Source: Candidatus Woesearchaeota archaeon (GTDB lineage: Archaea; Nanobdellota; Nanobdellia; Woesearchaeales; GCA-2687795). From it: a DNA stretch of 64,000 nucleotides. The notes under the pieces were generated by a model that was not told the origin of the DNA, ran no database searches, and saw only the letters and a list, made by a program, of their open reading frames with translations. The DNA lies in NCBI GenBank assembly GCA_030753365.1, contig JASMCJ010000008.1:928-64927 (forward strand), written 5' to 3'. Below, in pieces: positions 1 through 64,000 of the stretch (position 1 is the first letter of the stretch; every line of letters starts with the position of its first letter). The position numbers were made by a program, and so were the translations under genes.

Positions 1-2056
1 ATGCGAGTGTGAAATTACAAATGGAGGAGTTGAAATATGTGATGGGTTAGATAATGATTGTGATGGAAATGTTGATGAAGGAGTGAAGACAACTTATTAT
101 AGGGATTCGGATGGAGATAATTATGGGGTTACTTCTGATACAACACTAGCATGCACAGTTCCTACTGGCTATGCTGAATTGAGTGGTGATTGTAATGATG
201 GTGATGCAGCGATTAATCCAGGAGCAACTGAAGCATGCGATGGAGTTGATAGTGATTGTGATGGTGTATTGGATGGCTCTGAAGGTATTACTCAACCATG
301 CGGAACAACTGATGTAGGATTGTGCAGGTATGGAGATGAGAGCTGCACTAATGCAGGAGGATGGACTGGCTGCGATTCTGTTGAACCAACAACAGAAGTG
401 TGCGATGGTTATGACAGGAATTGTGATGGTTATAAGAATAAAAATAATGCAGGCATTACTTTGACTAGTAGCACTAGCTGCGGCACTGATGCATGTGTAG
501 GTACAAAGACCAAAACATGCTCCACTTCCGGAGCATGGAGAGCTTATGGAGACTGCTCTACAAAGAATAATTATGCTGGAATTAAATGCGGGAAGTGTGA
601 TGCAAGCGGAACTCCTGTTTATGATGAGACAAGGGATAGTGATTGCGGCACAAAGAATTGTGATGGGTTAGATAACTGTTATGCTTATGGAAATGGATGT
701 GAAATAAGAGATTATGATGCTATACAAAAAAGATGCACTGGGTTAGGAAAATGTGAGGATCCTACTTGTTCAAGGTATTTAGCTTCCAACCAGAAAGTAG
801 ATTATTGTGATGGTGATTGGAGTGCATACTGGAGCTGTGGTGATGATGGGAATCTTCATAAATATCAGACATGTTATTCTGTAGGTTGTTCAAATGGAGC
901 CTGTACTAGTACCCCTCATGCGAATACTAATAATGATCATTTCACAAGCTGTGGGGGAAGGAGTTGTGTAGCACCAAAGACTTTTAACATGGATGCTGCC
1001 TGTGTACCTGCACCACCAGCATGCGGAGCAACTGGCACTGCTTGCAGCACTAATGCTGACTGCTGCAATCAAAGAGAGAATAAATGCAATTGGCTTGGGA
1101 AATGTGTTCAAAAAGCAGGATGTCCTTACATATATGCTTGTTCAGAAGAAGATTGCAGCTATGTTCATGATGCATTTGCGATGAGTTTCATGAAATCATT
1201 AGAAGAATACAGTTATCAAACATACAAAGGAAACTTAGATTATATAAAGATAACAGAACCTTTCGAAGAAGAAACATCATACATCAATGATTTCAGAGTG
1301 TATGGGATTGAATCAGACGCATTCTTCCTTCCAGAAGAGAATACTGGCGTATTGCACTCTATAGATGATCCTCAACCTCCTTATAAGGTTGAAGACGATT
1401 CATACTATTTCAAGAAGCAGGGAGATTATGCAAAGATAATAATCAATGCAAGACATACAGGCTTATCAATAAAGACGTTAACATACTTATTAAGCAATTT
1501 AGGAGCAAACTGGTTTGAATTTTATGATAAACAATTTTCATTACCAATAATAAACAAAGTATGGAGAACATCAATTAACCAGTACAATATGCATATATTA
1601 CTGAATGGAGAAGATGTTGGAAATATAAGAGGAAAATCAGATATTATAAATGAAACCGGAGAAGATTTCCTGATATACGCAAAAGTAAGTGATGATCACG
1701 ATTACATAAACATAACGCTTGATTATATAGAGGACTGGTATGTTATCAACAATGTTACAGTTGATTTCTCAGAAGATGTTCCATACAGTATAAAAGAAAT
1801 AGAAACTGATTTCCTTCCTTTCAACATTTCCACAAATGAAGAAAGAATAATCAATATTAAGAATAACTCTTATGATAATTACTTGTTTTCAATAAAGGGC
1901 TGGTACAAACCTTACTGGGCTTTAAAACAAAACCAAAGCTTTGAACAGAGCACAAAGCACCTTTTAACTGAAGTGTTGCCTGCAACAACACTCTTTGGAT
2001 CATGGAATTATGTTGAGAAAAACTTAGAATCTATTAATGATATAGTGAAGGAATAG
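1..2056 (+). CDS. Large Cys-rich secreted/surface protein, 5'-truncated by the window edge. The frame is open from nt 2 and the first in-window start (GTG at 83) is probably internal. The Cys-rich N-terminal part carries repeated C-x-DG-x-D-x-DCDG motifs; the ~290 aa C-terminal part has no Cys.
   Basis: ORF 83..2056 has no in-frame stop back to position 2 (..CECEITNGGVEICDGLDNDCDGNVDEGVKT..). Repeated motifs CDGVDSDCDG, CDGYDRNCDG and CDGLDNDCDG match the widespread putative metal-binding Cys-Asp repeat. Composition switches to Cys-free after about aa 370. Confidence 0.6.
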   Translation, partial: CECEITNGGVEICDGLDNDCDGNVDEGVKTTYYRDSDGDNYGVTSDTTLACTVPTGYAELSGDCNDGDAAINPGATEACDGVDSDCDGVLDGSEGITQPCGTTDVGLCRYGDESCTNAGGWTGCDSVEPTTEVCDGYDRNCDGYKNKNNAGITLTSSTSCGTDACVGTKTKTCSTSGAWRAYGDCSTKNNYAGIKCGKCDASGTPVYDETRDSDCGTKNCDGLDNCYAYGNGCEIRDYDAIQKRCTGLGKCEDPTCSRYLASNQKVDYCDGDWSAYWSCGDDGNLHKYQTCYSVGCSNGACTSTPHANTNNDHFTSCGGRSCVAPKTFNMDAACVPAPPACGATGTACSTNADCCNQRENKCNWLGKCVQKAGCPYIYACSEEDCSYVHDAFAMSFMKSLEEYSYQTYKGNLDYIKITEPFEEETSYINDFRVYGIESDAFFLPEENTGVLHSIDDPQPPYKVEDDSYYFKKQGDYAKIIINARHTGLSIKTLTYLLSNLGANWFEFYDKQFSLPIINKVWRTSINQYNMHILLNGEDVGNIRGKSDIINETGEDFLIYAKVSDDHDYINITLDYIEDWYVINNVTVDFSEDVPYSIKEIETDFLPFNISTNEERIINIKNNSYDNYLFSIKGWYKPYWALKQNQSFEQSTKHLLTEVLPATTLFGSWNYVEKNLESINDIVKE

Positions 2057-2134
2057 ATTATATTTCTCTTAAAATTCTTGTTATGCTGAGCTCAAATCAA
2101 AGATTTTATAAATATATAATGCAAAAATCTTATT

Positions 2135-2488
2135 ATGCTACTTACAAAAAAATTAGAAATAGAATTGTTTTTTGAAATAATCCTATTTTTTGCAGGTGTT
2201 GTAATAATAACTATTTTCTTTAACAATAATATTCTTCTTACATTTCTGTTTATTGTAATAGGGGTAATAAGAAAAATATTTTGGCACAAAAAACATGATG
2301 TCTATTATTTTGTATGTGGAGCAATTATAGGTTCACTTGCGGAAATTATATGTGTCTATTTTGGAGTCTGGCAGTATGCAAATCCTTCTTTCTTGGGAGT
2401 TCCAATGTGGTCACCACTGGCATGGGGACTTGTTACAATGTTAGTTATACAAATTGCTGAAAAATTCATTAAGATGAAAATGAAGTAA
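2135..2488 (+). CDS. Small hydrophobic membrane protein (hypothetical)
   Basis: 117 aa with 3-4 predicted TM segments; no recognizable motif. Confidence 0.35.
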   Translation: MLLTKKLEIELFFEIILFFAGVVIITIFFNNNILLTFLFIVIGVIRKIFWHKKHDVYYFVCGAIIGSLAEIICVYFGVWQYANPSFLGVPMWSPLAWGLVTMLVIQIAEKFIKMKMK

Positions 2489-2505
2489 TATTCTGAACTT
2501 TTTTG

Positions 2506-4257
2506 CTAAGAGTAATACAGTTTCCCAGCACTTTTCTGCTCTCTGTCTTTGACGGAGTTGATTTTATTGATTCTTGGGCGATGGCTTGTGCCGTCTCTTC
2601 TTAGAGTGAGATTGAGCAGGGTTAGGAGGGAGTTCATGCCTTGTTCCATGGAGAAGGGGCCTTTGACCAGGCCATGTTTTGCTGGGGTTCCTTCAAATAC
2701 TAATAGTCTGTCTGATAAGTAGTCTAAGAATAATAAGTCATGGTCTACTATGATTGCTGAGATGTTTCTTTGCTCTATGATGTGTTTTATTACTTTGGAT
2801 ACTTTTAGCCTTTGTTCTACGTCAAGGTAGGCTGAGGGCTCGTCTAATAGGACAAGGTTGCAGTCTTTTGATAATGATAGGGCGATGGCTACCCTTTGGA
2901 GTTCTCCTCCTGAGAGCTGGTTGATTTGCTTTGTTAGTAAAGGCTTTATGGTTAGAGGGACTATGATTTCATTGTCATATTTCTTTATGGCATCTTTCAT
3001 GATGTTCATGACTAACTCGTTAGAGGTTGAGTCTATGTATTGAGGCTTGTAGGAGACTTTGACTTTTGTGTCAGGGCTGCCTTTGTCTGGCTTTATGACT
3101 CCTGCAAGGAGCTTGACAAAGGTGGTTTTTCCTATACCGTTTTCTCCTAGCACGCCTACTGCTTCGCCTTTGCTGACTTCGCCTGGCTCTGCTATGAGAT
3201 TGAAGTTTCCTAACTTCTTTTCCATGCTTTTCCAGCTGGTTAAAGGGTTTCGCTTTTTTTCTTTTTCTTTGGCTTTGATTTCAAATTCAATTTTTGAGTT
3301 ACGGAATCTTATGTTGTCTTCTTTTAGGAAGCCTTCAAGGTATGCGTTTATGCCGTTTTTTGTTGTTCTTGGAAGAGAGACTATTCCATAGCAGTCTTCT
3401 TTTCCGTACATGATATGGATTAGGTCTGTCATGTAGTCTAGTGCTATGAGATCGTGCTCTATTATCATGACTGAGGTGTTTTCGTCTGCTAGCACTCTTA
3501 TGAATCTTGAAACATTGAGCCTTTGCTTTATGTCAAGGTATGATGTGATTTCGTCAAAGATGTATACGTCAGCCTTTTTTAAGACTGTGGCTGCTATAGC
3601 AACTCTTTGCAATTCTCCACCGGATATGCTTTCTATTTTGCTGTTGAGTATTGGCGTTATGTCTAGCTGCTGGGCTGTTTCTTCTAGTTTGTTTTTTTCG
3701 TCTACTTTCTTTAATAGTTCTTTTACAGTGCCTTTGAATGTTTGAGGGATTAGGTCTACCTGTTGGGGCTTGTAAGAGATTTTGATGTTTTTGTCTCTTA
3801 CTTTTTCAAAGAAGGATTGGGCTTCTGTGCCTTTGAAGTATTCAATTAGCTCTTTGTGGGTTGCTGCTTTTCCTTTTTCCCCAAGGTTTGGCTTGAGCAT
3901 GCCTGCAAGGATTTTGATGGCTGTGGATTTTCCTATGCCGTTTACTCCCAGTATGCCTACTACTTTGCCGAATACTGGTATTGGAAGGCTGTAGAGTGAG
4001 AAACCGTTTACGCCGTAACGGTGGATTGGCTTTTGTTTTAGTTCTTCTGGGAGGTTTATGATTGAGATTGCTTCTATGGGGCATTTGACGCAGATGTTGC
4101 AGCCTATGCAGAGAGATTCATCTATTATTACCTTGTTGTCTGTGCCCATGGTTATGCATTCTTTGCCTGTTCTGTTTACTGGGCAGGCTTTTATGCAGAA
4201 CTTGCCAGAGCTTTCTGGCTTGCATTTCTCTTTACGGACTATTGCGATTCTTGCCAT
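2506..4257 (-). CDS. abcE1: ABCE1 / RNase L inhibitor-type ribosome recycling ATPase (twin-NBD ABC protein with N-terminal 4Fe-4S domain)
   Basis: N-terminal Cys clusters (CKPESSGKFCIKACP and CIGCNICVKCP). Two Walker A sites (GVNGIGKST, GENGIGKTT) and two LSGGELQRVAIA signatures. Length 583 aa. Confidence 0.9.
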   Translation of the reverse strand: MARIAIVRKEKCKPESSGKFCIKACPVNRTGKECITMGTDNKVIIDESLCIGCNICVKCPIEAISIINLPEELKQKPIHRYGVNGFSLYSLPIPVFGKVVGILGVNGIGKSTAIKILAGMLKPNLGEKGKAATHKELIEYFKGTEAQSFFEKVRDKNIKISYKPQQVDLIPQTFKGTVKELLKKVDEKNKLEETAQQLDITPILNSKIESISGGELQRVAIAATVLKKADVYIFDEITSYLDIKQRLNVSRFIRVLADENTSVMIIEHDLIALDYMTDLIHIMYGKEDCYGIVSLPRTTKNGINAYLEGFLKEDNIRFRNSKIEFEIKAKEKEKKRNPLTSWKSMEKKLGNFNLIAEPGEVSKGEAVGVLGENGIGKTTFVKLLAGVIKPDKGSPDTKVKVSYKPQYIDSTSNELVMNIMKDAIKKYDNEIIVPLTIKPLLTKQINQLSGGELQRVAIALSLSKDCNLVLLDEPSAYLDVEQRLKVSKVIKHIIEQRNISAIIVDHDLLFLDYLSDRLLVFEGTPAKHGLVKGPFSMEQGMNSLLTLLNLTLRRDGTSHRPRINKINSVKDREQKSAGKLYYS

Positions 4258-4293
4258 AGAAGCGTTAAAAGTAAGGGTTGTTTTTAAATGTTA

Positions 4294-5235
4294 TTAAGCA
4301 AAGAACATGATTTTCATAAAGAGGTATGAAAGGTAGAATAAAATAAGGGTTACTGCTTCAGGCTTGCCAAGTTTCATTTTCTTTTTGAAGAAGAAGATTA
4401 GGAGTAATGAGACAAAGAACCAGAATGGGATGTCAAAGAAGGTGATTACTTTGTCTACAGTGTAACCTGAGACCATTGCACCTATGCCTAATGCAAATAA
4501 AGGGTTGGTTATGTTTGAACCTATTAGTGTGCCTAATGACATGCCTGTGGAACCTTTTAGGATTGCTCGTATGGCAACTGTGAGTTCAGGCAGCGCAGTG
4601 ATTAATCCAATTATTATGCTTCCTATAAAAGAGTCTCTTACTCCCCAAAGAGCTGCTAATGTGTCTGCGTTTGTTACAACGACTTTTGCAGAATATAATA
4701 GCAGCGCTAAGCCTATGCATGTTAAGATAGAGTGCTTTAGTATGTTATCCTTAGACTTATGATGATTTCTGAATATTTTTTCGCCTTTTGTTAGGTAGAT
4801 TAGGTAGCCAATGTAAATAAAGGTTAGGATGAAGCCTTCAGTTCTTGATATTTTACCATCTAAGCACATTACAAAAAGAAGGATGATGCCAGAGAGCATT
4901 ACTATGGAGTCTATATTAAGTATTTTCTTATGGGATTTTACAAGAACCATTAGACCTATTAAGCCCATGATAAAGGTTATCTGGATTATGTTGGAGCCAA
5001 TGTTTGTGCCTATTGCTATGTTGCTTGTATCAATTCCCTTTAAGACGTCCATGCTGACTACAAGATGGGTAAAGATTTCTGGAAGAGAAGTGGCGATGGA
5101 GAGAACTGTGAGACCTATGAAGGCTTCTGTCATGTTGATGGCTTTTGCAATTTTCTGGAGGTTTATGACTGCTATGCCTGCACTTATCCAGATGCCTATT
5201 AGGCCTAACATAAGATATAATATCTGAAGGTCCAT
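4294..5235 (-). CDS. Na+/Ca2+ exchanger family (CaCA, YrbG-like) membrane protein
   Basis: Polytopic, with two alpha-repeat-like motifs (ATSLPEIFTH and ITALPELTVAI) typical of CaCA antiporters. Confidence 0.75.
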   Translation of the reverse strand: MDLQILYLMLGLIGIWISAGIAVINLQKIAKAINMTEAFIGLTVLSIATSLPEIFTHLVVSMDVLKGIDTSNIAIGTNIGSNIIQITFIMGLIGLMVLVKSHKKILNIDSIVMLSGIILLFVMCLDGKISRTEGFILTFIYIGYLIYLTKGEKIFRNHHKSKDNILKHSILTCIGLALLLYSAKVVVTNADTLAALWGVRDSFIGSIIIGLITALPELTVAIRAILKGSTGMSLGTLIGSNITNPLFALGIGAMVSGYTVDKVITFFDIPFWFFVSLLLIFFFKKKMKLGKPEAVTLILFYLSYLFMKIMFFA

Positions 5236-5282
5236 AGAGTATTGTTTTTAGGATAGAATGTATATAAAGATTGTTATTTAAT

Positions 5283-5322
5283 AAAAATCCCAATCACAGC
5301 AAGCTGTGAGGTACGAAAAAAC
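5283..5322. terminator. Terminator-like hairpin module HP1: A-tract, CCCAATCACAG-CAAG-CTGTGAGG stem-loop, then a second small hairpin AAAAACC-TTT-GGTTTTT. Member of the dispersed hairpin family.
   Basis: Stem CACAG/CTGTG with CAAG tetraloop, flanked by AAAAATCCC. Same architecture as the copies at 10715, 13601, 31921 and 53415, with compensatory stem changes. Confidence 0.45.
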
Positions 5323-5351
5323 CTTTGGTTTTTGGTATCCCTCTGGAATAT

Positions 5352-5492
5352 TGTCAAAAGTCCGTGACCACCACCAGTCAATAGACTGGTGGCATGCTCG
5401 CCCACTCAAGTGGGCTCGGGTCACTCCCTCTTGAGCACATTTTATTCCACTTTGAACCACCAGTCTAGACTGGTGGAATAAAATGTTTTAAA
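5352..5492 (+). repeat. Structured repeat core, copy 1 (~141 nt) with nested perfect palindromes; near-identical to 18823..18962
   Basis: Contains CCACCAGTC-AATA-GACTGGTGG, GCCCAC-TCAA-GTGGGC and the perfect 20 nt palindrome CCACCAGTCTAGACTGGTGG. The outer pairs GTGACC/GGTCAC and CATTTTATTCCAC/GTGGAATAAAATG compete with the inner palindrome. Matches 18823..18962 with about 3 mismatches. Confidence 0.7.
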
Positions 5493-5507
5493 CTTCATAT
5501 TTTAATC

Positions 5508-5540
5508 CAACCGTTGCAAGCAACGGGGTATTAAACCCAT
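5508..5540. other. Hairpin module HP2 (CCAACCGTTG-CAAG-CAACGGGG then TATTAAACCC), enclosed by inverted repeat ACTTCAT/ATGAAGT
   Basis: Stem CGTTG/CAACG with CAAG tetraloop followed by GGGGTATTAAACCC. Homologous to GCCGATG-CAAG-CATCGGGGTATAAAACCC in the 99 nt repeat unit. Confidence 0.4.
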
Positions 5541-5579
5541 GAAGTAATAAAAAGATTTATATAATTAATAAATTGATGA

Positions 5580-6425
5580 ATGGTTATGATTGATATTAGC
5601 GCGCTTAATATAAAACCTGAAATACTTATTAAGATAATCAGGGTTGCTGTAATGCTTGTTATTCTTGAGGTATTGTATCAGATTATTACAAAGAGTATTA
5701 AGAAAGTTTTGCTTAATAAGATTAAGAGCAAAAGACAAAGATCTAATGTTATTGTATTCTTTAATATATTAAGATATTTGTTTATATTCCTGATAATACT
5801 TATACTGATATTTACTTATACTGGCTCATGGACAGGGTTAGGGATTTCAGCAGGATTGTTGACTGCTGCATTGGGTTGGGCATTGCAAAGGCCAATTACA
5901 GGCATTGCTGCATGGATTATGGTTGTTACGAAGAAACCATTTAGTATTGGAGATAGGATTATTATTGGCTCTGTTAAGGGAGATGTGTCTGATATAACAT
6001 TGACGCATATTTATCTGAAAGAGATTGGTGGGACTGTTGGAGGAGAGGAGAGTTCAGGAAGGATAATATTGGTGCCTAATTCTGTGCTTTTTGAGCAGAA
6101 TATTGTTAATTATACGATGCAGGATGAGTTTATATTGAGCGAGGTTAGGACACTTGTGACTTATGAGTCTAATCTTGATGAGGCTGTTAAAATATGTAAG
6201 GAAGCTGCGGGAAAGGTTACAAGGGATGTTTTAAATGAAGTTCCAGAGAAACCTGTTGTAAGGACGTTTTTTAAGGATTCAGGGATTGTTGTTAAGGTGA
6301 GATTTTTTACAAAGACTGATGATAAAATAAAGGCGGAGAGTGATATTACACAAGCTATATTTGAGATGGTGAAAGAGTCTAAGAATGTTGATATTGCTTA
6401 TCCGCATATACAAATAGTTAAGTAA
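5580..6425 (+). CDS. mscS: Small-conductance mechanosensitive channel (MscS family)
   Basis: Three N-terminal TM helices followed by the MscS beta-domain region (GDRIIIGSVKGDVSDITLTHIYLKE..ILVPNS). Confidence 0.8.
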   Translation: MVMIDISALNIKPEILIKIIRVAVMLVILEVLYQIITKSIKKVLLNKIKSKRQRSNVIVFFNILRYLFIFLIILILIFTYTGSWTGLGISAGLLTAALGWALQRPITGIAAWIMVVTKKPFSIGDRIIIGSVKGDVSDITLTHIYLKEIGGTVGGEESSGRIILVPNSVLFEQNIVNYTMQDEFILSEVRTLVTYESNLDEAVKICKEAAGKVTRDVLNEVPEKPVVRTFFKDSGIVVKVRFFTKTDDKIKAESDITQAIFEMVKESKNVDIAYPHIQIVK

Positions 6426-6438
6426 AAAAGAGGTAAAA

Positions 6439-7377
6439 TTGGAATTTGTGTTCCCATTAATAACTGCTGTACTGAGCATTTTGGTTATTATGAAGTCTGC
6501 TTCTTATGCGATTAATGCTATTATAGATTATGCTAAGAAGACTGGCATTTCTGAGTATTTGATTGGGTTTTTGGTTGTTTCTATTGGTACAACGTTGCCT
6601 GATTTGTCTGCAGGGATTTTTGCGTCATTGTCTGGGCAAGGAGCTCTTATATTGGGAGATGTTATTGGTTCAAATATTCTTGATGTGACTGTTGTGTTGG
6701 GGATTGCTGCAGTGATTGCCAGAAAGGTTAAGGTTCATGGCAAGATAGTTGACAGGACGATGTTTACTACATTGTTTATGGTTTTATTGCCTTTACTACT
6801 TGGGTTAGATGGAATGATTTCAAGGCTTGATGGAATGATATTATTGACAGCTTTCCTTGTTTATTTATCGAGATTGCTTAAAAGAGAGGGTGAATTGGGA
6901 AAGGTCAAAAAGGATGTTAAGTGGAAGAATATATGGAAAGATATGTTTGTTTTTGTTGGCTCGTTGATTGCATTGCTGTTGAGCGCAAGATGGCTTGTGA
7001 TTTCCGCTTTAAGGTTGTCTTATATATTTAACATCCCTGTGTTTGTGATGGGACTTGTGTTTGTTGCTATTGGGAATACAACTCCTGAGCTTATGGTGCA
7101 GATTAAGGCTGTGATGAGTGGGCATACGACCATGGGATTTGGCAATATTCTGGGAGCGGTTGTTGCAAATTCAACGTTGGTGATTGGAATTTCTTCTATT
7201 ATAAATCCTATTCTTTTTGATAAGAAGGCTTTTATGATTCCTGCACTTTTTGCTGTGACTGCTGTGTATATTGGTATTCTGTTTATTAAGAAGAAAGAGG
7301 TTACATGGCAGGAAGGAATCGCATTGTTTTTAATATATGCTACATTCTTAGCTTCTGAGATATTCCTATTAAGATGA
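6439..7377 (+). CDS. Na+/Ca2+ exchanger family (CaCA) membrane protein, second paralog
   Basis: Alpha-repeat motifs GTTLPDLSAG and GNTTPELMVQ, about 10 TM segments. Its stop overlaps the next start (ATGA at 7374..7377). Confidence 0.75.
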   Translation: MEFVFPLITAVLSILVIMKSASYAINAIIDYAKKTGISEYLIGFLVVSIGTTLPDLSAGIFASLSGQGALILGDVIGSNILDVTVVLGIAAVIARKVKVHGKIVDRTMFTTLFMVLLPLLLGLDGMISRLDGMILLTAFLVYLSRLLKREGELGKVKKDVKWKNIWKDMFVFVGSLIALLLSARWLVISALRLSYIFNIPVFVMGLVFVAIGNTTPELMVQIKAVMSGHTTMGFGNILGAVVANSTLVIGISSIINPILFDKKAFMIPALFAVTAVYIGILFIKKKEVTWQEGIALFLIYATFLASEIFLLR

Positions 7378-8594
7378 AATTTGCGCATTTTGCTGACTGC
7401 CATATTGGATCATGGAGAGAGCCTAAGCTGAAAGAGATTAGTACAATGGCTTTTGTTAAGAGTGTTGATTTGTGTATTGAGAAGAGGGTTGATTTTGTTC
7501 TGATTGCAGGAGATTTGTTTAATACTTCATTGCCTTCTATTGATATGCTGAAGGAGACTGTTGTTAAGCTGAAGGAGCTTAAGGATAATAAGATTCCTGT
7601 GTATGTTATTGCTGGGTCGCATGATTATTCTCCTTCAGGGAAGACTATGCTGGATGTGCTTGAGAGCGCTGGATTGTTTGTTAATGTTGGGAAGGGTGAG
7701 GTTGTTGATGGCAAGATTAAATTGAATTTTACTGTTGATGAGAAGACTGGTGTTAAGATTACTGGCATGATGGGGAAGAAGGCTGGACTGGAGAGAGTGT
7801 ATTATGAGAATTTGATTAGAGAGAATCTTGAGAATGAAGAAGGGTATAAGATTTTCATGTTTCATTCTGCGATTACTGAGCTTAAGCCTAAAAGTATGGA
7901 GAAGATTGATTCCAGACCTTTGAGTTTTCTGCCTAAGAAGTTTGATTATTATGCGGGAGGGCATCCGCATTTTGTGTTTTCTGAGAAGATTGAGGGTTAT
8001 GGAACGATTGCTTATCCTGGACCGTTGTTTCCTAATAATTTTAAGGAACTTGAAGAGTTGAGCAAAGGAGGGTTTTTTATTGTTACAGATAATAATGTTG
8101 AGTGGCAGCCTGTGCAGATTTATAATACTGAACATATTAAGGTTGAGTGTGAGCATAGGAAGCCTGAAGATGTTGAAAGGGAAATTTTGGATGGTATTTC
8201 TAAGAAGGAGTTTATTAATACGATTGTTACTCTAAGATTGAGCGGGGTTTTGGAGTGTGGGAAGCCGTCTGATATTGATTTTAAGGAGATTTTTAAGAGG
8301 TTGTATGAGAAGTCTGCTTTTTTTGTTATGAAGAATACGAATGCTTTGAGCACTAAAGAGTTTGAGGAGGTTAAGGTGAGCGCTAGTTCTATAGAGGATA
8401 TTGAGGAAGATATTATTAAGGAGCATGCTGGCCAGATAGAGATTGAGGACTTTTCTCCTGAGCTGGTTACCAAAGAGCTGATGAATGTTATTAACAAGGA
8501 GAAGGATGAGGGCGAGAAGGTTGGTGATTTTGAGAAGAAGGTTAGCGATGAGGTTAAGAAGATTTTGGGTGTGGAGAAGGTGTTTGGAGGTTAA
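7374..8594 (+). CDS. Mre11/SbcD-family calcineurin-like metallophosphoesterase (putative DNA repair nuclease) with acidic C-terminal tail
   Basis: Motifs in Mre11 order: ADCHIG, AGDLFN, AGSHD, GGHPHF. N-terminus MKFAHFADCHIG resembles archaeal Mre11. No Rad50 partner is adjacent. Confidence 0.6.
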   Translation: MKFAHFADCHIGSWREPKLKEISTMAFVKSVDLCIEKRVDFVLIAGDLFNTSLPSIDMLKETVVKLKELKDNKIPVYVIAGSHDYSPSGKTMLDVLESAGLFVNVGKGEVVDGKIKLNFTVDEKTGVKITGMMGKKAGLERVYYENLIRENLENEEGYKIFMFHSAITELKPKSMEKIDSRPLSFLPKKFDYYAGGHPHFVFSEKIEGYGTIAYPGPLFPNNFKELEELSKGGFFIVTDNNVEWQPVQIYNTEHIKVECEHRKPEDVEREILDGISKKEFINTIVTLRLSGVLECGKPSDIDFKEIFKRLYEKSAFFVMKNTNALSTKEFEEVKVSASSIEDIEEDIIKEHAGQIEIEDFSPELVTKELMNVINKEKDEGEKVGDFEKKVSDEVKKILGVEKVFGG

Positions 8595-8596
8595 AA

Positions 8597-9073
8597 ATGG
8601 AAAAATTGTTTGAAACTGGATGTTGTAAAAGGTTTAAGCCTGAGCCTTGGGAGGATAAGGAGGTTACATGGCATGATAAATTATTTCTTAAGGATCGTGT
8701 GATAAGCTTCTTTCATATACCATTGAATTTTGGGAAGGTTATGGTTAAGAATATGAAGTTGATTAAGAAAACGGATGCTCTTGCTCCTGTGCCTGTGCTG
8801 CTTTCTGATGAGAATTCTTTGTGGGGAGCTGATGTTTATATTGCGGTTAGTAAGGAAGTGCCTGGAGCAAGGATGGAGAGGATTTCCGGAACGTTTCTTT
8901 CCAAGGTTTTTGAAGGGCCTTACAAGGATATGGGTAAATGGATTAGTGAAATGAAGACTTATGTTAGCTCAAAGGGTAAAGAGATTAAGAAGATGTATTT
9001 CTTTTATACTACATGCCCTAAGTGCGCTAAGGCTTATGGGAAGAATTATGTGGTTATTTTAGCAAAGGCTTAG
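8597..9073 (+). CDS. Hypothetical protein with C-terminal CPKC zinc-ribbon-like motif
   Basis: 158 aa with GCC near the N-terminus and TTCPKCAKAYG at the C-terminus. No confident family assignment. Confidence 0.35.
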   Translation: MEKLFETGCCKRFKPEPWEDKEVTWHDKLFLKDRVISFFHIPLNFGKVMVKNMKLIKKTDALAPVPVLLSDENSLWGADVYIAVSKEVPGARMERISGTFLSKVFEGPYKDMGKWISEMKTYVSSKGKEIKKMYFFYTTCPKCAKAYGKNYVVILAKA

Positions 9074-9130
9074 GGAATGATTATGAAGGTTGAAGCTGAA
9101 CTTAGAAGTTTCATTTCAATATACACCTAA

Positions 9131-10042
9131 TTAGAAGTCTAACTCGTCGAAATGACCTAAATTATAGGCTTTACGGAAGGCTAAGATGACTGCCTTTATT
9201 TTAGTTTCATCATATTTAGGTCTTAACTTCTTAACTATTTTATACATAATTTCGTCTTTTTTCATAATCCTGTTTATCAGTTTCATTCTTTCAGTGATAT
9301 CTTCTCCTTTAGGTAATGATTCATCTGCCATCTCGGTAAGTGTAAGAAATATATCCTCCCCGAGTTTTCTGTATCTGCGCCTTGATTCATCTGGATGCAT
9401 TTGTTGAGCTATTTCTCTGACAAATTTCTCTTCGTCGCTTTCCAGCTCTTCTTTTACCTCTTCTTCAAGGAGAATAGCTCTTGCAATTTTCATTATGCTT
9501 GTGTGTATATGCTTATTTTCTCCAAAGAAGGATTGTTCTCTAAAAACCCTATAAAGTTCTGGTTCGCTACGAAAGATAAGTTCAAAAAGCTTAAGCAAAA
9601 GGGCTTTTGAAGGTTTTTTTCTGATCAAGTGTATTAAATGCAGTTCCGCTTTGAGAACATTAAAGATTTCGTGAAAGAGTTTTAGAAGCGTTGACTGTTT
9701 TTGTTTGACTGATAAAATTGTTTTAGATAATTTTTCAAGCTCATTCGTACTTTTTAATTGTTCCAAGTCTGCTAGAATCTCTTCATCTGTTTTTTCCTCA
9801 TTAGCAATATTAATTAACTCTGGAGAAATTAAGGATTCAAGTTCTCTCAATATTTTATCCGTAGCTTTGAAATCCTGCAAGGCATTGTCAACGTTTTTAA
9901 AATTGAAATGTTTAGATAAGTTTTCTCTTAGCTTAGAATTAGCTATGTGTTTATTCCATAAAGCCATTCGCTTATTATCATCCATGACTAACTCTTTTAC
10001 AGTGCTCTTTTTACTTCCAAAAAGATGATTTAATAAGCTCAT
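9131..10042 (-). CDS. Hypothetical alpha-helical protein
   Basis: 303 aa, Glu/Lys/Leu-rich helical composition, no recognizable catalytic motif. Confidence 0.35.
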   Translation of the reverse strand: MSLLNHLFGSKKSTVKELVMDDNKRMALWNKHIANSKLRENLSKHFNFKNVDNALQDFKATDKILRELESLISPELINIANEEKTDEEILADLEQLKSTNELEKLSKTILSVKQKQSTLLKLFHEIFNVLKAELHLIHLIRKKPSKALLLKLFELIFRSEPELYRVFREQSFFGENKHIHTSIMKIARAILLEEEVKEELESDEEKFVREIAQQMHPDESRRRYRKLGEDIFLTLTEMADESLPKGEDITERMKLINRIMKKDEIMYKIVKKLRPKYDETKIKAVILAFRKAYNLGHFDELDF

Positions 10043-10162
10043 ATGATTGAAAAGATAGTATACATTAATAAATATTTGTTTCCTATGAATACCAAAGTCT
10101 TTGGGAACTGTGGTTGGATGAAAATGATAAGATTATTAAAGTTGTGAGTTATGTTTTGAGGT

Positions 10163-10552
10163 ATGATAACCAATAAGGAGCTTATCCGGATTGCTGAGGA
10201 TGCTGCTAAGAAGCATAAGTGTTCTAAGGATGTTGAGGTTGGTGACGTAGGGTGTGCGTTGGTTACTGATAAAAATAATGTTTATGTGGGTGTGAGTATC
10301 CAGGCTTGTTGCGGCATTGGGTTTTGCGCTGAAAGTGGAGCTATTTCAAGCATGGTGACTAACAGAGAGTATAGGATTAAAAGGATTGTGGCTGTTAATG
10401 ATAAAGGGAAAGTGCTGCCGCCCTGCGGAAGATGCAGAGAGTTGATGTTTCAGATTGATGAGAAGAATTATGATGCTGAGATTGTTCTTGGAGTGAGTAA
10501 GACGGTTAAACTTAGAAGGCTGCTGCCTGATGTCTGGCAGAGGAAGGTTTGA
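10163..10552 (+). CDS. cdd: Cytidine deaminase (homotetrameric CDA type)
   Basis: Zinc-ligand motifs CAESGAI and PCGRCRE in the spacing typical of small cytidine deaminases; 129 aa. Confidence 0.75.
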   Translation: MITNKELIRIAEDAAKKHKCSKDVEVGDVGCALVTDKNNVYVGVSIQACCGIGFCAESGAISSMVTNREYRIKRIVAVNDKGKVLPPCGRCRELMFQIDEKNYDAEIVLGVSKTVKLRRLLPDVWQRKV

Positions 10553-10714
10553 GGTTAAAAGGTGTTCAATTGAGAATTATCCCTTAGGTGTACTTTTCCA
10601 AAGATATGCTCCTATACCTGCAAAAACAAGTCCAACTATTATACTGATTATTTGACTCTTAGTATCAATTAAACTTGGTAGAAGAATTGGACCAATTATA
10701 CCTACAAGAAAAAT

Positions 10715-10813
10715 AAAAAATCCCAATCGCAGCAAGCTGCGGGGTATTTTTAGTATTTAGTTTGCGTATTAAGCCGATGCAAGCATCGGGGTATAAAACC
10801 CAAACTAAATAAT
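10715..10813. repeat. 99 nt structured repeat unit (HP1-spacer-HP2), 100% identical to 31921..32018
   Basis: Sequence ATAAAAAATCCCAATCGCAG-CAAG-CTGCGGGGTATTTTTAG ... TATTTAGTTTG CGTATTAA GCCGATG-CAAG-CATCGGGGTATAAAACCC CAAACTAAATA. HP1 is followed by a T-run. HP2 is enclosed by the 11 bp inverted repeat TATTTAGTTTG/CAAACTAAATA. Confidence 0.7.
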
Positions 10814-11167
10814 CAATAAAAATAATGAATGGTTATCAGACTTTATATCACAAGATAACAAAAAAACTGATAGAGATAAAGTTATTCATTTTACTATTCT
10901 GAATCTAGGAAATTTAAATGTAAATAAAAGAGAAGGAAAAATAAGAATCATTCTAAATTTAAAAAACAAAGATCTTGTTTTAAATAAATATATGAAAAAG
11001 AAACTTGAAAATTTGAAATTGTTTCTTAATAATTCCATCAATATACTTCTTGACTCTTAATGGAAATAGGAGCTTGCGTCATATTGTCGCTCCGTTTCAC
11101 TCCGTGACTTTTCCTTGCAGAAAAAAACATATAACAACCACTTTTAAAAGGAAATCAATAGAAGAAC

Positions 11168-12583
11168 TCAAACCCCTTCCTCAACAACTCTCCTCACGAC
11201 TTCAGCATCAGCCTTCCCCTGGGTCTTGCGCATCACTTGGCCTACAATGAAATTCAGCGCTTTGGCTTCTCCGGATTTGTAGTCTTTGACTGCCTGGGGG
11301 TTTTCTTTGATTGTTTCCAAGCAGATCTTTTCTATTTCATCGGAGTCAGATAGTTTGCCAAGGTTTTGTTTCTGGATGTATTCCTTGACATCAAATGGCT
11401 TTTCTATGAGCTTTTCAAGGATCTTTTTTGCTACATTATCAGTTATCTGCTTGTTTTCAACCAATCCTAACAAGTCTATCAAATGAGTTTCATCAAGTTC
11501 TATTTCATGGAGTTCTTTTTTGTTGTAATGAAGTACTCGCATGAGTTCTCTTCTTAGCCATTTTGCAGCCAACTCAGGATTTATTTCAGCAGCTACCTTT
11601 TCAAAGAGTTCTGCAAGGATCTTTTCTTTGGCTATTACTTCTGCGTCTAGTTTGTTGATTTTGTGTTTTGAGATAAACTTTTTTACTTTTGATTGGGCTA
11701 GTTCAGGGATGTCTTGCTTTATTTCGTTTACCCAGCTTTGTTTTAGTTCAATGGGTGTTAAGTCGCTTTCTATGATGTAGCCATAGTCTTCTTCTGTTTC
11801 TTTTGTTCTTAAGGAGAAGGTTGCGCCTTTTAGAGTGTCCCAGCCTCTTGTCTCCTGTATTATTTTCCTGCCTTCACTTGTTTCCTGCTTCTGCCTTTGA
11901 ATTTCATAGTTTAGTGCTTTTTCTATTTCTTTGAAGCCTGTGACGTTTTTGATTTCAACTCTTGTATAGTTGCTTTCTTTTATAGAAACATTGATGTCAG
12001 CTTTGACAGCGCTTTTGGATGGATCGCTTATTTCTAAGTATTGGACGATTTCAATCAATTTATTCATGAATTCTCTGGCTTCTTCAGGTGAGCTCATGTC
12101 TGGCTCAGTTACTACTTCGCATAGTGGGATGCCTGCTCTGTTATAGTCTACTAGCACATAAGAGCTTTTTTGAAGGCCTGAGGGATGGATTAGGGCTCCA
12201 GGGTCTTCTTCAAGGTGGACTCTTCTTAGATTGATTTTTTTTCCAGAGGAAAGTTTAACAAATCCACCAACTCCTAAAGGTATTTCATATTGGGTTCTTT
12301 GATAGCCTGAAGGTAAATCAGGATAGAGATATTGCTTTCTGGAGAATATAATCTCAGATTGAATCTTGCTGTTTAATGCTAATGCTAGTTTTACTGAATG
12401 TTCTACTGCTTTTTTGTTGGTTACTGGCTTTGAGCCTGGCATTGCAAGGCAGACTTCGCAGGTGTGAGTGTTTGGAGAACTGTCTGGTTGAGGAAGAGAA
12501 CAACCGCAGAAGAGCTTGCTATTTAGCTTGTTTAGTGAGAGATGCACTTCAATGCCGATGATTATGTAGCTTTTAGGAGTCAT
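11168..12583 (-). CDS. gatB: Aspartyl/glutamyl-tRNA amidotransferase subunit B (GatB)
   Basis: N-terminal IGIEVHLSLN..SKLFCGCS motif, 471 aa (GatB-sized, lacks the GatE insertion), C-terminal YqeY/GatB tail. Confidence 0.85.
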   Translation of the reverse strand: MTPKSYIIIGIEVHLSLNKLNSKLFCGCSLPQPDSSPNTHTCEVCLAMPGSKPVTNKKAVEHSVKLALALNSKIQSEIIFSRKQYLYPDLPSGYQRTQYEIPLGVGGFVKLSSGKKINLRRVHLEEDPGALIHPSGLQKSSYVLVDYNRAGIPLCEVVTEPDMSSPEEAREFMNKLIEIVQYLEISDPSKSAVKADINVSIKESNYTRVEIKNVTGFKEIEKALNYEIQRQKQETSEGRKIIQETRGWDTLKGATFSLRTKETEEDYGYIIESDLTPIELKQSWVNEIKQDIPELAQSKVKKFISKHKINKLDAEVIAKEKILAELFEKVAAEINPELAAKWLRRELMRVLHYNKKELHEIELDETHLIDLLGLVENKQITDNVAKKILEKLIEKPFDVKEYIQKQNLGKLSDSDEIEKICLETIKENPQAVKDYKSGEAKALNFIVGQVMRKTQGKADAEVVRRVVEEGV

Positions 12584-12810
12584 TTTAGGTATTCTAAATT
12601 TAAAACTGTTCTTGTTATTAAAACTTTCTTTGGAATGTAGTAAAAATAAGGATTAGAATAATAATATTTATATAACTGCAATAGTATTAAACAAGACATG
12701 GTTGATAAAAAGGAAGTGGAACGGATATTTCTAAAATTAAGGAAGATATAGCTAAAGAACTTAAGAAAGGAGCTTATAAGGCTGAGGATATAAAGAAGCA
12801 GAGAGCGCCT

Positions 12811-13596
12811 GTGTCTAAGATTATTAAGAAGGCTAAGTCTGCACCAAAGAGGATGAATAGCAATTTTATTAAAACAGGGATTCATGGCCTGGATGGTTTG
12901 ATGGATAAGGGGATTCCAAAAGGGACTGCTAATCTTGTTTGCGGTGGTCCAGGCTCTGGCAAGACTATATTGGGATTGCAGACTTTAAATTATGCTGCAA
13001 GCAAGGGGCAAAAATGCATTTATATGACTTTTGAGGAGTCTGAGGATAGGTTAAGAAAGCATATGAGGGATTTTGGATGGAGCCCTGAAAAGCTTGAGAA
13101 GAAAGGTTTATTGGTTATAAAGAGATATGACCCTTTTGCTGTTACAAGACAGGTGGAAGCTTTGCTGGAGAAGGCTAAGGGAGAATTGCTTATTGATGTT
13201 AACCCAATTTTGTTTCCTAAGGGATTTAAGCCTGACAGAGTGGTTGTTGACAGCTTGTCTGCTATTTCTGCGGCGTTTGTTGGCAAGGAAGAGACTTACA
13301 GGATATATATTGAGCAGTTGTTCAGGCTGCTTGAAAATATTGGAGCTACTTCTTTTTTGATTACTGAGTCTACTGATATTCCTACTAAGCTTACAGAGTC
13401 TGGTGTTGAAGAGTTCCTGGCAGATGGTGTTATTATTGTGTATAATGTGCAGAGAGGGAATACAAGGGAGTCTGCTATTGAAATTTTGAAGCTGAGAGGA
13501 GCTTCGTTTCAGAAGAAAATTGTTGCAATGCAGATACAAGGAAAGAAAGGTATTGTTGTTTATCCTGAGCATGAAGTTTTTGGAGGAATTCAGTAA
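12811..13596 (+). CDS. KaiC-like / RadA-paralog RecA-superfamily ATPase. GTG start at 12811; an ATG at 12853 is an alternative.
   Basis: GIHGLDGLMDKGIPKG..CGGPGSGKT Walker A and a KaiC-like single-domain layout, 261 aa. Confidence 0.65.
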   Translation: MSKIIKKAKSAPKRMNSNFIKTGIHGLDGLMDKGIPKGTANLVCGGPGSGKTILGLQTLNYAASKGQKCIYMTFEESEDRLRKHMRDFGWSPEKLEKKGLLVIKRYDPFAVTRQVEALLEKAKGELLIDVNPILFPKGFKPDRVVVDSLSAISAAFVGKEETYRIYIEQLFRLLENIGATSFLITESTDIPTKLTESGVEEFLADGVIIVYNVQRGNTRESAIEILKLRGASFQKKIVAMQIQGKKGIVVYPEHEVFGGIQ

Positions 13597-13600
13597 AGCG

Positions 13601-13652
13601 GAAAATCCTAAAAATCGCTATCCCCACAGCAAGCTGTGAGGTATTGAACCCA
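13601..13652. terminator. Bidirectional terminator-like hairpin (family member) at a convergent gene junction
   Basis: AAAATCCTAAAAATCGCTATCCCCACAG-CAAG-CTGTGAGGTATTGAACCC; stem CACAG/CTGTG. Lies between the 3' ends of the KaiC-like gene (+) and a membrane protein gene (-). Confidence 0.45.
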
Positions 13653-13665
13653 AGTTGTAATAATT

Positions 13666-14268
13666 CTAGATATGGTATTCAAATCTTATAATAGGCTTTA
13701 TGTTTTTGATGTTGTACCATATTAAGAATATAATCACACTTGTCATTGTGCCTAGTACAAGGGCTGTTAAGGAGAAGTTTAGGACATAAGGCATGATTTC
13801 TTTTTTACCAGAAGCAAGAAGGAACATGGTGAAGGGTATTGAGGCTGCTGATAGGCCTGCTCCCAGTATGACTGATAAAGGTATGTTTTTGAATTCTATG
13901 GTGAACAGTAGAGAGATTAGTTCAAAGACGAGCCCTGCTGCTGTTAGTATGATGACTTTGTTCCAGCCAAGGCCGCCAAAGTTGCTTATGTCAGAAGTGG
14001 CTAAGGCTCCTAAGAAGCTGAATATTAGTATGGCCCCGGGCCTGTTGATGAGTAAGGCTATGAATGCCATGAATGCGATTGTTAGTGCTAAGGATAACAT
14101 GAAGGTTAATGTGGTGTCTGACAGGCTGATGAAGTAGGTGAGAGTGGACCATAACAAGACTAGGATGATGACCGCTAATAGGTCAATCTTCCTTAAGCGC
14201 TTGAAGTTAGGGAATAACTGCTTGCTCTTTTTAGAGGTTTCTGGCTTGGTTTCTTTTTTCTTTTTCAT
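13666..14268 (-). CDS. Polytopic membrane protein (hypothetical); last gene of the MinD-containing operon
   Basis: 200 aa, Lys-rich N-terminal tail then 5-6 TM helices. Confidence 0.4.
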   Translation of the reverse strand: MKKKKETKPETSKKSKQLFPNFKRLRKIDLLAVIILVLLWSTLTYFISLSDTTLTFMLSLALTIAFMAFIALLINRPGAILIFSFLGALATSDISNFGGLGWNKVIILTAAGLVFELISLLFTIEFKNIPLSVILGAGLSAASIPFTMFLLASGKKEIMPYVLNFSLTALVLGTMTSVIIFLIWYNIKNIKPIIRFEYHI

Positions 14269-14272
14269 GGTA

Positions 14273-15349
14273 TTAAATGAGCCTCTTTAACTTTGAAAGT
14301 TTGTGAAGCCTTGCCTGAATTACAGGCAGTTTGTGTTTTATTTGCATTAAGCCTTCTTTGTATTTGTCTACTTTGACATCATAGGTGTGTTTTGGGAGGA
14401 TGCCTTTAGAGTAATAGTCAGACTGGGCTTTTACCATTAAATCTTCCAAAACTTTTTTCTCAATGGTGGTTTCTTTCACTTTGTCTTTTAGCAGTTTGAC
14501 CATGAACCTGTTATAGAATATGAAGGTTATAATGGATAAGATTATGATTAAAGCTATGAGCCATTTGTAGTATTGTTTTATAAAACTGAAGGTGGTTTCT
14601 GTGCCTGCTTTGTAGATTGCTTTTAGTACTGTGTTTTCTGCTTTGATTTTGCTTATTAAAGGACCTATTTCTGCAAGCAATGATTCTGCTTCTTCGTATC
14701 TTTCATCTTTAAATTCGGTTTCTGCTTCTGAGAAGATGCTATAAAGAGGGGAAACGTTTAATCTTAATTCTTCTATTTCTTTTATTCTCATTTCTGAGAC
14801 TTTGAAATTGTCTCTTAGTTCGTATGCTCGGAGTTTTCTTTCGTTTATTGACTGAGTTTTTTCTAGAACGGTTTTGTAGTCCACTGGGATGCCTATCTTT
14901 TCCTGAGCTTCTGCTAGTAGAATTCTTGCTTTTTCTCTTTTCTCAGTGTTGTTTATTGTTTCTATTTGTTCTAATAGAGAAGTGTAATCTTCCCCTTTAA
15001 AGTAGCTTTTGGCTTCTATTAGGGTGTCGTTTACCCAGGTTATGCTGAAGCCTTGTTCCTGCATTTCCTGCATGTCTGACTCTGCCTGAAGAATGGCGTT
15101 GAAGGCTAGTTCCTGACTGATGTTTTCAAGAGTGAGAGTATCATAATCTATTGCAGAAGGCTTGTCTTCAAAGATTCTTAGGTCTGAGATTATGTTGCCT
15201 GTTATTGAGGCAGAAGGGATTTGTATTTGGGCTATGTTTGCTGATAAAAATGTTAGTAGAACTATACATAATGCTAATATGCTAAAGCATATTGTGTACA
15301 TTTCAGCTTCCTGTTCTATGTCCAAAGTTTTCTTTTTTCTTTTAGTCAT
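14273..15349 (-). CDS. Bitopic coiled-coil protein (N-terminal signal-anchor, long extracytoplasmic coiled-coil, C-terminal TM plus cytoplasmic tail)
   Basis: 358 aa. Hydrophobic segments at aa ~18-38 and ~268-290 with heptad-rich Glu/Lys sequence between. Its start overlaps the MinD stop. Confidence 0.45.
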   Translation of the reverse strand: MTKRKKKTLDIEQEAEMYTICFSILALCIVLLTFLSANIAQIQIPSASITGNIISDLRIFEDKPSAIDYDTLTLENISQELAFNAILQAESDMQEMQEQGFSITWVNDTLIEAKSYFKGEDYTSLLEQIETINNTEKREKARILLAEAQEKIGIPVDYKTVLEKTQSINERKLRAYELRDNFKVSEMRIKEIEELRLNVSPLYSIFSEAETEFKDERYEEAESLLAEIGPLISKIKAENTVLKAIYKAGTETTFSFIKQYYKWLIALIIILSIITFIFYNRFMVKLLKDKVKETTIEKKVLEDLMVKAQSDYYSKGILPKHTYDVKVDKYKEGLMQIKHKLPVIQARLHKLSKLKRLI

Positions 15350-16145
15350 TCTGCATTAGCATTCTGTTTACATTTTCTGTTGATATGTTTTTTTTGAATA
15401 TGTCTTTTACCTTTTGAAAGATTCTTGGGTCTTTGTAGGTTTCTCCTATTAAGCTGGCTGCTAGTTTCTTGAATTCAATGGCACTGCTTGCTTTTTGGTT
15501 GTATAAGGTGACTGGTGTTGTGTAGTAGACTGATTCAGGCACTTTTATGTCTTCTCTGAGTACGCTTAGGACTGGCACGCCTGCTGCCTTTTCTATGTCT
15601 TCTATGCTTAGCTCAAATTTCTTGTTTCTTACCCTATTGATTATCATACCGGTTATGGGTGTTCGTTTTTGTTTTGCTAGTTTTACTGCTCGCAGTGTTG
15701 TGCTTAGAGTGGGATAGTCAGGAGAGGTTACTACTAAGAGCTCGTCTGAGGCTACCATTGCGGAGAGCATTTCGTCGTTTAGGCAGGGAGAGGAGTCTAT
15801 GAGGATTATGTCATAGTAGTCTTTTAGGTAGCTGATTTTCTTTTTTAGAGCGAAGGGATTTATCTGGCGAGAGATGTAGGCGGCTGGAATGAAGTGGAAG
15901 CCTGCTTCATGCTGGTAGATGGCTTCGTTTGCGTTGACTCTGTTGAGGAGCACGTCATGGATGGTTACTTCTGGGTTGACTAGGCCTAGATGCAGGCCAA
16001 GGTTGGGGGCTGAGAAGTTGGCGTCTATTACAAGGATTTTTTTGTTGAATTCAGTGGATAGGGCTGCGCCTAGGTTTGCTACAGTGGTTGTTTTTCCTAC
16101 TCCTCCTTTTAGACTTATTATTCCTATTATTTTTCCTTTAGTCAT
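15342..16145 (-). CDS. MinD/ParA-family P-loop ATPase
   Basis: Deviant Walker A IISLKGGVGKTTTVANLG, 267 aa, ParA/MinD topology. ATGA overlap with the upstream gene. Confidence 0.85.
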   Translation of the reverse strand: MTKGKIIGIISLKGGVGKTTTVANLGAALSTEFNKKILVIDANFSAPNLGLHLGLVNPEVTIHDVLLNRVNANEAIYQHEAGFHFIPAAYISRQINPFALKKKISYLKDYYDIILIDSSPCLNDEMLSAMVASDELLVVTSPDYPTLSTTLRAVKLAKQKRTPITGMIINRVRNKKFELSIEDIEKAAGVPVLSVLREDIKVPESVYYTTPVTLYNQKASSAIEFKKLAASLIGETYKDPRIFQKVKDIFKKNISTENVNRMLMQND

Positions 16146-17833
16146 CTTCCATATACCTCCTTAAGATTGTTGATTATTGATCTTGGTTTTGGCTTGAATA
16201 TGATTTTGAAGATTTTTGGGATGGGTTCCTGTTCCTTTCTCTCAGGTTTTTGCTGTAGATTGTTTATGTTGAACTCATCTGCTAAGATGCTGAGGATTTG
16301 CCTTTTGTCCTGCACTCTTGCAAATGTTTTTGTTTGCAAGACTAAGTCATTTACTGTGAGGCTTGTAGATGGTTCTCTCAGCGAAATATGATTTCCTATA
16401 GGGAAAGAGATGATGTCTTCAGAAGTGTTAGAAAGTGTAGGTTTTTCTTGGTTACTGGAAGATACTGCTTTTTTCTTGCTTTTGTTTTTGGTTCTATTTA
16501 ACAGATTTGTTATTGGGTTATAGTCCATTTTTAAGAGTGTTATGACTGAGATTATTATGAGCAGCGCGATTTTTGATTTGTTTTTTACTGCTTTTTTCTT
16601 TTTGATTGTTTTCTGAGATTGTTTTTTCTTGCTTTTGTTATAGATTATGAAGTTAGGCAGTGCGAATTTAGACAAATGTTTCTGTTTCTTCTTTGAGGTT
16701 TTCCTTGTTTTTTCTGCTTTCAGAGTTTTATGGGCTTTTGCCTGCGGCTTTTTCTTTCCTTTTAGGTGTTCTTTTTCTTTTAGCTTGTCTAGTTTCTTTT
16801 TCTTTCCTAACCTGGTTTCCATGACTGCTATGGCACGTTCTAGTTCTATTCTTCTTAGCTTGTATTCTTCTATTTTTCTTGTGTAAGCTTTTTTTGTTAT
16901 TGACTGCTTGTTGTAGTATGCTTCCTGAAGATGTTTGATTTTTGTTATTATGACCTTGTCTTCTTTTTTGAGCCTTTCTATTTCGTTTGAGACTTTTATT
17001 ATGCCTGCCCTTTTGTCTCTTAGCTTTGCTTTTTCTTTTCTTATTTCACCTAATCTTGTTTCATAGGAGTACATTTGTTTGTGATATTCAGTGGTGGAGA
17101 TTTTCTTTTTCTTGAATGTCTTTTCCTGGAGTTCAAGCATTAGGCTGTTGATTGAGGTTTCTTCTTTGGTAAGGTCTTCAAGCTTTCTTGATATTATTGT
17201 TAATGCAAATTTCTTCTTGATTATTACTCCGGTGGCTGAGATGATTATGGCAGAGAAGATTAAGGCCCACCAGTATTGCTGGAGCAGCCAAAGAATGTTT
17301 ATTCTTCCCTTAGAGAGTAATACATGTGTCATTTGGGCTTCTTTTGCACGTTGGATGGCTGCTTCATAGTCTTCTCTTTCGAATGCAGCGATTGCAAGAT
17401 TTAAGAGGTTTCTTGCTTCATCTATGTTAATGCCTCTGGATTCGGTTTCTGCCAAATTTCTTCTGAGAGCTTTTATGAGTTCGTCTGCTGTGAGAGCGTT
17501 TTTCCAGAGTGCGGTTATCTTTTCGCTTAACTCTTTGGATAGTTTGTAGTCTTTTTCTTCAAAGGCTTTTTTTGCCTGTCTTAGAAGACTTTCTATTTTT
17601 TCTGAAGGGATTCCTGCGTCTTTTATTTCAGTGTAGTGCTCTTCTGCAAGGGTTAACTGGTCTGCTGAGAGCTTTTCACTGACTTCATAGATGGAGAGAG
17701 TGATGAATCTTGTTTCTACCATGTCTTTTTCTGTGCGTGATGTTACTGTTACATTGTTGGAGAGAGTTTCCTTTTTTATGCCAATTAGCTTGCTTGCTTT
17801 GTTGTTGAATAACCTCATCTTTTTAGCTCCCAT
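16142..17833 (-). CDS. Large Lys-rich coiled-coil protein with two TM segments. Likely start is the internal Met at 17818, giving an ATGA overlap with the upstream wHTH gene.
   Basis: 563 aa. TM segments ILWLLQQYWWALIFSAIIISATGVII and IALLIIISVITLL, with long heptad-like K/E-rich stretches and poly-Lys tracts. Confidence 0.45.
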   Translation of the reverse strand: MGAKKMRLFNNKASKLIGIKKETLSNNVTVTSRTEKDMVETRFITLSIYEVSEKLSADQLTLAEEHYTEIKDAGIPSEKIESLLRQAKKAFEEKDYKLSKELSEKITALWKNALTADELIKALRRNLAETESRGINIDEARNLLNLAIAAFEREDYEAAIQRAKEAQMTHVLLSKGRINILWLLQQYWWALIFSAIIISATGVIIKKKFALTIISRKLEDLTKEETSINSLMLELQEKTFKKKKISTTEYHKQMYSYETRLGEIRKEKAKLRDKRAGIIKVSNEIERLKKEDKVIITKIKHLQEAYYNKQSITKKAYTRKIEEYKLRRIELERAIAVMETRLGKKKKLDKLKEKEHLKGKKKPQAKAHKTLKAEKTRKTSKKKQKHLSKFALPNFIIYNKSKKKQSQKTIKKKKAVKNKSKIALLIIISVITLLKMDYNPITNLLNRTKNKSKKKAVSSSNQEKPTLSNTSEDIISFPIGNHISLREPSTSLTVNDLVLQTKTFARVQDKRQILSILADEFNINNLQQKPERKEQEPIPKIFKIIFKPKPRSIINNLKEVYGR

Positions 17834-18030
17834 ACGTTGATATTGCTGATTTTGTAGCCGTCTATCTTACCGGCTAATTGAAGTTTGAGACAGTGAGTTT
17901 GAACAGAATGCCAGGCTCGGCCTATTTTCTGGCAGAGAACCCTTGTAGAAACTGGCCTGTTAGATGCATTTAGAACCTTGAGAATATCTCGATCTATCTT
18001 TTCAGCCCTTCTTTTTACGATAGTACCCAT
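17815..18030 (-). CDS. Small winged-helix DNA-binding protein (first gene of the MinD operon)
   Basis: 71 aa. RDILKVLNASNRPVSTRVLCQKIGRAWHSVQTHCLKLQLAGKI has an HTH/wHTH-like pattern. Confidence 0.5.
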   Translation of the reverse strand: MGTIVKRRAEKIDRDILKVLNASNRPVSTRVLCQKIGRAWHSVQTHCLKLQLAGKIDGYKISNINVWELKR

Positions 18031-18054
18031 AATTGTAGATAAATATGGGCTGAG

Positions 18055-18076
18055 CGTATATAAAGCTTTATAACTA
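18055..18076 (-). promoter_or_regulatory. Candidate archaeal TATA/BRE promoter for the wHTH-MinD operon (palindromic TATATAAAGCTTTATA)
   Basis: AT-rich TATA-like box about 30-40 nt upstream of the start codon at 18030 on the minus strand; short or absent leader. Confidence 0.4.
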
Positions 18077-18253
18077 CCGACGAGTAAGTGCGAACGTTGA
18101 GACTGATATTAGGACCGATGTTAGTCCGAACGTATAGTGATAGAATATATAGGTTGAAGGAGATAGTTAGAGAGGAATATAGGCGTTAAGAAAGTTGTTT
18201 TTAATAGAAGATGTTAAAATTAAGCAATAATTTTAAATACATCAAGTTCTAAA

Positions 18254-18805
18254 GTGGATTCTATGGCAGAAAGAACTATTGTTGTGGATCATATGCGGCT
18301 TACTTATGAAGGGTTGTTTGAGGTTAATGAGCTGTATAGGACTATAGATGAGTGGCTTAGAGGGAAGGGTTATGATAAGAAGGAGTCAAAGAATATAGAG
18401 AAGGTTACGCCTGAAGGCAAATATATAGAGCTTGAACTGGAGCCATGGAAGAAGATTACCTCTTATGCAAAGAATATCGTTAAGATGAGAATTATAATGA
18501 CTAATATCAAGGAAGTTGAGGTTGAGAAGGATAATGCGAAAGTAAAGATGAACCAGGGTAAGGTGCATATTGTGTTTGACGGCTTCCTTGAGACTGATTA
18601 TGAGAATAGGTGGGAGTCAGGACCTATGTATTATTTTATTAGGACTATTTTTAATAAGTATATTTATGGGTTTTATACGGATGGATATAAGAAGAATATA
18701 TTGGATGATGTTAATCATCTGCATTCTACGATAAAGTCTTTTCTGAATTTGTATAGGTATTCAGCAGAAGCATGGACTAAGCCTTCTGCGCAGCTTAGGC
18801 CTTAG
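18254..18805 (+). CDS. Hypothetical protein
   Basis: 183 aa, no recognizable motif. Confidence 0.35.
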   Translation: MDSMAERTIVVDHMRLTYEGLFEVNELYRTIDEWLRGKGYDKKESKNIEKVTPEGKYIELELEPWKKITSYAKNIVKMRIIMTNIKEVEVEKDNAKVKMNQGKVHIVFDGFLETDYENRWESGPMYYFIRTIFNKYIYGFYTDGYKKNILDDVNHLHSTIKSFLNLYRYSAEAWTKPSAQLRP

Positions 18806-18822
18806 ATTGACTGATTTTTTTC

Positions 18823-18962
18823 TGTCAAAAGTCCGTGACCACCACCAGTCAATAGACTGGTAGCATGCTCGCCCACTCAAGTGGGCTCGGGTCACTCCCT
18901 CTTGAGCACATTTTATTCCACTTTGAACCACCAATCTAGACTGGTGGAATAAAATGTTTTAA
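18823..18962 (+). repeat. Structured repeat core, copy 2 (near-identical to 5352..5492). Its 3' end supplies the last 8 codons and the stop of the DHH gene on the opposite strand.
   Basis: Same ~140 nt as copy 1, with G to A (GACTGGTAGC) and G to A (CCACCAATCTAGA) changes that break two palindromes. Overlaps 18936..18962 of CDS 18936..20024. Confidence 0.7.
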
Positions 18963-20024
18963 CAGTTTGATAAATTTTTCAAAATCCTTTGTCTTTACGC
19001 AGATACCGCAGGCATGCTCATGGCCTCCGCCATAACCTTCTACACTTTTAAATAATTCTTCAACTATAGGAGGAAGTATTATTTTAGTGGACCTTAGGCT
19101 GCATTTGACTTCTCCGCTTTTTTCCCTTCCGATTAGAACGACTTTGTCTGGAAAGAGGTAGATTAGCTCATTACTTAGGTCTGAGGTAAAAGAATTCCTG
19201 TTACTATAAATGTATGAAAGGAGTTTTTTACTTTTTTGGCTTGCTTGTTTTATGATTTTTAATAATTCCTGGTACTGCTGATTTACTTTTTGATATTTTT
19301 TGTAGATATACTTACCTTGAGGAGAGGTTTGCTCTAAGATTTCATCAGGATGTTTTATTCTTGTAATAACTTTGATACAGCTCATTGCTTCGTAGGAGTT
19401 TCCTTTTAAGATGAATGAGAAGATTCTTACTAATGTTCCTAGTTTGGTGGTGAATAATGCATCCTGAGGAGTTTTTATTTTTTCAGGGATTAAAGAAGGG
19501 TATGCTTTTTGAAATTCTGGAAGAAAATCTGGAAGTGTCCAGTCCCCTACGGTTCCAGTCATTGCTATCCATATGTCCTGTTTTACTACATTGTAGCAGA
19601 TTGATGAGACTGGTGAGTTGTCTTTAGGATCTTGTACCCGTGGATTGTAATAATCACAGTTTCTGTAAGGCTCTTTTGGAGGAGGATGGTGGTCTATTAT
19701 GACTACTTTTGATTTTATGCCATCTATGAAGTCCTGGCTTATTGTGGGCTTGTCAAGCACGAAGACTATGTCTGGCTGGTATTCGTCTACTTTTCTTAAC
19801 ATATCAGGCCCAAGTTCAGGGAAGGATTTGATGATTATTCCTTTTCCATCTCCTACAAACCGGTAGAACTGCAGGAAAGAGCATACACCATCAGGATCGT
19901 CATGGAAGAAGATTAATGGGTTTTTGTGCTCTTCCAATTCTTTTCTGATTTTTTTTAGTTGTGATGATGGTAACATTTTAGATTTTGTCAAATTCTGGTT
20001 TCCAAGAGATATTAGCTTTTTCAA
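18936..20024 (-). CDS. DHH/DHHA1-family phosphoesterase (NrnA/RecJ-like). The true start is probably the internal Met at ~19976 (MLPSSQ..), which abuts the HD gene stop.
   Basis: DHH motif VIIDHHPPP, Asp-rich N-terminal motifs (FFHDDPDGV), DHHA1 motif GGGHEHACG near the C-terminus. Confidence 0.7.
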   Translation of the reverse strand: MKKLISLGNQNLTKSKMLPSSQLKKIRKELEEHKNPLIFFHDDPDGVCSFLQFYRFVGDGKGIIIKSFPELGPDMLRKVDEYQPDIVFVLDKPTISQDFIDGIKSKVVIIDHHPPPKEPYRNCDYYNPRVQDPKDNSPVSSICYNVVKQDIWIAMTGTVGDWTLPDFLPEFQKAYPSLIPEKIKTPQDALFTTKLGTLVRIFSFILKGNSYEAMSCIKVITRIKHPDEILEQTSPQGKYIYKKYQKVNQQYQELLKIIKQASQKSKKLLSYIYSNRNSFTSDLSNELIYLFPDKVVLIGREKSGEVKCSLRSTKIILPPIVEELFKSVEGYGGGHEHACGICVKTKDFEKFIKLLKHFIPPV

Positions 20025-20607
20025 ACTCTGACTTTAATTTTGTTTTTACCAAGTTTAATACTGGTTTCAGTTGAGGAAAATTATTAACGTGTTTATCCGC
20101 ATAAGTTGCTGTGATTTCAGAGATATCATAATAAGCCTTTTTGCCATTTTCTATAAGGTAAGCCATGGTTTCAATCTTGTCTAAAGCTTTAATAAACTTT
20201 GCTTCTTCAGTTGCTGTAGCCTCATATTCAGTCCAGAGGTTATAAAGCTCAGTTCCCCTTCTAAGAGGCAAGTTTTTCCTTAGCTCATTAATCGCTCTTA
20301 ATTCACCCTGTTCTTTCTGCAGTTTAGCAGCCTCATTATTATGATATAACCTATAATCAATATCTCCTGTGAGTGATTCACCAATATCATGAATAAGAGC
20401 TAACTTGAGCGCGTGTTCTATGTTAATAGCTAAGTTTAATTCATTAGCTAGAACAAATGCCATTAAGGAAAGACGCCAGGTATGGTCTGCAGTTGATTCC
20501 TTGTTGCGGAGTAGTTCTGACTCACTAAACCTGTAAGTGTCTTTGAGCTTGCCTGCTTTTTGCAGAAAGTTGAAGATTTGTTCAAGATTTTCTTTGGTTT
20601 TATCCAT
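19978..20607 (-). CDS. HD-domain metal-dependent phosphohydrolase (YfbR-like nucleotidase type)
   Basis: H..HD motif (LALIHDIGE) with downstream conserved D residues, 209 aa. Confidence 0.7.
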   Translation of the reverse strand: MDKTKENLEQIFNFLQKAGKLKDTYRFSESELLRNKESTADHTWRLSLMAFVLANELNLAINIEHALKLALIHDIGESLTGDIDYRLYHNNEAAKLQKEQGELRAINELRKNLPLRRGTELYNLWTEYEATATEEAKFIKALDKIETMAYLIENGKKAYYDISEITATYADKHVNNFPQLKPVLNLVKTKLKSEFEKANISWKPEFDKI

Positions 20608-20657
20608 AAGAGAGATAATTGCTGTGATTTATATAAATGTTTTTGGTTAAATATACC

Positions 20658-20697
20658 AGATATCGGATAGGTCAAAATAAGAGTTATCCGATATATT
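20658..20697. promoter_or_regulatory. Candidate operator: 12 bp inverted repeat AGATATCGGATA-N16-TATCCGATATAT in the divergent HD/Fic promoter region, overlapping a TATA-like box
   Basis: 11/12 complementary arms centred at ~20677, 30-70 nt upstream of the Fic ATG (20726). On the other strand it lies upstream of the HD gene start (20607). Confidence 0.4.
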
Positions 20698-20725
20698 TAA
20701 AAGGAAAGAGTATTTACTATAATGA

Positions 20726-21661
20726 ATGATAGTAGATAAAGAATTATTTGAGAGAATTATTAAGAAAAAGAAGAAATTGGACAGTTTAAGACCTTTTTCT
20801 AAAGCTTCTTTAAGCAGGTTGAAGGAAAATTTTGATGTTGAATCTACGTATAACTCAAATGCTATCGAAGGAAATACTCTGACTAAATCTGAGACAAAAC
20901 TTGTTATTGAAAAAGGAATTACTATAGGTGGTAAGCCAATGAGAGAGTATTTTGAGGCTATAAACCATAAAAAAGCAATTGATTTTATTGAATCTATTGT
21001 AACAGAAAAGAAAGAAATCACAAAAGAGATTGTTTGTAAGATAAACTGGTTTGTTTTAGATAATATTGAAGAAGATGAGAAAGGAATTTACAGGTTAAGG
21101 AAAGTGCATATAGAAGGGGCATCCTTTGTTCCCCCTAAACCAGATTTAGTTCCTGAACAAATGGAAGAATTTCTTGAATGGCTCAAGGAAAATCAAAATA
21201 AGATGAATATTGTTGATTTTGCTGCTCTTGCTCATGAAAAATTTGTTTTTATACATCCTTTTATAGATGGAAACGGTAGATGTACTAGACTACTTATGAA
21301 CCTTCTTCTTATGCAAAAAGGATATCCTTCTACTATAATATTGAAAGCCGAAATAAAAAAGTATATAAGAACATTGGATCAAGCCCATTTAGACAATTAT
21401 GCTCCTTTTGTGAACTTTATTGCAAGGAGTATTGAAAGGTCTTTGGCTTTATGGATTGATGCCTTAAGAATCCCTTCAGAAAGCGATGAAGATGAGTTTA
21501 TTTCATTGGCCGAGGCTTCAAGACTTTGTTCTTATAGCCAAGAATATCTGAGTTTATTGGCAAGGAAAGGCAAGCTGGAAAGCATAAAAAAGGGAAGGAA
21601 CTGGGTTACTACGAGGAAGGCTGTTAGGGAGTATGTTGATAAAAATAAGGGCAAACTATAA
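20726..21661 (+). CDS. Fic/DOC-family protein (AMPylation-type) with C-terminal winged-helix domain
   Basis: Canonical Fic motif HPFIDGNGRCTRLL; 311 aa. Confidence 0.85.
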   Translation: MIVDKELFERIIKKKKKLDSLRPFSKASLSRLKENFDVESTYNSNAIEGNTLTKSETKLVIEKGITIGGKPMREYFEAINHKKAIDFIESIVTEKKEITKEIVCKINWFVLDNIEEDEKGIYRLRKVHIEGASFVPPKPDLVPEQMEEFLEWLKENQNKMNIVDFAALAHEKFVFIHPFIDGNGRCTRLLMNLLLMQKGYPSTIILKAEIKKYIRTLDQAHLDNYAPFVNFIARSIERSLALWIDALRIPSESDEDEFISLAEASRLCSYSQEYLSLLARKGKLESIKKGRNWVTTRKAVREYVDKNKGKL

Positions 21662-21688
21662 ATATAAACTTCAATCAATAGATATTAT

Positions 21689-22993
21689 ATGACTAATTCA
21701 ATGCTGCAGGTTACAAAGGGTATGAGGGATTTCATACCTGAAGAGAAGATTATGAGGGATGAGCCAGTTGGCACTATAAAGAAGGTATTTGAGGTTTATG
21801 GGTTTAACCCGATTGAGACTCCTATTATTGAGAAGTATGATACACTGGCTGCGAAGTTTGCTGCGGGAGAGGAGTCTGATGCGCTTAAAGAAACGTTTAA
21901 GCTGACTGACCAAGGTGGGAGGAATTTAGGGTTGAGGTTTGACCTTACTGTTCCTTTTTGCAGGTTTGTTGGGATGAATCCTAATTTTAAGATGCCGTTT
22001 AAGAAGTATGCTGCAGGGAATGTTTTTAGGGATGGGCCTATTAAGACTGGAAGGTATAGGCAGTTTATGCAGATGGATACTGATATTGTGGGGACTAAGT
22101 CTGTGCTTGCTGATGCTGAGATGTTGAGCTTAGCTGAGATGGTTTTTAAGAAGATTGGGTTTGAGGTTGTTATTGAGCTTAATAACAGGAAGATTATTGA
22201 TGGAATTATGGAGCTGGCTGAGATTAAGGAGAAGGATAGGTTTAGTGTTATTATTTCTATTGATAAGCTTAAGAAGATGGGAGAGGAGAGTGTTAAGGAA
22301 GAGTTGAAGGAGAAAAAGCTTAATGATAAACAGATTGGGATTATTATTAGCGGCTTTAAGGTGGGAGAAGATAATAAGAAGACTCTTGATAATCTTAAAG
22401 AGTTGTTGAGTAATGGTGCTGGGCAGGAGAGTGTTAAAGAGACTGAAGAACTGCTTGATTATCTTGATATGTTTGGGGTTAAGAGTGTGGTGTTTAATCC
22501 TTCACTGGCTAGAGGGCTGGCCTATTATACTGGACCAGTGTTTGAGGTGTTTATGAAGGATTCAGGGATTAAGTCTTCTGTTGCGGGAGGAGGAAGGTAT
22601 GATAAGATTATTGGGAATTATTTGCAGACTAAGTATGAGTTTCCTGCTACAGGGATTAGTTTTGGGATTGATGTTATTAGTGAGGCTTTGAAGGAGAAGA
22701 AGAAATTAGTTAGAAAGTCTGTTGTGAAAGCGTTTGTTATCCCGATTGGGACTTTGAAGGAGAGTATTAAGATTGTGCAGAGGTTGAGAGGGGAAGGGAT
22801 TAGCACTGATTTTGATGTTGCTGAGAAAGGTGTGGGTAAGAATATGGAGTTTGTTGATTCTTATGAGATTCCTTTTGCGATTTTTGTGGGTGAGGATGAA
22901 TTAAAGAAGAAGATGGTTAAGCTGAGGGATATGAAGTCTGGGAAGGAAGAGATGGTTAGTGTTGATGATGTTGTTAAAAGGTTGAAGGAGTAA
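21689..22993 (+). CDS. hisS: Histidyl-tRNA synthetase
   Basis: Class II aaRS motifs including GGGRYD, HisRS-like N-terminal KGMRDFIPEE, C-terminal anticodon-binding domain; 434 aa. Confidence 0.9.
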   Translation: MTNSMLQVTKGMRDFIPEEKIMRDEPVGTIKKVFEVYGFNPIETPIIEKYDTLAAKFAAGEESDALKETFKLTDQGGRNLGLRFDLTVPFCRFVGMNPNFKMPFKKYAAGNVFRDGPIKTGRYRQFMQMDTDIVGTKSVLADAEMLSLAEMVFKKIGFEVVIELNNRKIIDGIMELAEIKEKDRFSVIISIDKLKKMGEESVKEELKEKKLNDKQIGIIISGFKVGEDNKKTLDNLKELLSNGAGQESVKETEELLDYLDMFGVKSVVFNPSLARGLAYYTGPVFEVFMKDSGIKSSVAGGGRYDKIIGNYLQTKYEFPATGISFGIDVISEALKEKKKLVRKSVVKAFVIPIGTLKESIKIVQRLRGEGISTDFDVAEKGVGKNMEFVDSYEIPFAIFVGEDELKKKMVKLRDMKSGKEEMVSVDDVVKRLKE

Positions 22994-23008
22994 ATATCTA
23001 ATTTCTTA

Positions 23009-25666
23009 GTGAAATATATAAACAAAGAAGGGTTTTTGAGTGTTAGAATGGTTACTTATATAGAAAAGCCTAAAACTGAAAAGGAAATAAGGAATATCCT
23101 TAATCCGATTGTGGATAAGTGGTTTTTTAGTAGGTTTAAGGCTTTTAGTTTGCCGCAGCTTTATGGGGTTATGGAGATTCATTCAAGGAATAATATTCTT
23201 GTTAGCGCGCCTACTGGAGCTACTAAGACGCTTACTTCTTTCCTGAGTATATTGAATGAGTTGATTGATTCTTCAGAGAAAGGAATTCTTGAGGATAGGA
23301 TTTATGCTGTTTATATTTCCCCGCTTAAGGCGCTTAATGAAGATATTAAGGTTAATCTTGTGGAGCCTTTGAGAGAGATGGAGAAGATTGCTGGGAAAGA
23401 GCTGGGCATTAGGGTGGGTGTGAGGACTGGTGACACTTCTGCGTATGAGAAGCAGAAGATGTTGAAGAGTCCGCCGCATATTCTGATTACAACGCCTGAA
23501 AGTTTGGCAATTATTCTTTCTTCTTTTAAGTTTATTGAGCATTTGCAGAATGTTGAATGGTGTATTATTGATGAGATTCATGCGCTTGCAGAGAATAAGA
23601 GAGGAGTGCATCTTTCACTTTCTATGGAGAGGCTGAATGCGTTGTCTTCCCATATGACTAAGGTGGGGTTAAGTGCTACAGTTGCGCCTTTGGAGGAGGT
23701 TGCTAAGTTTCTTGTTGGTTATGAGGATGGCAAAGAGAGGGATTGCAAGGTTGTGGATGTACAGTTTCTTAAGAATATGGATTTGAAGGTGCTGAGCCCG
23801 GTTGCTAATCTGATTGATGTGGAGCAGGAGACTATGCACCATGAGATGTATAAACTTATTGACAAGTTAGTGCAGGAGCATAAGACTACTTTAATTTTTA
23901 CTAATACTAGAGCTGCTACTGAGAGAGTGGTTGACCATTTGAAGGATAAGTTTCCTAAGAATTATACGGAGAATGCTGAGGAGCCTGATGATTCTGATAA
24001 TAAAAGGATTGGAGCGCATCATGGGAGCTTGAGCAAGGAGCATAGGCATAGGATAGAGCAGGGGTTGAGAGATGGTAAGCTGAAAGCGGTTGTTACGAGC
24101 ACTTCTTTGGAGTTGGGTATTGATATTGGTTATATTGATTTGGTGATTTGTTTGGGAAGCCCTAAGAGTATTGCCAGGGCTGTGCAAAGGATTGGAAGGA
24201 GCGGGCATAAGCTGCATGAGACTGCTAAGGGAAGGATTGTTGTGCTTGATAGGGATGACCTTGTTGAGTGCGCTGTGCTGCTGAAGTCTGCAGTGGAGAA
24301 GAAGATTGATAAGATTGATATTCCTACTGATTGCCTTGATGTTCTGGCGCAGCAGATTGATGGGATGGCTATACAGGAGAGAATTCATATTGATGATATG
24401 TTTAAGATTATTAAGAGCAGTTATTGTTATAAGAATCTTAAGAGAAGAGATTTTATGGAGATTATTGATTATCTTAGCGGGAAGTTTGTTTCTTTGGAGG
24501 ATAGGTATATTTATGCTAAGATTTGGTATGATGAAGAGACTGGGATGATTGGCAAGAGAGGCAGGATGGGAAGGGTTATTTATATGACTAATATTGGCAC
24601 TATTCCTGATGAGAGTTTTATTACTGTGAAGACTGGGGAGCAGCCGATTGGGAAGATTGATGAGGGTTTTCTTGAGAAGTTAAAGAGAGGGGATGTGTTT
24701 GTTCTTGGAGGGGAGAAGTATGAGTTTTTGTATAGCAGAGGGATGGTTGCACAGGTTAAGGCTTCGGTTGTGAGACCGCCTACTATTCCTTCATGGTCTA
24801 GTGAGATGCTGCCACTGAGTTTTGATTTGGCTATGGATATTAGCAAGTTTAGAAGGAGGATGGATGATGCTTTTACTAAGCAGAAGAGTAAAAAGGAAAT
24901 TATGAAGTTTATTTATGATTATCTTTATCTTGATGAGAATGCTGCTAATTCTATTTATGAGTATTTTGATGAGCAGTTCCAGTATGCGCAGATTCCTTCT
25001 GATAAGAAGATTGTGGTGGAGTCGTATAATGATGGCAAGCAGAATTATTATTTGTTTCATACTTTGTTTGGGAGAAGGGTTAATGATGTTTTGTCAAGAG
25101 CAGTGGCGTTTGCTATCGCAAGGACTGAACATAAGGATGTTGAGATAGGGATTAATGATAATGGGTTTTATATTGGCTCAGAGAGGAAGCTGCCGATTAT
25201 GAAGGCAGTTAAGCTGTTGAAGTCAGAAGAACTTAGGAAGGTGTGCGAGATGGCGATTGAGAGGACTGAGGTGTTGAAGAGAAGGTTTAGGCATTGCGCT
25301 GGAAGAGCGTTGATGATTCTTAGGTCTTATAAGGGGAGACAGAAGAGGGTGGGGAGGCAGCAGGTTTCTTCTATGATTTTAATGAGCGCGTTGAAGAGGA
25401 TTAATCCCAATTTTACGATTCTTAAGGAGGCTAAGAGGGAAGTGTTAGAAGATTTAATGGATATTGATAATGCTGTGAAGATATTGAAGGGTGTAGAGAA
25501 TGGCAAGATTAGGGTTGTTGAGATTTCCACTAAGATTCCTTCACCGTTTGCGTTTAAGCTGATTGCGCAGGGGCATACTGATATTATGAAGATTGAGGAT
25601 AGGATTGAGTTTCTTAGAAGGATGCATCAGAATGTGCTGGCGAAGATTAGCTTGGGGAAGAAGTAG
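23009..25666 (+). CDS. lhr: Lhr-like large superfamily-2 helicase (DEAD/DEAH box core plus Lhr C-terminal domains)
   Basis: Motif II IDEIHAL, SAT motif, HRIGRSGH motif VI and a long C-terminal domain; 885 aa. Walker A reads APTGATKT, which is non-canonical. Confidence 0.75.
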   Translation: MKYINKEGFLSVRMVTYIEKPKTEKEIRNILNPIVDKWFFSRFKAFSLPQLYGVMEIHSRNNILVSAPTGATKTLTSFLSILNELIDSSEKGILEDRIYAVYISPLKALNEDIKVNLVEPLREMEKIAGKELGIRVGVRTGDTSAYEKQKMLKSPPHILITTPESLAIILSSFKFIEHLQNVEWCIIDEIHALAENKRGVHLSLSMERLNALSSHMTKVGLSATVAPLEEVAKFLVGYEDGKERDCKVVDVQFLKNMDLKVLSPVANLIDVEQETMHHEMYKLIDKLVQEHKTTLIFTNTRAATERVVDHLKDKFPKNYTENAEEPDDSDNKRIGAHHGSLSKEHRHRIEQGLRDGKLKAVVTSTSLELGIDIGYIDLVICLGSPKSIARAVQRIGRSGHKLHETAKGRIVVLDRDDLVECAVLLKSAVEKKIDKIDIPTDCLDVLAQQIDGMAIQERIHIDDMFKIIKSSYCYKNLKRRDFMEIIDYLSGKFVSLEDRYIYAKIWYDEETGMIGKRGRMGRVIYMTNIGTIPDESFITVKTGEQPIGKIDEGFLEKLKRGDVFVLGGEKYEFLYSRGMVAQVKASVVRPPTIPSWSSEMLPLSFDLAMDISKFRRRMDDAFTKQKSKKEIMKFIYDYLYLDENAANSIYEYFDEQFQYAQIPSDKKIVVESYNDGKQNYYLFHTLFGRRVNDVLSRAVAFAIARTEHKDVEIGINDNGFYIGSERKLPIMKAVKLLKSEELRKVCEMAIERTEVLKRRFRHCAGRALMILRSYKGRQKRVGRQQVSSMILMSALKRINPNFTILKEAKREVLEDLMDIDNAVKILKGVENGKIRVVEISTKIPSPFAFKLIAQGHTDIMKIEDRIEFLRRMHQNVLAKISLGKK

Positions 25667-25667
25667 A

Positions 25668-26285
25668 TTATTTCAACACTTTCCCTGTTTCCATGTACCA
25701 TAGGTATAAGTCAAGCTCTGCGAGAGTTAGTTGTGTGTTGGTTGCTATGTTTCTTAATGTGTCTTCAAGTTTGAAATATTCTTTTTTTGTTAAGGTTTTA
25801 GGTTTTTCTGTTAAGTTATGTTTTACAAGAAGGTCTATGATATGGAAGTCGATGATTGCAAGGTTTTGGTGGCCAATGTTTCTTAAGAAGTGACTGGATT
25901 CTTTGTAGCCTATGCCTTTGATATTTTTTACTAGCCATTCCCTTGCATTTTGGCTGTCTTGGTTGATTGTATTACTTAGCTCTTTTAGATGTTTTCTTGC
26001 TTCAATGATATAAGAAGCTCTTTTTGTATGGAACCTACAACTGTTTTCTTTTAGAGTAGAGATTAACTTTTCTTCGTTTAATTCTAAGAAGCCAGTGGTT
26101 ATTTTATTTTGGACAGAGATGCATCTTTCAGCGGATGAATTTGCTGTGAGAATGCAGAAGCAGAGTTCGCTGAAGATTTTGTTGATGGGTTGGTTGCCTG
26201 TTTTTTTGAATTGGCTTATTCTGAGGTTTACTGATTCTCTTATGTTGCTCTTTTTTAAACCTTCAATGAGTTCAAGTAGTTTCAT
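25668..26285 (-). CDS. ogg: Archaeal 8-oxoguanine DNA glycosylase/lyase (Ogg2 family, HhH-GPD)
   Basis: Blocks ELCFCILTAN, NIKGIGYKESSHFLRN and LDLYLWYMETGKVLK are near-identical to those of characterized archaeal Ogg; 205 aa. Confidence 0.85.
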   Translation of the reverse strand: MKLLELIEGLKKSNIRESVNLRISQFKKTGNQPINKIFSELCFCILTANSSAERCISVQNKITTGFLELNEEKLISTLKENSCRFHTKRASYIIEARKHLKELSNTINQDSQNAREWLVKNIKGIGYKESSHFLRNIGHQNLAIIDFHIIDLLVKHNLTEKPKTLTKKEYFKLEDTLRNIATNTQLTLAELDLYLWYMETGKVLK

Positions 26286-26303
26286 TAGTATTCATTTAAT
26301 GTT

Positions 26304-26819
26304 TCAAAGACATTCAGGCTCATAATATTCTCTTTCGTGCTTGCAAGAAGGACATTTCTTTGGTGGTTCAGTTCCTTCATAAATATAACCGCATTTGCTG
26401 CATTTCCAGTTTATTGGCTTGTCTCTTTTGAATAGGGTTCCGTTTTCAACCATTTCAAGGAGCTTTTTATATCTTTCTTCATGATGTTTCTCTACTTCGC
26501 TTATTTCTGTGAAGAGTTTCTTTGCTTCTTTATTGCCTTCTTCTTCTGCGTCTTTTGCAAAGCCTGGATACATTTCTGTGTTTTCATAGTGTTCTCCTGC
26601 GATAGCTACTTTTAGATTTTCTTTTGTGTTTCCTATTCCTTTTGATTGCTTGAATTCGTCTTTTGCATGCTGCATTTCGTTTAATGCGGTTTCTTCAAAG
26701 ATCTTTGCAATGTAATGATATCCTTCTTTTCTTGCGACTTTTGCAAAATAATCATATTTGTTTCTTGCCTGGCTTTCACCAGCAAAAGCAGTTTTTAGAT
26801 TTTCTTCAGTTTTAGTCAT
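26304..26819 (-). CDS. rbr: Rubrerythrin (di-iron ferritin-like domain plus C-terminal rubredoxin-like CxxC..CxxC)
   Basis: E..H di-iron motifs in two helices; C-terminal [16 protein letters not shown]. Confidence 0.85.
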
Positions 26820-26822
26820 TTT

Positions 26823-27914
26823 TTACCTCATCATTTTTTTAGTTATTCTTTCCTTTGCAATTTTCATTGCAGATTCTCTTGGCATTATACCTTTGCTTTT
26901 TGAGTCTTCTAATACAAGTTTAGTGTTTTTTGTTACTTTTTCTTCTACCATGGTGAACATGTCCTGTTCACTGCCGCCAGTGTATTCTATGTAAGAGCTT
27001 ATTACGCCGCCTGCGTTGGCTACGAAGTCTGGTACTACTAAAATTCCTTTTTTATGGCAGAGTTCTTCTGTTTCTATTGTCATGGGTATGTTGCTGCCTG
27101 CTACAATGAGCTTAAAGTTGAGATTGTCAACATCTTCTGAGCTGATAAGGTCAGGGATGGCTGCAGTGATTAGGATGTCTGCTTTTATGTCAAGTATATT
27201 GTCTGTAGGTTTACTTGGCTTGTAGTTTGTTACTGTGCCTGTTTCTTTTTTTGTTTTGGCTAGTTCGTTGAAGTCTATGCCTTCAGTGTTTGATATTACA
27301 CCTTTGCTGTCTGATACGGCTATTAGTTTTGCACCTTCTTCTGTGAGGAATTTGGCTGCAAACCAACCTACGTTTCCAAAGCCTTCTATGGCTATTGTTG
27401 AGTTTTTTAGGTCAAAGTTTAGATGCTCTGCTGCTACTTTTGTTGCATGGAATACGCCAAAGCCGGTAGAGCCCAGCTCATGAGGTATGCCTCCCATTGA
27501 AGAGGGTTTTCCTGTGCAGGATTTGTTGTCACCGTTTGCGTTGGAGAACCATTCCATTTCTTTTTCTGCCATGTTCATGTCAGGGGCTGCAACGTATAGC
27601 TCAGGGCAGACTATTTTCAGGGCTTTTGAGAAGTCTTTTACTATTTCTTCTTTTTTTTCTGGAGAGAGTTCTTTGCTGTTTGCTACTATACCTGATTTTG
27701 CTCCTCCAAAAGGAAGGTCTGCAAGAGCGCATTTCCAGGTCATTGCTCTTGCTAGTTTTGATACTTCTTCTTCGGTTACTGAAGGTGTCATTCTTATGCC
27801 ACCTTTGCCTGGGCCGAGCTTGGTGTTGTCTATTACAACAAAGCCTTTCATGCCTGATTTAGGATTGTAAACTGTTAGAATCTTTTCTGGTCCGAATTCA
27901 TCGTAGTTTATCAT
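26823..27914 (-). CDS. Glu/Leu/Phe/Val amino-acid dehydrogenase (short, LeuDH-like size)
   Basis: KGGIRM..FGGAKSGI catalytic-region motifs and a Rossmann GFGNVG NAD(P) site; 363 aa. Confidence 0.75.
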   Translation of the reverse strand: MINYDEFGPEKILTVYNPKSGMKGFVVIDNTKLGPGKGGIRMTPSVTEEEVSKLARAMTWKCALADLPFGGAKSGIVANSKELSPEKKEEIVKDFSKALKIVCPELYVAAPDMNMAEKEMEWFSNANGDNKSCTGKPSSMGGIPHELGSTGFGVFHATKVAAEHLNFDLKNSTIAIEGFGNVGWFAAKFLTEEGAKLIAVSDSKGVISNTEGIDFNELAKTKKETGTVTNYKPSKPTDNILDIKADILITAAIPDLISSEDVDNLNFKLIVAGSNIPMTIETEELCHKKGILVVPDFVANAGGVISSYIEYTGGSEQDMFTMVEEKVTKNTKLVLEDSKSKGIMPRESAMKIAKERITKKMMR

Positions 27915-27986
27915 TTGTGTTGCCCCCTTATTACTAAAAGAGAGGTTGGGAGGGTTATAAATTTCTTTCGGTGGGGAAATAGTGAG

Positions 27987-28262
27987 TTAATCATTATAAG
28001 GAGGTTCTTGGGAAGATGCATTTCGTTCTATTATATCTACTCTTTCTGAGAGAGCAATAAGTTTTTGTTCGTCAGAATTATCGAATTTCCTGTCCTGTCT
28101 TCTTTTATATTCTTCAAATCCTATACAAACAGAAATAAGTCCTTCAATAGCAGAAATAGCATAGTTTCCTTTTACTACATTGTGTATAGCATCAACAGCA
28201 AATCCTGAATAAATTAAGAATCCTGCAACATCTACAATCTTTTCAAGCTTAGCTTTGTCCAT
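27987..28262 (-). CDS. Small hypothetical protein
   Basis: 91 aa; no motif. Confidence 0.3.
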   Translation of the reverse strand: MDKAKLEKIVDVAGFLIYSGFAVDAIHNVVKGNYAISAIEGLISVCIGFEEYKRRQDRKFDNSDEQKLIALSERVDIIERNASSQEPPYND

Positions 28263-28295
28263 ATAATTGTATTGAAATGATTAATTCTTTTTAAA

Positions 28296-28850
28296 TTATT
28301 CCTTACTATATAATCCTATAAGCGTTGCTTCTGCAAGTACATGGTCCTGCATGGCTCTTTTTATGTCACCTTTCTTTGATTTTTCTTCTATGCCTAATTT
28401 TGTGTCTAGTGCAAATAGCTTGAAAAAATACCTATGGGTTCCTGAAGGAGGACATGGCCCGCCATATTCATGCTTATTGAAGTCGTTTAAGCCTTGGACT
28501 GCTCCATTGGGAGCTTTGCCTTCTTCTATTTTTGAGATAAGAGGGATGTTCCATATAAGCCAATGGTCCCATGTTCCCATAGGGGCATCAGGATCATCTA
28601 CTATTAATAATAAGCTTTTTGTGTTTTCTGGTATTTCTTCTATGTTTAAAGGGGGGCTTATATCTTTTCCCTGACAGGTGTATTTAGAAGGTATTTTACC
28701 ATTGTTTTCAAAGGCTGGGCTTGTTATTTTTAGTTCTGACATTTTTTCCACCTTGTTTGTTGTTGATGATTGTTTTTGTGAACAGGATGCAAGTAGGAAT
28801 AGAGCAGTTAATATTAATGTTTTGGTGAAAGTAAGGTGGAATGGTTTCAT
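28296..28850 (-). CDS. YbhB/YbcL (PEBP/RKIP) family protein with lipoprotein-type signal peptide
   Basis: DPDAP..WDHWLIWNIP PEBP motifs; N-terminal hydrophobic segment ending LLASCS. Confidence 0.75.
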   Translation of the reverse strand: MKPFHLTFTKTLILTALFLLASCSQKQSSTTNKVEKMSELKITSPAFENNGKIPSKYTCQGKDISPPLNIEEIPENTKSLLLIVDDPDAPMGTWDHWLIWNIPLISKIEEGKAPNGAVQGLNDFNKHEYGGPCPPSGTHRYFFKLFALDTKLGIEEKSKKGDIKRAMQDHVLAEATLIGLYSKE

Positions 28851-28901
28851 ATTATTCTGCTTTTAGTAAGGTTTATTAATCTGTGATTGTAGTTTGATGT
28901 T

Positions 28902-29291
28902 ATGAAACAAAAGGTTCCCCCATCATTAAGGGTATGGTTCTTGATACATTTTGTTGTTGATATGCTGTTTGCAATACCTTTAATTATAAATCCTGTTTGG
29001 TTTCTTAGATTGGTAGGATTTGGTGTTGTTGAGCCGTTTGCAACGAGATTGGTGGGTGCTGCATTGATTGGTATTGGAGGGGTGTCGCTTGCTGCGCATA
29101 AGGCAGGAGTTGAAACTTTTAATTCATTGCTTACATTGAAAATTTTGTGGTCTTTTAGCGCTATGCTGGGAATAATATTAACTTTGATACAGGGAGGGTC
29201 AAAGGTTGGATGGTTTATATTAGCAATGTTCTTTGTGTTTTCAGGTGTGTGGGTTTATTATAAGAAAAGAATAAATAAAAAAATTAACTAA
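28902..29291 (+). CDS. Small membrane protein (hypothetical)
   Basis: 129 aa, 4 predicted TM helices. Confidence 0.35.
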   Translation: MKQKVPPSLRVWFLIHFVVDMLFAIPLIINPVWFLRLVGFGVVEPFATRLVGAALIGIGGVSLAAHKAGVETFNSLLTLKILWSFSAMLGIILTLIQGGSKVGWFILAMFFVFSGVWVYYKKRINKKIN

Positions 29292-29667
29292 CCCATAAAC
29301 CATGAATGTTGCAAAGTTCTCTTGCTGTTATCTCTTCTGTGTTTTCAATTGTGAATTCCGCTTCTGGCTTTTCTCCTGGATAAAGTCTTTTGCATCCAAT
29401 AACCTTCCCTGCCCTGGCTATTTGGATAAGTCCGATGTAATGGCTTTCTTCCATGGGATGTTCTACTTCGCCAACTTTTACTTTTACCTTATTCCCTTTT
29501 ATTTCAACTACTGGAACATGCTTTTCATTGCCTTCCTGTTCCTTTGATTTTTCTTCAAGCAGAATCATTTCACTGCCACAGCAGGATAAGGTTCCTCCAC
29601 CCGCATGAATTATTGAAATTATGTTTCCACAAAGTTTGCATTTGTATATTTCATCTGTTTTTACCAT
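29284..29667 (-). CDS. dfx: Desulfoferrodoxin (2Fe superoxide reductase)
   Basis: N-terminal desulforedoxin Cys4 (CKLCGN..SCC) and C-terminal SOR domain with the HVPV..H..C..H iron site; 127 aa. Confidence 0.85.
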   Translation of the reverse strand: MVKTDEIYKCKLCGNIISIIHAGGGTLSCCGSEMILLEEKSKEQEGNEKHVPVVEIKGNKVKVKVGEVEHPMEESHYIGLIQIARAGKVIGCKRLYPGEKPEAEFTIENTEEITARELCNIHGLWVS

Positions 29668-29669
29668 AT

Positions 29670-30578
29670 TTAATCACCTTTTTTTGAAGCTAAATATCTT
29701 GCTGCCTTGATTAGTGCCATGCAGCCCTGCCCTGCAGCAATTATGTATTGATATTCATGACCTGATGCGCAGTCGCCTGCTGCAAAGATGCCTGGGGTGG
29801 TTGTATGTCCCTGACAGTCTATCTGAATATGTTTATGTTCGTCAAGCTTGACTATGTTTTTGAATGGTTCTGTGCTGGGGACTCTTCCAATCTCTATTAT
29901 TATGCCTTTGACGTTTAGTTGTTTTTCCTTTCCAGTTTGGCTATATTTTATTCCTGTTACGAATTTATTGCCTAAGATTTCTTTGGTTTCTGTGTTGAGG
30001 ATGATTTCTACTTTAGGGTTTTTCTTTACTCTTTCCTGTAGATATTCATGAGCTTTGAATTCGCTATCACGTAGAATAAGATAGATTTTTGAGGCTATGT
30101 CTTTCATAAAATCAACAGCTTCAAGAGCTGCATCTCCCCCGCCTATTACTGCTACTTCTTTATCTGAGAATAAGGGACCATCACAGATTGCACAGTAGGT
30201 TACACCCTTGTTTGCAAATTTCTGCTCTCCCGGAATGTTGAGCTTTCTTGCATTTGAGCCGGTAGCTATGATAACTGTCTTTGTCTCATATTGTTCTTTG
30301 TTTGTGATTACAAGGAAGTTTGAGGCTTTCTTTTTTATGTTCTTTACGGTTTCTAGTGAGACATTCACATTGTTGAATTTTGCCTGTTTTTCAAGAATTG
30401 AGCTAAATCCTACCCCTGTTGTTTTGACTATGCCAGGATAGTTGAGTACTTCTCCGCTTACCATGAACTGGCCACCAAAGATTGAAGAAAGAATCTTATA
30501 GTTCATCCTCTTTCTTGAAGCATAGATTGCTGCGGTTAAGCCTGATATGCCTGCACCGATTATTGTTGTGTCGTACAA
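29670..30578 (-). CDS. trxB: Thioredoxin-disulfide reductase
   Basis: FAD site GAGISGLTAA, redox-active CAICDG, NAD(P) site AVIGGGDAALE; 302 aa. Confidence 0.85.
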   Translation of the reverse strand: MYDTTIIGAGISGLTAAIYASRKRMNYKILSSIFGGQFMVSGEVLNYPGIVKTTGVGFSSILEKQAKFNNVNVSLETVKNIKKKASNFLVITNKEQYETKTVIIATGSNARKLNIPGEQKFANKGVTYCAICDGPLFSDKEVAVIGGGDAALEAVDFMKDIASKIYLILRDSEFKAHEYLQERVKKNPKVEIILNTETKEILGNKFVTGIKYSQTGKEKQLNVKGIIIEIGRVPSTEPFKNIVKLDEHKHIQIDCQGHTTTPGIFAAGDCASGHEYQYIIAAGQGCMALIKAARYLASKKGD

Positions 30579-30647
30579 ATTAGTTGCCTCTTTTATTAGG
30601 GAATTTATGATTAGAAGTATATTAGTAGATATAGTATAATAAAGTTA

Positions 30648-30911
30648 TTATTTTAGCTTTGAAGAGCGGTTTTTGCCTCCTGTTTTGTAAGGAGTATATT
30701 CACCTTTGGCTTTTTGTGATGTTCGTTCCTCAGGCGTTTCTTCATAGATTTCCCTTTCATCATAGCCGCAGTTGTCACAGACAATGCATTTGATTTGCTG
30801 ATAGTCGACAAGCTTTATTTTGCTTGATTTGCATTTTGGGCAGAGTTTCATTTGATCCATGTTTAAAGAGATTATCCTTTTTATATTTATCCAAAAAATA
30901 ATTAACCCCAT
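30648..30911 (-). CDS. Small zinc-ribbon protein
   Basis: CPKC..CIVCDNCG four-Cys ribbon; 87 aa. Confidence 0.4.
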   Translation of the reverse strand: MGLIIFWINIKRIISLNMDQMKLCPKCKSSKIKLVDYQQIKCIVCDNCGYDEREIYEETPEERTSQKAKGEYTPYKTGGKNRSSKLK

Positions 30912-31285
30912 ATTCCAAGGATTATTCCAATTATTTCAACAATAACATATAACCAGATTATGTAAGCCATTACCCCTATTATTAACGTTATTAAAACAAA
31001 GTTGAGGATCTTTCTTCTTTTCTTCTTTAGTTCATCAATTGTGCAAACTTTCTCCTTCTTATAAATATACCAAAACAACGCACCAATTAAGAAAAATAAA
31101 GCAATTCCCCTAAACGCCCATTTATACTGGCCATATAATGTATTTGATAAAGAGGCTGCAAAGCTTACTGTGCTTATCCCCAGAAGAACTAACACAACAG
31201 GTGTAAAACAGCATAAACCTCCAATAAAGGCCCCAATAGGGATTATTTTCTTAAGAAAAGACTTTTGTTGTTTGCTCAGTTTCAT
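30902..31285 (-). CDS. MerT-like membrane protein with vicinal Cys pair in TM1
   Basis: IGGLCCFTPVVLVLLGIS resembles the MerT CC-GPLVLxALG first-helix motif; 127 aa, 3 TM. Confidence 0.5.
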   Translation of the reverse strand: MKLSKQQKSFLKKIIPIGAFIGGLCCFTPVVLVLLGISTVSFAASLSNTLYGQYKWAFRGIALFFLIGALFWYIYKKEKVCTIDELKKKRRKILNFVLITLIIGVMAYIIWLYVIVEIIGIILGIWG

Positions 31286-31288
31286 TTT

Positions 31289-31606
31289 CTATTCACTTAA
31301 GCAAAGCAGTATAGCCAAATCTTCTTCTGCTTTTAATGAATGAGGAGCATCTTTGGGCATAAAGATAAAAACGCCTGGCTCCATCTTAATATCTTTGTCA
31401 AATAATTTGAAGGTACCTTTACCTTGTAAGACCTGGACACAACCATTCTTTGTTGATGTGTGAGAATCTATATCTGTCCCTTTAGCTAAGCACATTAAAG
31501 TGTAGTTGAAGGTGTCAGATTTGGCTAGAACTTTACTAAAGACACCATCTTTAGGAAATTCCATCATTTCATTAAGGTTCTTAGAGAAACCTTTGTTTTC
31601 TTCCAT
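31289..31606 (-). CDS. Cupin-fold small protein
   Basis: 105 aa with a conserved-barrel pattern (GTD.DSHTS..G..VQVLQG, PKDAPH). Confidence 0.55.
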   Translation of the reverse strand: MEENKGFSKNLNEMMEFPKDGVFSKVLAKSDTFNYTLMCLAKGTDIDSHTSTKNGCVQVLQGKGTFKLFDKDIKMEPGVFIFMPKDAPHSLKAEEDLAILLCLSE

Positions 31607-31609
31607 TTT

Positions 31610-31843
31610 TTATATATTTAAGAGACTTTTAATCTTTTCAACATCAAAACCTACTACAATCTCTCCATCTATGTCTATTACAGGAACGCCCATTTGGCCG
31701 GATTTGTCTATCATCTCTTTGCTAGCCTTCTGATCTTTGCTTACATCAATGTTTTCGAAATCGATATTATGTTCTTTTAGGAATTCTTTTGCCTTTATGC
31801 AGAAAGGGCAGGTTGGTGTACTGTATACTTTTACTTTTGCCAT
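31610..31843 (-). CDS. Glutaredoxin / NrdH-like small redoxin
   Basis: CPFC active site in a 77 aa thioredoxin fold (VYSTPTCPFCIKAK..GVPVI). Confidence 0.8.
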   Translation of the reverse strand: MAKVKVYSTPTCPFCIKAKEFLKEHNIDFENIDVSKDQKASKEMIDKSGQMGVPVIDIDGEIVVGFDVEKIKSLLNI

Positions 31844-31920
31844 TTTTTGCCTCCTTGAATTCGTTTGTTTTTAGTGTATTATATTATATGTGGTTATAAT
31901 AACCTTTTGATTATAATAAT

Positions 31921-32018
31921 AAAAAATCCCAATCGCAGCAAGCTGCGGGGTATTTTTAGTATTTAGTTTGCGTATTAAGCCGATGCAAGCATCGGGGTAT
32001 AAAACCCAAACTAAATAA
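31921..32018. repeat. 99 nt structured repeat unit, identical to 10715..10813; serves as the terminator region of the pentapeptide gene
   Basis: 100% identity to copy at 10715. On the minus strand the HP1 hairpin is followed by ATTTTTT immediately 3' of the stop at 32019. Confidence 0.7.
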
Positions 32019-32684
32019 TTAATATCCTGCCTGATAATAATTGCTTGGTCCTAGCCCATTATTACCCAAGAGAGGTCTTAAAGGATCAAATCCTCCGTAA
32101 AACATATATCCTTTTGGTTTTCTGCTATTTTCCTTTGTTGGAATTCCAAAGTAATTTATATTTACAGCATAAAGATTAGCGCTTCCTGTTATATTTGCCT
32201 GTCCAATATTTTGAACTTTGTACATGTTAGAACCTGAAAGATTTGTTTGCGATAAATAAGATCCGCCAAGATTTGAATATGCAAGGTTCGAGTTAGATAA
32301 ATTAGCTCCTCTAAAATCAGAGTTGCTTAAATTAACTCCACTAAAATCAACGCCTGACAGGTTTTTATTCCTGAAATTTGCTCCTTTTAACTCAACCTTT
32401 TCTTCTCTTCTCCTTGAAATGAAGTTGTTCCACAATTCCTTGTTCTCTGTTATGAATGAAACTAAACTCTCTATATCTCCTTCATTAATAAGGCTGATAA
32501 GCTCAACCAATGACTGCTTTTCTGGAATATCATTAAAGTTTTTATTTTGTGCGGTACCTTCCTCAAAATAAACCTCTGAAGTTTCATTATTCTTCTGGTC
32601 TGTTCGTTTCTTCTTCAATTTCACATTTGCAAGAGCCATCTTTACAACCACATACTTTACAGACTTTTTTACCTGCAAAATCAA
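32019..32684 (-). CDS. Pentapeptide-repeat protein (start possibly at the internal Met at ~32639)
   Basis: Tandem A(D/N)LSxx pentapeptide repeats (GANFRNKNLSGVDFSGVNLSNSDFRGANLSNSNLAYSNL). Confidence 0.65.
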   Translation of the reverse strand: MILQVKKSVKYVVVKMALANVKLKKKRTDQKNNETSEVYFEEGTAQNKNFNDIPEKQSLVELISLINEGDIESLVSFITENKELWNNFISRRREEKVELKGANFRNKNLSGVDFSGVNLSNSDFRGANLSNSNLAYSNLGGSYLSQTNLSGSNMYKVQNIGQANITGSANLYAVNINYFGIPTKENSRKPKGYMFYGGFDPLRPLLGNNGLGPSNYYQAGY

Positions 32685-32720
32685 AACATTCTTTTGTTTC
32701 TTTCATTATTACTACCTTTT

Positions 32721-33284
32721 TTATATTTTCCCAACAAGCTCCAAACTGGGTTTTAATGTTTTTTCTCCAGGTTGCCAGTTCATTGGACAAACTTGCCCTT
32801 TGTGTTCCCTTATGAATTTTGCTGCATTGATTTTTCTTAGCAATTCGTTAATGCTTCTGCCTATATCGTTGTCATGGAATTCGAATGCTTTGATAATGCC
32901 TTCGGGATTGATGATAAATGTCGCCCTTAGTGATAAGCCTTCTTCTTCAATGTATGTGCCATAACTTTTGCTTACTTTTCCTGTAGGGTCGGCTAACATA
33001 GGAAATGTTATTTTTTTAATAGTTTCTGAGTTGTCATGCCATGCTTTGTGCACAAATACAGTGTCAGTGCTTATGCTGATTATTTCTGCACCTATTTCTT
33101 TTATTTTGTTATAATTATCTGCCAGTTCTCCAAGTTCTGTGGGGCAGACAAATGTAAAGTCTGCAGGGTAGAAAAAAAGTATGATCCATTTGCCTTTGTA
33201 ATCGCTTAAACTGATTTTTTTTGTTTCATTATTAATTAAAGCATCTGATGTAAAGTCTGGTGCTTTTTCGTTTATTGTTACCAT
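32721..33284 (-). CDS. Peroxiredoxin (AhpC/TSA family)
   Basis: Peroxidatic Cys motif FTFVCPTE; 187 aa. Confidence 0.85.
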   Translation of the reverse strand: MVTINEKAPDFTSDALINNETKKISLSDYKGKWIILFFYPADFTFVCPTELGELADNYNKIKEIGAEIISISTDTVFVHKAWHDNSETIKKITFPMLADPTGKVSKSYGTYIEEEGLSLRATFIINPEGIIKAFEFHDNDIGRSINELLRKINAAKFIREHKGQVCPMNWQPGEKTLKPSLELVGKI

Positions 33285-33449
33285 TTTACCTTTTATACCA
33301 ATATTAATGGTTTATTCTTCTTATTTGTTTGAAATAGATAGTGAATATTATAATCCATACTTCCATTTAAATCTTTGTTTTAATTTAAGGAAAAAGAAAG
33401 ACAGCTCTGGGAAAAAAGGAGGGAAAACCCAGGGCTGCTTATAGTTAAA

Positions 33450-33610
33450 TGTCAAGAACCACCCATCACAGATGGGTGGCATGAAGGATTTACGCCTAGA
33501 GCCATCCCATTTTTCTTGGTGGTTCTTGAGCATGCTCAGAAATATAACACCTTCCAAAACTGGATTGTGGACTTCGTCCACTGGTTATAAAACCAGTGGT
33601 ATATTTCTGA
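33450..33610 (+). repeat. Diverged third member of the structured repeat family (hairpins preserved by compensatory substitutions)
   Basis: Hairpin CCACCCATC-ACA-GATGGGTGG (copy 1 has CCACCAGTC-AATA-GACTGGTGG). Shared GGTGGCATG and CTTGAGCA blocks. Hairpin CCACTGGTT-ATAAAA-AACCAGTGG (copy 1 has CCACCAGTCTAGACTGGTGG). Outer stem CAAGAACCACC/GGTGGTTCTTG. Confidence 0.55.
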
Positions 33611-33614
33611 CATA

Positions 33615-33752
33615 TTAACCCATTGTGTATTTCCATAAATCATGCTGGATTTGGTCAACTATGTTGGTATAATCAAACATGTTGTCAAACTTTGTTTCCA
33701 TTGAATCTTCCTCATAGCATTTGCCTTTACGGCAGATAATTTTCTGGTTCAT
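33615..33752 (-). CDS. Candidate small protein (45 aa) with GGTGA ribosome-binding site
   Basis: MNQKIICRKGKCYEEDSMETKFDNMFDYTNIVDQIQHDLWKYTMG, with GGTGAAATAA directly before the ATG. Below the 60 aa ORF-track cutoff and unsupported by homology. Confidence 0.25.
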   Translation of the reverse strand: MNQKIICRKGKCYEEDSMETKFDNMFDYTNIVDQIQHDLWKYTMG

Positions 33753-33891
33753 TTATTTCACCTCTAATGACTTAGTTAGAATGAAAAATATATAAAAGTG
33801 ATTACTTTAGAACATAAGAAAAAGGATAAAGAGAGATTTATATTAAAGGAAAAGTTTATTAAGTATTTATGTTAATCTTATATTATATAAA

Positions 33892-34464
33892 ATGACTAAT
33901 GACCCTGAAACGTTTATGAAACTGGAAGAATTTGATAAGAAGATACAGTTCTATGAGAAACTTGGGCTTGATAAGAGAGATAATGTTATACTTTCTATGG
34001 TTTCTAAAAATCCGAGAGTTTCGCAGGAAGAGATTGCAAAGAACATTAAGTTGAGCCAACCATCTGTTGGTGCAAGGATAAGGAAGCTTCAGCAGAAAGG
34101 AGTATTGCATAATGTTAATGGAGTTAATTTTAAGGTTGTAGACCTTAACTTAGCAAAAGTTGATGTTAATTCTACTGATACGAATGCTATAATAGAGGAG
34201 TTTAAGGATTGTCCCTTTTTTATTAATGCATTGATTACATCAGGAAGGCATAATCTTTGTTTGTTGTTTATGGCAACTGACCTTAAACGGCTGGAAGGGA
34301 TTGTGAATCATCATTTGAGAGGCAATCCTAAGGTTAAGGATGTTGAGATGAATATTGTTATTTCTACTGCAAAGGATTTGGTGCTGCCACTGAATATTGA
34401 TTATGAAAATAAAGAGCAAGCTGGTTGTAAACAGGATTGTAAAGATTGTGCTAATAAGTTTTGA
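33892..34464 (+). CDS. Lrp/AsnC-family transcriptional regulator (HTH plus RAM-like domain) with Cys-rich C-terminal tail. The start may be the downstream Met at ~33916.
   Basis: HTH region ILSMVSKNPRVSQEEIAKNIKLSQPSVGARIRKLQQKG, then a RAM-like domain. C-terminal CKQDCKDCANKF. Confidence 0.6.
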   Translation: MTNDPETFMKLEEFDKKIQFYEKLGLDKRDNVILSMVSKNPRVSQEEIAKNIKLSQPSVGARIRKLQQKGVLHNVNGVNFKVVDLNLAKVDVNSTDTNAIIEEFKDCPFFINALITSGRHNLCLLFMATDLKRLEGIVNHHLRGNPKVKDVEMNIVISTAKDLVLPLNIDYENKEQAGCKQDCKDCANKF

Positions 34465-34478
34465 GATTGTTAGTTAGT

Positions 34479-35951
34479 TTATTCTGAGAATACCTGCGCG
34501 CTGTATTTATAGATGTCAACGTTAGGAGATTTCCAACAGTCTTCTGGTGAGCCTTGTTTTAAGCATAGTCTTGATAAGAATCCTTCTTTGTCAGGCAATT
34601 GTTCCCAGACCTGAGGGAGATAGGTTGACTGCTTGTTGTTGTATACAATGATTACTCCATCTTCTAAAGGAGTTAGCTGGTCAAGGTATTCCTGCCAGTT
34701 GTTTGCTTTGATGAGAATTGGTATGTCCAAAACTGAAACTGTTATAGTGATTTTGTCTAGTTCATCTAGCTGGACTGGCTCAAACCTGGTATCTTTGGTG
34801 GCTGCGTTAATGGCATTATCTCTTACAGCAAGGTACATAGGCTGGACTGGCATAAGGCTGCCTATTGAACCTCTTAATATTCCATCTTTTTCTAAGCTGA
34901 CAAAAAGGCCTTTTTTTCTGAAAAGTTTTGGGAATGTAAAGATAAGCTTAGGCTCTAACATTTCATTATCTTTAACGTATAATTCAATGGTGTCTCTTGC
35001 TAAACTAAGCAGTAATGATTTTTCTGAATTACTTAAAGGAGTTTTGTTGTGAGCGACAACAGAACTGTAACCTACAACGCTTTCCTTGTTTCCTGTTGTG
35101 TCACCGCTATTTTTGTAATCAACCACACTGATGTCAAGATTTTTTTGGACGGCTAGCTGAAGGAATGCCAATAAGATGTTGTTGCCGTCAGTTATACATT
35201 GATTTATATTTTTATAGTTATAGGACATTAAAGAGCCTAAGCAGAACCCGTCAAGTTTAAGCGCTTCATTATAAGGATAGTAATGGGATAAGTCAATACT
35301 GAATACGTATAGTGTTTTTCCATCATCATATTCTAATAGTTTGTTTACAAATTCTTCAATTTGATTATCTGTTAATTTTCCCAAAATCATAGGGATGAGC
35401 TTAAAGTTAGGGTTTAATGCCTGGAGGAAGGGAAGCTCAACTTCTATCATTTGCATGTCATGCGCTCCTTCTACTGATTTGAATAAGCCGGATTTGGTGT
35501 TTAATAGTTCATAAGATGTTTTGGAAATTTCTGTTTCTCCAAGAGGAGTTTTATAGTGAGTATATTTGATTGGAAGGGATATGCCATTAAAGTTAATGTC
35601 GGAGTTATGGTTAGAGGCAATTACGAATACTCTTTCATATTGCCTGTCTAATTGTTTAAAGCTTTTAGCAGCTATTTCCCCTGAATATTGGTATCCGGCA
35701 TGAGGCACTATTATCGCATGGACTTCTTCTGATATAGTTTTTTCAGTATTGTCCAGAAAGGATTTGATCAGGCTGTAGAGTTCATTACTATTTTGAGGAT
35801 AGAATTGGCCTGCTGCTACTGGTTCTCTGACTGCTTTTTGCCTGGGTGCGCGGACTATTCCGCCTGTTATGCCACACCCTGAAATGAGTAAGAGGAGTAA
35901 GAGAATGGTGATTGTTAATGACTTTTTTTTATATAGCATAATTACCCCCAA
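34479..35951 (-). CDS. Fusion of MEMO1-family protein (AmmeMemoRadiSam system protein B-like) and AMMECR1 domain, with N-terminal lipoprotein-type signal peptide
   Basis: N-terminus ILLLLLLISGCGITGG. MEMO motif IIVPHAGYQYSG. AMMECR1 region GLFVSLEKDGILRGSIGSL, i.e. the conserved LRGCIG motif with Cys replaced by Ser. 490 aa. Confidence 0.7.
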   Translation of the reverse strand: MGVIMLYKKKSLTITILLLLLLISGCGITGGIVRAPRQKAVREPVAAGQFYPQNSNELYSLIKSFLDNTEKTISEEVHAIIVPHAGYQYSGEIAAKSFKQLDRQYERVFVIASNHNSDINFNGISLPIKYTHYKTPLGETEISKTSYELLNTKSGLFKSVEGAHDMQMIEVELPFLQALNPNFKLIPMILGKLTDNQIEEFVNKLLEYDDGKTLYVFSIDLSHYYPYNEALKLDGFCLGSLMSYNYKNINQCITDGNNILLAFLQLAVQKNLDISVVDYKNSGDTTGNKESVVGYSSVVAHNKTPLSNSEKSLLLSLARDTIELYVKDNEMLEPKLIFTFPKLFRKKGLFVSLEKDGILRGSIGSLMPVQPMYLAVRDNAINAATKDTRFEPVQLDELDKITITVSVLDIPILIKANNWQEYLDQLTPLEDGVIIVYNNKQSTYLPQVWEQLPDKEGFLSRLCLKQGSPEDCWKSPNVDIYKYSAQVFSE

Positions 35952-36089
35952 TACCTTTATACTGAATTTCCTTCTTTTTATATTTTGTGGAAATGGTTAT
36001 TGCAATTTCGACAGTTTAATAAATGAATTATGGTATGGAATAGATAAAAGGAGAAGTTAGGTTTTAGAAATGAGGTGAAATTGTAGGTT

Positions 36090-36764
36090 ATGATAGCAAT
36101 AATTTTTGGATTGGTAATGGGAATTACACATTATCTTAGTGAACATCTTAATTTGAAGGAGACAAAATATTATGCTCAATTAATCTCTTTTTCTGCAGGA
36201 ATTTCTATAACTTATATTTTTCTTGACTTGTTTCCACAGTTTAGTGAAGGGGCTATACAGATTAATAAGTTCTTGTTTATATTTGTGTTATTGGGATTTA
36301 TATCATTTCATTTGGTTGAGAAGTATATTTATTTGCATTCACCTAAAGATAAGTTAATAAGAGAGTTGGCTATAGAAGATACAGTGATTTCTTTTGTTTA
36401 TCATTTCATTGTTGGAATGATAATAGTCAGTTTTGTTGAACAAGGCTGGGTGAAAGGGACATTATTCTTTATTCCAGTATTGTTTTATACAGCTGTGAGT
36501 ACTTTGCCCGTAGATAAGACTAAGTTCATGGCTATTAGGTTTGTGTTATCAATGTCTACATTGTTAGGGGTTTTGTTTGCAAGCTTTGTAAATATAATTC
36601 CTATGATATATTATGCTTTGTTAGGGACTGTTATAGGAATATTGCTGTTCACGATTATCAGACATTCTATACCTTCAGGTAAGGAAGGAAAACCTTTATC
36701 CTTTACAATAGGAGTTATTGTTTATACTTTGATTATAATAACATTGAATTGGACGTTTATATAA
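36090..36764 (+). CDS. Polytopic membrane protein (hypothetical, 7-8 TM)
   Basis: 224 aa, hydrophobic throughout; no confident transporter signature. Confidence 0.35.
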   Translation: MIAIIFGLVMGITHYLSEHLNLKETKYYAQLISFSAGISITYIFLDLFPQFSEGAIQINKFLFIFVLLGFISFHLVEKYIYLHSPKDKLIRELAIEDTVISFVYHFIVGMIIVSFVEQGWVKGTLFFIPVLFYTAVSTLPVDKTKFMAIRFVLSMSTLLGVLFASFVNIIPMIYYALLGTVIGILLFTIIRHSIPSGKEGKPLSFTIGVIVYTLIIITLNWTFI

Positions 36765-36845
36765 GAAAAGAGGTGAAAAGGTTTTTAAAGGTAAAGGATT
36801 ATAAATGGCTTAATTGCATATTGATTTTAAAAAAGAGGTGAAAAA

Positions 36846-37091
36846 ATGTGCGGAAAATGTGGTGGTTTTTGTGTTATATCTGGAGTGGCAACATGGGGTT
36901 TCTTTGCTTTGTTGTTGAGTTTGTTGGGTGTTGGCAACGCTATGTTAAATGGGTTGTGGCTGACTATACTGATATTCTTGGCTTTTGTGTTCTGCCCTGT
37001 GCTGAATAAGAAGCTTGCAGAAAACTGTACGTGCGGTGTATGCAGTCCAAAAGCAGAAAAGCTTAAACCAAAGAAGGGAAAGAAGAAATAA
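36846..37091 (+). CDS. Small Cys-rich membrane protein
   Basis: 81 aa: MCGKCGGFC at the N-terminus, two TM helices, CTCGVCSP and a Lys-rich tail. Confidence 0.4.
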   Translation: MCGKCGGFCVISGVATWGFFALLLSLLGVGNAMLNGLWLTILIFLAFVFCPVLNKKLAENCTCGVCSPKAEKLKPKKGKKK

Positions 37092-37098
37092 AAATAGA

Positions 37099-39306
37099 CT
37101 ATAACCTTTTATGTTTGAGCAGTAAGGAGTTGCTTACAACGCTTACGCTGCTCATTGCCATTGCTGCTCCTGCAATTATAGGGGATAGGAGCCAGCCTGT
37201 GAAAGGGTAGAGGGCTCCTGCAGCTAACGGTATGCCTAAAGTATTATAGAATAATGCCCAGAACATGTTCTGCTTTATCTTTGACATTGTTAGTTTGCTT
37301 AATCTGATTGATCTTGGTACATCTAAGAGATCGTTTCTCATTAGTACAATGTTTCCTGTTTCCATAGCAACGTCTGTGCCAGATCCCATGGCGATGCCTA
37401 TGTCTGCCTGAGCTAGTGCTGGAGCATCGTTTATTCCATCACCTACCATAGCAACTTTTCCTTTCTTCTGAAGCTTTTTTACATATTTTGCTTTGTCTTC
37501 AGGTAAGACTTCTGCAAATACATGGTTTATGCCTGCCTGCTTGGCGATTGCATTGGCAGTTCTTTTATTGTCTCCGGTTATCATGTAAATAGAGATTTTC
37601 ATGTTTTGTAATTTTTTAACAGCAGCTTTGGATGTTTCTTTGATAGTGTCTGCTACTGTTATTATTCCAATAACTTTTTTTGAGTCTGAGAGGATCATAG
37701 CAGTTTTACCTTGTTCTTCAAGAGGTCCTATTTTGGATTTTAGTTTTTTTATGTTTATTTTGTTGTCTATCATTAACTTTGAATTGCCAAAGTAATACTG
37801 AGTTTTGTTTAGCTTGGCTTTTATGCCATGACCAGGGATTGCCCTGAATCCTTTAGGATTTCCTAAAGAAAGTTTGTTTTGTTTTGCTTTTTTTACAATT
37901 GCTTCTGCTAGTGGATGCTCAGAGTTTTTTTCTATGCTTGCTGCTAGTTGAAGCAATTTGTTTTCAGATTTGATGTTGATGGGAACTATGTCTGTTACTT
38001 CAGGCGTGCCTTTTGTTATTGTTCCTGTTTTATCGAAGATGATGGAGTTTAGCTTGTGTGCTGTTTCAAGGGCATCTCCTCCTTTGATGAGGATTCCTTT
38101 TTTAGCGCCTTTGCCTGTTCCTACCATTATGGCTGTGGGGGTTGCAAGGCCTAAAGCGCAGGGGCAAGCTATTACAAGGACAGAGACTGCAGCGATTAGA
38201 GCAAATTTTATGTCTTTTTCAAATAGAAAGAGCCAGGAAGAGAAGGTTAATATTGCAATGATTATTACGATTGGCACAAAATAAGAGGAGATTGTGTCGG
38301 CAAATCTCTGGATTGGAGCTTTCTTCCCCTGAGCTTCTTCTATGAGCTTTATTATTCTTGATAAAGTGGTGTTTTCTCCTACTTTTGTTGCCTTGAATTT
38401 AAAGCTACCCTGTTTGTTTATGGTGGCTCCGGTTACTATGTCACCTTCCTTCTTTTCAACTGGCATGCTTTCCCCGGTTACCATGCTTTCATCTATTGAT
38501 GAAGAGCCATCAGTTATTTTTCCGTCAACAGGGATTTTTTCTCCGGGTTTTACTAAGATTATATCTCCTTCAACAACATGGTCTATTTTTATTTTGATTT
38601 CTTTCCCATTTCGTATTACTGTTGCTGTTTTAGGAGATAAACCCATGAGCTTTTTTATTGCTTCAGAGGTTTTCCCTTTTGCTATGGCTTCAAGGAATTT
38701 TCCCATTATGACTAAGGTTATGAGGATTGCTGAGGTTTCAAAGTATTGGCCTAGTTCAGGGTTGAATAAGATAGCATATACGCTGAAGAAGTATGCAGCG
38801 CTTGTGCCTACTGCTATTAAAGTGTCCATGTTGGTTGTTTTGTTTTTTAATGCGTTCCATGCACCCCTATAGAATGACCAGCCTACTATGAACTGGACAG
38901 GTGTTGCTAAGAACCATAAAATATAATCTTGATAAGGAATTGTTATATCAAGCCACATGAAAACCATGCCGATTATGAAAGCAGGGATGGCGAAGAATAG
39001 GCTTAGAATGAATTTGTTTTTGAAAGTTTTTATTTCTTCTTTTTGCATTAGTTCATGTTTTTTTATGTTTTCTTCTTCTGAGCCTGGTGACGCTTTGTAG
39101 CCAGTGTTTTTGACTATGGTTATTAATTTTTTTTCTGAAATTAAAGTTTCATCATATAAGACAGAAGCATTGCTTGTAGAGAAGTTTACGTTGGCTTCTT
39201 TAACACCTTTAGACTTTGATAGGGATTTGTTGATTGTGACTGCGCAGGATGCGCATGTCATTCCAGCTATCTGAAGGTTTGTCTTTTTCATTTTTATTAC
39301 CTCCAT
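37099..39306 (-). CDS. copA: Copper-translocating P1B-type ATPase (CopA-like)
   Basis: N-terminal HMA domain GMTCASCAV, membrane CPC motif ([12 protein letters not shown]), DKTGTIT phosphorylation site, GDGINDAP hinge; 735 aa. Confidence 0.9.
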
Positions 39307-39449
39307 TTCTTTTTTATCTTTTGCTAATTTCTCTCAATATTAATGTATATATTAAAAATAATATGATACAGTACTATTTAGGGTTTTTCTTTTTATAGTT
39401 AGCCAAATATAAATAAAATAATAAAAAATAGTGAAAGAATAGGGGAAAA

Positions 39450-41225
39450 TCAGCTGATTATCCTTCTGCCAGAAGATGTTATTTTTATGGATTTAAACCG
39501 GCCTTTCTGCTCAACCTGTAATAATCCAATATTTTGAAGGTTGCTTATTTTGACTCGTGTTGTGGGTTTGGTGATTTTGAAGTTAATTGTGATGTCTTTG
39601 TAGGAGACTAATTTGTTAATCACATTGTTTTCATTAATGTATTTTAGAATGTTTAGTTCTAATTCAGATAGTTCTACTTTTTTCTTTAGGTGTTTTCCAT
39701 AGAGGTCTATGGTTTCTGCTTCTATTGCTTTAAGATGTGATTCTTGAATCAGTTCAGGGTTTACAGATAAGATGATTATGCAGTCGTGTTGTGTTGCAAG
39801 GTCTTTTAAGGCATGAATGTTCTTAAGTATGTCTTCAAACTGGTTTTCTGTTAAGAGGTAGTCTAACCTGTCCAGTAAAATAACGCTCTTTTCGCTCTTT
39901 TTAACAAATTCTGAGATTAACTTTGATAGATTCTCAATATTATTTTCGCAGGGTATTCCTTCTACTCTTGTGTATGTCAGCCAAACAAATGAAGTTTTAT
40001 GGAGATTATATCTCTTCTTGATGGCTCTTGGGTCTTCCCTAACAACACCTAAACCAGCAAAACCTCTGTTCAGAGAGCTGATGAATAACTCGTGCGCATG
40101 GTTTTCATCATCTTCTTTTACAAGATAAACTTTTCCCGCATCAAGGCTTATGTCTGCAAGAGTGTATTTGTCTTCTTCTGTCCCTATGTTTATTCCCAGC
40201 TTTTCCAAAGTAACATTGGTTTTATCTAATTCCATCTGAACTTTTTCTTTGGATTTGTATAAGGAGAAAATAAAGAAGAAAATTGTGGTTATAACTACTA
40301 TTACAAAGCCTAAACTAAAGAGATGCCTTCTTTGCATAATCCTTATCTCTTTTCCAACATTGTCTAAAGGAGTCAAAAGAATAAGCCTCCAGGTTTCTGA
40401 ACCAAGATATATGTCAGATGAAGTTATTATGGTTTCACCGAAGCCTTCAAAATGCGAAATAGTGTCCAAACCACCTTTCTTTAACAGATTATTGTAATTG
40501 TTTTCTAGTTCTGAGTAATCTTCTAATTGGCTGCTTTTTAGAATTGTTTCTTTAGAACTCATATCAATTAATAAAAAATAGTTTTCACCAGTTCTTATAA
40601 TTGGATGAAAATAAAGATCATATAATTTGTTAAGTTCAACAATGCTTAGTAGCGTTCCTTTGAATTCTCCAACGAAATTTGGATAAGGGGTGTATTTTGT
40701 TGTTTCAAATAAGGGAGCGGAAACAATAATCTGTAGATTACTGCCTTGATTGACTGAGCCTGCTATGAAGGGCTCGCTTGTTTCTTTGGGTATCTTAAAA
40801 TAGTCCTTGTTTTGGATGTTCATGCCCAAATAATCTGAAAATGAAGGTGAAGAACATTCTACTACATTACCAGCTTTATCTACTCTTATGAGTGAATCGA
40901 TTTTTCCTTCGATTTTTTCATGGACTAGTTTCATATTATCATTGCATTTGGTGATGTCAAATGTTTCCATTACTGGAAATTTGCTAAGAGTGATAAGTTC
41001 ATCTTTTACCTGAAGAATGTGGTTTTCTGTCTGGCTTGCAATATGTTCTGTTTTTATTAATTGATTTTCCTTTAACTGGTTTATTATTACCTCTTCAATA
41101 TCTGAAAATGAAAGATAATTGACTAATATAATTGATCCTATTATGACTAATGAAATTAGCGTAATTAACAATAACTTGTTGCTTTTCAGTATTTTTACCC
41201 TTTCAAAGAATATTGAAGACATCAT
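39450..41225 (-). CDS. Membrane-anchored sensor/regulator: TM1, a large extracytoplasmic Cache-like domain, TM2, a cytoplasmic RecA-fold-like (DUF835-type) domain and a C-terminal winged-helix DNA-binding domain
   Basis: Hydrophobic segments at aa ~17-38 and ~297-320. The C-terminal region ELNILKYINENNVINKLVSYKDITINFKITKPTTRVKISNLQNIGLLQVEQKG is wHTH-like. No histidine kinase or MCP motifs. Confidence 0.45.
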   Translation of the reverse strand: MMSSIFFERVKILKSNKLLLITLISLVIIGSIILVNYLSFSDIEEVIINQLKENQLIKTEHIASQTENHILQVKDELITLSKFPVMETFDITKCNDNMKLVHEKIEGKIDSLIRVDKAGNVVECSSPSFSDYLGMNIQNKDYFKIPKETSEPFIAGSVNQGSNLQIIVSAPLFETTKYTPYPNFVGEFKGTLLSIVELNKLYDLYFHPIIRTGENYFLLIDMSSKETILKSSQLEDYSELENNYNNLLKKGGLDTISHFEGFGETIITSSDIYLGSETWRLILLTPLDNVGKEIRIMQRRHLFSLGFVIVVITTIFFFIFSLYKSKEKVQMELDKTNVTLEKLGINIGTEEDKYTLADISLDAGKVYLVKEDDENHAHELFISSLNRGFAGLGVVREDPRAIKKRYNLHKTSFVWLTYTRVEGIPCENNIENLSKLISEFVKKSEKSVILLDRLDYLLTENQFEDILKNIHALKDLATQHDCIIILSVNPELIQESHLKAIEAETIDLYGKHLKKKVELSELELNILKYINENNVINKLVSYKDITINFKITKPTTRVKISNLQNIGLLQVEQKGRFKSIKITSSGRRIIS

Positions 41226-41433
41226 GATACCCGATTATAGGCTATATATAGCATTATTTTAAAAATTTCCCCTGTTTTTTCACTAATATTTGTCCTTATT
41301 TATATAGAAGATTAATAATCTAAGAGATATAAAGAAAGAATTGTTGTAGTTAAAAATAAATATTTAATAGAAAAGTTAATAAAAACAACTAACATTATCA
41401 AATATAATAATAAGATTATAGGAGGTAATAAAC

Positions 41434-42255
41434 ATGGAAGAAGACAGGAAAGATGAAGAAAAACATGGTACAGAACACCATCACATTAAACATGAACATC
41501 ATCATAGGCATGATAATGAAGGGAAGTTAATCACTAAATCTATTGTTACATTAATCGTAGCTTTGGTATTGATTCTGTTGTTTAATGAGGTTCAGATGAA
41601 TGCTATTTCAGGCATGGTAACTACTGGCGTTTCTGCTGGAGGAGTTAATCAGGCATCAAACTCAGAAACTAAAACAAGCAGCGGATCAACAAGTCTTTCA
41701 CAGAATAAGGACTTATCAGATATAAACTTAGAAGAAATAAAATCAACAGCTCATACGATCGCAGCAGTTTTCCCATTAGAAGGGTTAGATGGAGATGGTG
41801 TTATGGAAGTAATGTTCCCTATAGGAACACCGGAGTATGGTGAAGAGCTTGGAGTAAGTTTTGATGATCCTGTTACAGCTTTAAACGTATTAGCAAAAAT
41901 GTATAGGGGATTAAAAGCAGAAGTAGAAAAAAGCAATCCTGAAGCATTCCAAAGATTTGTAAACTTGGCTTCAAACCCTTATGGTATATCATGTGAATAC
42001 TGTTGTGGAATAGGTCCAGCTGGCGCAGATAAAAAAGGAAATTCTAAATGTGGTTGTGCGCATAATCCAGGAATACTAAGCTTGTCTTTATATCTCTCAG
42101 CATATACAGATTATAGTGATGGTGAAATTCTTAGAGAGGCTATGAGATGGAAAACTCTTTGGTTCCCAAAGAATATGATAGGACTAGGAGCAGATCTTGC
42201 TGGAGGAGACACGTCATCATTAGATAACCTGCCTGGAATGGTAGGAGGTTGTTAA
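41434..42255 (+). CDS. His-rich, Cys-rich membrane-anchored secreted protein ending in LPGMVGGC; strong SD (AGGAGGT)
   Basis: N-terminus HGTEHHHIKHEHHHRHD then one TM. Cys clusters CEYCCG and CGCAHN. C-terminus DNLPGMVGGC followed by stop. Confidence 0.45.
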   Translation: MEEDRKDEEKHGTEHHHIKHEHHHRHDNEGKLITKSIVTLIVALVLILLFNEVQMNAISGMVTTGVSAGGVNQASNSETKTSSGSTSLSQNKDLSDINLEEIKSTAHTIAAVFPLEGLDGDGVMEVMFPIGTPEYGEELGVSFDDPVTALNVLAKMYRGLKAEVEKSNPEAFQRFVNLASNPYGISCEYCCGIGPAGADKKGNSKCGCAHNPGILSLSLYLSAYTDYSDGEILREAMRWKTLWFPKNMIGLGADLAGGDTSSLDNLPGMVGGC

Positions 42256-42277
42256 GAATAAGTTAGGAGGACAAAAA

Positions 42278-42397
42278 ATGAAAAAAAGCACAATGATTTT
42301 TATTTTATTGTTGTTAGTAGTTGTTATATTTGTAGTAGGTTGTTCAACTCAAGGCAGCTATCCAGCACCATCAGGCCCAATAGGAGGCGGATGTTAG
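42278..42397 (+). CDS. Candidate 39 aa lipoprotein-type peptide (lipobox VVGC), Cys at both ends of the predicted mature peptide, ends GGGC
   Basis: AGGAGG 7 nt upstream of the ATG. Sequence MKKSTMIFILLLLVVVIFVVGCSTQGSYPAPSGPIGGGC. Below the ORF-track cutoff. Confidence 0.35.
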   Translation: MKKSTMIFILLLLVVVIFVVGCSTQGSYPAPSGPIGGGC

Positions 42398-42410
42398 ATT
42401 AACAAAGAAA

Positions 42411-42827
42411 ATGCAGTATGTACCAAAAGAAGAGAATAAGGAAGAGGTTTTAAAAGAGCACCAACATAGAGAGGATAATTTAAGGCTGGATAAAGAAAAG
42501 GCTGCTAAGAAAAAAAAAGGAGTGATTATTATTGCTCTGGTATTCTTTTCAGTCATTGCTGCTGTGGTTACCTATGGATTGCTTTCACCTGGAAGGTATG
42601 ATAACTTTGCAAAGTGCCTTACAGAGAAAGGTGCTGTTATGTATGGAGAGGATTGGTGCCAGTATACAAACGCGCAAAAGAATATGTTTGGAAAGTCTTT
42701 CAAATATATTCATTATGAAGTAAATGAGAATCTTAATAAAAGACCTACATGGGTTATTAATGGGAAGAGTTATGAGACTGTGCAGTCTTTTGAAAGATTG
42801 GCTTCATTAACAGGATGTGAAATTTGA
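42411..42827 (+). CDS. Membrane-anchored thioredoxin-fold protein with monothiol CxxT motif (paralog of 45406..45774)
   Basis: YDNFAKCLTEKGAVMYGEDWCQYTNAQKNMFG aligns with YDSFAQCLTEKGVKMYGGYWCPHCANQKDMFG of the downstream paralog. The active site reads WCQYT here and WCPHC there. Confidence 0.5.
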   Translation: MQYVPKEENKEEVLKEHQHREDNLRLDKEKAAKKKKGVIIIALVFFSVIAAVVTYGLLSPGRYDNFAKCLTEKGAVMYGEDWCQYTNAQKNMFGKSFKYIHYEVNENLNKRPTWVINGKSYETVQSFERLASLTGCEI

Positions 42828-42872
42828 GTAAAAGATGATTTTTGAAACATATAAACTTAGGAGGTAAATAGA

Positions 42873-43109
42873 ATGAAACAAACAACAATTGTTACAGTAA
42901 TATTGGCTGTGCTTGTGCTTATTTCAGTTGTTCAAGCAGTTCAGTTGAATGGACTTAAAGCAAAATTGACAGGAGGAGAATTAGGTGTAATAAGTTCTTC
43001 TTCAGGGAACACAGCTCTTACTACCACTCCTTCTTCTGGAAGTGGCAAGAGAGTGTCCAGTCTGCCTAGCAGTATAAAGGATTTGCCACAGATGGTTGGC
43101 GGCTGTTAA
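42873..43109 (+). CDS. Small secreted Ser/Thr/Gly-rich protein ending in LPQMVGGC
   Basis: 78 aa; N-terminal signal/TM, low-complexity SSSSGNTALTTTPSSGSG, C-terminus KDLPQMVGGC then stop; SD AGGAGGT upstream. Confidence 0.4.
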   Translation: MKQTTIVTVILAVLVLISVVQAVQLNGLKAKLTGGELGVISSSSGNTALTTTPSSGSGKRVSSLPSSIKDLPQMVGGC

Positions 43110-43178
43110 GTTCAACCGTTATTTTATCTTTTTATATTTGTGAGAATGTCATAAAAGAGATTAAAGGAGGAATAAAGA

Positions 43179-44423
43179 ATGGAAGAACATCATGAGCATA
43201 AAGAACACCATAAACAAAGTCACCACCATGAATCTGAAGAGCATCATGAACATAGAAAACATCATAAAACTCATCATAAGAAGAGGAGAGTTCCAAATAG
43301 ATCGTTTTATAATAGAATGTATATAACTTTAGGAGTAGTTTTGATTCTATTTATGTTATATAACCTTTCACAGACATTGTCTATTAATATTACACTTGAT
43401 CAAAAGATTGCTAATGTAAAAGAGGCTGCAAAGCCTGCTGAGATTAGTTTAACAGTGATTTCTACAAGCTCATGTAAAGATTGTTATGATATTAATTCAG
43501 CTGTGGAAGTTATTGAGTCAATTGGTGTGAGTGTGACAAGCAAAGAGATTGATTTTTCTTCTGAAGAGGCTAAAGCGCTTATTGCAGAGCATACTATTGA
43601 GAAGGTTCCTACAGTAATCGTGACTGGAGAGATTGATAAGTCTTCTTCATTGAAAAGGACTCTTGGAGAGATAGGAAAAGAGAGCGGTGATGCATATGTG
43701 TTTACCAGTTTAGAACCACCGTTTATTGAAACTAAGACTGGAATGGTTAGAGGGAAGATATCATTGGTGCATCTTAAGAAAGAGAGTTGCGATGATTGCA
43801 TTGATTTAGCTCCGTTAATAAGCCAGTTAAGCGCATCAGGATTAATCCTTGAAGAGAGCGAAGAGATAGATGTTGATAGCACAAAAGGGAAGGAATTAGT
43901 GAAGAAGTATAGTGTTGAAAAGATTCCTACAATTATAATGGATAAGGAAGCTGAGGTTTATCCTAATATTGTACAGAGCTGGAGCCAGCTTGGAAGTGTT
44001 GAAGGAGATGGATCATATGTTATGAGGGAGGTTAGTTCTCCTTATTATAGCATTGAAGAAGAGGCTATTAAGGGATTAATTTCTATGATAATATTAAGTG
44101 ATGAAACTTGTGAGGAATGTTATGATGGAGGAGAATTTCACAGCCCTGTTTTACAAAGGATGGGAATCACATTCAAAGAAGAGGATGAGTTAGATGTTTC
44201 CAGTGAAGAAGGGAAGGAATTGGTGGAGAAATATAGTATAAATCTTGTTCCTACTATAATAATTACAGGAGATATTGAGGAATATCCTGTGTTAGTAAGC
44301 GCATGGGTAGAAGTTGGAACTGAAGAGTCTGATGGAAACTATGTGTTTAGAAAGGTTGAGATTGCTAACCAACCTTATAAGAATCTGACTGATGGAAAGG
44401 TTGTTGGAAGTAGAACAGAATAA
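43179..44423 (+). CDS. His-rich N-terminal tail, one TM, then three tandem thioredoxin/glutaredoxin-fold modules each carrying CxxC (protein-disulfide-oxidoreductase-like)
   Basis: N-terminus MEEHHEHKEHHKQSHHHESEEHHEHRKHHKTHHKK. Three ~100 aa repeats with SCKDCYD, SCDDCID and TCEECYD, each followed by a VPT(V/I)I(V/M) beta-strand motif. Confidence 0.55.
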   Translation: MEEHHEHKEHHKQSHHHESEEHHEHRKHHKTHHKKRRVPNRSFYNRMYITLGVVLILFMLYNLSQTLSINITLDQKIANVKEAAKPAEISLTVISTSSCKDCYDINSAVEVIESIGVSVTSKEIDFSSEEAKALIAEHTIEKVPTVIVTGEIDKSSSLKRTLGEIGKESGDAYVFTSLEPPFIETKTGMVRGKISLVHLKKESCDDCIDLAPLISQLSASGLILEESEEIDVDSTKGKELVKKYSVEKIPTIIMDKEAEVYPNIVQSWSQLGSVEGDGSYVMREVSSPYYSIEEEAIKGLISMIILSDETCEECYDGGEFHSPVLQRMGITFKEEDELDVSSEEGKELVEKYSINLVPTIIITGDIEEYPVLVSAWVEVGTEESDGNYVFRKVEIANQPYKNLTDGKVVGSRTE

Positions 44424-44492
44424 AATGATTATTCAGAAAAGTCTTTGGATTCTTTCTTGTTTTCTCTTTATTGTATGTAGAGGTGATAAAAT

Positions 44493-44732
44493 ATGAATAA
44501 GATTTTAGTTATTATTGGATTAGTAGTTGGAATTGGAGGGATTATTTTTTCGTTGCTGCCTCCTGATATGCATATGGCTCTTTTTGGCGGGAGTGACCAA
44601 ATGAAATCTGAAATGAGTGGTATGAATAATATGGATTCGGGACATCACAATCATGGAGCATTTGTTACATATGGACTTGTTGTAGCTGTAGTAGGACTTG
44701 GTGCTGCTGTGGCAGGATGGAAAATCTTTTGA
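44493..44732 (+). CDS. Small two-TM protein with Met/His-rich loop (candidate metal-binding)
   Basis: 79 aa; loop MKSEMSGMNNMDSGHHNHG between two hydrophobic helices. Confidence 0.35.
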   Translation: MNKILVIIGLVVGIGGIIFSLLPPDMHMALFGGSDQMKSEMSGMNNMDSGHHNHGAFVTYGLVVAVVGLGAAVAGWKIF

Positions 44733-44737
44733 TTTAA

Positions 44738-45409
44738 ATGAAAGAAGGTAAAAAGAATTATTTATGGGCAGGGGTCGTAGGAGGGTTTACTGCAACAACT
44801 TGTTGCATTGCTCCTATTATTCTTGTTTTGTTAGGCTTTGGAACAGCTGTTAGTATGGCAGTGATGCATCAATTCCATATAGTTAGTATTGTTTCAGGAA
44901 TTGTTCTTATGATACTGATAAGCCTATATCTTGTAAAACGTAAATCCGGAACTTGCAGTATTAATGCAGTTAAACAGAACTGGAAAAGTATTGTGATTGC
45001 AATAATAATCATGGGAGGATCATGGGCAGTCATTAATTATCTTGTTATTGCTCCAGTTGCAGCATCTGTGTATAATAAATTGCCTGTTGAGCAAAAGCCT
45101 TTAGGCAATCTTAAAGAGATGGCTGAATCTCATGGTATGCCTGAGATGGCTAATATTAAGGTTGAGCCTGAGCAGGAAGGAAAGAAATTGATTGTGTTAG
45201 AGATTGAGGGGGTATTCTGCGGCTCTTGCGGCCCTTCTATAGAGTATGATGTTAAAAGTGTTTTAGGGGTCTTGGAAGTAGAAACTTCAGGAACAACTAT
45301 GAGTGTTACATATGATTCTGATGTTACAAGCAAGGATGTGATTGTTGCGAGTATTCATGATCCTTATTCAGCTACAATTATTGAAGAAGAAAAATTATTA
45401 TCTAAGTGA
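44738..45409 (+). CDS. MerT-like membrane domain (vicinal CC) fused to a C-terminal heavy-metal-associated (HMA, MerP/CopZ-like) domain
   Basis: TM1 FTATTCCIAPIILVLLGFG (MerT-like CC motif); C-terminal IVLEIEGVFCGSCG HMA metal-binding motif; 223 aa. Confidence 0.6.
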   Translation: MKEGKKNYLWAGVVGGFTATTCCIAPIILVLLGFGTAVSMAVMHQFHIVSIVSGIVLMILISLYLVKRKSGTCSINAVKQNWKSIVIAIIIMGGSWAVINYLVIAPVAASVYNKLPVEQKPLGNLKEMAESHGMPEMANIKVEPEQEGKKLIVLEIEGVFCGSCGPSIEYDVKSVLGVLEVETSGTTMSVTYDSDVTSKDVIVASIHDPYSATIIEEEKLLSK

Positions 45410-45774
45410 GATGGTTAAAGATGAATATTAAACAAATATTAGGAATTGTTTTGATTTGTTCAGTCTTGGTTATGGTTGGATGCTCAAGCATTAATTATGA
45501 TAGTTTTGCACAATGCCTTACAGAGAAAGGTGTTAAGATGTATGGGGGATATTGGTGTCCGCATTGCGCTAACCAAAAGGATATGTTTGGAAATTCTTTT
45601 GGTTATGTGAATTATATTGAATGTTCGCTTCCTAATAGAGAAGGAAAAACAGAAATATGTATAGAAGAGGATATAAAAGTTTATCCTACATGGGAGTTTG
45701 CAGACGGAAGCAGGAAAGAAAGAGTACATTCATTGGAACAATTGAGCGCGTTTAGCGGATGTAGCATAGAATAA
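45406..45774 (+). CDS. Membrane-anchored/secreted thioredoxin-like protein (WCPHC active site)
   Basis: 122 aa; N-terminal hydrophobic anchor, WCPHC, thioredoxin-fold spacing. Confidence 0.7.
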   Translation: MRWLKMNIKQILGIVLICSVLVMVGCSSINYDSFAQCLTEKGVKMYGGYWCPHCANQKDMFGNSFGYVNYIECSLPNREGKTEICIEEDIKVYPTWEFADGSRKERVHSLEQLSAFSGCSIE

Positions 45775-45798
45775 AAAATATTACGGAGGAAAAACAAA

Positions 45799-46335
45799 AT
45801 GACTTTAACATCAAATGTTACAAATATTTTATCTTTATTGACTATTTTTGGAAATATTTTGATAGGGTATTTCCTTATTCTTTTTATCTTTAAGAAAGAG
45901 ATTAAAGTTTCCGGATTTTTAAAGAAAAATGCTTTACTCTTTGCTTTTATTGTTGCACTAATCGCTACAACTGGGAGTTTATTTTATTCTGAGATTGCTG
46001 GTTATGAACCCTGTAAATTATGTTGGTTTCAAAGAATCTTTATGTATCCACTGGTTATTTTGTTTGGGACAGCTTTAATTAAAAAAACACGTAGTGTTGT
46101 TCACTATGCAATACCTATGAGCATAATAGGAGGATTTATTGCTGCATATCATTATGCTATTCAAAGGTTGACTTATTCAGCTTCTTGTTCAGCAGATGGA
46201 ACTTCATGTACTGCTAAATACTTTTTTCATTATGGTTATATTACTATTCCAATGATGGCTTTGACTGCTTTTATATTAATAATTATTTTATGTTTTATTC
46301 TGAAGAGTAAAAAAATAAAAAGTGATGAAAAGTGA
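45799..46335 (+). CDS. DsbB/BdbC-family disulfide bond formation protein B
   Basis: EPCKLCWFQRIFMYP first-loop CxxC motif and a second Cys pair in the later periplasmic loop (SCSADGTSC); 4 TM; SD GGAGG upstream. Confidence 0.7.
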   Translation: MTLTSNVTNILSLLTIFGNILIGYFLILFIFKKEIKVSGFLKKNALLFAFIVALIATTGSLFYSEIAGYEPCKLCWFQRIFMYPLVILFGTALIKKTRSVVHYAIPMSIIGGFIAAYHYAIQRLTYSASCSADGTSCTAKYFFHYGYITIPMMALTAFILIIILCFILKSKKIKSDEK

Positions 46336-47300
46336 AGACTAAAAAACTTCTTATTTTTTTTATATTTCTTGTTATTATTTCATCTTATGTTTTTGCACAG
46401 TCTGAGATACCTATTGGATTACAGAGGATTATTGATTTTAATAAGCAAAGCACTATGGATTTTGCTGTTAAGATTTCATTTTTTGTGGCTTTTGTTGCAG
46501 GAATTTTAGGGATTTTATCTCCTTGTATATTACCATTTCTGCCTGCTTATTTTTCTTATACGTTTAAAGAGAAGAAGAATATTACAAAGATGACTTTGGT
46601 TTTCTTTTTAGGGTTTTCAACAGTGTTTGTTGCAATGGGCTTGATTGCAGGATATATTGGAGAGAGGTCTTTGATGATTGTACAAAGCAGCTGGCTGGTT
46701 AGTATTGCTGGATTGTTTTTGATAGTATTGGGTGTTATGTCTTTGTTGGGTAAAGGATTTTCTTCTTTTATTAAGTTTCATCATAAGTTTAAGAATGACG
46801 TTATAGGAACTTTTCTGTTTGGAGTGTTTTTTGCTATTGGATGGACTGCTTGCTTAGGTCCAATATTGGGAGGTATCTTGGGGATTGGAGCGATCCTTCA
46901 TAATATGTTTTATTCAGGTTTGCTACTGTTCTTTTATTCTTTAGGTAATCTTGTGCCTTTGTTTCTTTTTTCAGTGTTCTATGATAAGTTTAAGCTTTCT
47001 GAGAGCAAGCTCATTAAAGGGAAGATGTTTAAGTTTTCAGTTTTAGGAAAAGAGTTCAATGTGCATTCTACTAATCTTATTTCTGGGTCTTTGTTTATAA
47101 TAATAGGGAGTATACTAATTATTTTTAAAGGGACTGCTATATTCAATACATGGGATTTTCTTGGAACAAAACAATACTTCTATTCATTCCAGGACCTGCT
47201 TATTGACTGGAAGTATGCAAATATTCTTGGGGTGACTATTTTTGCTTTGTTTGTTGTGATTGTTGGAAGGTTTTTGTGGAAGAATAAGAACAAGAAATAA
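46332..47300 (+). CDS. ccdA: CcdA/DsbD-family transmembrane thiol:disulfide electron-transfer protein, with C-terminal extension
   Basis: LSPCILPFLPAYFSY and GWTACLGPILG conserved-Cys motifs; 322 aa. Confidence 0.75.
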   Translation: MKTKKLLIFFIFLVIISSYVFAQSEIPIGLQRIIDFNKQSTMDFAVKISFFVAFVAGILGILSPCILPFLPAYFSYTFKEKKNITKMTLVFFLGFSTVFVAMGLIAGYIGERSLMIVQSSWLVSIAGLFLIVLGVMSLLGKGFSSFIKFHHKFKNDVIGTFLFGVFFAIGWTACLGPILGGILGIGAILHNMFYSGLLLFFYSLGNLVPLFLFSVFYDKFKLSESKLIKGKMFKFSVLGKEFNVHSTNLISGSLFIIIGSILIIFKGTAIFNTWDFLGTKQYFYSFQDLLIDWKYANILGVTIFALFVVIVGRFLWKNKNKK

Positions 47301-48119
47301 TTATTCTTTAATATGTCCATCAACCCCAACAGTTATCTGTTTTAGAGTTATTCTTTTACCTGATTCATTTAATGCTTCTTCAACAATACTGTATAGTCCA
47401 TAGCAACATGGCACTTCCATGATTGCAACGGTTATTGTGTTAAGATTGTTCATTTCTATTATTCCTTTTATTTTTTCTTTGTATTCTTCTATATCATCAA
47501 GTTTAGGGCAGCCTATTGCTAGTGATCTTCCTTTGATTAATTGGCTTTGTAGGTTTGGGTTTGCAAAGCCAACACAGTCTGCTGCTATTAATAAGTCTGA
47601 GTCCTGAAAGAATGGTGCAGATGGTGGGAGAAGGTTGAGTTGGATAGGCCATTGCCTTAGTTCTGATTCTTGTTCAGAAGAAGGTTGGTTATTTTTGGGT
47701 TTTAATTCTCTTAGTTGTGTTCCTGGACAGCCGCAGGGTAAATCTTCTTTCATTTTAGTTTCCTCCATTGTGATTTTTATATTGTTTTCATTGAGATATT
47801 CTACCGCTTCATTGAGCAGTTTTGTTTCTCCATGATCTTTGAGATGTTTTAGATGCGCTTTGATTGTGTTTTCTCCATGTTTTACAATGTTTTCCATTGT
47901 TTTCTTTTCATCATAGGGTTCTGCTTCTCTCTCTTCTATGGTTATTGCGCCTTCAGGGCAGTGACCTATGCAAGCGCCTAAGCCATCACAGAATAAGTCA
48001 CTGATTAATCTTACTTTGCCATCTATTATTTGCAATGCGCCTTCTGGGCAGTTGGGGATGCATTTGCCGCAACCGTTGCATTTGGTTTCGTCTATTTTGA
48101 TTATACTTCTTTTTACCAT
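47301..48119 (-). CDS. 4Fe-4S dicluster-domain protein with Cys-rich C-terminal domain
   Basis: CNGCGKCIPNCP and CDGLGACIGHCP ferredoxin motifs; further Cys pairs (CGCPG, CPKL, PCCYG). Confidence 0.5.
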   Translation of the reverse strand: MVKRSIIKIDETKCNGCGKCIPNCPEGALQIIDGKVRLISDLFCDGLGACIGHCPEGAITIEEREAEPYDEKKTMENIVKHGENTIKAHLKHLKDHGETKLLNEAVEYLNENNIKITMEETKMKEDLPCGCPGTQLRELKPKNNQPSSEQESELRQWPIQLNLLPPSAPFFQDSDLLIAADCVGFANPNLQSQLIKGRSLAIGCPKLDDIEEYKEKIKGIIEMNNLNTITVAIMEVPCCYGLYSIVEEALNESGKRITLKQITVGVDGHIKE

Positions 48120-48152
48120 TGTTTTGTTGAGAATTAATGTGGCTATATAAAA

Positions 48153-49400
48153 GTGATGGTTTTAGAATATAAGTTTAAGTCTCTGAATCGTTTATTTAAT
48201 AATTACAGTTTAAAACAAAAACCTTATATTCTTGTTAAACCAGTAATTATCTTTATGGTATATCAACCTTTAGAAGATTCACTTTTGTTAATGAAGTATA
48301 TTGACAAGTATTCAAAAGGAAGTGTGTTAGATATTGGTACAGGCTCTGGTGTATTAGCTGTTGAGGCTGCTAAGAATGCTGAGACGGTTGTTGGTGTTGA
48401 TATTGATGAGAAGGCTATTAAGTATTGTAAGAAAAATGTTAAGGATGAGAAGATTAGGTTTTTTAAGGGTAATTTGTTTAAGGATGTTAAGGGTAAGTTT
48501 GATTTGATTGTGTTTAATCCGCCGTATCTTCCTAAAGATAAGGAGGATAAAGATATTGCGCATTGCGGCGGGAAGCATGGGTATGAAGTTGTTGAGAGAT
48601 TTATTAGAGAAGTTGGCGATTATCTTGAGCCTGATGGGAAGGTTTTGTTGTTGTTTTCTTCGCTTACTAATAAAGAGAAGGTTGATGGGTTTGTTAAAGA
48701 GAATTTGCTTGGATTTGAGTTGTTGGAGGAGAAGAGCTTCTTTTTTGAGAAGCTGTATGTTTATCTTTTATGGAAGTCAGAGATTCTTGTTGAGCTGGAG
48801 AAGAGGTTTGAGAAGATTAAGTTTTTGGAGAGAGGACATAGAGGAATGTTGTTTACTGGGAAGTTTGATGGCAAGAAGGTTGCGATTAAAGTGAAGAATC
48901 CTGAGAGTGAAGCGATTGAGAGGATTGGGAATGAAAGGAACTGGCTTGAAAGGCTGAATAATCGAGGGATTGGGCCTAAACTTTTGGTTAAGGAGAAGGA
49001 ATACTTTGCTTATAGGTTTGTTGAAGGAGAGTTTATTCTTGACTTTTTGGGGAGAGCTTGTAAGAGAGATATTGTTAAGGTTATAACAGCAGTGTTTGAG
49101 CAGCTTTTTGTTTTGGATAAACTGGGTGTTAATAAGGAAGAGATGCATCATCCAGTTAAGCATGTTATTGTTGGGAAGAATTTGAAAGTTACTTTGTTGG
49201 ATTTTGAGAGATGCCATAGAAGTTTGAAGCCGAAGAATGTTACACAGTTTTGTCAGTTTGTTTGTTTGAAGAAGGTTTCTGAGTTGCTGAAGAAGAAGAA
49301 AATTAAGATTAGTATGAAGAAGATGATTAAGAGCGCTAAGATGTATAAAGGGGAGATGAGTGAGGAGAGTTTGGAGGGGATTTTGGAGAATATTAAGTAA
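48153..49400 (+). CDS. Fusion of an Mtq2/HemK-type SAM-dependent methyltransferase (NPPY motif) with a C-terminal Bud32/RIO-like kinase-fold domain that lacks canonical catalytic motifs
   Basis: N-terminus EDSLLLMKY..LDIGTGSGVLAV..LIVFNPPYLP. C-terminus LERGHRGMLFTGKFDGKKVAIKV (Gly-loop/VAIK-like). HGD is replaced by HPVKH and DFG by DFE. Confidence 0.55.
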   Translation: MMVLEYKFKSLNRLFNNYSLKQKPYILVKPVIIFMVYQPLEDSLLLMKYIDKYSKGSVLDIGTGSGVLAVEAAKNAETVVGVDIDEKAIKYCKKNVKDEKIRFFKGNLFKDVKGKFDLIVFNPPYLPKDKEDKDIAHCGGKHGYEVVERFIREVGDYLEPDGKVLLLFSSLTNKEKVDGFVKENLLGFELLEEKSFFFEKLYVYLLWKSEILVELEKRFEKIKFLERGHRGMLFTGKFDGKKVAIKVKNPESEAIERIGNERNWLERLNNRGIGPKLLVKEKEYFAYRFVEGEFILDFLGRACKRDIVKVITAVFEQLFVLDKLGVNKEEMHHPVKHVIVGKNLKVTLLDFERCHRSLKPKNVTQFCQFVCLKKVSELLKKKKIKISMKKMIKSAKMYKGEMSEESLEGILENIK

Positions 49401-50205
49401 AAACATAAATTATATTAACAACCCTATCTTACCTTTTTCTAAAATGTCGCTTTTCCCTAACATAAGCATTCCGTTTATTGTTGTGGTCGTTTCTATTATA
49501 TTTGCAAGTTTAAAGGTTGTTAAACAGTATGAGAGAGGTGTTCTGTTTACTTTAGGTAAGTATTCCGGTGTTCTTAATCCTGGATTGAAGCTGGTTATCC
49601 CCCTTATACAGACATGGGAAAGGATTGATATGAGGGTTAAAGCTGTTGACGTGCCTAGCCAGGAATGTGTTTCTAAGGATAATGTTAGTTTGAAGGTTAA
49701 TGCTGTGCTGTATTATAAGGTTGAGCATTCTGAGAAGGCTGTGATTGAGGTTGAGCATTTTGGGTATGCGGTTTCACAGTTGGCACAGACCACGATGAGA
49801 AATATTGTGGGTGAGTTTGAGCTTGATGAGATTCTACAGAAAAGAGAGGTTCTTTCAAATAAGATACAGCAGATTGTTGATAAGGATACTGACCCTTGGG
49901 GTATTAAGGTTAAGAAGATTGAGATTAAGGATATTGAATTACCTGAGACAATGAAAAGGGCTATGGCTCACCAGGCTGAATCTGAAAGAGACAGGAGGGC
50001 AAGGATTATTCTTGCAACAGGTGAACAGCAGGCTGCGCAGAAGCTTGCTGAAGCTGGAAAGACGATTGCATCAGAGCCTGTGGCTTTGCAGTTGAGATTG
50101 TTCCAGACTATTAGCGATATCTCAACTGAGAAGAATAGCACTATTATTATGCCGATACCTATGGAGTTTATAGAGTATATTAAAGGGATTACTAAGAAGA
50201 AATAA
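49360..50205 (+). CDS. SPFH/Band-7 (stomatin/prohibitin-like) membrane protein
   Basis: N-terminal TM then the stomatin core YERGVLFTLGKYSGVLNPGLKLVIPLIQ..., with a coiled-coil tail. Confidence 0.8.
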   Translation: MRRVWRGFWRILSKNINYINNPILPFSKMSLFPNISIPFIVVVVSIIFASLKVVKQYERGVLFTLGKYSGVLNPGLKLVIPLIQTWERIDMRVKAVDVPSQECVSKDNVSLKVNAVLYYKVEHSEKAVIEVEHFGYAVSQLAQTTMRNIVGEFELDEILQKREVLSNKIQQIVDKDTDPWGIKVKKIEIKDIELPETMKRAMAHQAESERDRRARIILATGEQQAAQKLAEAGKTIASEPVALQLRLFQTISDISTEKNSTIIMPIPMEFIEYIKGITKKK

Positions 50206-50237
50206 GTTTTATATAGACAACGCTAATTCTTTTTCTT

Positions 50238-50867
50238 ATGGCATATAAAGCTGTTGTTTTTGATTTGGATGGGACTCTTGTGCATACAATGCCTGAGTAT
50301 AGATATAAGATTGTTGGGCAAACACTAAAAGAATTGGGAACTAGTTCTTCTAAACATTACATTGATAGGTTCTGGTTTGAAACAAGAAGAGATGATATTA
50401 TCAAAGAACATTTTGAAGTAGATGTTGACTTATTCTGGAAAACATTTAGACAGTGTGATACCATAGATCTAAGAAAACAGCTTACAAGAGTGTATGATGA
50501 TGTTGGTTTTGTTAAGGAGTTAAAGCAGAAGGGTTACAAAGTAGGGATAGTTACAGGAGCCCCATTGCATATTATGTCGCTTGAAGTGGATATGATAGGG
50601 GAAGAATATTTTGATGCTTTTGTGAGAGCGCAGCTTTCTAGTGGAATAAAGCCAAAACCTGACCCTCATGGGATTGAAGAATGCTTAAGCATTCTTGGAG
50701 TAAAGAAGGAGGAAGCTGTTTATGTGGGGAATGCTGATGAAGATGTTTCGGCTGCAAAGAATGCTCAGGTGTTTGATGTATTAGTGTTAAGGAATGAGCA
50801 TGAATTTCCTGATATTCAGGCTTCTTTGACTGTTAACTCCTTATATGAACTTAGGGAGTTGTTATGA
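50238..50867 (+). CDS. HAD-superfamily hydrolase
   Basis: Motif I VVFDLDGTL; downstream GNADEDV motif IV region. Confidence 0.75.
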   Translation: MAYKAVVFDLDGTLVHTMPEYRYKIVGQTLKELGTSSSKHYIDRFWFETRRDDIIKEHFEVDVDLFWKTFRQCDTIDLRKQLTRVYDDVGFVKELKQKGYKVGIVTGAPLHIMSLEVDMIGEEYFDAFVRAQLSSGIKPKPDPHGIEECLSILGVKKEEAVYVGNADEDVSAAKNAQVFDVLVLRNEHEFPDIQASLTVNSLYELRELL

Positions 50868-50899
50868 TTTATTCCAATACACTTAAATATTAATTTAGC

Positions 50900-51235
50900 T
50901 TGTTCTCTTTGATGGTTACTAAAAAGGATTTTAAGTGCAAGCAGTGCGGTGAATGCTGTAAATTGATTGTTAAGCTTTCTAAGAAGGATGTTGAGAAGAT
51001 TGAAAAGGCTGGGTATGGAAAGGAGGAGTTTGCTGCGCTTGACCCGTTGGAGCCTAAGTCTAAGGTGAAGGATGCTATGAAGAGGAGGAATAGCAGATGT
51101 GTGTTTTCTGATTTAAAGGACGATAAGTATTGGTGCAGAATCTATAAGATTAGACCGGAGAATTGCAAGATTTTTCCCTTTTTTAATGATGAGGTTGAGA
51201 GCTGCAAGCCTGATAGGCTGCTTAAATGGTGGTAA
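50900..51235 (+). CDS. YkgJ/UPF0153-family Cys-cluster protein
   Basis: CKQCGECCK at the N-terminus plus C-terminal Cys residues; 111 aa. Confidence 0.5.
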   Translation: MFSLMVTKKDFKCKQCGECCKLIVKLSKKDVEKIEKAGYGKEEFAALDPLEPKSKVKDAMKRRNSRCVFSDLKDDKYWCRIYKIRPENCKIFPFFNDEVESCKPDRLLKWW

Positions 51236-51287
51236 ATCCCAAAACTATTTAAATGAATGTTGAATTTCTATACTTGGTGATTATATA

Positions 51288-51857
51288 ATGGTGGATTTCA
51301 AACTTACAATTTCGGAAAAAGCTGGAAAGAGCTATCAAACAGTTATTAATGACCCTGACAGTAAGATGTTTATGGGTAAGAAGATAGGAGATAAAGTTAG
51401 CGGTGAGACTATTAACCTTGCTGGTTATGAGCTGTTGATTACAGGAGGCTCTGATTCTGCAGGCTTTCCTATGAGAAAGGATGTTAGTGGTTCAGCAAGG
51501 AAGAAGATATTGGCTGTTAAGGGTATTGGGCTTAAGAAGAAAGGGAAGGGTACAAGGCAGAGAAAGACTGTGTGCGGCAATACTATTCATGAAAGCATTT
51601 CTCAGATTAATCTTCAGGTTGTTAAGGAAGGCAGTAAGAAGTTAGCTGACGCTTTTGGAAGTAAAGAGGGTGAAGGAAAGGAAGGCGAAGAGAAAGCGCC
51701 TGAGAAGAAAGAAGCTGCTAAGGAAAAGAAAGCAGAAGAAAAGCCAGCTGAGAAGAAGGAAGAAGCACCAAAAGAGGAAGTAAAGAATGCTCTGACTACG
51801 TCCAGCACCAACTCCGTTGGAGAAGATAAACAGCCTGAAGAGAAAAAGGCTGAGTAA
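51288..51857 (+). CDS. rps6e: 30S ribosomal protein S6e with Lys/Glu/Ala-rich C-terminal extension
   Basis: GGSDSAGFPMRKDVSGSARKKILAVKGIGLKK block typical of S6e. Confidence 0.85.
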   Translation: MVDFKLTISEKAGKSYQTVINDPDSKMFMGKKIGDKVSGETINLAGYELLITGGSDSAGFPMRKDVSGSARKKILAVKGIGLKKKGKGTRQRKTVCGNTIHESISQINLQVVKEGSKKLADAFGSKEGEGKEGEEKAPEKKEAAKEKKAEEKPAEKKEEAPKEEVKNALTTSSTNSVGEDKQPEEKKAE

Positions 51858-52388
51858 ATGCCTGACAGATTTTCTTTGATTGTTGATAAGTATAGAGAGT
51901 TTACTGATTCTTTGTTGAATAAGGGTGTACTTCCATTAAGGGAAACTTCTAATGGTTTTTGGGGGATTTCTGTTTGTGAAGAGGTTTTTGAATTGTTTAG
52001 GAAGATTAGGCTGCAATGTTATAGGAGTTTTATTGATGTTGGCTCAGGAGATGGAAGGGTTACTGCGATTGCTTCTTTGTTTACAAATGCTGTAGGGATA
52101 GAATCTGATAAAGAGCTTTATGAGATGAGTGTGAAGATTAAAGAAGAGTTGGGGTTGAACTGTGAGTTTGTTAACAAAGATTTTTATGAGTATGATGTGT
52201 CAAGGTTTGAGGTTGTTTATTGCTTTCCTGATAATTTGAGCTATAGATTTGAGAAGAAGATGGTGGAAGAGTTGAAGGGGAAACTTGTTATGAGCGGTGC
52301 GAATTCAGGGCTTAGTGGGCTTAAGGAAGATAAAAGAATGGTGATTTTAGGAAATAGGTTTTTGGTGTATTCTAAGGGAAAGGATTAA
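51858..52388 (+). CDS. Small class-I SAM-methyltransferase-like protein (hypothetical)
   Basis: IDVGSGDGRV glycine-rich SAM-binding-like motif; 176 aa. Confidence 0.4.
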   Translation: MPDRFSLIVDKYREFTDSLLNKGVLPLRETSNGFWGISVCEEVFELFRKIRLQCYRSFIDVGSGDGRVTAIASLFTNAVGIESDKELYEMSVKIKEELGLNCEFVNKDFYEYDVSRFEVVYCFPDNLSYRFEKKMVEELKGKLVMSGANSGLSGLKEDKRMVILGNRFLVYSKGKD

Positions 52389-52391
52389 CAT

Positions 52392-53417
52392 TTGGAAAAA
52401 GATATATTTTTAAAATACGCTAGGTTTACAAATCTTAAGATGAAAAAGTATGATGTTTATGCAATTGGTAATGCATTGATGGATGTTTATACTAAAGTGG
52501 AGAATGAGAAATTAGTAGAGATTAATCTAAAGAAAGGGGATATGCATCTTGTTGATGAGGAACAGTCAAAAAGGTTTTTTGAAGGTGTTAAAGATAATAT
52601 ATTAAAGACTGGGCCTGGTGGCTCTTCTGTGAATGTTGCTGCTGGTGTTGCTATGTTAGGTGGTAGTGTAGCGTTCTGCGGGGTTGTAGGAAATGATGAA
52701 CAAGGTAGAATGTTTGAGGATATCCTTGTTAAAGAGGGAGTTATTGCTAACCTTGCTAAGAGCAGCAAGATGACTGGGAATGTTATTTCGTTTATTACAG
52801 ACGATAGTGAGAGGACATTTGCAACTCATCTGGGGGCGGCTCTCGAGCTGAAGAAGGAAGATGTTAGTGAAGAGGATATTATCGCAAGTAAGGTTCTTCA
52901 TATAGAGGCATATCAATTGGAGGATCCTAAGCTTAAAGAGGTTTGTTTTCATGCAATGGATGTTGCTAAGAGTAATGGTGTTAAAGTTTCTATTGATTTG
53001 AGCGACCCTGCATTGATTATGAGGAATCTTGAAGAGTTTAAGAAGGTTGTTAAGGATTATGCAGATATTGTTTTTGCTAATGAGGAAGAGGCTAAGGCGT
53101 TTACTGGTTTAGAGCCTGAAGAGGCATTGCATAAGATTGCTGAGGATGCTGAGGATGCTGTTGTTAAGTTGGGGAGCAAAGGTTCTATTATTAAGAATGG
53201 AGAAGATGTTTTTAAGATTGAGGCTGTTGAAGCTAATGCTATTGATACTACTGGGGCAGGTGATAGTTTTGCTGCAGGGTTCCTTTATGGATTTTGCAAT
53301 GAGTTGGGGATAGAAAAGTCAGGGAAGCTTGGCTCTTTTCTTGGAAGCAAGGTTGTGGAAGAGATTGGCACAAGGATTGAACAAGATGTTAAAGAGGAGA
53401 TTGAGCAATTAAAATAA
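52392..53417 (+). CDS. PfkB-family carbohydrate/nucleoside kinase (ribokinase superfamily)
   Basis: N-terminal GG motif region and C-terminal DTTGAGDSFAAGFLYG anion-hole motif. Confidence 0.75.
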   Translation: MEKDIFLKYARFTNLKMKKYDVYAIGNALMDVYTKVENEKLVEINLKKGDMHLVDEEQSKRFFEGVKDNILKTGPGGSSVNVAAGVAMLGGSVAFCGVVGNDEQGRMFEDILVKEGVIANLAKSSKMTGNVISFITDDSERTFATHLGAALELKKEDVSEEDIIASKVLHIEAYQLEDPKLKEVCFHAMDVAKSNGVKVSIDLSDPALIMRNLEEFKKVVKDYADIVFANEEEAKAFTGLEPEEALHKIAEDAEDAVVKLGSKGSIIKNGEDVFKIEAVEANAIDTTGAGDSFAAGFLYGFCNELGIEKSGKLGSFLGSKVVEEIGTRIEQDVKEEIEQLK

Positions 53418-53452
53418 AAATCCCAACCATCCAAAAGGATGGGGTATTTTTA
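53415..53452. terminator. Terminator-like hairpin (family member) immediately after the PfkB kinase stop
   Basis: AAAATAAAAATCCCAACCATCC-AAAA-GGATGGGGTATTTTTAGT; stem CCATCC/GGATGG then T-run. Shares the GGGGTATTTTTAGT tail with the 99 nt unit. Confidence 0.5.
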
Positions 53453-53519
53453 GTGTTCCAAATACCCTAAATAACTTGTATTGATAATATGAACACAACC
53501 ACCACAAGCGAAGGAGTAT

Positions 53520-54020
53520 TTGAAACAAATGAAACCTGAAGAGATTTATGAAAAACTGGAAAAGAGTTCTGAATTTAAAGAATGGAAAAAAGATAATAAG
53601 GGCTGTTTCTTGTCATATATGTTTAAGGTTACTCCTGGTGATGAAGATTGGCAGGTTGGATTTTATGATAAGGGAAAGGATAGCATTACAACTTTTAAGT
53701 TTGTGAATGATAAAGTAGAAATTATAGAGGATCAGAAAGTGTTTAAGAAGGAAGAGAGCAATGTCAATAAGTTAGAGCTTAATGATGTGAAGGTTGAGCT
53801 TGAAGAGGCTTTGAAAACTGCTAATAAAGTTAGGTCAGAGAAGTATAAAGTGGATTATTCTAAGATTATTGTACTTTTGCAGAGGCTTGATGTTGGGCAG
53901 ATATGGAATATTACGTATATTACTAATACATTGTCAACGTTGAATATTAAGCTTAGTTGTGACTCTGGGGATGTGTTGAGCGAAGAGCTTATCCCTTTGA
54001 CTAATTATAAGGGTGGTTGA
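53520..54020 (+). CDS. Hypothetical protein
   Basis: 166 aa, no motif recognized. Confidence 0.35.
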   Translation: MKQMKPEEIYEKLEKSSEFKEWKKDNKGCFLSYMFKVTPGDEDWQVGFYDKGKDSITTFKFVNDKVEIIEDQKVFKKEESNVNKLELNDVKVELEEALKTANKVRSEKYKVDYSKIIVLLQRLDVGQIWNITYITNTLSTLNIKLSCDSGDVLSEELIPLTNYKGG

Positions 54021-54084
54021 GGTTGTGTTTTATATATTTTCTAGTATAGTATTATTTATATAATTCTTATTTTTCTAAAAGTGG

Positions 54085-55776
54085 ATGAATGTTAAGATTG
54101 AGGAGATAAAATCCTTAGAAGGCAGCGATGGCAGTAAAGGTTGGCCTGTAGCTGTTAAGGATAGAGTAGCTTATCATTGTTTTAAAGATGATGAAGGAAG
54201 TGATTGTCCTAATGTTGCGGTGACTTTCTTATGGACTATGAGGGATGCTGTTATTCCTAAGCTTGATAAGGAGAATCTTGCGATTGCTACTAACTTTTAT
54301 ACGCCATCAGGGCTTACTGGGATGTTGAGGAATATTTTAGGGAATCCTTACATAAGATATATTATATTGTTAGGAGAAGAGTATTCTTCTAAGTCTGGAG
54401 ATGGCACTGCCAAAAGTGAAGAAGGTGTTGAACTTACAAGTGCTAATGCACTAAGGGCTTTTTTTGAGAAAGGGATTGATGAGAACAGGAAGGTTCCAGG
54501 ATTTGAAAATGCTATTTATATTGATAAGAATATTCCTTCTGAAATGGTTATAAAGGTTAAAGATAATGTTAAACTTATTGATTTGAATAAGGATATGCCT
54601 GATGCAAGTTTTGAAGAGAAGGTGGAGAAAGCTAATGATTTGATTAGGATGCTTGAGAGAAAAGAGCCGTTTATTGATAAACCTTGCACTTTTGAGTATG
54701 AGAAGTCTAAGGTTTCTATGAATTATGAAGGAGGGCCTTTGGTTGTGCATGGGAATAGTATTCCAGAGATCTGGGTTGATGTTATTCATAATATTTACAG
54801 GTATGGAAGGGATAATCTGATGAATGCTGAGACTGACAGATGGGTTAAGGAGATTAATAATATGGTGGCTGTTATTCATGAGCCGCAGAATGTTGATTTA
54901 TCTTTTAATCCGTTTTTGGTTCCACTGACTGAAGAGAAGATCGAGGCTTATAAGAAAGAGATTTTGTCTCCTATATTGCCTGAAGGGAAGGCTTATACCT
55001 ATGGGAATAAGCTGAGGGCTTATTATTATCCTTCTGCTGAGGAGATTAAGGAGTTGGTTAACTCTAAAGAGTATAAGGATTTTGAGTTTGGAAAAGGAGT
55101 TCACCTTGATGCTAATGTTAGTTATAAGAAAGAATACTGTGAGATTGACCAGCTGCAGGATATGATTGAGGTGCTTAAGAGAGATCCTTATTCTAAGGCT
55201 GTTGTTGGGATTACATGGCATGCACAAGATGAGTTGATGAGGAAACATAAGAGCAGCCCATGCCTTGCTATGCTGCAAGCTATGATACAGGATGAGAAAT
55301 TAAATTTGTTTGTGTTTTTCAGGAGCCATGATATGACTCAAGGATGGCCAGAGAATGCTTATGGGTGTGCTGCAATACAGAAGAAGATTGCTGATGAAGT
55401 AGGGGTTGAGGCTGGTATCCTTACTATTGTTTCTGGGAGCGCGCAGATTTATAATCATTATTATCAGCAGATTGAGGATATGCTTGCTAAGCATAGGAAG
55501 CAGAAGATTGATTATAAAGATTCAAGAGGGAATTATGTTATTGAGGTTAAGGAAGGTAAGATTGTTGTTTGCCATGTTGATGGGCAGAGCAATCAGGAGC
55601 TTGAGAGGTTTGAAGGTGGTAGTGCATCTAGTGTTGGGTTGAAGATTTCTCATGCTGGGCAGATTCATAAGACTGACCATGCGATTTATTTAGGAAGAGA
55701 GTTGCAGAAGGCTGAGCATGCTTTGAAGTCAGGGAAGAAGTATGAGCAGGATGTTGAAATTATAAAAGAAAAATAA
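54085..55776 (+). CDS. Thymidylate-synthase-fold (ThyA family) protein with a ~200 aa N-terminal extension and insertions
   Basis: The C-terminal half aligns block-by-block with ThyA: DQLQDMIEVLKRDPYSKAVVGITWH, SPCLAMLQAMIQDEKLNLFVFFRSHD (PCH/QRSxD equivalents), GWPENAYGCAAI, GILTIVSGSAQIYNHY. 563 aa. Confidence 0.65.
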   Translation: MNVKIEEIKSLEGSDGSKGWPVAVKDRVAYHCFKDDEGSDCPNVAVTFLWTMRDAVIPKLDKENLAIATNFYTPSGLTGMLRNILGNPYIRYIILLGEEYSSKSGDGTAKSEEGVELTSANALRAFFEKGIDENRKVPGFENAIYIDKNIPSEMVIKVKDNVKLIDLNKDMPDASFEEKVEKANDLIRMLERKEPFIDKPCTFEYEKSKVSMNYEGGPLVVHGNSIPEIWVDVIHNIYRYGRDNLMNAETDRWVKEINNMVAVIHEPQNVDLSFNPFLVPLTEEKIEAYKKEILSPILPEGKAYTYGNKLRAYYYPSAEEIKELVNSKEYKDFEFGKGVHLDANVSYKKEYCEIDQLQDMIEVLKRDPYSKAVVGITWHAQDELMRKHKSSPCLAMLQAMIQDEKLNLFVFFRSHDMTQGWPENAYGCAAIQKKIADEVGVEAGILTIVSGSAQIYNHYYQQIEDMLAKHRKQKIDYKDSRGNYVIEVKEGKIVVCHVDGQSNQELERFEGGSASSVGLKISHAGQIHKTDHAIYLGRELQKAEHALKSGKKYEQDVEIIKEK

Positions 55777-55788
55777 AAGAAAAAAAGA

Positions 55789-56802
55789 CTAAACGTCTTT
55801 TATCCCGCCTTCTGTTATGTTGAAGGTTGCTTCGTTTTCTGGCAGGTTTGGGCTGTCTACAAGCTTAGCAACTCTTGTGCCTTTCTTGCCTCTTCTTAAA
55901 TAAATCCTGAAAGCGCTGTTATGGCCTACAATATGACCGCCGATTGCTTCAGTTGGGTCGCCAAAGAAGGTGTCAGGCTTTGCCATGACCTGGTTGGTTA
56001 CATATACACATAGGTTGTGCATGTCAGCAAGCTTTGATAATACTTTCATGTGCCTGTTGATTTTCTGCTGCCTTTCTGCTAGTGTTCCCCGGCCTATGAA
56101 TTCTGCCCTGAAATGAGCTGTTAGTGAGTCAATTATGACTAGCTTTACATTAAGACTTTTATTGATTAGCTCTTCAATCTTTTCTGCTAATAACATTTGG
56201 TGGTCTGAGTTGAATGCTTTTGCTACCTTGATGTTTTCAAGGGCTTTTTTGGAGTCAATGCCCATACCTTCAGCAAACTGAATTATTCTTTCAGGCCTGA
56301 ATGTATTTTCCGTGTCAATGTAGACAACGGTGCCTTCTGCTCCTTTCTTGCTTATAGGGAGTTGGGCATTTACGGCTAACTGATGCGCTATTTGGGTTTT
56401 GCTGCTTCCATAAGCGCCATAGGCTTCTATTATTGAGCCTGTTTCAAAGCCACCGCCTAAGATTTCATCAACTGCGGTGGAGCCAGTGGTTATTTTAATA
56501 ACCTTTTTCCTTCTTTCTAATAAGTCTGTACCGGATTCAAAACCCATCTCCATCATGCTTCTTGCAGCTTGGATGACTTTTCTTGCTGAGGCTTCGTTTA
56601 TGCCTGTTGCATCGCATAATTGTCCCGGAGATGCTACTGCAATGTTTAGAATCTCAGAATAGCCGCTTTCTTTTAGCTTTTCAGCGGTTGCAGAGCCAAT
56701 GCCTGGAAGGTCTTCTATGTCCTGCCCTTTTTTTTCTTGTTTTTCCTGAGTTTTTTGCTCAGGAACTGGGTCTGTATTTTCTTCTTTTTCCATGATTATC
56801 AC
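55789..56802 (-). CDS. radA: DNA repair and recombination protein RadA
   Basis: N-terminal HhH domain (EDLPGIGSATAEKLKESGY), RecA core with Walker A GAYGSSKTQ and Walker B VKLVIIDS; 337 aa. Confidence 0.9.
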   Translation of the reverse strand: MIIMEKEENTDPVPEQKTQEKQEKKGQDIEDLPGIGSATAEKLKESGYSEILNIAVASPGQLCDATGINEASARKVIQAARSMMEMGFESGTDLLERRKKVIKITTGSTAVDEILGGGFETGSIIEAYGAYGSSKTQIAHQLAVNAQLPISKKGAEGTVVYIDTENTFRPERIIQFAEGMGIDSKKALENIKVAKAFNSDHQMLLAEKIEELINKSLNVKLVIIDSLTAHFRAEFIGRGTLAERQQKINRHMKVLSKLADMHNLCVYVTNQVMAKPDTFFGDPTEAIGGHIVGHNSAFRIYLRRGKKGTRVAKLVDSPNLPENEATFNITEGGIKDV

Positions 56803-56871
56803 CTTTTGGTTTTAGTAGATTTAATTTTATATATTAAAAAATAAAAAAATAAAAAAATAAAATGTTAGGGT

Positions 56872-57195
56872 TTATGCAAGGGCATCTGAAGTCATGTCTT
56901 TTAAAGCTACATGCTCATATGCTTTGCTTAAGACTAAAGACAGTTTTGGCAAATCATTGACTCTGAAAGAGTTTGTTGATTTCCATTCGTCATTCTTGTC
57001 TTTATAATTTCTTTCTACAGAAATCGTTTTGTATGTGGCACGCTCACCTTCTTTGGTTTGGCCATGGTTTTCCCATACTGTGGCGCATACACCACCGGCT
57101 CTAAACTTTTTTTCAGGCATATTCTTGCCTGTATCTTCTTCTATATTTTTGGTCTCCATTTGAGACACCTCCTTGCTTTTCGCATTTTTTTTCAA
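56872..57195 (-). CDS. Small PC4-like/DUF3276-like putative ssDNA-binding protein
   Basis: The pattern RAGGVCATVWEN..ERATYKTISVERNYKDKNDEWKSTNSFRVNDLPKLSLVLSKAYEHV resembles PC4/YdbC-type folds; weak. Confidence 0.35.
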   Translation of the reverse strand: MKKNAKSKEVSQMETKNIEEDTGKNMPEKKFRAGGVCATVWENHGQTKEGERATYKTISVERNYKDKNDEWKSTNSFRVNDLPKLSLVLSKAYEHVALKDMTSDALA

Positions 57196-57307
57196 ATCCC
57201 CTTATTTATGGACACAGGAAGAGAATTCCTGATCCCAAGGATTGGAGTGGTTGCATTCAAGCAACGAAAGTAGGGTAGTGGCAGTTGTTTATATATTTTG
57301 TGCGGAC

Positions 57308-57400
57308 CTGACCAGTGACCAGTGGGTATGCTTAAATGAGAAATTTTTAAGATAGAGGGGTTGCAAAGAGGTTTTGCACTGGTCAAAGTGGAAAAATGAT
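57308..57400 (-). repeat. Degenerate, inverted partial relative of the structured repeat family inside the divergent promoter region
   Basis: The reverse complement of 57370..57400 reads CATTTTTCCACTTTGACCAGTGC, versus CATTTTATTCCACTTTGAACCACCAGTC in the copy 1 core. Also GACCAGTG/CACTGGTC inverted repeats. Confidence 0.35.
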
Positions 57401-57485
57401 TGTTTAATGGAAGTTATTAGAAAATAATGTATTATATATTAAAAAGGAAGGTTTTTATAAAAGAAGAAGATTTCTAAAACATAAG

Positions 57486-59249
57486 ATGGTAATAGAAATA
57501 GATTCTAAATATGAAGAGAAGAAAGCTACGATTGTAGGTATTATGCCAAGACTTCCTGAACATTCCAAACAGAGTGTGTTTGGCAAGGTGAGAATGTTCT
57601 CAATTGGATTAGATTCTGTTCTTAGTCAGATAGAAGGACATGATGTTTATATTGTTGATGAAAATAATTATAAAGGTCCTATTGATGCTGATGGTCTGCC
57701 TGATTATTATGAATTAGGAAATAGGCGGCATGCTATAATATCAATGATTTATGGAGGAATGAGCATTTTGGCTCCAAGGCTTTATTCTATTGCTAAGGAA
57801 AATCAAAAAAGAGGTATAGTGACTGTTGCAGGCGGTAAGCATGTGGAAAACATGCCGTTGGAAGCTTTAGCTTCAGGTGTTGATATTGTTGTACATGGTG
57901 AGGGAGAAAAGGCAGCACAGGAAATATCTAGTGCAATTATAAGATATGGCAAGGTCGTAGAAGGATATAAAAAGAATCTTGAGCAGATTCTTGGGATTAG
58001 CTTTCTTAGAGAGGATGGAGAGTATAGGTTTACTGGAGAAAGAGAACCTATGACTGTGGAAGAGCTGGACGGGTTAAAGGACCCTAACATGAAATTAATA
58101 AAATATATGAATAAGAAATGGACTACTATACCTGTTACTTGGGGTAGAGGTTGTAATTATGCATGTGAATTTTGCACTGTTAATGGAAAGCATAGGGCAG
58201 GAGGCGCTGAAAAAGTTATAAGACAGATAGATGCAAGCATTAAGTTAGGATATCATAATTTCTTTATTACAGATGATCATGTTGCTCAGAATTCTGATAA
58301 AGCAATAGAGATGTTTACTGCGTTAGGTGATTATATTAAAAAAACAAAGAAGAAGATAAGTGTAATTGTACAGTCGAGAACTGAGTTAGCAGAGAATGAA
58401 GAGCTTAAAAAAGCAATGAAATATGGTGGAGTGAATACTATTTGCATCGGTTATGAAAGCCCTATAGATGAAGAGTTGAGGGCTATGCATAAGGGAATTA
58501 CTGTTAAAAAGATGGTTGAAAGGTCAAGAGAATTGTCAAAGGACTTTTACATCCATGGAATGTTCATATTTGGTTATCCTACTTTTAAGGATTCAGAGTA
58601 TAAATCTAATTTAACATTAGAAGAAAGAGCTAAAAGATATGAACAATTTTTCAGAGATGCAAAAATAACCACTGTGCAGGTGTTTAAGGCAATACCTTTA
58701 GTAGGGTCTGAACTTAGAAAAAGGCTTGACAAAGAAGGAAGGCTTATACCTTTGGATAAGGTTGGCTGGGACAAGTATGATGGAGCTTTTTTGCCTTATG
58801 ACCCGACTCCAGAAGGGATAAATGCTCATGAGCTTCAGGATATTCCAATAAAACTTATGGAAAGGAGATATTCAGGTAATGCCTTGGGGAAGATATTGAA
58901 TTATGGCAGATGGATTGACTGGACTGCTAATACTTTAGGATTTCCTGTTACATTTGGGAGTTCTTATGTGAAGAATTTTGTAAGGAATTTGAATGAGAAG
59001 AAGAGAGTATTTAAGGGTAAATTTATGACAGGGAAAGATGTTTTCTATGAGCCATTGCAAAAGACATGGAAGGTGTTTAAAAAAAATTGGAGAACAACTT
59101 TCTTTAACACAATGGGAGGAGGTATAATTAGAAAATGGAAGTCTATTTATAGGAAAGGGGATTATAAGCCTTTGCTTAGTAGAATGTATCAACGAAAGGA
59201 AGAACAAGATAAGAGAACAATAACTAAAGATTATATTGCCTTAAAATAA
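57486..59249 (+). CDS. B12-binding-domain radical SAM protein (class B-like) with long C-terminal extension
   Basis: The N-terminal ~200 aa has a Rossmann-like B12-binding pattern, followed by the radical SAM CNYACEFC (CX3CX2C) motif; 587 aa. Confidence 0.75.
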   Translation: MVIEIDSKYEEKKATIVGIMPRLPEHSKQSVFGKVRMFSIGLDSVLSQIEGHDVYIVDENNYKGPIDADGLPDYYELGNRRHAIISMIYGGMSILAPRLYSIAKENQKRGIVTVAGGKHVENMPLEALASGVDIVVHGEGEKAAQEISSAIIRYGKVVEGYKKNLEQILGISFLREDGEYRFTGEREPMTVEELDGLKDPNMKLIKYMNKKWTTIPVTWGRGCNYACEFCTVNGKHRAGGAEKVIRQIDASIKLGYHNFFITDDHVAQNSDKAIEMFTALGDYIKKTKKKISVIVQSRTELAENEELKKAMKYGGVNTICIGYESPIDEELRAMHKGITVKKMVERSRELSKDFYIHGMFIFGYPTFKDSEYKSNLTLEERAKRYEQFFRDAKITTVQVFKAIPLVGSELRKRLDKEGRLIPLDKVGWDKYDGAFLPYDPTPEGINAHELQDIPIKLMERRYSGNALGKILNYGRWIDWTANTLGFPVTFGSSYVKNFVRNLNEKKRVFKGKFMTGKDVFYEPLQKTWKVFKKNWRTTFFNTMGGGIIRKWKSIYRKGDYKPLLSRMYQRKEEQDKRTITKDYIALK

Positions 59250-59696
59250 GATAGTTATGATAATAGTCCCTATAATAGTTAATAAGAAAATTGTTTCTAA
59301 TAAAGAGCCTGTTTCAATAAAGCCGGCTATTCTAAATTGAGATACGGGGTATAGGAAGTTTATGCCTTGCTTTGTAAGAGCATCTGCTATTAAGTGAGAT
59401 GATATACCCAGTAAGGTTATTATAGCGTAGGGTTTGCCTGCATAACGCCAAATGAGTGCTGAGATAACTGTCCAGAAAAGCAGGCTGTGGAATAGTTTTC
59501 TATGACCGAAGAGTTTTTCTATGATGAATGAGATGGGCTTTATTTTTTTTCCTAACAATGAATTGCTTTTGTCTATGTCTGGGAGAAGGCTGGTTAATAT
59601 GATTATACTTAAGAATAGATAGTTATTAATATTAAAGTAAGGCTTTATGATTAACCAGAGCAAGATTCCAAATGCTAAATGAGTTTTGAACAGCAT
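59241..59696 (-). CDS. YdjM/DUF457-family membrane-bound metal-dependent hydrolase
   Basis: 151 aa; 4 TM with conserved His/Asp positions (FGHRKLFHS, SHLIADALT). Confidence 0.5.
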   Translation of the reverse strand: MLFKTHLAFGILLWLIIKPYFNINNYLFLSIIILTSLLPDIDKSNSLLGKKIKPISFIIEKLFGHRKLFHSLLFWTVISALIWRYAGKPYAIITLLGISSHLIADALTKQGINFLYPVSQFRIAGFIETGSLLETIFLLTIIGTIIITILF

Positions 59697-60074
59697 GGAA
59701 TTATTTTAATTGATGTGATATTTAATGTTTTGCAAATGATTGTTAACAAAACAAAAAGAATAATAATTTCAGAGAAAGAGAAGTGTTGTAAGAGCATATT
59801 CTCAAAGGCTAAGGGGCTGATGTTTTCAAGGAGAATGTGGAGACCACTTGTATTTTTCTTTGATAGAGAGCAGAAGGTTTCTATTCATATGTTTTTTGTA
59901 TTTTTTCCTATTGATGTGGTTTATCTTGATGAAAGTAGAAAAGTGGTTTGTGTTAAGGAGAATGTAAAACCTTTTAGAGTGGTTGAGCCTGTAAATTGCA
60001 GGTATATTGTTGAGCTTGCTGAAAATAGTGTTAAAAAGTATAAGATAGAGAAAGAGGATATGATTGGATTTTAG
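59679..60074 (+). CDS. DUF192-family protein
   Basis: MWRPLVFFFD..FPIDVVYLDESRKVV..IVELAEN matches the DUF192 pattern; 131 aa. Confidence 0.5.
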   Translation: MSFEQHGIILIDVIFNVLQMIVNKTKRIIISEKEKCCKSIFSKAKGLMFSRRMWRPLVFFFDREQKVSIHMFFVFFPIDVVYLDESRKVVCVKENVKPFRVVEPVNCRYIVELAENSVKKYKIEKEDMIGF

Positions 60075-60079
60075 TATGT

Positions 60080-61693
60080 TTAACCGCCTAAAGCTGCAAG
60101 CTTTACATCTGTCTTTAGCTCCATAATATCGTAATTAATCTTTCTTTTTTCTTCGTCTTCAGTGCTTAAGTTTTTATGAAGGTTTTCTATCTGAGATATT
60201 ACTTTCATGGCTTCTGCTGTGTCTCGCATCTGGATTAATTGCCTTGCTTTTGTAATGAGAGGATTTATTTCAGGGTGAGTGAGTGAAGACTCTTCTTCCG
60301 CTGCACCAAAGCTTATTGGTGGGAGCTTGCCCTGTTCTTTGATGTATAAGTGAAACTTTTCTTCGTTTGCATAGTTTTCCTTATTTGAGATATTGGATTC
60401 TCTTTGCTTTAATTCATGTGATGTTTTTTTTATGAGTGTTTCTTTTTCTCTTAGATCAATTTCTTTGTCTTTTAAGAATCCTAATTTTGCTGCGCCTTCC
60501 CGAGTGAGCTTTTCTAATCTTTTTGTTTCCAACTGTTGTTCTTTTTGGAGTTTGGAAATGGCTTGTCTTATCTCAGGCATTTTCTTTTCATATTCTTTTG
60601 CCTTGTTGACAATGTCTTCTCTCTTTCTGATTTCTTTTTCTTTACTTAGTATGCTATTTTCCTTTTCTTTAAGGAAGAGTTTTGCTTCTCCAATCTGGTT
60701 TATTTTGTTTATTATTCCCTGTTCTTTGTCATCTAAGGCTTTTTTGCCTTTTTCTAAAAGAGTGATTTTATCAATGACTGCTTGTTCTTCTTTCTTTAAG
60801 TCTTTTACACCAGATTCAATGACTTTTGAACGGTTTAGGAATATGCCTTTTATGCCTCCTAAGAATGCAAGGTCTTTTCTTAGATGTTTTTCTTTTTCGA
60901 GCCATTGGCTTTCAAGCTTTTCAAGCTGTACCTGTTTTTTGATGAAGCCTCTCTCGATTTCTTTTTTGTTTTCCATCAATGCTGCCATGCCGTCGCTTAT
61001 TTCCTGTTTTGTTGTTTGGAGCAGTTTTAGTTTGATTTCTACCTTCTTTTCTTCTTTTTGAAGTATTTTCTTATTTGTTGTAATTTCTTTGGCTGTGATG
61101 ACTAATTCTTTTTCCTTTTTTGATAATAAAACCTGGTCAGCTTCAAGCTGATTGACACTTTTGATGATTTCTTCTTCTTTTTTATAGAGAGCCTGTTCGT
61201 CATCATTGAATAGTCCACCTTTTGATTCAAAGTCCTGAGATTGTTGGAGCAGTTGGTTTTGTTTTTTGGTTAAGAGGTTTAGTTTTCTTTCTACATTTTT
61301 CCTGTCTTTTGCTAATAACTTTCTTCTTTCCGCTAAATCTTTTTGTAGATTAGAAAGGGATTTTTCTTTTTCAATTAATTGTGGTTCCCGTGAGGTTAGG
61401 TTCTTTGGTATTTTATTTAGTTTTTTAGATATTTTTATTTTTTTCTGTAAGGCTCTCTTTTGGGCCTGTAGCTCTTTTGTTTCCTTTTTGAGCTTTGCCT
61501 TCTGCTCATTGAACTTGGTGAGCTTTCTGTTAAAAATCTTATTAAGAGGTGATAAAGAAACAGTCGGAGCTATCTTTTTTCCGCCAATCTTGAATATTTT
61601 TTTTACTTTGCCCAGATTAAGTCTTCTTAATTCCGGCGGTGGTTCTGGCGGTTTCTCTAATACTGCGTCTAACCCCCGTTTTCTAGCTCCCAT
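60080..61693 (-). CDS. Large coiled-coil protein (Lys/Glu-rich)
   Basis: 537 aa of almost continuous heptad-type sequence; basic, Pro-rich N-terminus. Confidence 0.45.
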   Translation of the reverse strand: MGARKRGLDAVLEKPPEPPPELRRLNLGKVKKIFKIGGKKIAPTVSLSPLNKIFNRKLTKFNEQKAKLKKETKELQAQKRALQKKIKISKKLNKIPKNLTSREPQLIEKEKSLSNLQKDLAERRKLLAKDRKNVERKLNLLTKKQNQLLQQSQDFESKGGLFNDDEQALYKKEEEIIKSVNQLEADQVLLSKKEKELVITAKEITTNKKILQKEEKKVEIKLKLLQTTKQEISDGMAALMENKKEIERGFIKKQVQLEKLESQWLEKEKHLRKDLAFLGGIKGIFLNRSKVIESGVKDLKKEEQAVIDKITLLEKGKKALDDKEQGIINKINQIGEAKLFLKEKENSILSKEKEIRKREDIVNKAKEYEKKMPEIRQAISKLQKEQQLETKRLEKLTREGAAKLGFLKDKEIDLREKETLIKKTSHELKQRESNISNKENYANEEKFHLYIKEQGKLPPISFGAAEEESSLTHPEINPLITKARQLIQMRDTAEAMKVISQIENLHKNLSTEDEEKRKINYDIMELKTDVKLAALGG

Positions 61694-61819
61694 TCCAATA
61701 CTGTTTTAGTTGATGATTGTTTATAAAGTTTTGTTGTATCTGTGTAATAGTTAGTGAATATAATAAGATATATGTTACAACAAACTTTATATACACAATA
61801 TAATTAGAAGTATATTAAA

Positions 61820-63136
61820 ATGGCAAATGTAGGGGATAATGTGATAGTTAAGACCGATAAAGAGGTTTTTGAAGGAGTTCTTATGCCAAGGCCTGATATT
61901 CTTGATAAAGATGTTACAGTGGTTAAGCTGGATAATGGTTATAATGTGGGTGTTGAGAATAAGAGGATTAAGAAGGTTGAGGTTGTTAAGAAGAATAATG
62001 GGAGAGGTATGAAGAAAGGGAAGGTGAGTTATAAGAAAGGATTGCCTAAGATTTCTATATTGCATACTGGAGGCACTATGGCTTCTAAGGTGGATTATAG
62101 GACTGGAGGGGTTGTTGCTATGTTTACTCCTGAAGATATTGTGTCTATGTTTCCTGAGCTTGCAGAGATTGTAAATATTGATTCTGAGCTGGTTGCTAAT
62201 ATGTGGAGCGATGATTTGAGGTTTGCTCATTTTAAGATGATTGCTAAGGCTGTTGAGAAAAAGGTGAAAGGCGGAGCAGAAGGAGTTATTATTAGCATGG
62301 GTACTGATAATCTTGCAGTTGCGTCTGCTGCGTTGGCTTTTATTATTGAGGATAGTCCTGTGCCAATTATGCTGGTTGGGGCACAAAGAAGTTCTGACAG
62401 AGGAAGTTCTGATGCAGGAATGAATTTGATTTGCGCTGCTGAGTTTATTGCAAAGAGTGATTTTGCTGGTGTGGCTGTGTGCATGCATGAAGATAGCAGT
62501 GATAGGACGTGTGCTATATTGCCTGCTGCCAAGACTAAGAAATTGCATAGCTCAAGAAGGGATGCTTTTAAGGCTGTTAATGATATGAAGATTGCTGATG
62601 TGAATTATGATTCAAGGAAGGTGCATTTCTTTAAAGGAAATTATACTAAGAAGGATAAGAAGAGGAAAATTATTGTGAGGCCTAATATGGAAGATAAGAT
62701 TGGGTTGTTGAAGGTTTCTGTTAATATGTTTCCTGAGCAGTTTGAGTTTTATAAGGGTTGGAAGGGATTGATTATAGAAGGTACTGGGCTAGGACATACA
62801 CCTGGGCATGCGCCTAATGAGATGGCTAAGATACATGAAAAGATGTTTCCTGCGATTAAGAAAGTTGTTGATTCTGGATGCATGGTTGTTATGACTACTA
62901 CTTGCCTGTTTGGAAAGGTTGATATGAAAGTTTATAGCAAGGGAAGAGATTTATTGGATTTAGGTGTGATTTCAGGAGAGGATATGCTGCCTGAGACTGC
63001 GTTTGTTAAATTGGCATGGCTACTTGGTAATTATAAGAAGGAAAAGGCTGAAGAGTTGGTTGGCAAAGATTTGAGAGGAGAGATTAATAGTAGGATTACA
63101 CCAAAAGAGTTTGTTAAAGAATCTTTGTTTTCTTGA
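61820..63136 (+). CDS. gatD: Glutamyl-tRNA(Gln) amidotransferase subunit D (GatD, asparaginase-like)
   Basis: ISILHTGGTMASKVDYRTGGV asparaginase-type threonine motif, archaeal GatD N-terminal domain, 438 aa. Confidence 0.85.
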   Translation: MANVGDNVIVKTDKEVFEGVLMPRPDILDKDVTVVKLDNGYNVGVENKRIKKVEVVKKNNGRGMKKGKVSYKKGLPKISILHTGGTMASKVDYRTGGVVAMFTPEDIVSMFPELAEIVNIDSELVANMWSDDLRFAHFKMIAKAVEKKVKGGAEGVIISMGTDNLAVASAALAFIIEDSPVPIMLVGAQRSSDRGSSDAGMNLICAAEFIAKSDFAGVAVCMHEDSSDRTCAILPAAKTKKLHSSRRDAFKAVNDMKIADVNYDSRKVHFFKGNYTKKDKKRKIIVRPNMEDKIGLLKVSVNMFPEQFEFYKGWKGLIIEGTGLGHTPGHAPNEMAKIHEKMFPAIKKVVDSGCMVVMTTTCLFGKVDMKVYSKGRDLLDLGVISGEDMLPETAFVKLAWLLGNYKKEKAEELVGKDLRGEINSRITPKEFVKESLFS

Positions 63137-63693
63137 ATATGGGATATACAGAAAAGATTGTTGATAAAGTTTATAAGATTAAAGCAGATTCTAATCTTTA
63201 TTTTCTTGATTTTGATGAGAAGATGGTTATTGATACTGGAAGTGATTCTAATAAAGATATTGTTAAGAGAGAGTTAGGGAAACTGGTTGAGCTGAAAGAG
63301 ATTAAGAAGATTATTTTTACCCATCTTCATTATGATCATATTGGGAATTATGATTTGTTTCCTAACGCTAAATTTTTTGCTTCTCTTTCTGAGATTGAGG
63401 ATTTTAAGAAAGACCCTGTTGGTACTACTGTTAGTGAAGAGAAGGTTGATGTTGATTTGAAGCTTTTGGGAAAGATGAAGGAGTTTGAGATTATTGATAC
63501 TCCTGGGCATACAAGGGGCTCTATCTGCTTGTTCTTTTTGAAGGAGAAAATATTGTTTTCAGGAGATACATTGTTTTATAAGGGATTTGGTCGTATTGAT
63601 CTTCCTACTTCTGTGCCTGAAGAGATGAAAGGATCTTTGGATAAGTTGAAGAAATTAGAGTATAAGGTTTTGTGTCCTGGGCATGAGTATTGA
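63133..63693 (+). CDS. MBL-fold metallo-hydrolase (start probably at ATG 63139)
   Basis: HLHYDHIGN (HxHxDH) motif plus downstream His/Asp ligands; 186 aa. Confidence 0.75.
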   Translation: MNMGYTEKIVDKVYKIKADSNLYFLDFDEKMVIDTGSDSNKDIVKRELGKLVELKEIKKIIFTHLHYDHIGNYDLFPNAKFFASLSEIEDFKKDPVGTTVSEEKVDVDLKLLGKMKEFEIIDTPGHTRGSICLFFLKEKILFSGDTLFYKGFGRIDLPTSVPEEMKGSLDKLKKLEYKVLCPGHEY

Positions 63694-63715
63694 TTTGGAA
63701 ATAGATAATGAACTA

Positions 63716-64000
63716 TCAATAGGTATCTGATCTTTCATAGTTTAGAGTTACTTCTCTTTGTCCATCAGACCCTTCAATTATTGTTAAAACGGGTTTGCCA
63801 GTGATAACAGCCGGTGATTCCATTCCTATCACAACCTCCGCTAATGAATCAGGATTGACATGAACTCCTATATTTTCTCTCAGTCTGAGGTATTCACTCT
63901 TTTGACCTTCAGATTCCATTGCGGCAGGGATTTGGTCCTCTAATGGAATAGGAACTAGGACTATTTGATTTAATCCTCTTTCTGGATCACCTACTGTGCT
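63716..64000 (-). CDS. 3' end of a gene that continues beyond the window (product unknown)
   Basis: The minus-strand frame stays open from 63716 to the window edge. The 63919 Met is likely internal. Confidence 0.3.
   Translation of the reverse strand, partial: STVGDPERGLNQIVLVPIPLEDQIPAAMESEGQKSEYLRLRENIGVHVNPDSLAEVVIGMESPAVITGKPVLTIIEGSDGQREVTLNYERSDTY

What the first reader, a model, noticed from the sequence alone, without database searches (positions are those of the whole stretch)
48153..49400. Mtq2-type methyltransferase fused to a degenerate Bud32/RIO-like kinase fold
The N-terminal half has the release-factor glutamine methyltransferase hallmarks (EDSxLL, GTGSG, NPPY). The C-terminal half has a Gly-rich loop and a VAIK-like lysine typical of Bud32/RIO kinases. 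It lacks the catalytic HGD (HPVKH instead) and has DFE instead of DFG, so it is likely a pseudokinase or ATP-binding regulatory domain. Bud32 normally partners with Kae1 in tRNA t6A synthesis, and Mtq2 acts on aRF1. A covalent fusion would link two translation-related activities and is not a standard arrangement.
Basis: partly seen in the sequence, partly recalled or inferred. Interest (0 to 1): 0.5.

Follow-up and report, generated by a model that had tools for sequence, protein, structure and literature searches.

The report
Release-factor methyltransferase fused to tRNA kinase
This Woesearchaeota gene joins the methyltransferase that normally modifies the translation release factor to an intact ArkI-type RNA kinase (the enzyme that puts a 2'-phosphate on tRNA U47), not to a dead Bud32/RIO kinase; the fusion is the usual form of these genes across this archaeal lineage, and databases annotate only the methyltransferase half.

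Summary
The true start is the ATG at 48255, giving 381 aa rather than 415. The N-half (48255-48779) is a bona fide Mtq2/HemK2-family methyltransferase: it passes both NCBIfam cutoffs and folds like Mtq2-Trm112. The C-half (48780-49397) is not a degenerate Bud32/RIO pseudokinase. It belongs to the ArkI (AQ578/COG2112) RNA-kinase family. The two solved ArkI structures are its best matches by a wide margin (profile E 7.5e-23 and 5e-15, against >=1.6e-4 for any other kinase; TM 0.73-0.80). PRPK/Bud32 and RIO2 come only in the second tier. DFE in place of DFG and a non-HRD catalytic loop are hallmarks of the active ArkI enzyme, and every ArkI-type catalytic position is invariant in 65 fused homologues. 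The fusion occurs in at least 68 species-level DPANN genomes. Where the genes are split they are usually adjacent. The most likely function is a bifunctional translation-machinery modifier that methylates the aRF1 GGQ glutamine and 2'-phosphorylates tRNA U47. Whether the methyltransferase half acts on aRF1 or on tRNA is unresolved. I rate it a new variant of known kinds, of moderate interest.

The parts
48255..49400 (+). Complete gene for the 381-aa Mtq2-ArkI fusion protein (ATG 48255, TAA 49398-49400)
   Evidence: ORF. Start supported by homologue N-termini and by identical 381-aa gene calls on 13 contigs. The same protein is NCBI MDP7141554.1 'methyltransferase [Ca. Woesearchaeota archaeon]'.
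48153..48254 (+). In-frame 5' extension of the mechanical ORF (GTG start); most likely untranslated promoter/leader shared with the divergent ferredoxin-domain gene 47301-48119 (-)
   Evidence: Not covered by any homologue (about 91% query coverage; alignment). AT-rich TATA-like stretches are visible.
48255..48779 (+). Mtq2/HemK2-family class I SAM-dependent methyltransferase domain (residues 1-175)
   Evidence: NF011529 189.4 bits (cutoff 162) and TIGR00537 145.5 bits (cutoff 87). PF05175 MTS 1.2e-20. Foldseek 3q87_B Mtq2-Trm112 TMt 0.81 and N6AMT1/HEMK2 TMt 0.67-0.75.
48261..48281 (+). N-terminal Y-x-P-x-E-D-S motif of Mtq2-type enzymes
   Evidence: Y3, E7, D8 and S9 are invariant in 65 homologues. 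Translation verified.
48330..48350 (+). Motif I (DIGTGSG), SAM binding
   Evidence: D26, G28, T29 and G30 are invariant. Verified.
48516..48527 (+). Motif IV NPPY, the catalytic motif of amide/amino N-methyltransferases
   Evidence: N88-P89-P90-Y91 are invariant. Verified.
48780..49397 (+). ArkI (AQ578/COG2112)-family RNA kinase domain (residues 176-381)
   Evidence: phmmer: 8yv5 2e-10, 7vnx 1e-8. Profile: 7.5e-23 and 5e-15. Domain model pLDDT 96.1. Foldseek ranks 1-4 are ArkI structures, TM 0.73-0.80. Net charge +16, pI 9.7.
48834..48845 (+). P-loop GHRG (R196-G197 correspond to TkArkI K32-G33)
   Evidence: Alignment to 7vnx. G194, R196 and G197 are invariant. K32A and G33A abolish TkArkI activity.
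48879..48890 (+). VAIK; K212 corresponds to TkArkI K51 (ATP phosphate contact). Its partner alphaC Glu is E227 at 48933-48935 (TkArkI E65).
49134..49163 (+). Catalytic loop KEEMHHPVKH. K302 corresponds to TkArkI K137. K294 and E296 occupy the H130 and Q132 positions, the same variant as G. acetivorans Ark1 (QKEEMNHPDRH).
   Evidence: Alignments. K294, E296, M297, P300, K302 and H303 are invariant.
49200..49208 (+). Metal-binding DFE (D316 corresponds to TkArkI D149, which is essential)
49236..49244 (+). Subdomain IX N-V-T (N328 and T330 correspond to TkArkI N160 and T162)
49344..49349 (+). Y364-K365 of the ArkI-specific alpha7 'YKR' RNA-binding motif (third residue is G here)
   Evidence: Y364 and K365 are invariant. 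K201A severely reduces TkArkI activity. GaArk1 has YKK.

Best explanation
The gene encodes a bifunctional enzyme that modifies the translation machinery. Residues 1-175 form an Mtq2/HemK2-type SAM-dependent methyltransferase. By orthology this methylates the N5 amide of the GGQ glutamine of release factor aRF1. Residues 176-381 form an ArkI-type, ATP-dependent RNA kinase. By homology this phosphorylates the 2'-OH of U47 in the 5-nt variable loop of class I tRNAs (Up47). Both active sites are intact and under purifying selection. The two activities are probably chemically independent. In Woesearchaeota they have been locked into one polypeptide, or into an adjacent gene pair, so that they are made together in equal amounts. 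What is shown: the domain identities, the intact catalytic motifs, the conservation, the spread of the fusion and the gene linkage. What is inferred: the actual substrates (aRF1 and tRNA U47) and whether there is any functional cross-talk between the halves.
For: MTase half: it exceeds the curated cutoffs of NF011529 and TIGR00537 (HemK2/MTQ2). The fused, split and solo versions in the lineage all pass the same models, so they form one orthogroup. The fold matches Mtq2-Trm112 and HEMK2. The YxPxEDS, GTGSG and NPPY motifs are invariant. Archaeal Mtq2 has been shown to methylate the aRF1 GGQ motif and is reported in all archaeal phyla (PMC6144793).

Kinase half: ArkI structures are the top hits by sequence and by fold. 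The TkArkI residues shown essential by mutagenesis map as K32/G33 to R196/G197, K51 to K212, E65 to E227, K137 to K302, D149 to D316, N160/T162 to N328/T330 and Y200/K201 to Y364/K365, and all are invariant. The KEE catalytic-loop variant is shared with ATP-bound G. acetivorans Ark1. The domain is strongly basic (+16 here, family mean +25), as expected for a tRNA binder. Standalone relatives are annotated COG2112, the COG of ArkI.

Linkage: 68 of 80 species-representative genome loci are fused and the others are adjacent or near-adjacent. Six of seven distinct standalone-kinase loci have the same-family MTase upstream on the same strand. Of the top 150 family cluster representatives, 81 carry the full MTase.

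Precedent: NCBIfam NF002421 describes a bifunctional PrmC/TrmB, a release-factor Gln methyltransferase joined to the tRNA m7G46 methyltransferase, which acts on the neighbouring variable-loop position. A tRNA-Val in a fusion-bearing genome has the G46-U47-C48 five-base variable loop.
Against: There is no biochemistry for any member of this clade. Identity to the solved ArkI enzymes is only 23-26%. The HGQ triplet of TkArkI (H130 and Q132 are both important) is KEE here, and the P-loop Lys is Arg. ArkI and Up47 were described mainly in thermophiles as a thermostabiliser, whereas this protein comes from marine and groundwater DPANN (a Tara mesopelagic cluster member), so the physiological rationale is unclear. 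I could not show that the fused MTase is the only Mtq2 in the genome, and I found no Trm112, aRF1 or KptA in the window. The recurrent linkage of an Ogt-like nucleic-acid-binding domain to the kinase hints at a joint function directed at nucleic acid, which would favour the rival explanation in which the MTase also acts on RNA. Only two class-I tRNAs could be inspected, and one of them lacks U47.
Confidence: 0.6

Rival explanations
1. This is a dual tRNA-modifying enzyme. The NPPY methyltransferase half has been recruited to methylate an exocyclic amino group of a tRNA base (for example m2G or m6A near the tRNA core), and it works together with the ArkI half on the same tRNA, possibly also with the Ogt-like protein encoded downstream in many relatives.
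For: The fusion and operon linkage is tight and recurrent. Such linkage usually means action on a shared substrate or pathway. NPPY enzymes include tRNA/rRNA m2G and m6A methyltransferases, and weaker hits to RsmC, TrmN and Trm11-like structures appear. A third, nucleic-acid-binding partner (PF01035/TIGR00589) is co-oriented downstream in 35 of 84 loci and is fused to the kinase in 5 cluster representatives.
Against: The MTase half scores far higher on the Mtq2 model (145 bits) than on RsmC (53) or TrmN (35). Solo, kinase-unlinked copies of the same orthogroup exist (L079, L082-L085). No second Mtq2-type gene was seen, although only about 64 kb plus flanks could be checked. The MTase half is near neutral in charge, not basic.
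Confidence: 0.2
2. The kinase domain serves the methyltransferase instead of modifying tRNA. It could be a built-in substitute for the Trm112 activator, a docking platform that recognises the tRNA-like aRF1/aEF1alpha complex, or an ATP/guanosine-sensing regulator, with or without protein-kinase activity.
For: Eukaryotic and haloarchaeal Mtq2 need Trm112 for solubility and activity, and Trm112 is missing from some archaeal orders (PMC6144793). No Trm112-like ORF is present in the window. The full-length model has a high pTM of 0.84, which suggests a fixed packing of the two domains. TkArkI binds guanosine and has a high Km for ATP, which its authors interpret as sensing.
Against: Standalone kinases of the same clade are abundant and keep all catalytic residues. 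Full conservation of the P-loop, Lys-Glu pair, catalytic Lys, DFE, NxT and YK is not needed for a scaffold.
Confidence: 0.1
3. One reading: an Mtq2 methyltransferase fused to a degenerate Bud32/RIO-like pseudokinase that links release-factor methylation to the Kae1/t6A system.
For: PRPK (the human Bud32 orthologue) and RIO2 are the next-best folds after ArkI (E about 2e-7 to 8e-7, TM about 0.6). There is a weak Bud32 NCBIfam hit at E 0.0036. AQ578, piD261/Bud32 and RIO are sister atypical-kinase families (PMC5007285).
Against: The Bud32 model scores 17 bits against a 372-bit cutoff, and Pfam RIO1 gives no hit. ArkI structures win by 5-6 orders of magnitude and about twice the identity. The 'degenerate' motifs are the active ArkI signature and are invariant. 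No Kae1 is nearby.
Confidence: 0.04
4. WbdD-like sequential chemistry: the kinase phosphorylates a ribose hydroxyl and the methyltransferase then methylates that phosphate, producing a methyl-phosphate mark.
For: The top full-length structural hits are the bifunctional methyltransferase-kinase WbdD, which has the same N-to-C domain order (4azt, 4azs, 4ax8; E about 1e-13).
Against: The match is weak as a whole (TMq 0.40-0.45, rmsd about 9.5 A, 16-17% identity), so it is two separate domain matches and not a shared assembly. From general knowledge of these enzymes, an invariant NPPY motif marks N-methylation of amide or amino groups, not O-methylation of phosphate. Solo MTases of the same orthogroup exist.
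Confidence: 0.03
5. The fusion is an artefact: two adjacent genes merged by an assembly or frameshift error.
For: Adjacent split versions exist in some MAGs (L004, L067, L081, L088).
Against: An uninterrupted fused reading frame is found in 68 species-level genomes, in more than 120 protein clusters at 90% identity, and in 13 independent contigs for this exact protein.
Confidence: 0.01

Closest known systems
ArkI (archaeal RNA kinase; AQ578 family, COG2112): T. kodakarensis TK2051 (PDB 7vnx) and G. acetivorans Ark1 (PDB 8yv4/8yv5)
   Same: It has the same small two-lobed atypical kinase fold (TM 0.73-0.80). It keeps the P-loop, the VAIK Lys, the alphaC Glu, the catalytic-loop Lys, DFE in place of DFG, the N-x-T of subdomain IX and the C-terminal YK motif. 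It has a strongly basic surface. The catalytic loop KEEMxHPxxH is the G. acetivorans subtype.
   Different: Identity is only 23-26%. The kinase is fused to, or operon-linked with, an Mtq2-type methyltransferase, whereas the characterised ArkI enzymes are single-domain proteins. HGQ of TkArkI is KEE here, the P-loop Lys is Arg, and YKR is YKG. The hosts are mesophilic or cold-water DPANN, not thermophiles. Activity is untested.
Mtq2/HemK2 (N6AMT1/KMT9)-Trm112, the eRF1/aRF1 GGQ glutamine N5-methyltransferase (PDB 3q87, 6h1d; H. volcanii HVO_2744)
   Same: It is a single Rossmann domain of about 175 aa without the bacterial PrmC N-terminal domain. It has the YxPxEDS, GxGxG and NPPY motifs, passes the TIGR00537 cutoff and has TMt 0.81 to E. 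cuniculi Mtq2.
   Different: It carries a C-terminal kinase domain. No Trm112 partner has been identified. The substrate has not been verified.
Bifunctional PrmC/TrmB (NCBIfam NF002421, PRK01544)
   Same: The logic is the same: a release-factor glutamine methyltransferase covalently joined to an enzyme that modifies the tRNA variable loop (m7G46, next to U47).
   Different: It is bacterial. The domains are different and not homologous in detail (PrmC instead of Mtq2; the TrmB methyltransferase instead of a kinase). The window protein scores only about 30 bits against a 567-bit cutoff, so it is an analogue and not a member.
WbdD (E. coli O9a), a bifunctional methyltransferase-kinase (PDB 4azt, 4azs, 4ax8)
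   Same: It has an N-terminal class I methyltransferase followed by a protein-kinase-like domain, and it is the top full-length Foldseek hit.
   Different: It acts on the end of a polymannose O-antigen and methylates the phosphate that its own kinase adds. It has a C-terminal coiled-coil ruler. Identity is 16-17%, rmsd about 9.5 A, and the methyltransferase family is different.
Bud32/PRPK (piD261) and RIO kinases
   Same: They are sister families of small atypical Hanks-type kinases that lack the activation segment and subdomain X. They are the second-tier fold matches (TM about 0.6).
   Different: They keep DFG/DxxxxN-type catalytic motifs, partner with Kae1 (Bud32) or carry a wHTH/RIO-specific N-terminal domain (RIO), and share only 13-14% identity. 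Their family models are not matched.

Membership tests
ArkI / AQ578 / COG2112 RNA kinase | Sequence-profile membership: solved ArkI proteins are the best and clearly separated matches | tested here: met
   A2 profile against the PDB: 8yv4/8yv5 at 7.5e-23, 7vnx at 5.2e-15, next hit (a generic kinase) at 1.6e-4. Single sequence: 2e-10 and 1e-8. Standalone close relatives are labelled COG2112/K07176, which is the COG of ArkI.
ArkI / AQ578 / COG2112 RNA kinase | Compact two-lobe ePK-like fold of about 200 aa with the ArkI-specific alpha6 and long alpha7, and without subdomains VIII and X | tested here: met
   The kinase-only model has pLDDT 96.1. Foldseek ranks 1-4 are 7vnx and 8yv4/8yv5 with TM 0.73-0.80. 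The domain is 206 aa, and after the DFE strand it consists only of helices (DSSP).
ArkI / AQ578 / COG2112 RNA kinase | ATP-site residues: P-loop K32-G33, K51 and E65 (TkArkI numbering) | tested here: met
   They correspond to R196-G197 (K to R, conservative), K212 and E227, all invariant in 65 homologues.
ArkI / AQ578 / COG2112 RNA kinase | Catalytic loop: HGQ replacing HRD, plus K137 | tested here: inconclusive
   K137 corresponds to K302 and is conserved. H130 and Q132 are K294 and E296 here (KEE). This differs from TkArkI but is identical to G. acetivorans Ark1 (QKEEMNHPDRH) and is invariant in the clade.
ArkI / AQ578 / COG2112 RNA kinase | DFE (not DFG) metal-binding triplet with an essential Asp | tested here: met
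   D316-F317-E318 are invariant. The paper states DFE for TkArkI and that D149A is inactive.
ArkI / AQ578 / COG2112 RNA kinase | Subdomain IX N160/T162 and the alpha7 YKR motif with a basic tRNA-binding surface | tested here: met
   N328 and T330 are invariant. Y364 and K365 are invariant, with the third residue variable (G here). Net charge is +16, with a family mean of +25 and pI about 10.
ArkI / AQ578 / COG2112 RNA kinase | ATP-dependent 2'-O-phosphorylation of U47 in class I tRNAs with a 5-nt variable loop | not testable with these tools
   This needs biochemistry or RNA mass spectrometry. The only indirect support is one tRNA-Val in a fusion-bearing genome with A44-G45-G46-U47-C48; a tRNA-Ala there has C47.
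Mtq2 / HemK2 (N5-glutamine methyltransferase of e/aRF1) | Passes the curated family models | tested here: met
   TIGR00537 145.5 bits (cutoff 87) and NF011529 189.4 bits (cutoff 162) for residues 1-182. The bacterial PrmC model is not passed (90 against 199).
Mtq2 / HemK2 (N5-glutamine methyltransferase of e/aRF1) | Single class I Rossmann domain with the N-terminal YxPxEDS, motif I GxGxG and motif IV NPPY, and no PrmC-type N-terminal helical domain | tested here: met
   The motifs are invariant and verified. The protein starts 2 residues before the YxPxEDS motif. Fold: 3q87_B TMt 0.81 and HEMK2 TMt 0.67-0.75.
Mtq2 / HemK2 (N5-glutamine methyltransferase of e/aRF1) | It is the lineage's Mtq2 orthologue, not an extra paralogue | tested here: inconclusive
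   Fused, split and solo copies all pass the same equivalog. There is no second copy in the 64-kb window. The second MTase in L076 lacks NPPY and fails the cutoffs. Whole genomes could not be searched.
Mtq2 / HemK2 (N5-glutamine methyltransferase of e/aRF1) | Works with the Trm112 activator | not tested
   No PF03966-like ORF in the window; the one zinc-ribbon candidate (30648-30911) is not Trm112. Trm112 is dispensable in vivo in H. volcanii and absent in some archaea.
Mtq2 / HemK2 (N5-glutamine methyltransferase of e/aRF1) | Methylates the Gln of GGQ in aRF1 bound to its GTPase | not testable with these tools
   This needs an enzyme assay or mass spectrometry of aRF1.
Bud32 / piD261 (KEOPS kinase) | Matches the Bud32 family model and keeps Bud32 catalytic motifs | tested here: not met
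   NF011461 scores 17.1 bits against a cutoff of 372. PRPK structures are second tier (E 1.8e-7, 13-14% identity). The triplet is DFE, not DFG.
Bud32 / piD261 (KEOPS kinase) | Genomic or physical partnership with Kae1 | tested here: not met
   No Kae1-like gene was found among the window ORFs tested or next to the gene in 80 related loci, where the conserved partners are the Mtq2-type MTase and an Ogt-like gene. The rest of the genome was not searchable.
RIO kinase | Matches the RIO1 domain model (PF01163) and has the RIO-specific N-terminal extension | tested here: not met
   There is no PF01163 hit for this protein at E<=10. RIO2 structures are second tier (E 8e-7, 13-14% identity).
WbdD-type methyltransferase-kinase | Homologous two-domain assembly with a C-terminal coiled coil | tested here: not met
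   TMq 0.40-0.45, rmsd about 9.5 A, 16-17% identity. The protein ends right after the kinase domain.

The most novel reading that the evidence does not exclude
The Mtq2-type methyltransferase, the ArkI-type kinase and, in many relatives, the Ogt-like domain form one RNA-directed module peculiar to Woesearchaeota. In this reading the 'release-factor' methyltransferase has acquired, or always had, a tRNA substrate. The fused enzyme then installs a coupled pair of marks in or around the tRNA variable loop (Up47 plus a base N-methylation, or a modified 2'-phosphate). That would be a tRNA modification pathway not yet described, in mesophilic, genome-reduced archaea.
Probability: 0.15. Interest if true: 0.8.

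Novelty: new variant of a known kind. Interest (0 to 1): 0.55.

Why it matters
First, it assigns a specific, testable function to a domain that public databases leave blank. The protein is annotated only as 'methyltransferase' or 'release factor glutamine methyltransferase', and no Pfam or NCBIfam model covers the C-half.

Second, it predicts that internal tRNA 2'-phosphorylation (Up47) is widespread in mesophilic and cold-water DPANN archaea. Up47 was discovered in 2022 and interpreted as a thermophile adaptation. The exhaustive search finds 1,579 clusters (at 50% identity) of this kinase family, and the top-ranked members are from DPANN. This bears on what Up47 is actually for.

Third, the recurrent fusion and operon linkage is a 'Rosetta stone' that connects release-factor methylation with tRNA-core modification. 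It parallels the bacterial PrmC/TrmB fusion, which pairs the release-factor methyltransferase with the enzyme for the neighbouring variable-loop position 46. Together the two cases suggest a general but unexplained coupling between these processes, or an unrecognised RNA substrate for Mtq2-type enzymes.

Tried and rejected
- **Bud32/RIO assignment:** rejected.
- **Pseudokinase reading:** rejected, because every ArkI-type catalytic residue is present and invariant.
- **Assembly or frameshift artefact:** rejected.
- **Paralogues of either half in the window:** none found.
- **Kae1, Bud32, RIO, aRF1, KptA or Trm112 in the window:** none among the ORFs tested. The test was not exhaustive and the rest of the genome is not available.
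- **Small ORFs between the MTase and the kinase in split loci, as possible Trm112:** they are small membrane proteins or unrelated inserts.
- **Second HemK-like MTase in L076, as a rival 'true Mtq2':** it lacks NPPY and fails the cutoffs.
- **tRNA census for U47:** no tRNA in the window and only two usable tRNAs in 92 loci, so it is uninformative.
- **Literature search for a prior description of the fusion, for 8yv4/8yv5 and for COG2112:** nothing beyond the two ArkI papers.
- **Profile search to reach non-DPANN ArkI relatives and their contexts:** the top 120 stayed within DPANN.
- **AFDB fold search:** the library is unavailable.
- **Inspection of the interdomain interface:** model coordinates are not exposed.
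Full report
**Observation.** The window holds an uninterrupted + strand ORF at 48153..49400 (415 aa). The first 34 codons are an over-extension. Homologues begin at the equivalent of M35 (MVYQPLEDS). Independent gene callers on 13 metagenome contigs call exactly the 381-aa product starting at ATG 48255. The same protein is deposited as NCBI MDP7141554.1/MDP7505940.1 'methyltransferase [Candidatus Woesearchaeota archaeon]'. JGI names it 'release factor glutamine methyltransferase', and a >=90%-identical cluster member comes from a Tara mesopelagic sample labelled COG2890. Residue numbers below refer to the 381-aa protein.

**N-terminal half (1-175; nt 48255-48779).** It matches Pfam MTS (1.2e-20). 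It exceeds the curated cutoffs of two NCBIfam models: NF011529 (189 bits, cutoff 162) and TIGR00537 'HemK2/MTQ2 family protein methyltransferase' (145 bits, cutoff 87). It fails the bacterial PrmC, PrmB, RsmC and TrmN models by wide margins. In the full-length AlphaFold model (pLDDT 91.6, pTM 0.84) this half superposes on E. cuniculi Mtq2 from the Mtq2-Trm112 complex (3q87_B, TMt 0.81) and on human HEMK2/N6AMT1 (TMt 0.67-0.75). The YxPxEDS motif, motif I (D26, G28-T29-G30) and NPPY (88-91) are invariant in 65 diverse homologues. Archaeal Mtq2 has been shown experimentally to methylate the GGQ glutamine of aRF1 and is reported in all archaeal phyla (PMC6144793).

**C-terminal half (176-381; nt 48780-49397).**
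- No Pfam or NCBIfam model covers it meaningfully. The best are choline kinase at E 0.023 and Bud32 at 17 bits against a 372-bit cutoff.
- Against solved structures the only significant sequence matches are TkArkI (7vnx, 1e-8) and 8yv4/8yv5 (2e-10). The PDB titles 8yv4/8yv5 'G. acetivorans RNA kinase Ark1', and one entry is an ATP complex.
- A profile of the domain plus 40 standalone relatives raises these matches to 5e-15 and 7.5e-23. The next hits are generic protein kinases at >=1.6e-4, and no Bud32 or RIO entry appears in the top 60.
- A model of the domain alone (pLDDT 96.1) gives the ArkI structures as Foldseek ranks 1-4 (E 5.5e-13 to 2.6e-11, TM 0.73-0.80, 23-25% identity). Human PRPK (the Bud32 orthologue) follows at 1.8e-7 and RIO2 at 8e-7 (TM about 0.6, 13-14% identity).
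AQ578, piD261/Bud32 and RIO are sister atypical Hanks-type families (PMC5007285). The family itself is ArkI/AQ578/COG2112.

**Is the kinase degenerate? No.** The ArkI paper (PMC9095486) states that active TkArkI has HGQ instead of HRD and DFE instead of DFG. It reports that K32, G33, K51, E65, H130, Q132, K137, D149, N160, T162 and Y200-K201-R202 matter for tRNA phosphorylation. Using the HMMER alignment (chain numbering is offset by 7) these map as follows:

| TkArkI | This protein |
|---|---|
| K32 / G33 | R196 / G197 |
| K51 | K212 |
| E65 | E227 |
| H130 | K294 |
| Q132 | E296 |
| K137 | K302 |
| D149 | D316 |
| N160 / T162 | N328 / T330 |
| Y200-K201-R202 | Y364-K365-G366 |

Every one of these positions except the last is invariant across the 65 fused homologues, and they are conserved in the standalone relatives. 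The only non-conservative differences from TkArkI, H130 to K and Q132 to E, are shared with G. acetivorans Ark1 (QKEEMNHPDRH). They therefore define a subtype and are not decay. The domain is strongly basic (net +16, pI 9.7; family mean +25, pI 10) while the MTase half is near neutral. This matches the positively charged tRNA-binding face described for TkArkI.

**Distribution and linkage.**
- The full-length protein has more than 120 homologous clusters (at 90% identity) of about 385-390 aa covering about 91% of the query. All of those that carry a name come from Woesearchaeota or Nanoarchaeota.
- A scan of species-representative genomes returned 80 loci. By half-specific profiles, 68 are fused (plus L047, which has a divergent N-half). 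L067 and L081 are adjacent or overlapping. In L076, L078 and L080 one unrelated ORF separates the two genes. Five or six show only the MTase within 6 kb.
- The labels are Woesearchaeota, Nanoarchaeota, Nanoarchaeia or generic. Some third-party bins are labelled 'uncultured Methanosarcinales archaeon', which I regard as doubtful.
- Standalone ~200-aa kinases (COG2112/K07176) are also common in the lineage. In six of seven distinct loci examined, an MTase of the same family (224-234 bits on my N-half profile; 186 for L004) lies upstream on the same strand. The exception is preceded by a NUDIX gene.
- An exhaustive profile search finds 1,579 clusters (at 50% identity) of this kinase family, 493 of them at E<=1e-30. 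Of the top 150, 81 carry a full MTase domain, 9 carry a truncated one and 60 carry none.
- On a neighbour-joining tree of 140 kinase domains, the fused and standalone states change at least 26 times, against 45 +/- 3 for shuffled labels. This indicates repeated fusion and fission, although some apparent splits may be frameshifts in metagenome-assembled genomes.
- Fused, split and solo MTases all pass the same equivalog model, so the fused N-half is the lineage's ordinary Mtq2-type gene and not an obvious divergent paralogue.

**Context in this window.** The neighbours are DsbB, DsbD/CcdA, a divergent ferredoxin-domain gene, SPFH/Band 7, a HAD hydrolase, a CxxCxxCC protein and ribosomal protein S6e. 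None is related in function, and the gene looks monocistronic. There is no paralogue of either half in the 64 kb. I found no Kae1, Bud32, RIO, aRF1, KptA or Trm112 among the ORFs tested, and no tRNA gene.

**Mechanism.**
- The best-supported reading is a bifunctional enzyme in which an Mtq2-type aRF1 GGQ methyltransferase and an ArkI-type tRNA U47 2'-kinase are made as one chain. The domain identities and intact active sites are shown. The substrates are inferred by orthology and homology.
- A close logical precedent is NCBIfam NF002421, a bifunctional PrmC/TrmB that joins the bacterial release-factor glutamine methyltransferase to the tRNA m7G46 methyltransferase. Position 46 is next to U47 in the variable loop.
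- One tRNA-Val in a fusion-bearing genome has the required G46-U47-C48 five-base loop. Only two tRNAs could be examined.
- The main rival is that the NPPY methyltransferase acts on tRNA together with the kinase. The tight linkage and a third conserved partner favour it. The much stronger match to Mtq2 than to RNA methyltransferases, the existence of unlinked solo copies and the neutral charge of the MTase half argue against it.
- Other rivals are a kinase that serves as a Trm112 surrogate or regulator, and WbdD-like phosphate methylation. WbdD is the top full-length structural hit, but only as two separate domain matches (TMq 0.40-0.45, rmsd 9.5 A). Both are less likely.

**Third partner (not in this window).**
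- In 35 of 84 kinase-bearing loci, a ~100-aa gene for an Ogt/MGMT catalytic domain lies downstream. It matches PF01035 and passes TIGR00589, and its PCHR cysteine motif is intact.
- It is on the same strand in all but one locus, and its start overlaps the stop of the fusion gene in about 15 loci.
- Five cluster representatives are kinase-Ogt fusions.
- I have no explanation for this. It is the strongest hint that the module may have a joint nucleic-acid substrate.

**Novelty.** Both domains belong to known families. What appears to be undescribed is:
- the fusion itself;
- its dominance in a whole archaeal lineage;
- its occurrence in mesophilic and cold-water DPANN, although ArkI was described as mainly thermophilic.

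The searchable literature contains only two ArkI papers, and their text and supplements mention no fusion and no DPANN. Public annotation ignores the kinase half. I classify it as a new variant of a known kind, with an interest score of about 0.55.

Noticed in passing
L014 7206-7502; L017 7149-7460; L029 7166-7480; L013 7183-7488; also P0328, P0368, P0403, P0405, P0409: A ~100-aa Ogt/MGMT catalytic-domain gene (PF01035, passes TIGR00589, PCHR motif intact) lies downstream of the Mtq2-ArkI gene or of the standalone kinase in 35 of 84 loci. It is on the same strand in all but L060 and often overlaps the upstream stop codon. Five cluster representatives are kinase-Ogt fusions. It is absent from this window.
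   Followed up: partly
window 48153-48254: The mechanical ORF start (GTG 48153) over-extends the gene by 34 codons. The real start is ATG 48255. The 135-nt AT-rich spacer to the divergent gene 47301-48119 (-) contains TATA-like stretches.
   Followed up: yes
P0002 (NCBI MDP7610234.1, 398 aa): This protein is 99% identical to the window protein over 87% of its length, but its N-terminus is a bacterial-PrmC-like sequence (RKEFWSLGFNVNHNVLIPRPETE...). It is either a chimeric contig or a different N-terminal variant.
   Followed up: no
L009 4779-4851: A tRNA-Ala(CGC) gene ends about 20 nt upstream of the fusion gene (match at 4872-5969). Its variable loop is AGGCU (C47), so it is not an expected ArkI substrate.
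   Followed up: no
L001-L004, L078, L080, L087, L088: A TFIIB (TFB) gene lies convergent, a short distance downstream of the kinase gene in many loci. Its synteny is conserved with the module.
   Followed up: no
L086 3561-3998; L087 3762-3992; L089 3762-3992: Small hydrophobic (membrane-like) ORFs of 76-145 aa sit between the MTase gene and the kinase gene in some split loci. They have no Pfam match and are not Trm112.
   Followed up: partly
window 54085-55776 (+): A 563-aa ORF combines an MtrA-like region, a partial thymidylate synthase domain and a PterinBD-DUF4346 domain. This is an unusual architecture for a ThyA-like protein.
   Followed up: no
window 60080-61693 (-): A 537-aa ORF has no Pfam hit at E<=0.001.
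   Followed up: no
window 51858-52388 (+): A small (176 aa) DOT1-like/RrnaAD-like methyltransferase gene abuts the ribosomal protein S6e gene; its start codon immediately follows the S6e stop.
   Followed up: no
L012, L016, L020-L023, L025, L028, L030 and other loci: Many third-party-assembled bins that carry this Woesearchaeota-type gene are titled 'uncultured Methanosarcinales archaeon'. The label is probably a taxonomic placeholder or an error, since the gene and its neighbourhood match the DPANN genomes.
   Followed up: no
L076 902-1582: A second, distinct 226-aa class I methyltransferase (PrmA/MTS-like, with ANLPIM where NPPY would be) lies 4.4 kb upstream of the solo Mtq2-type gene. It fails the Mtq2 cutoffs.
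   Followed up: yes
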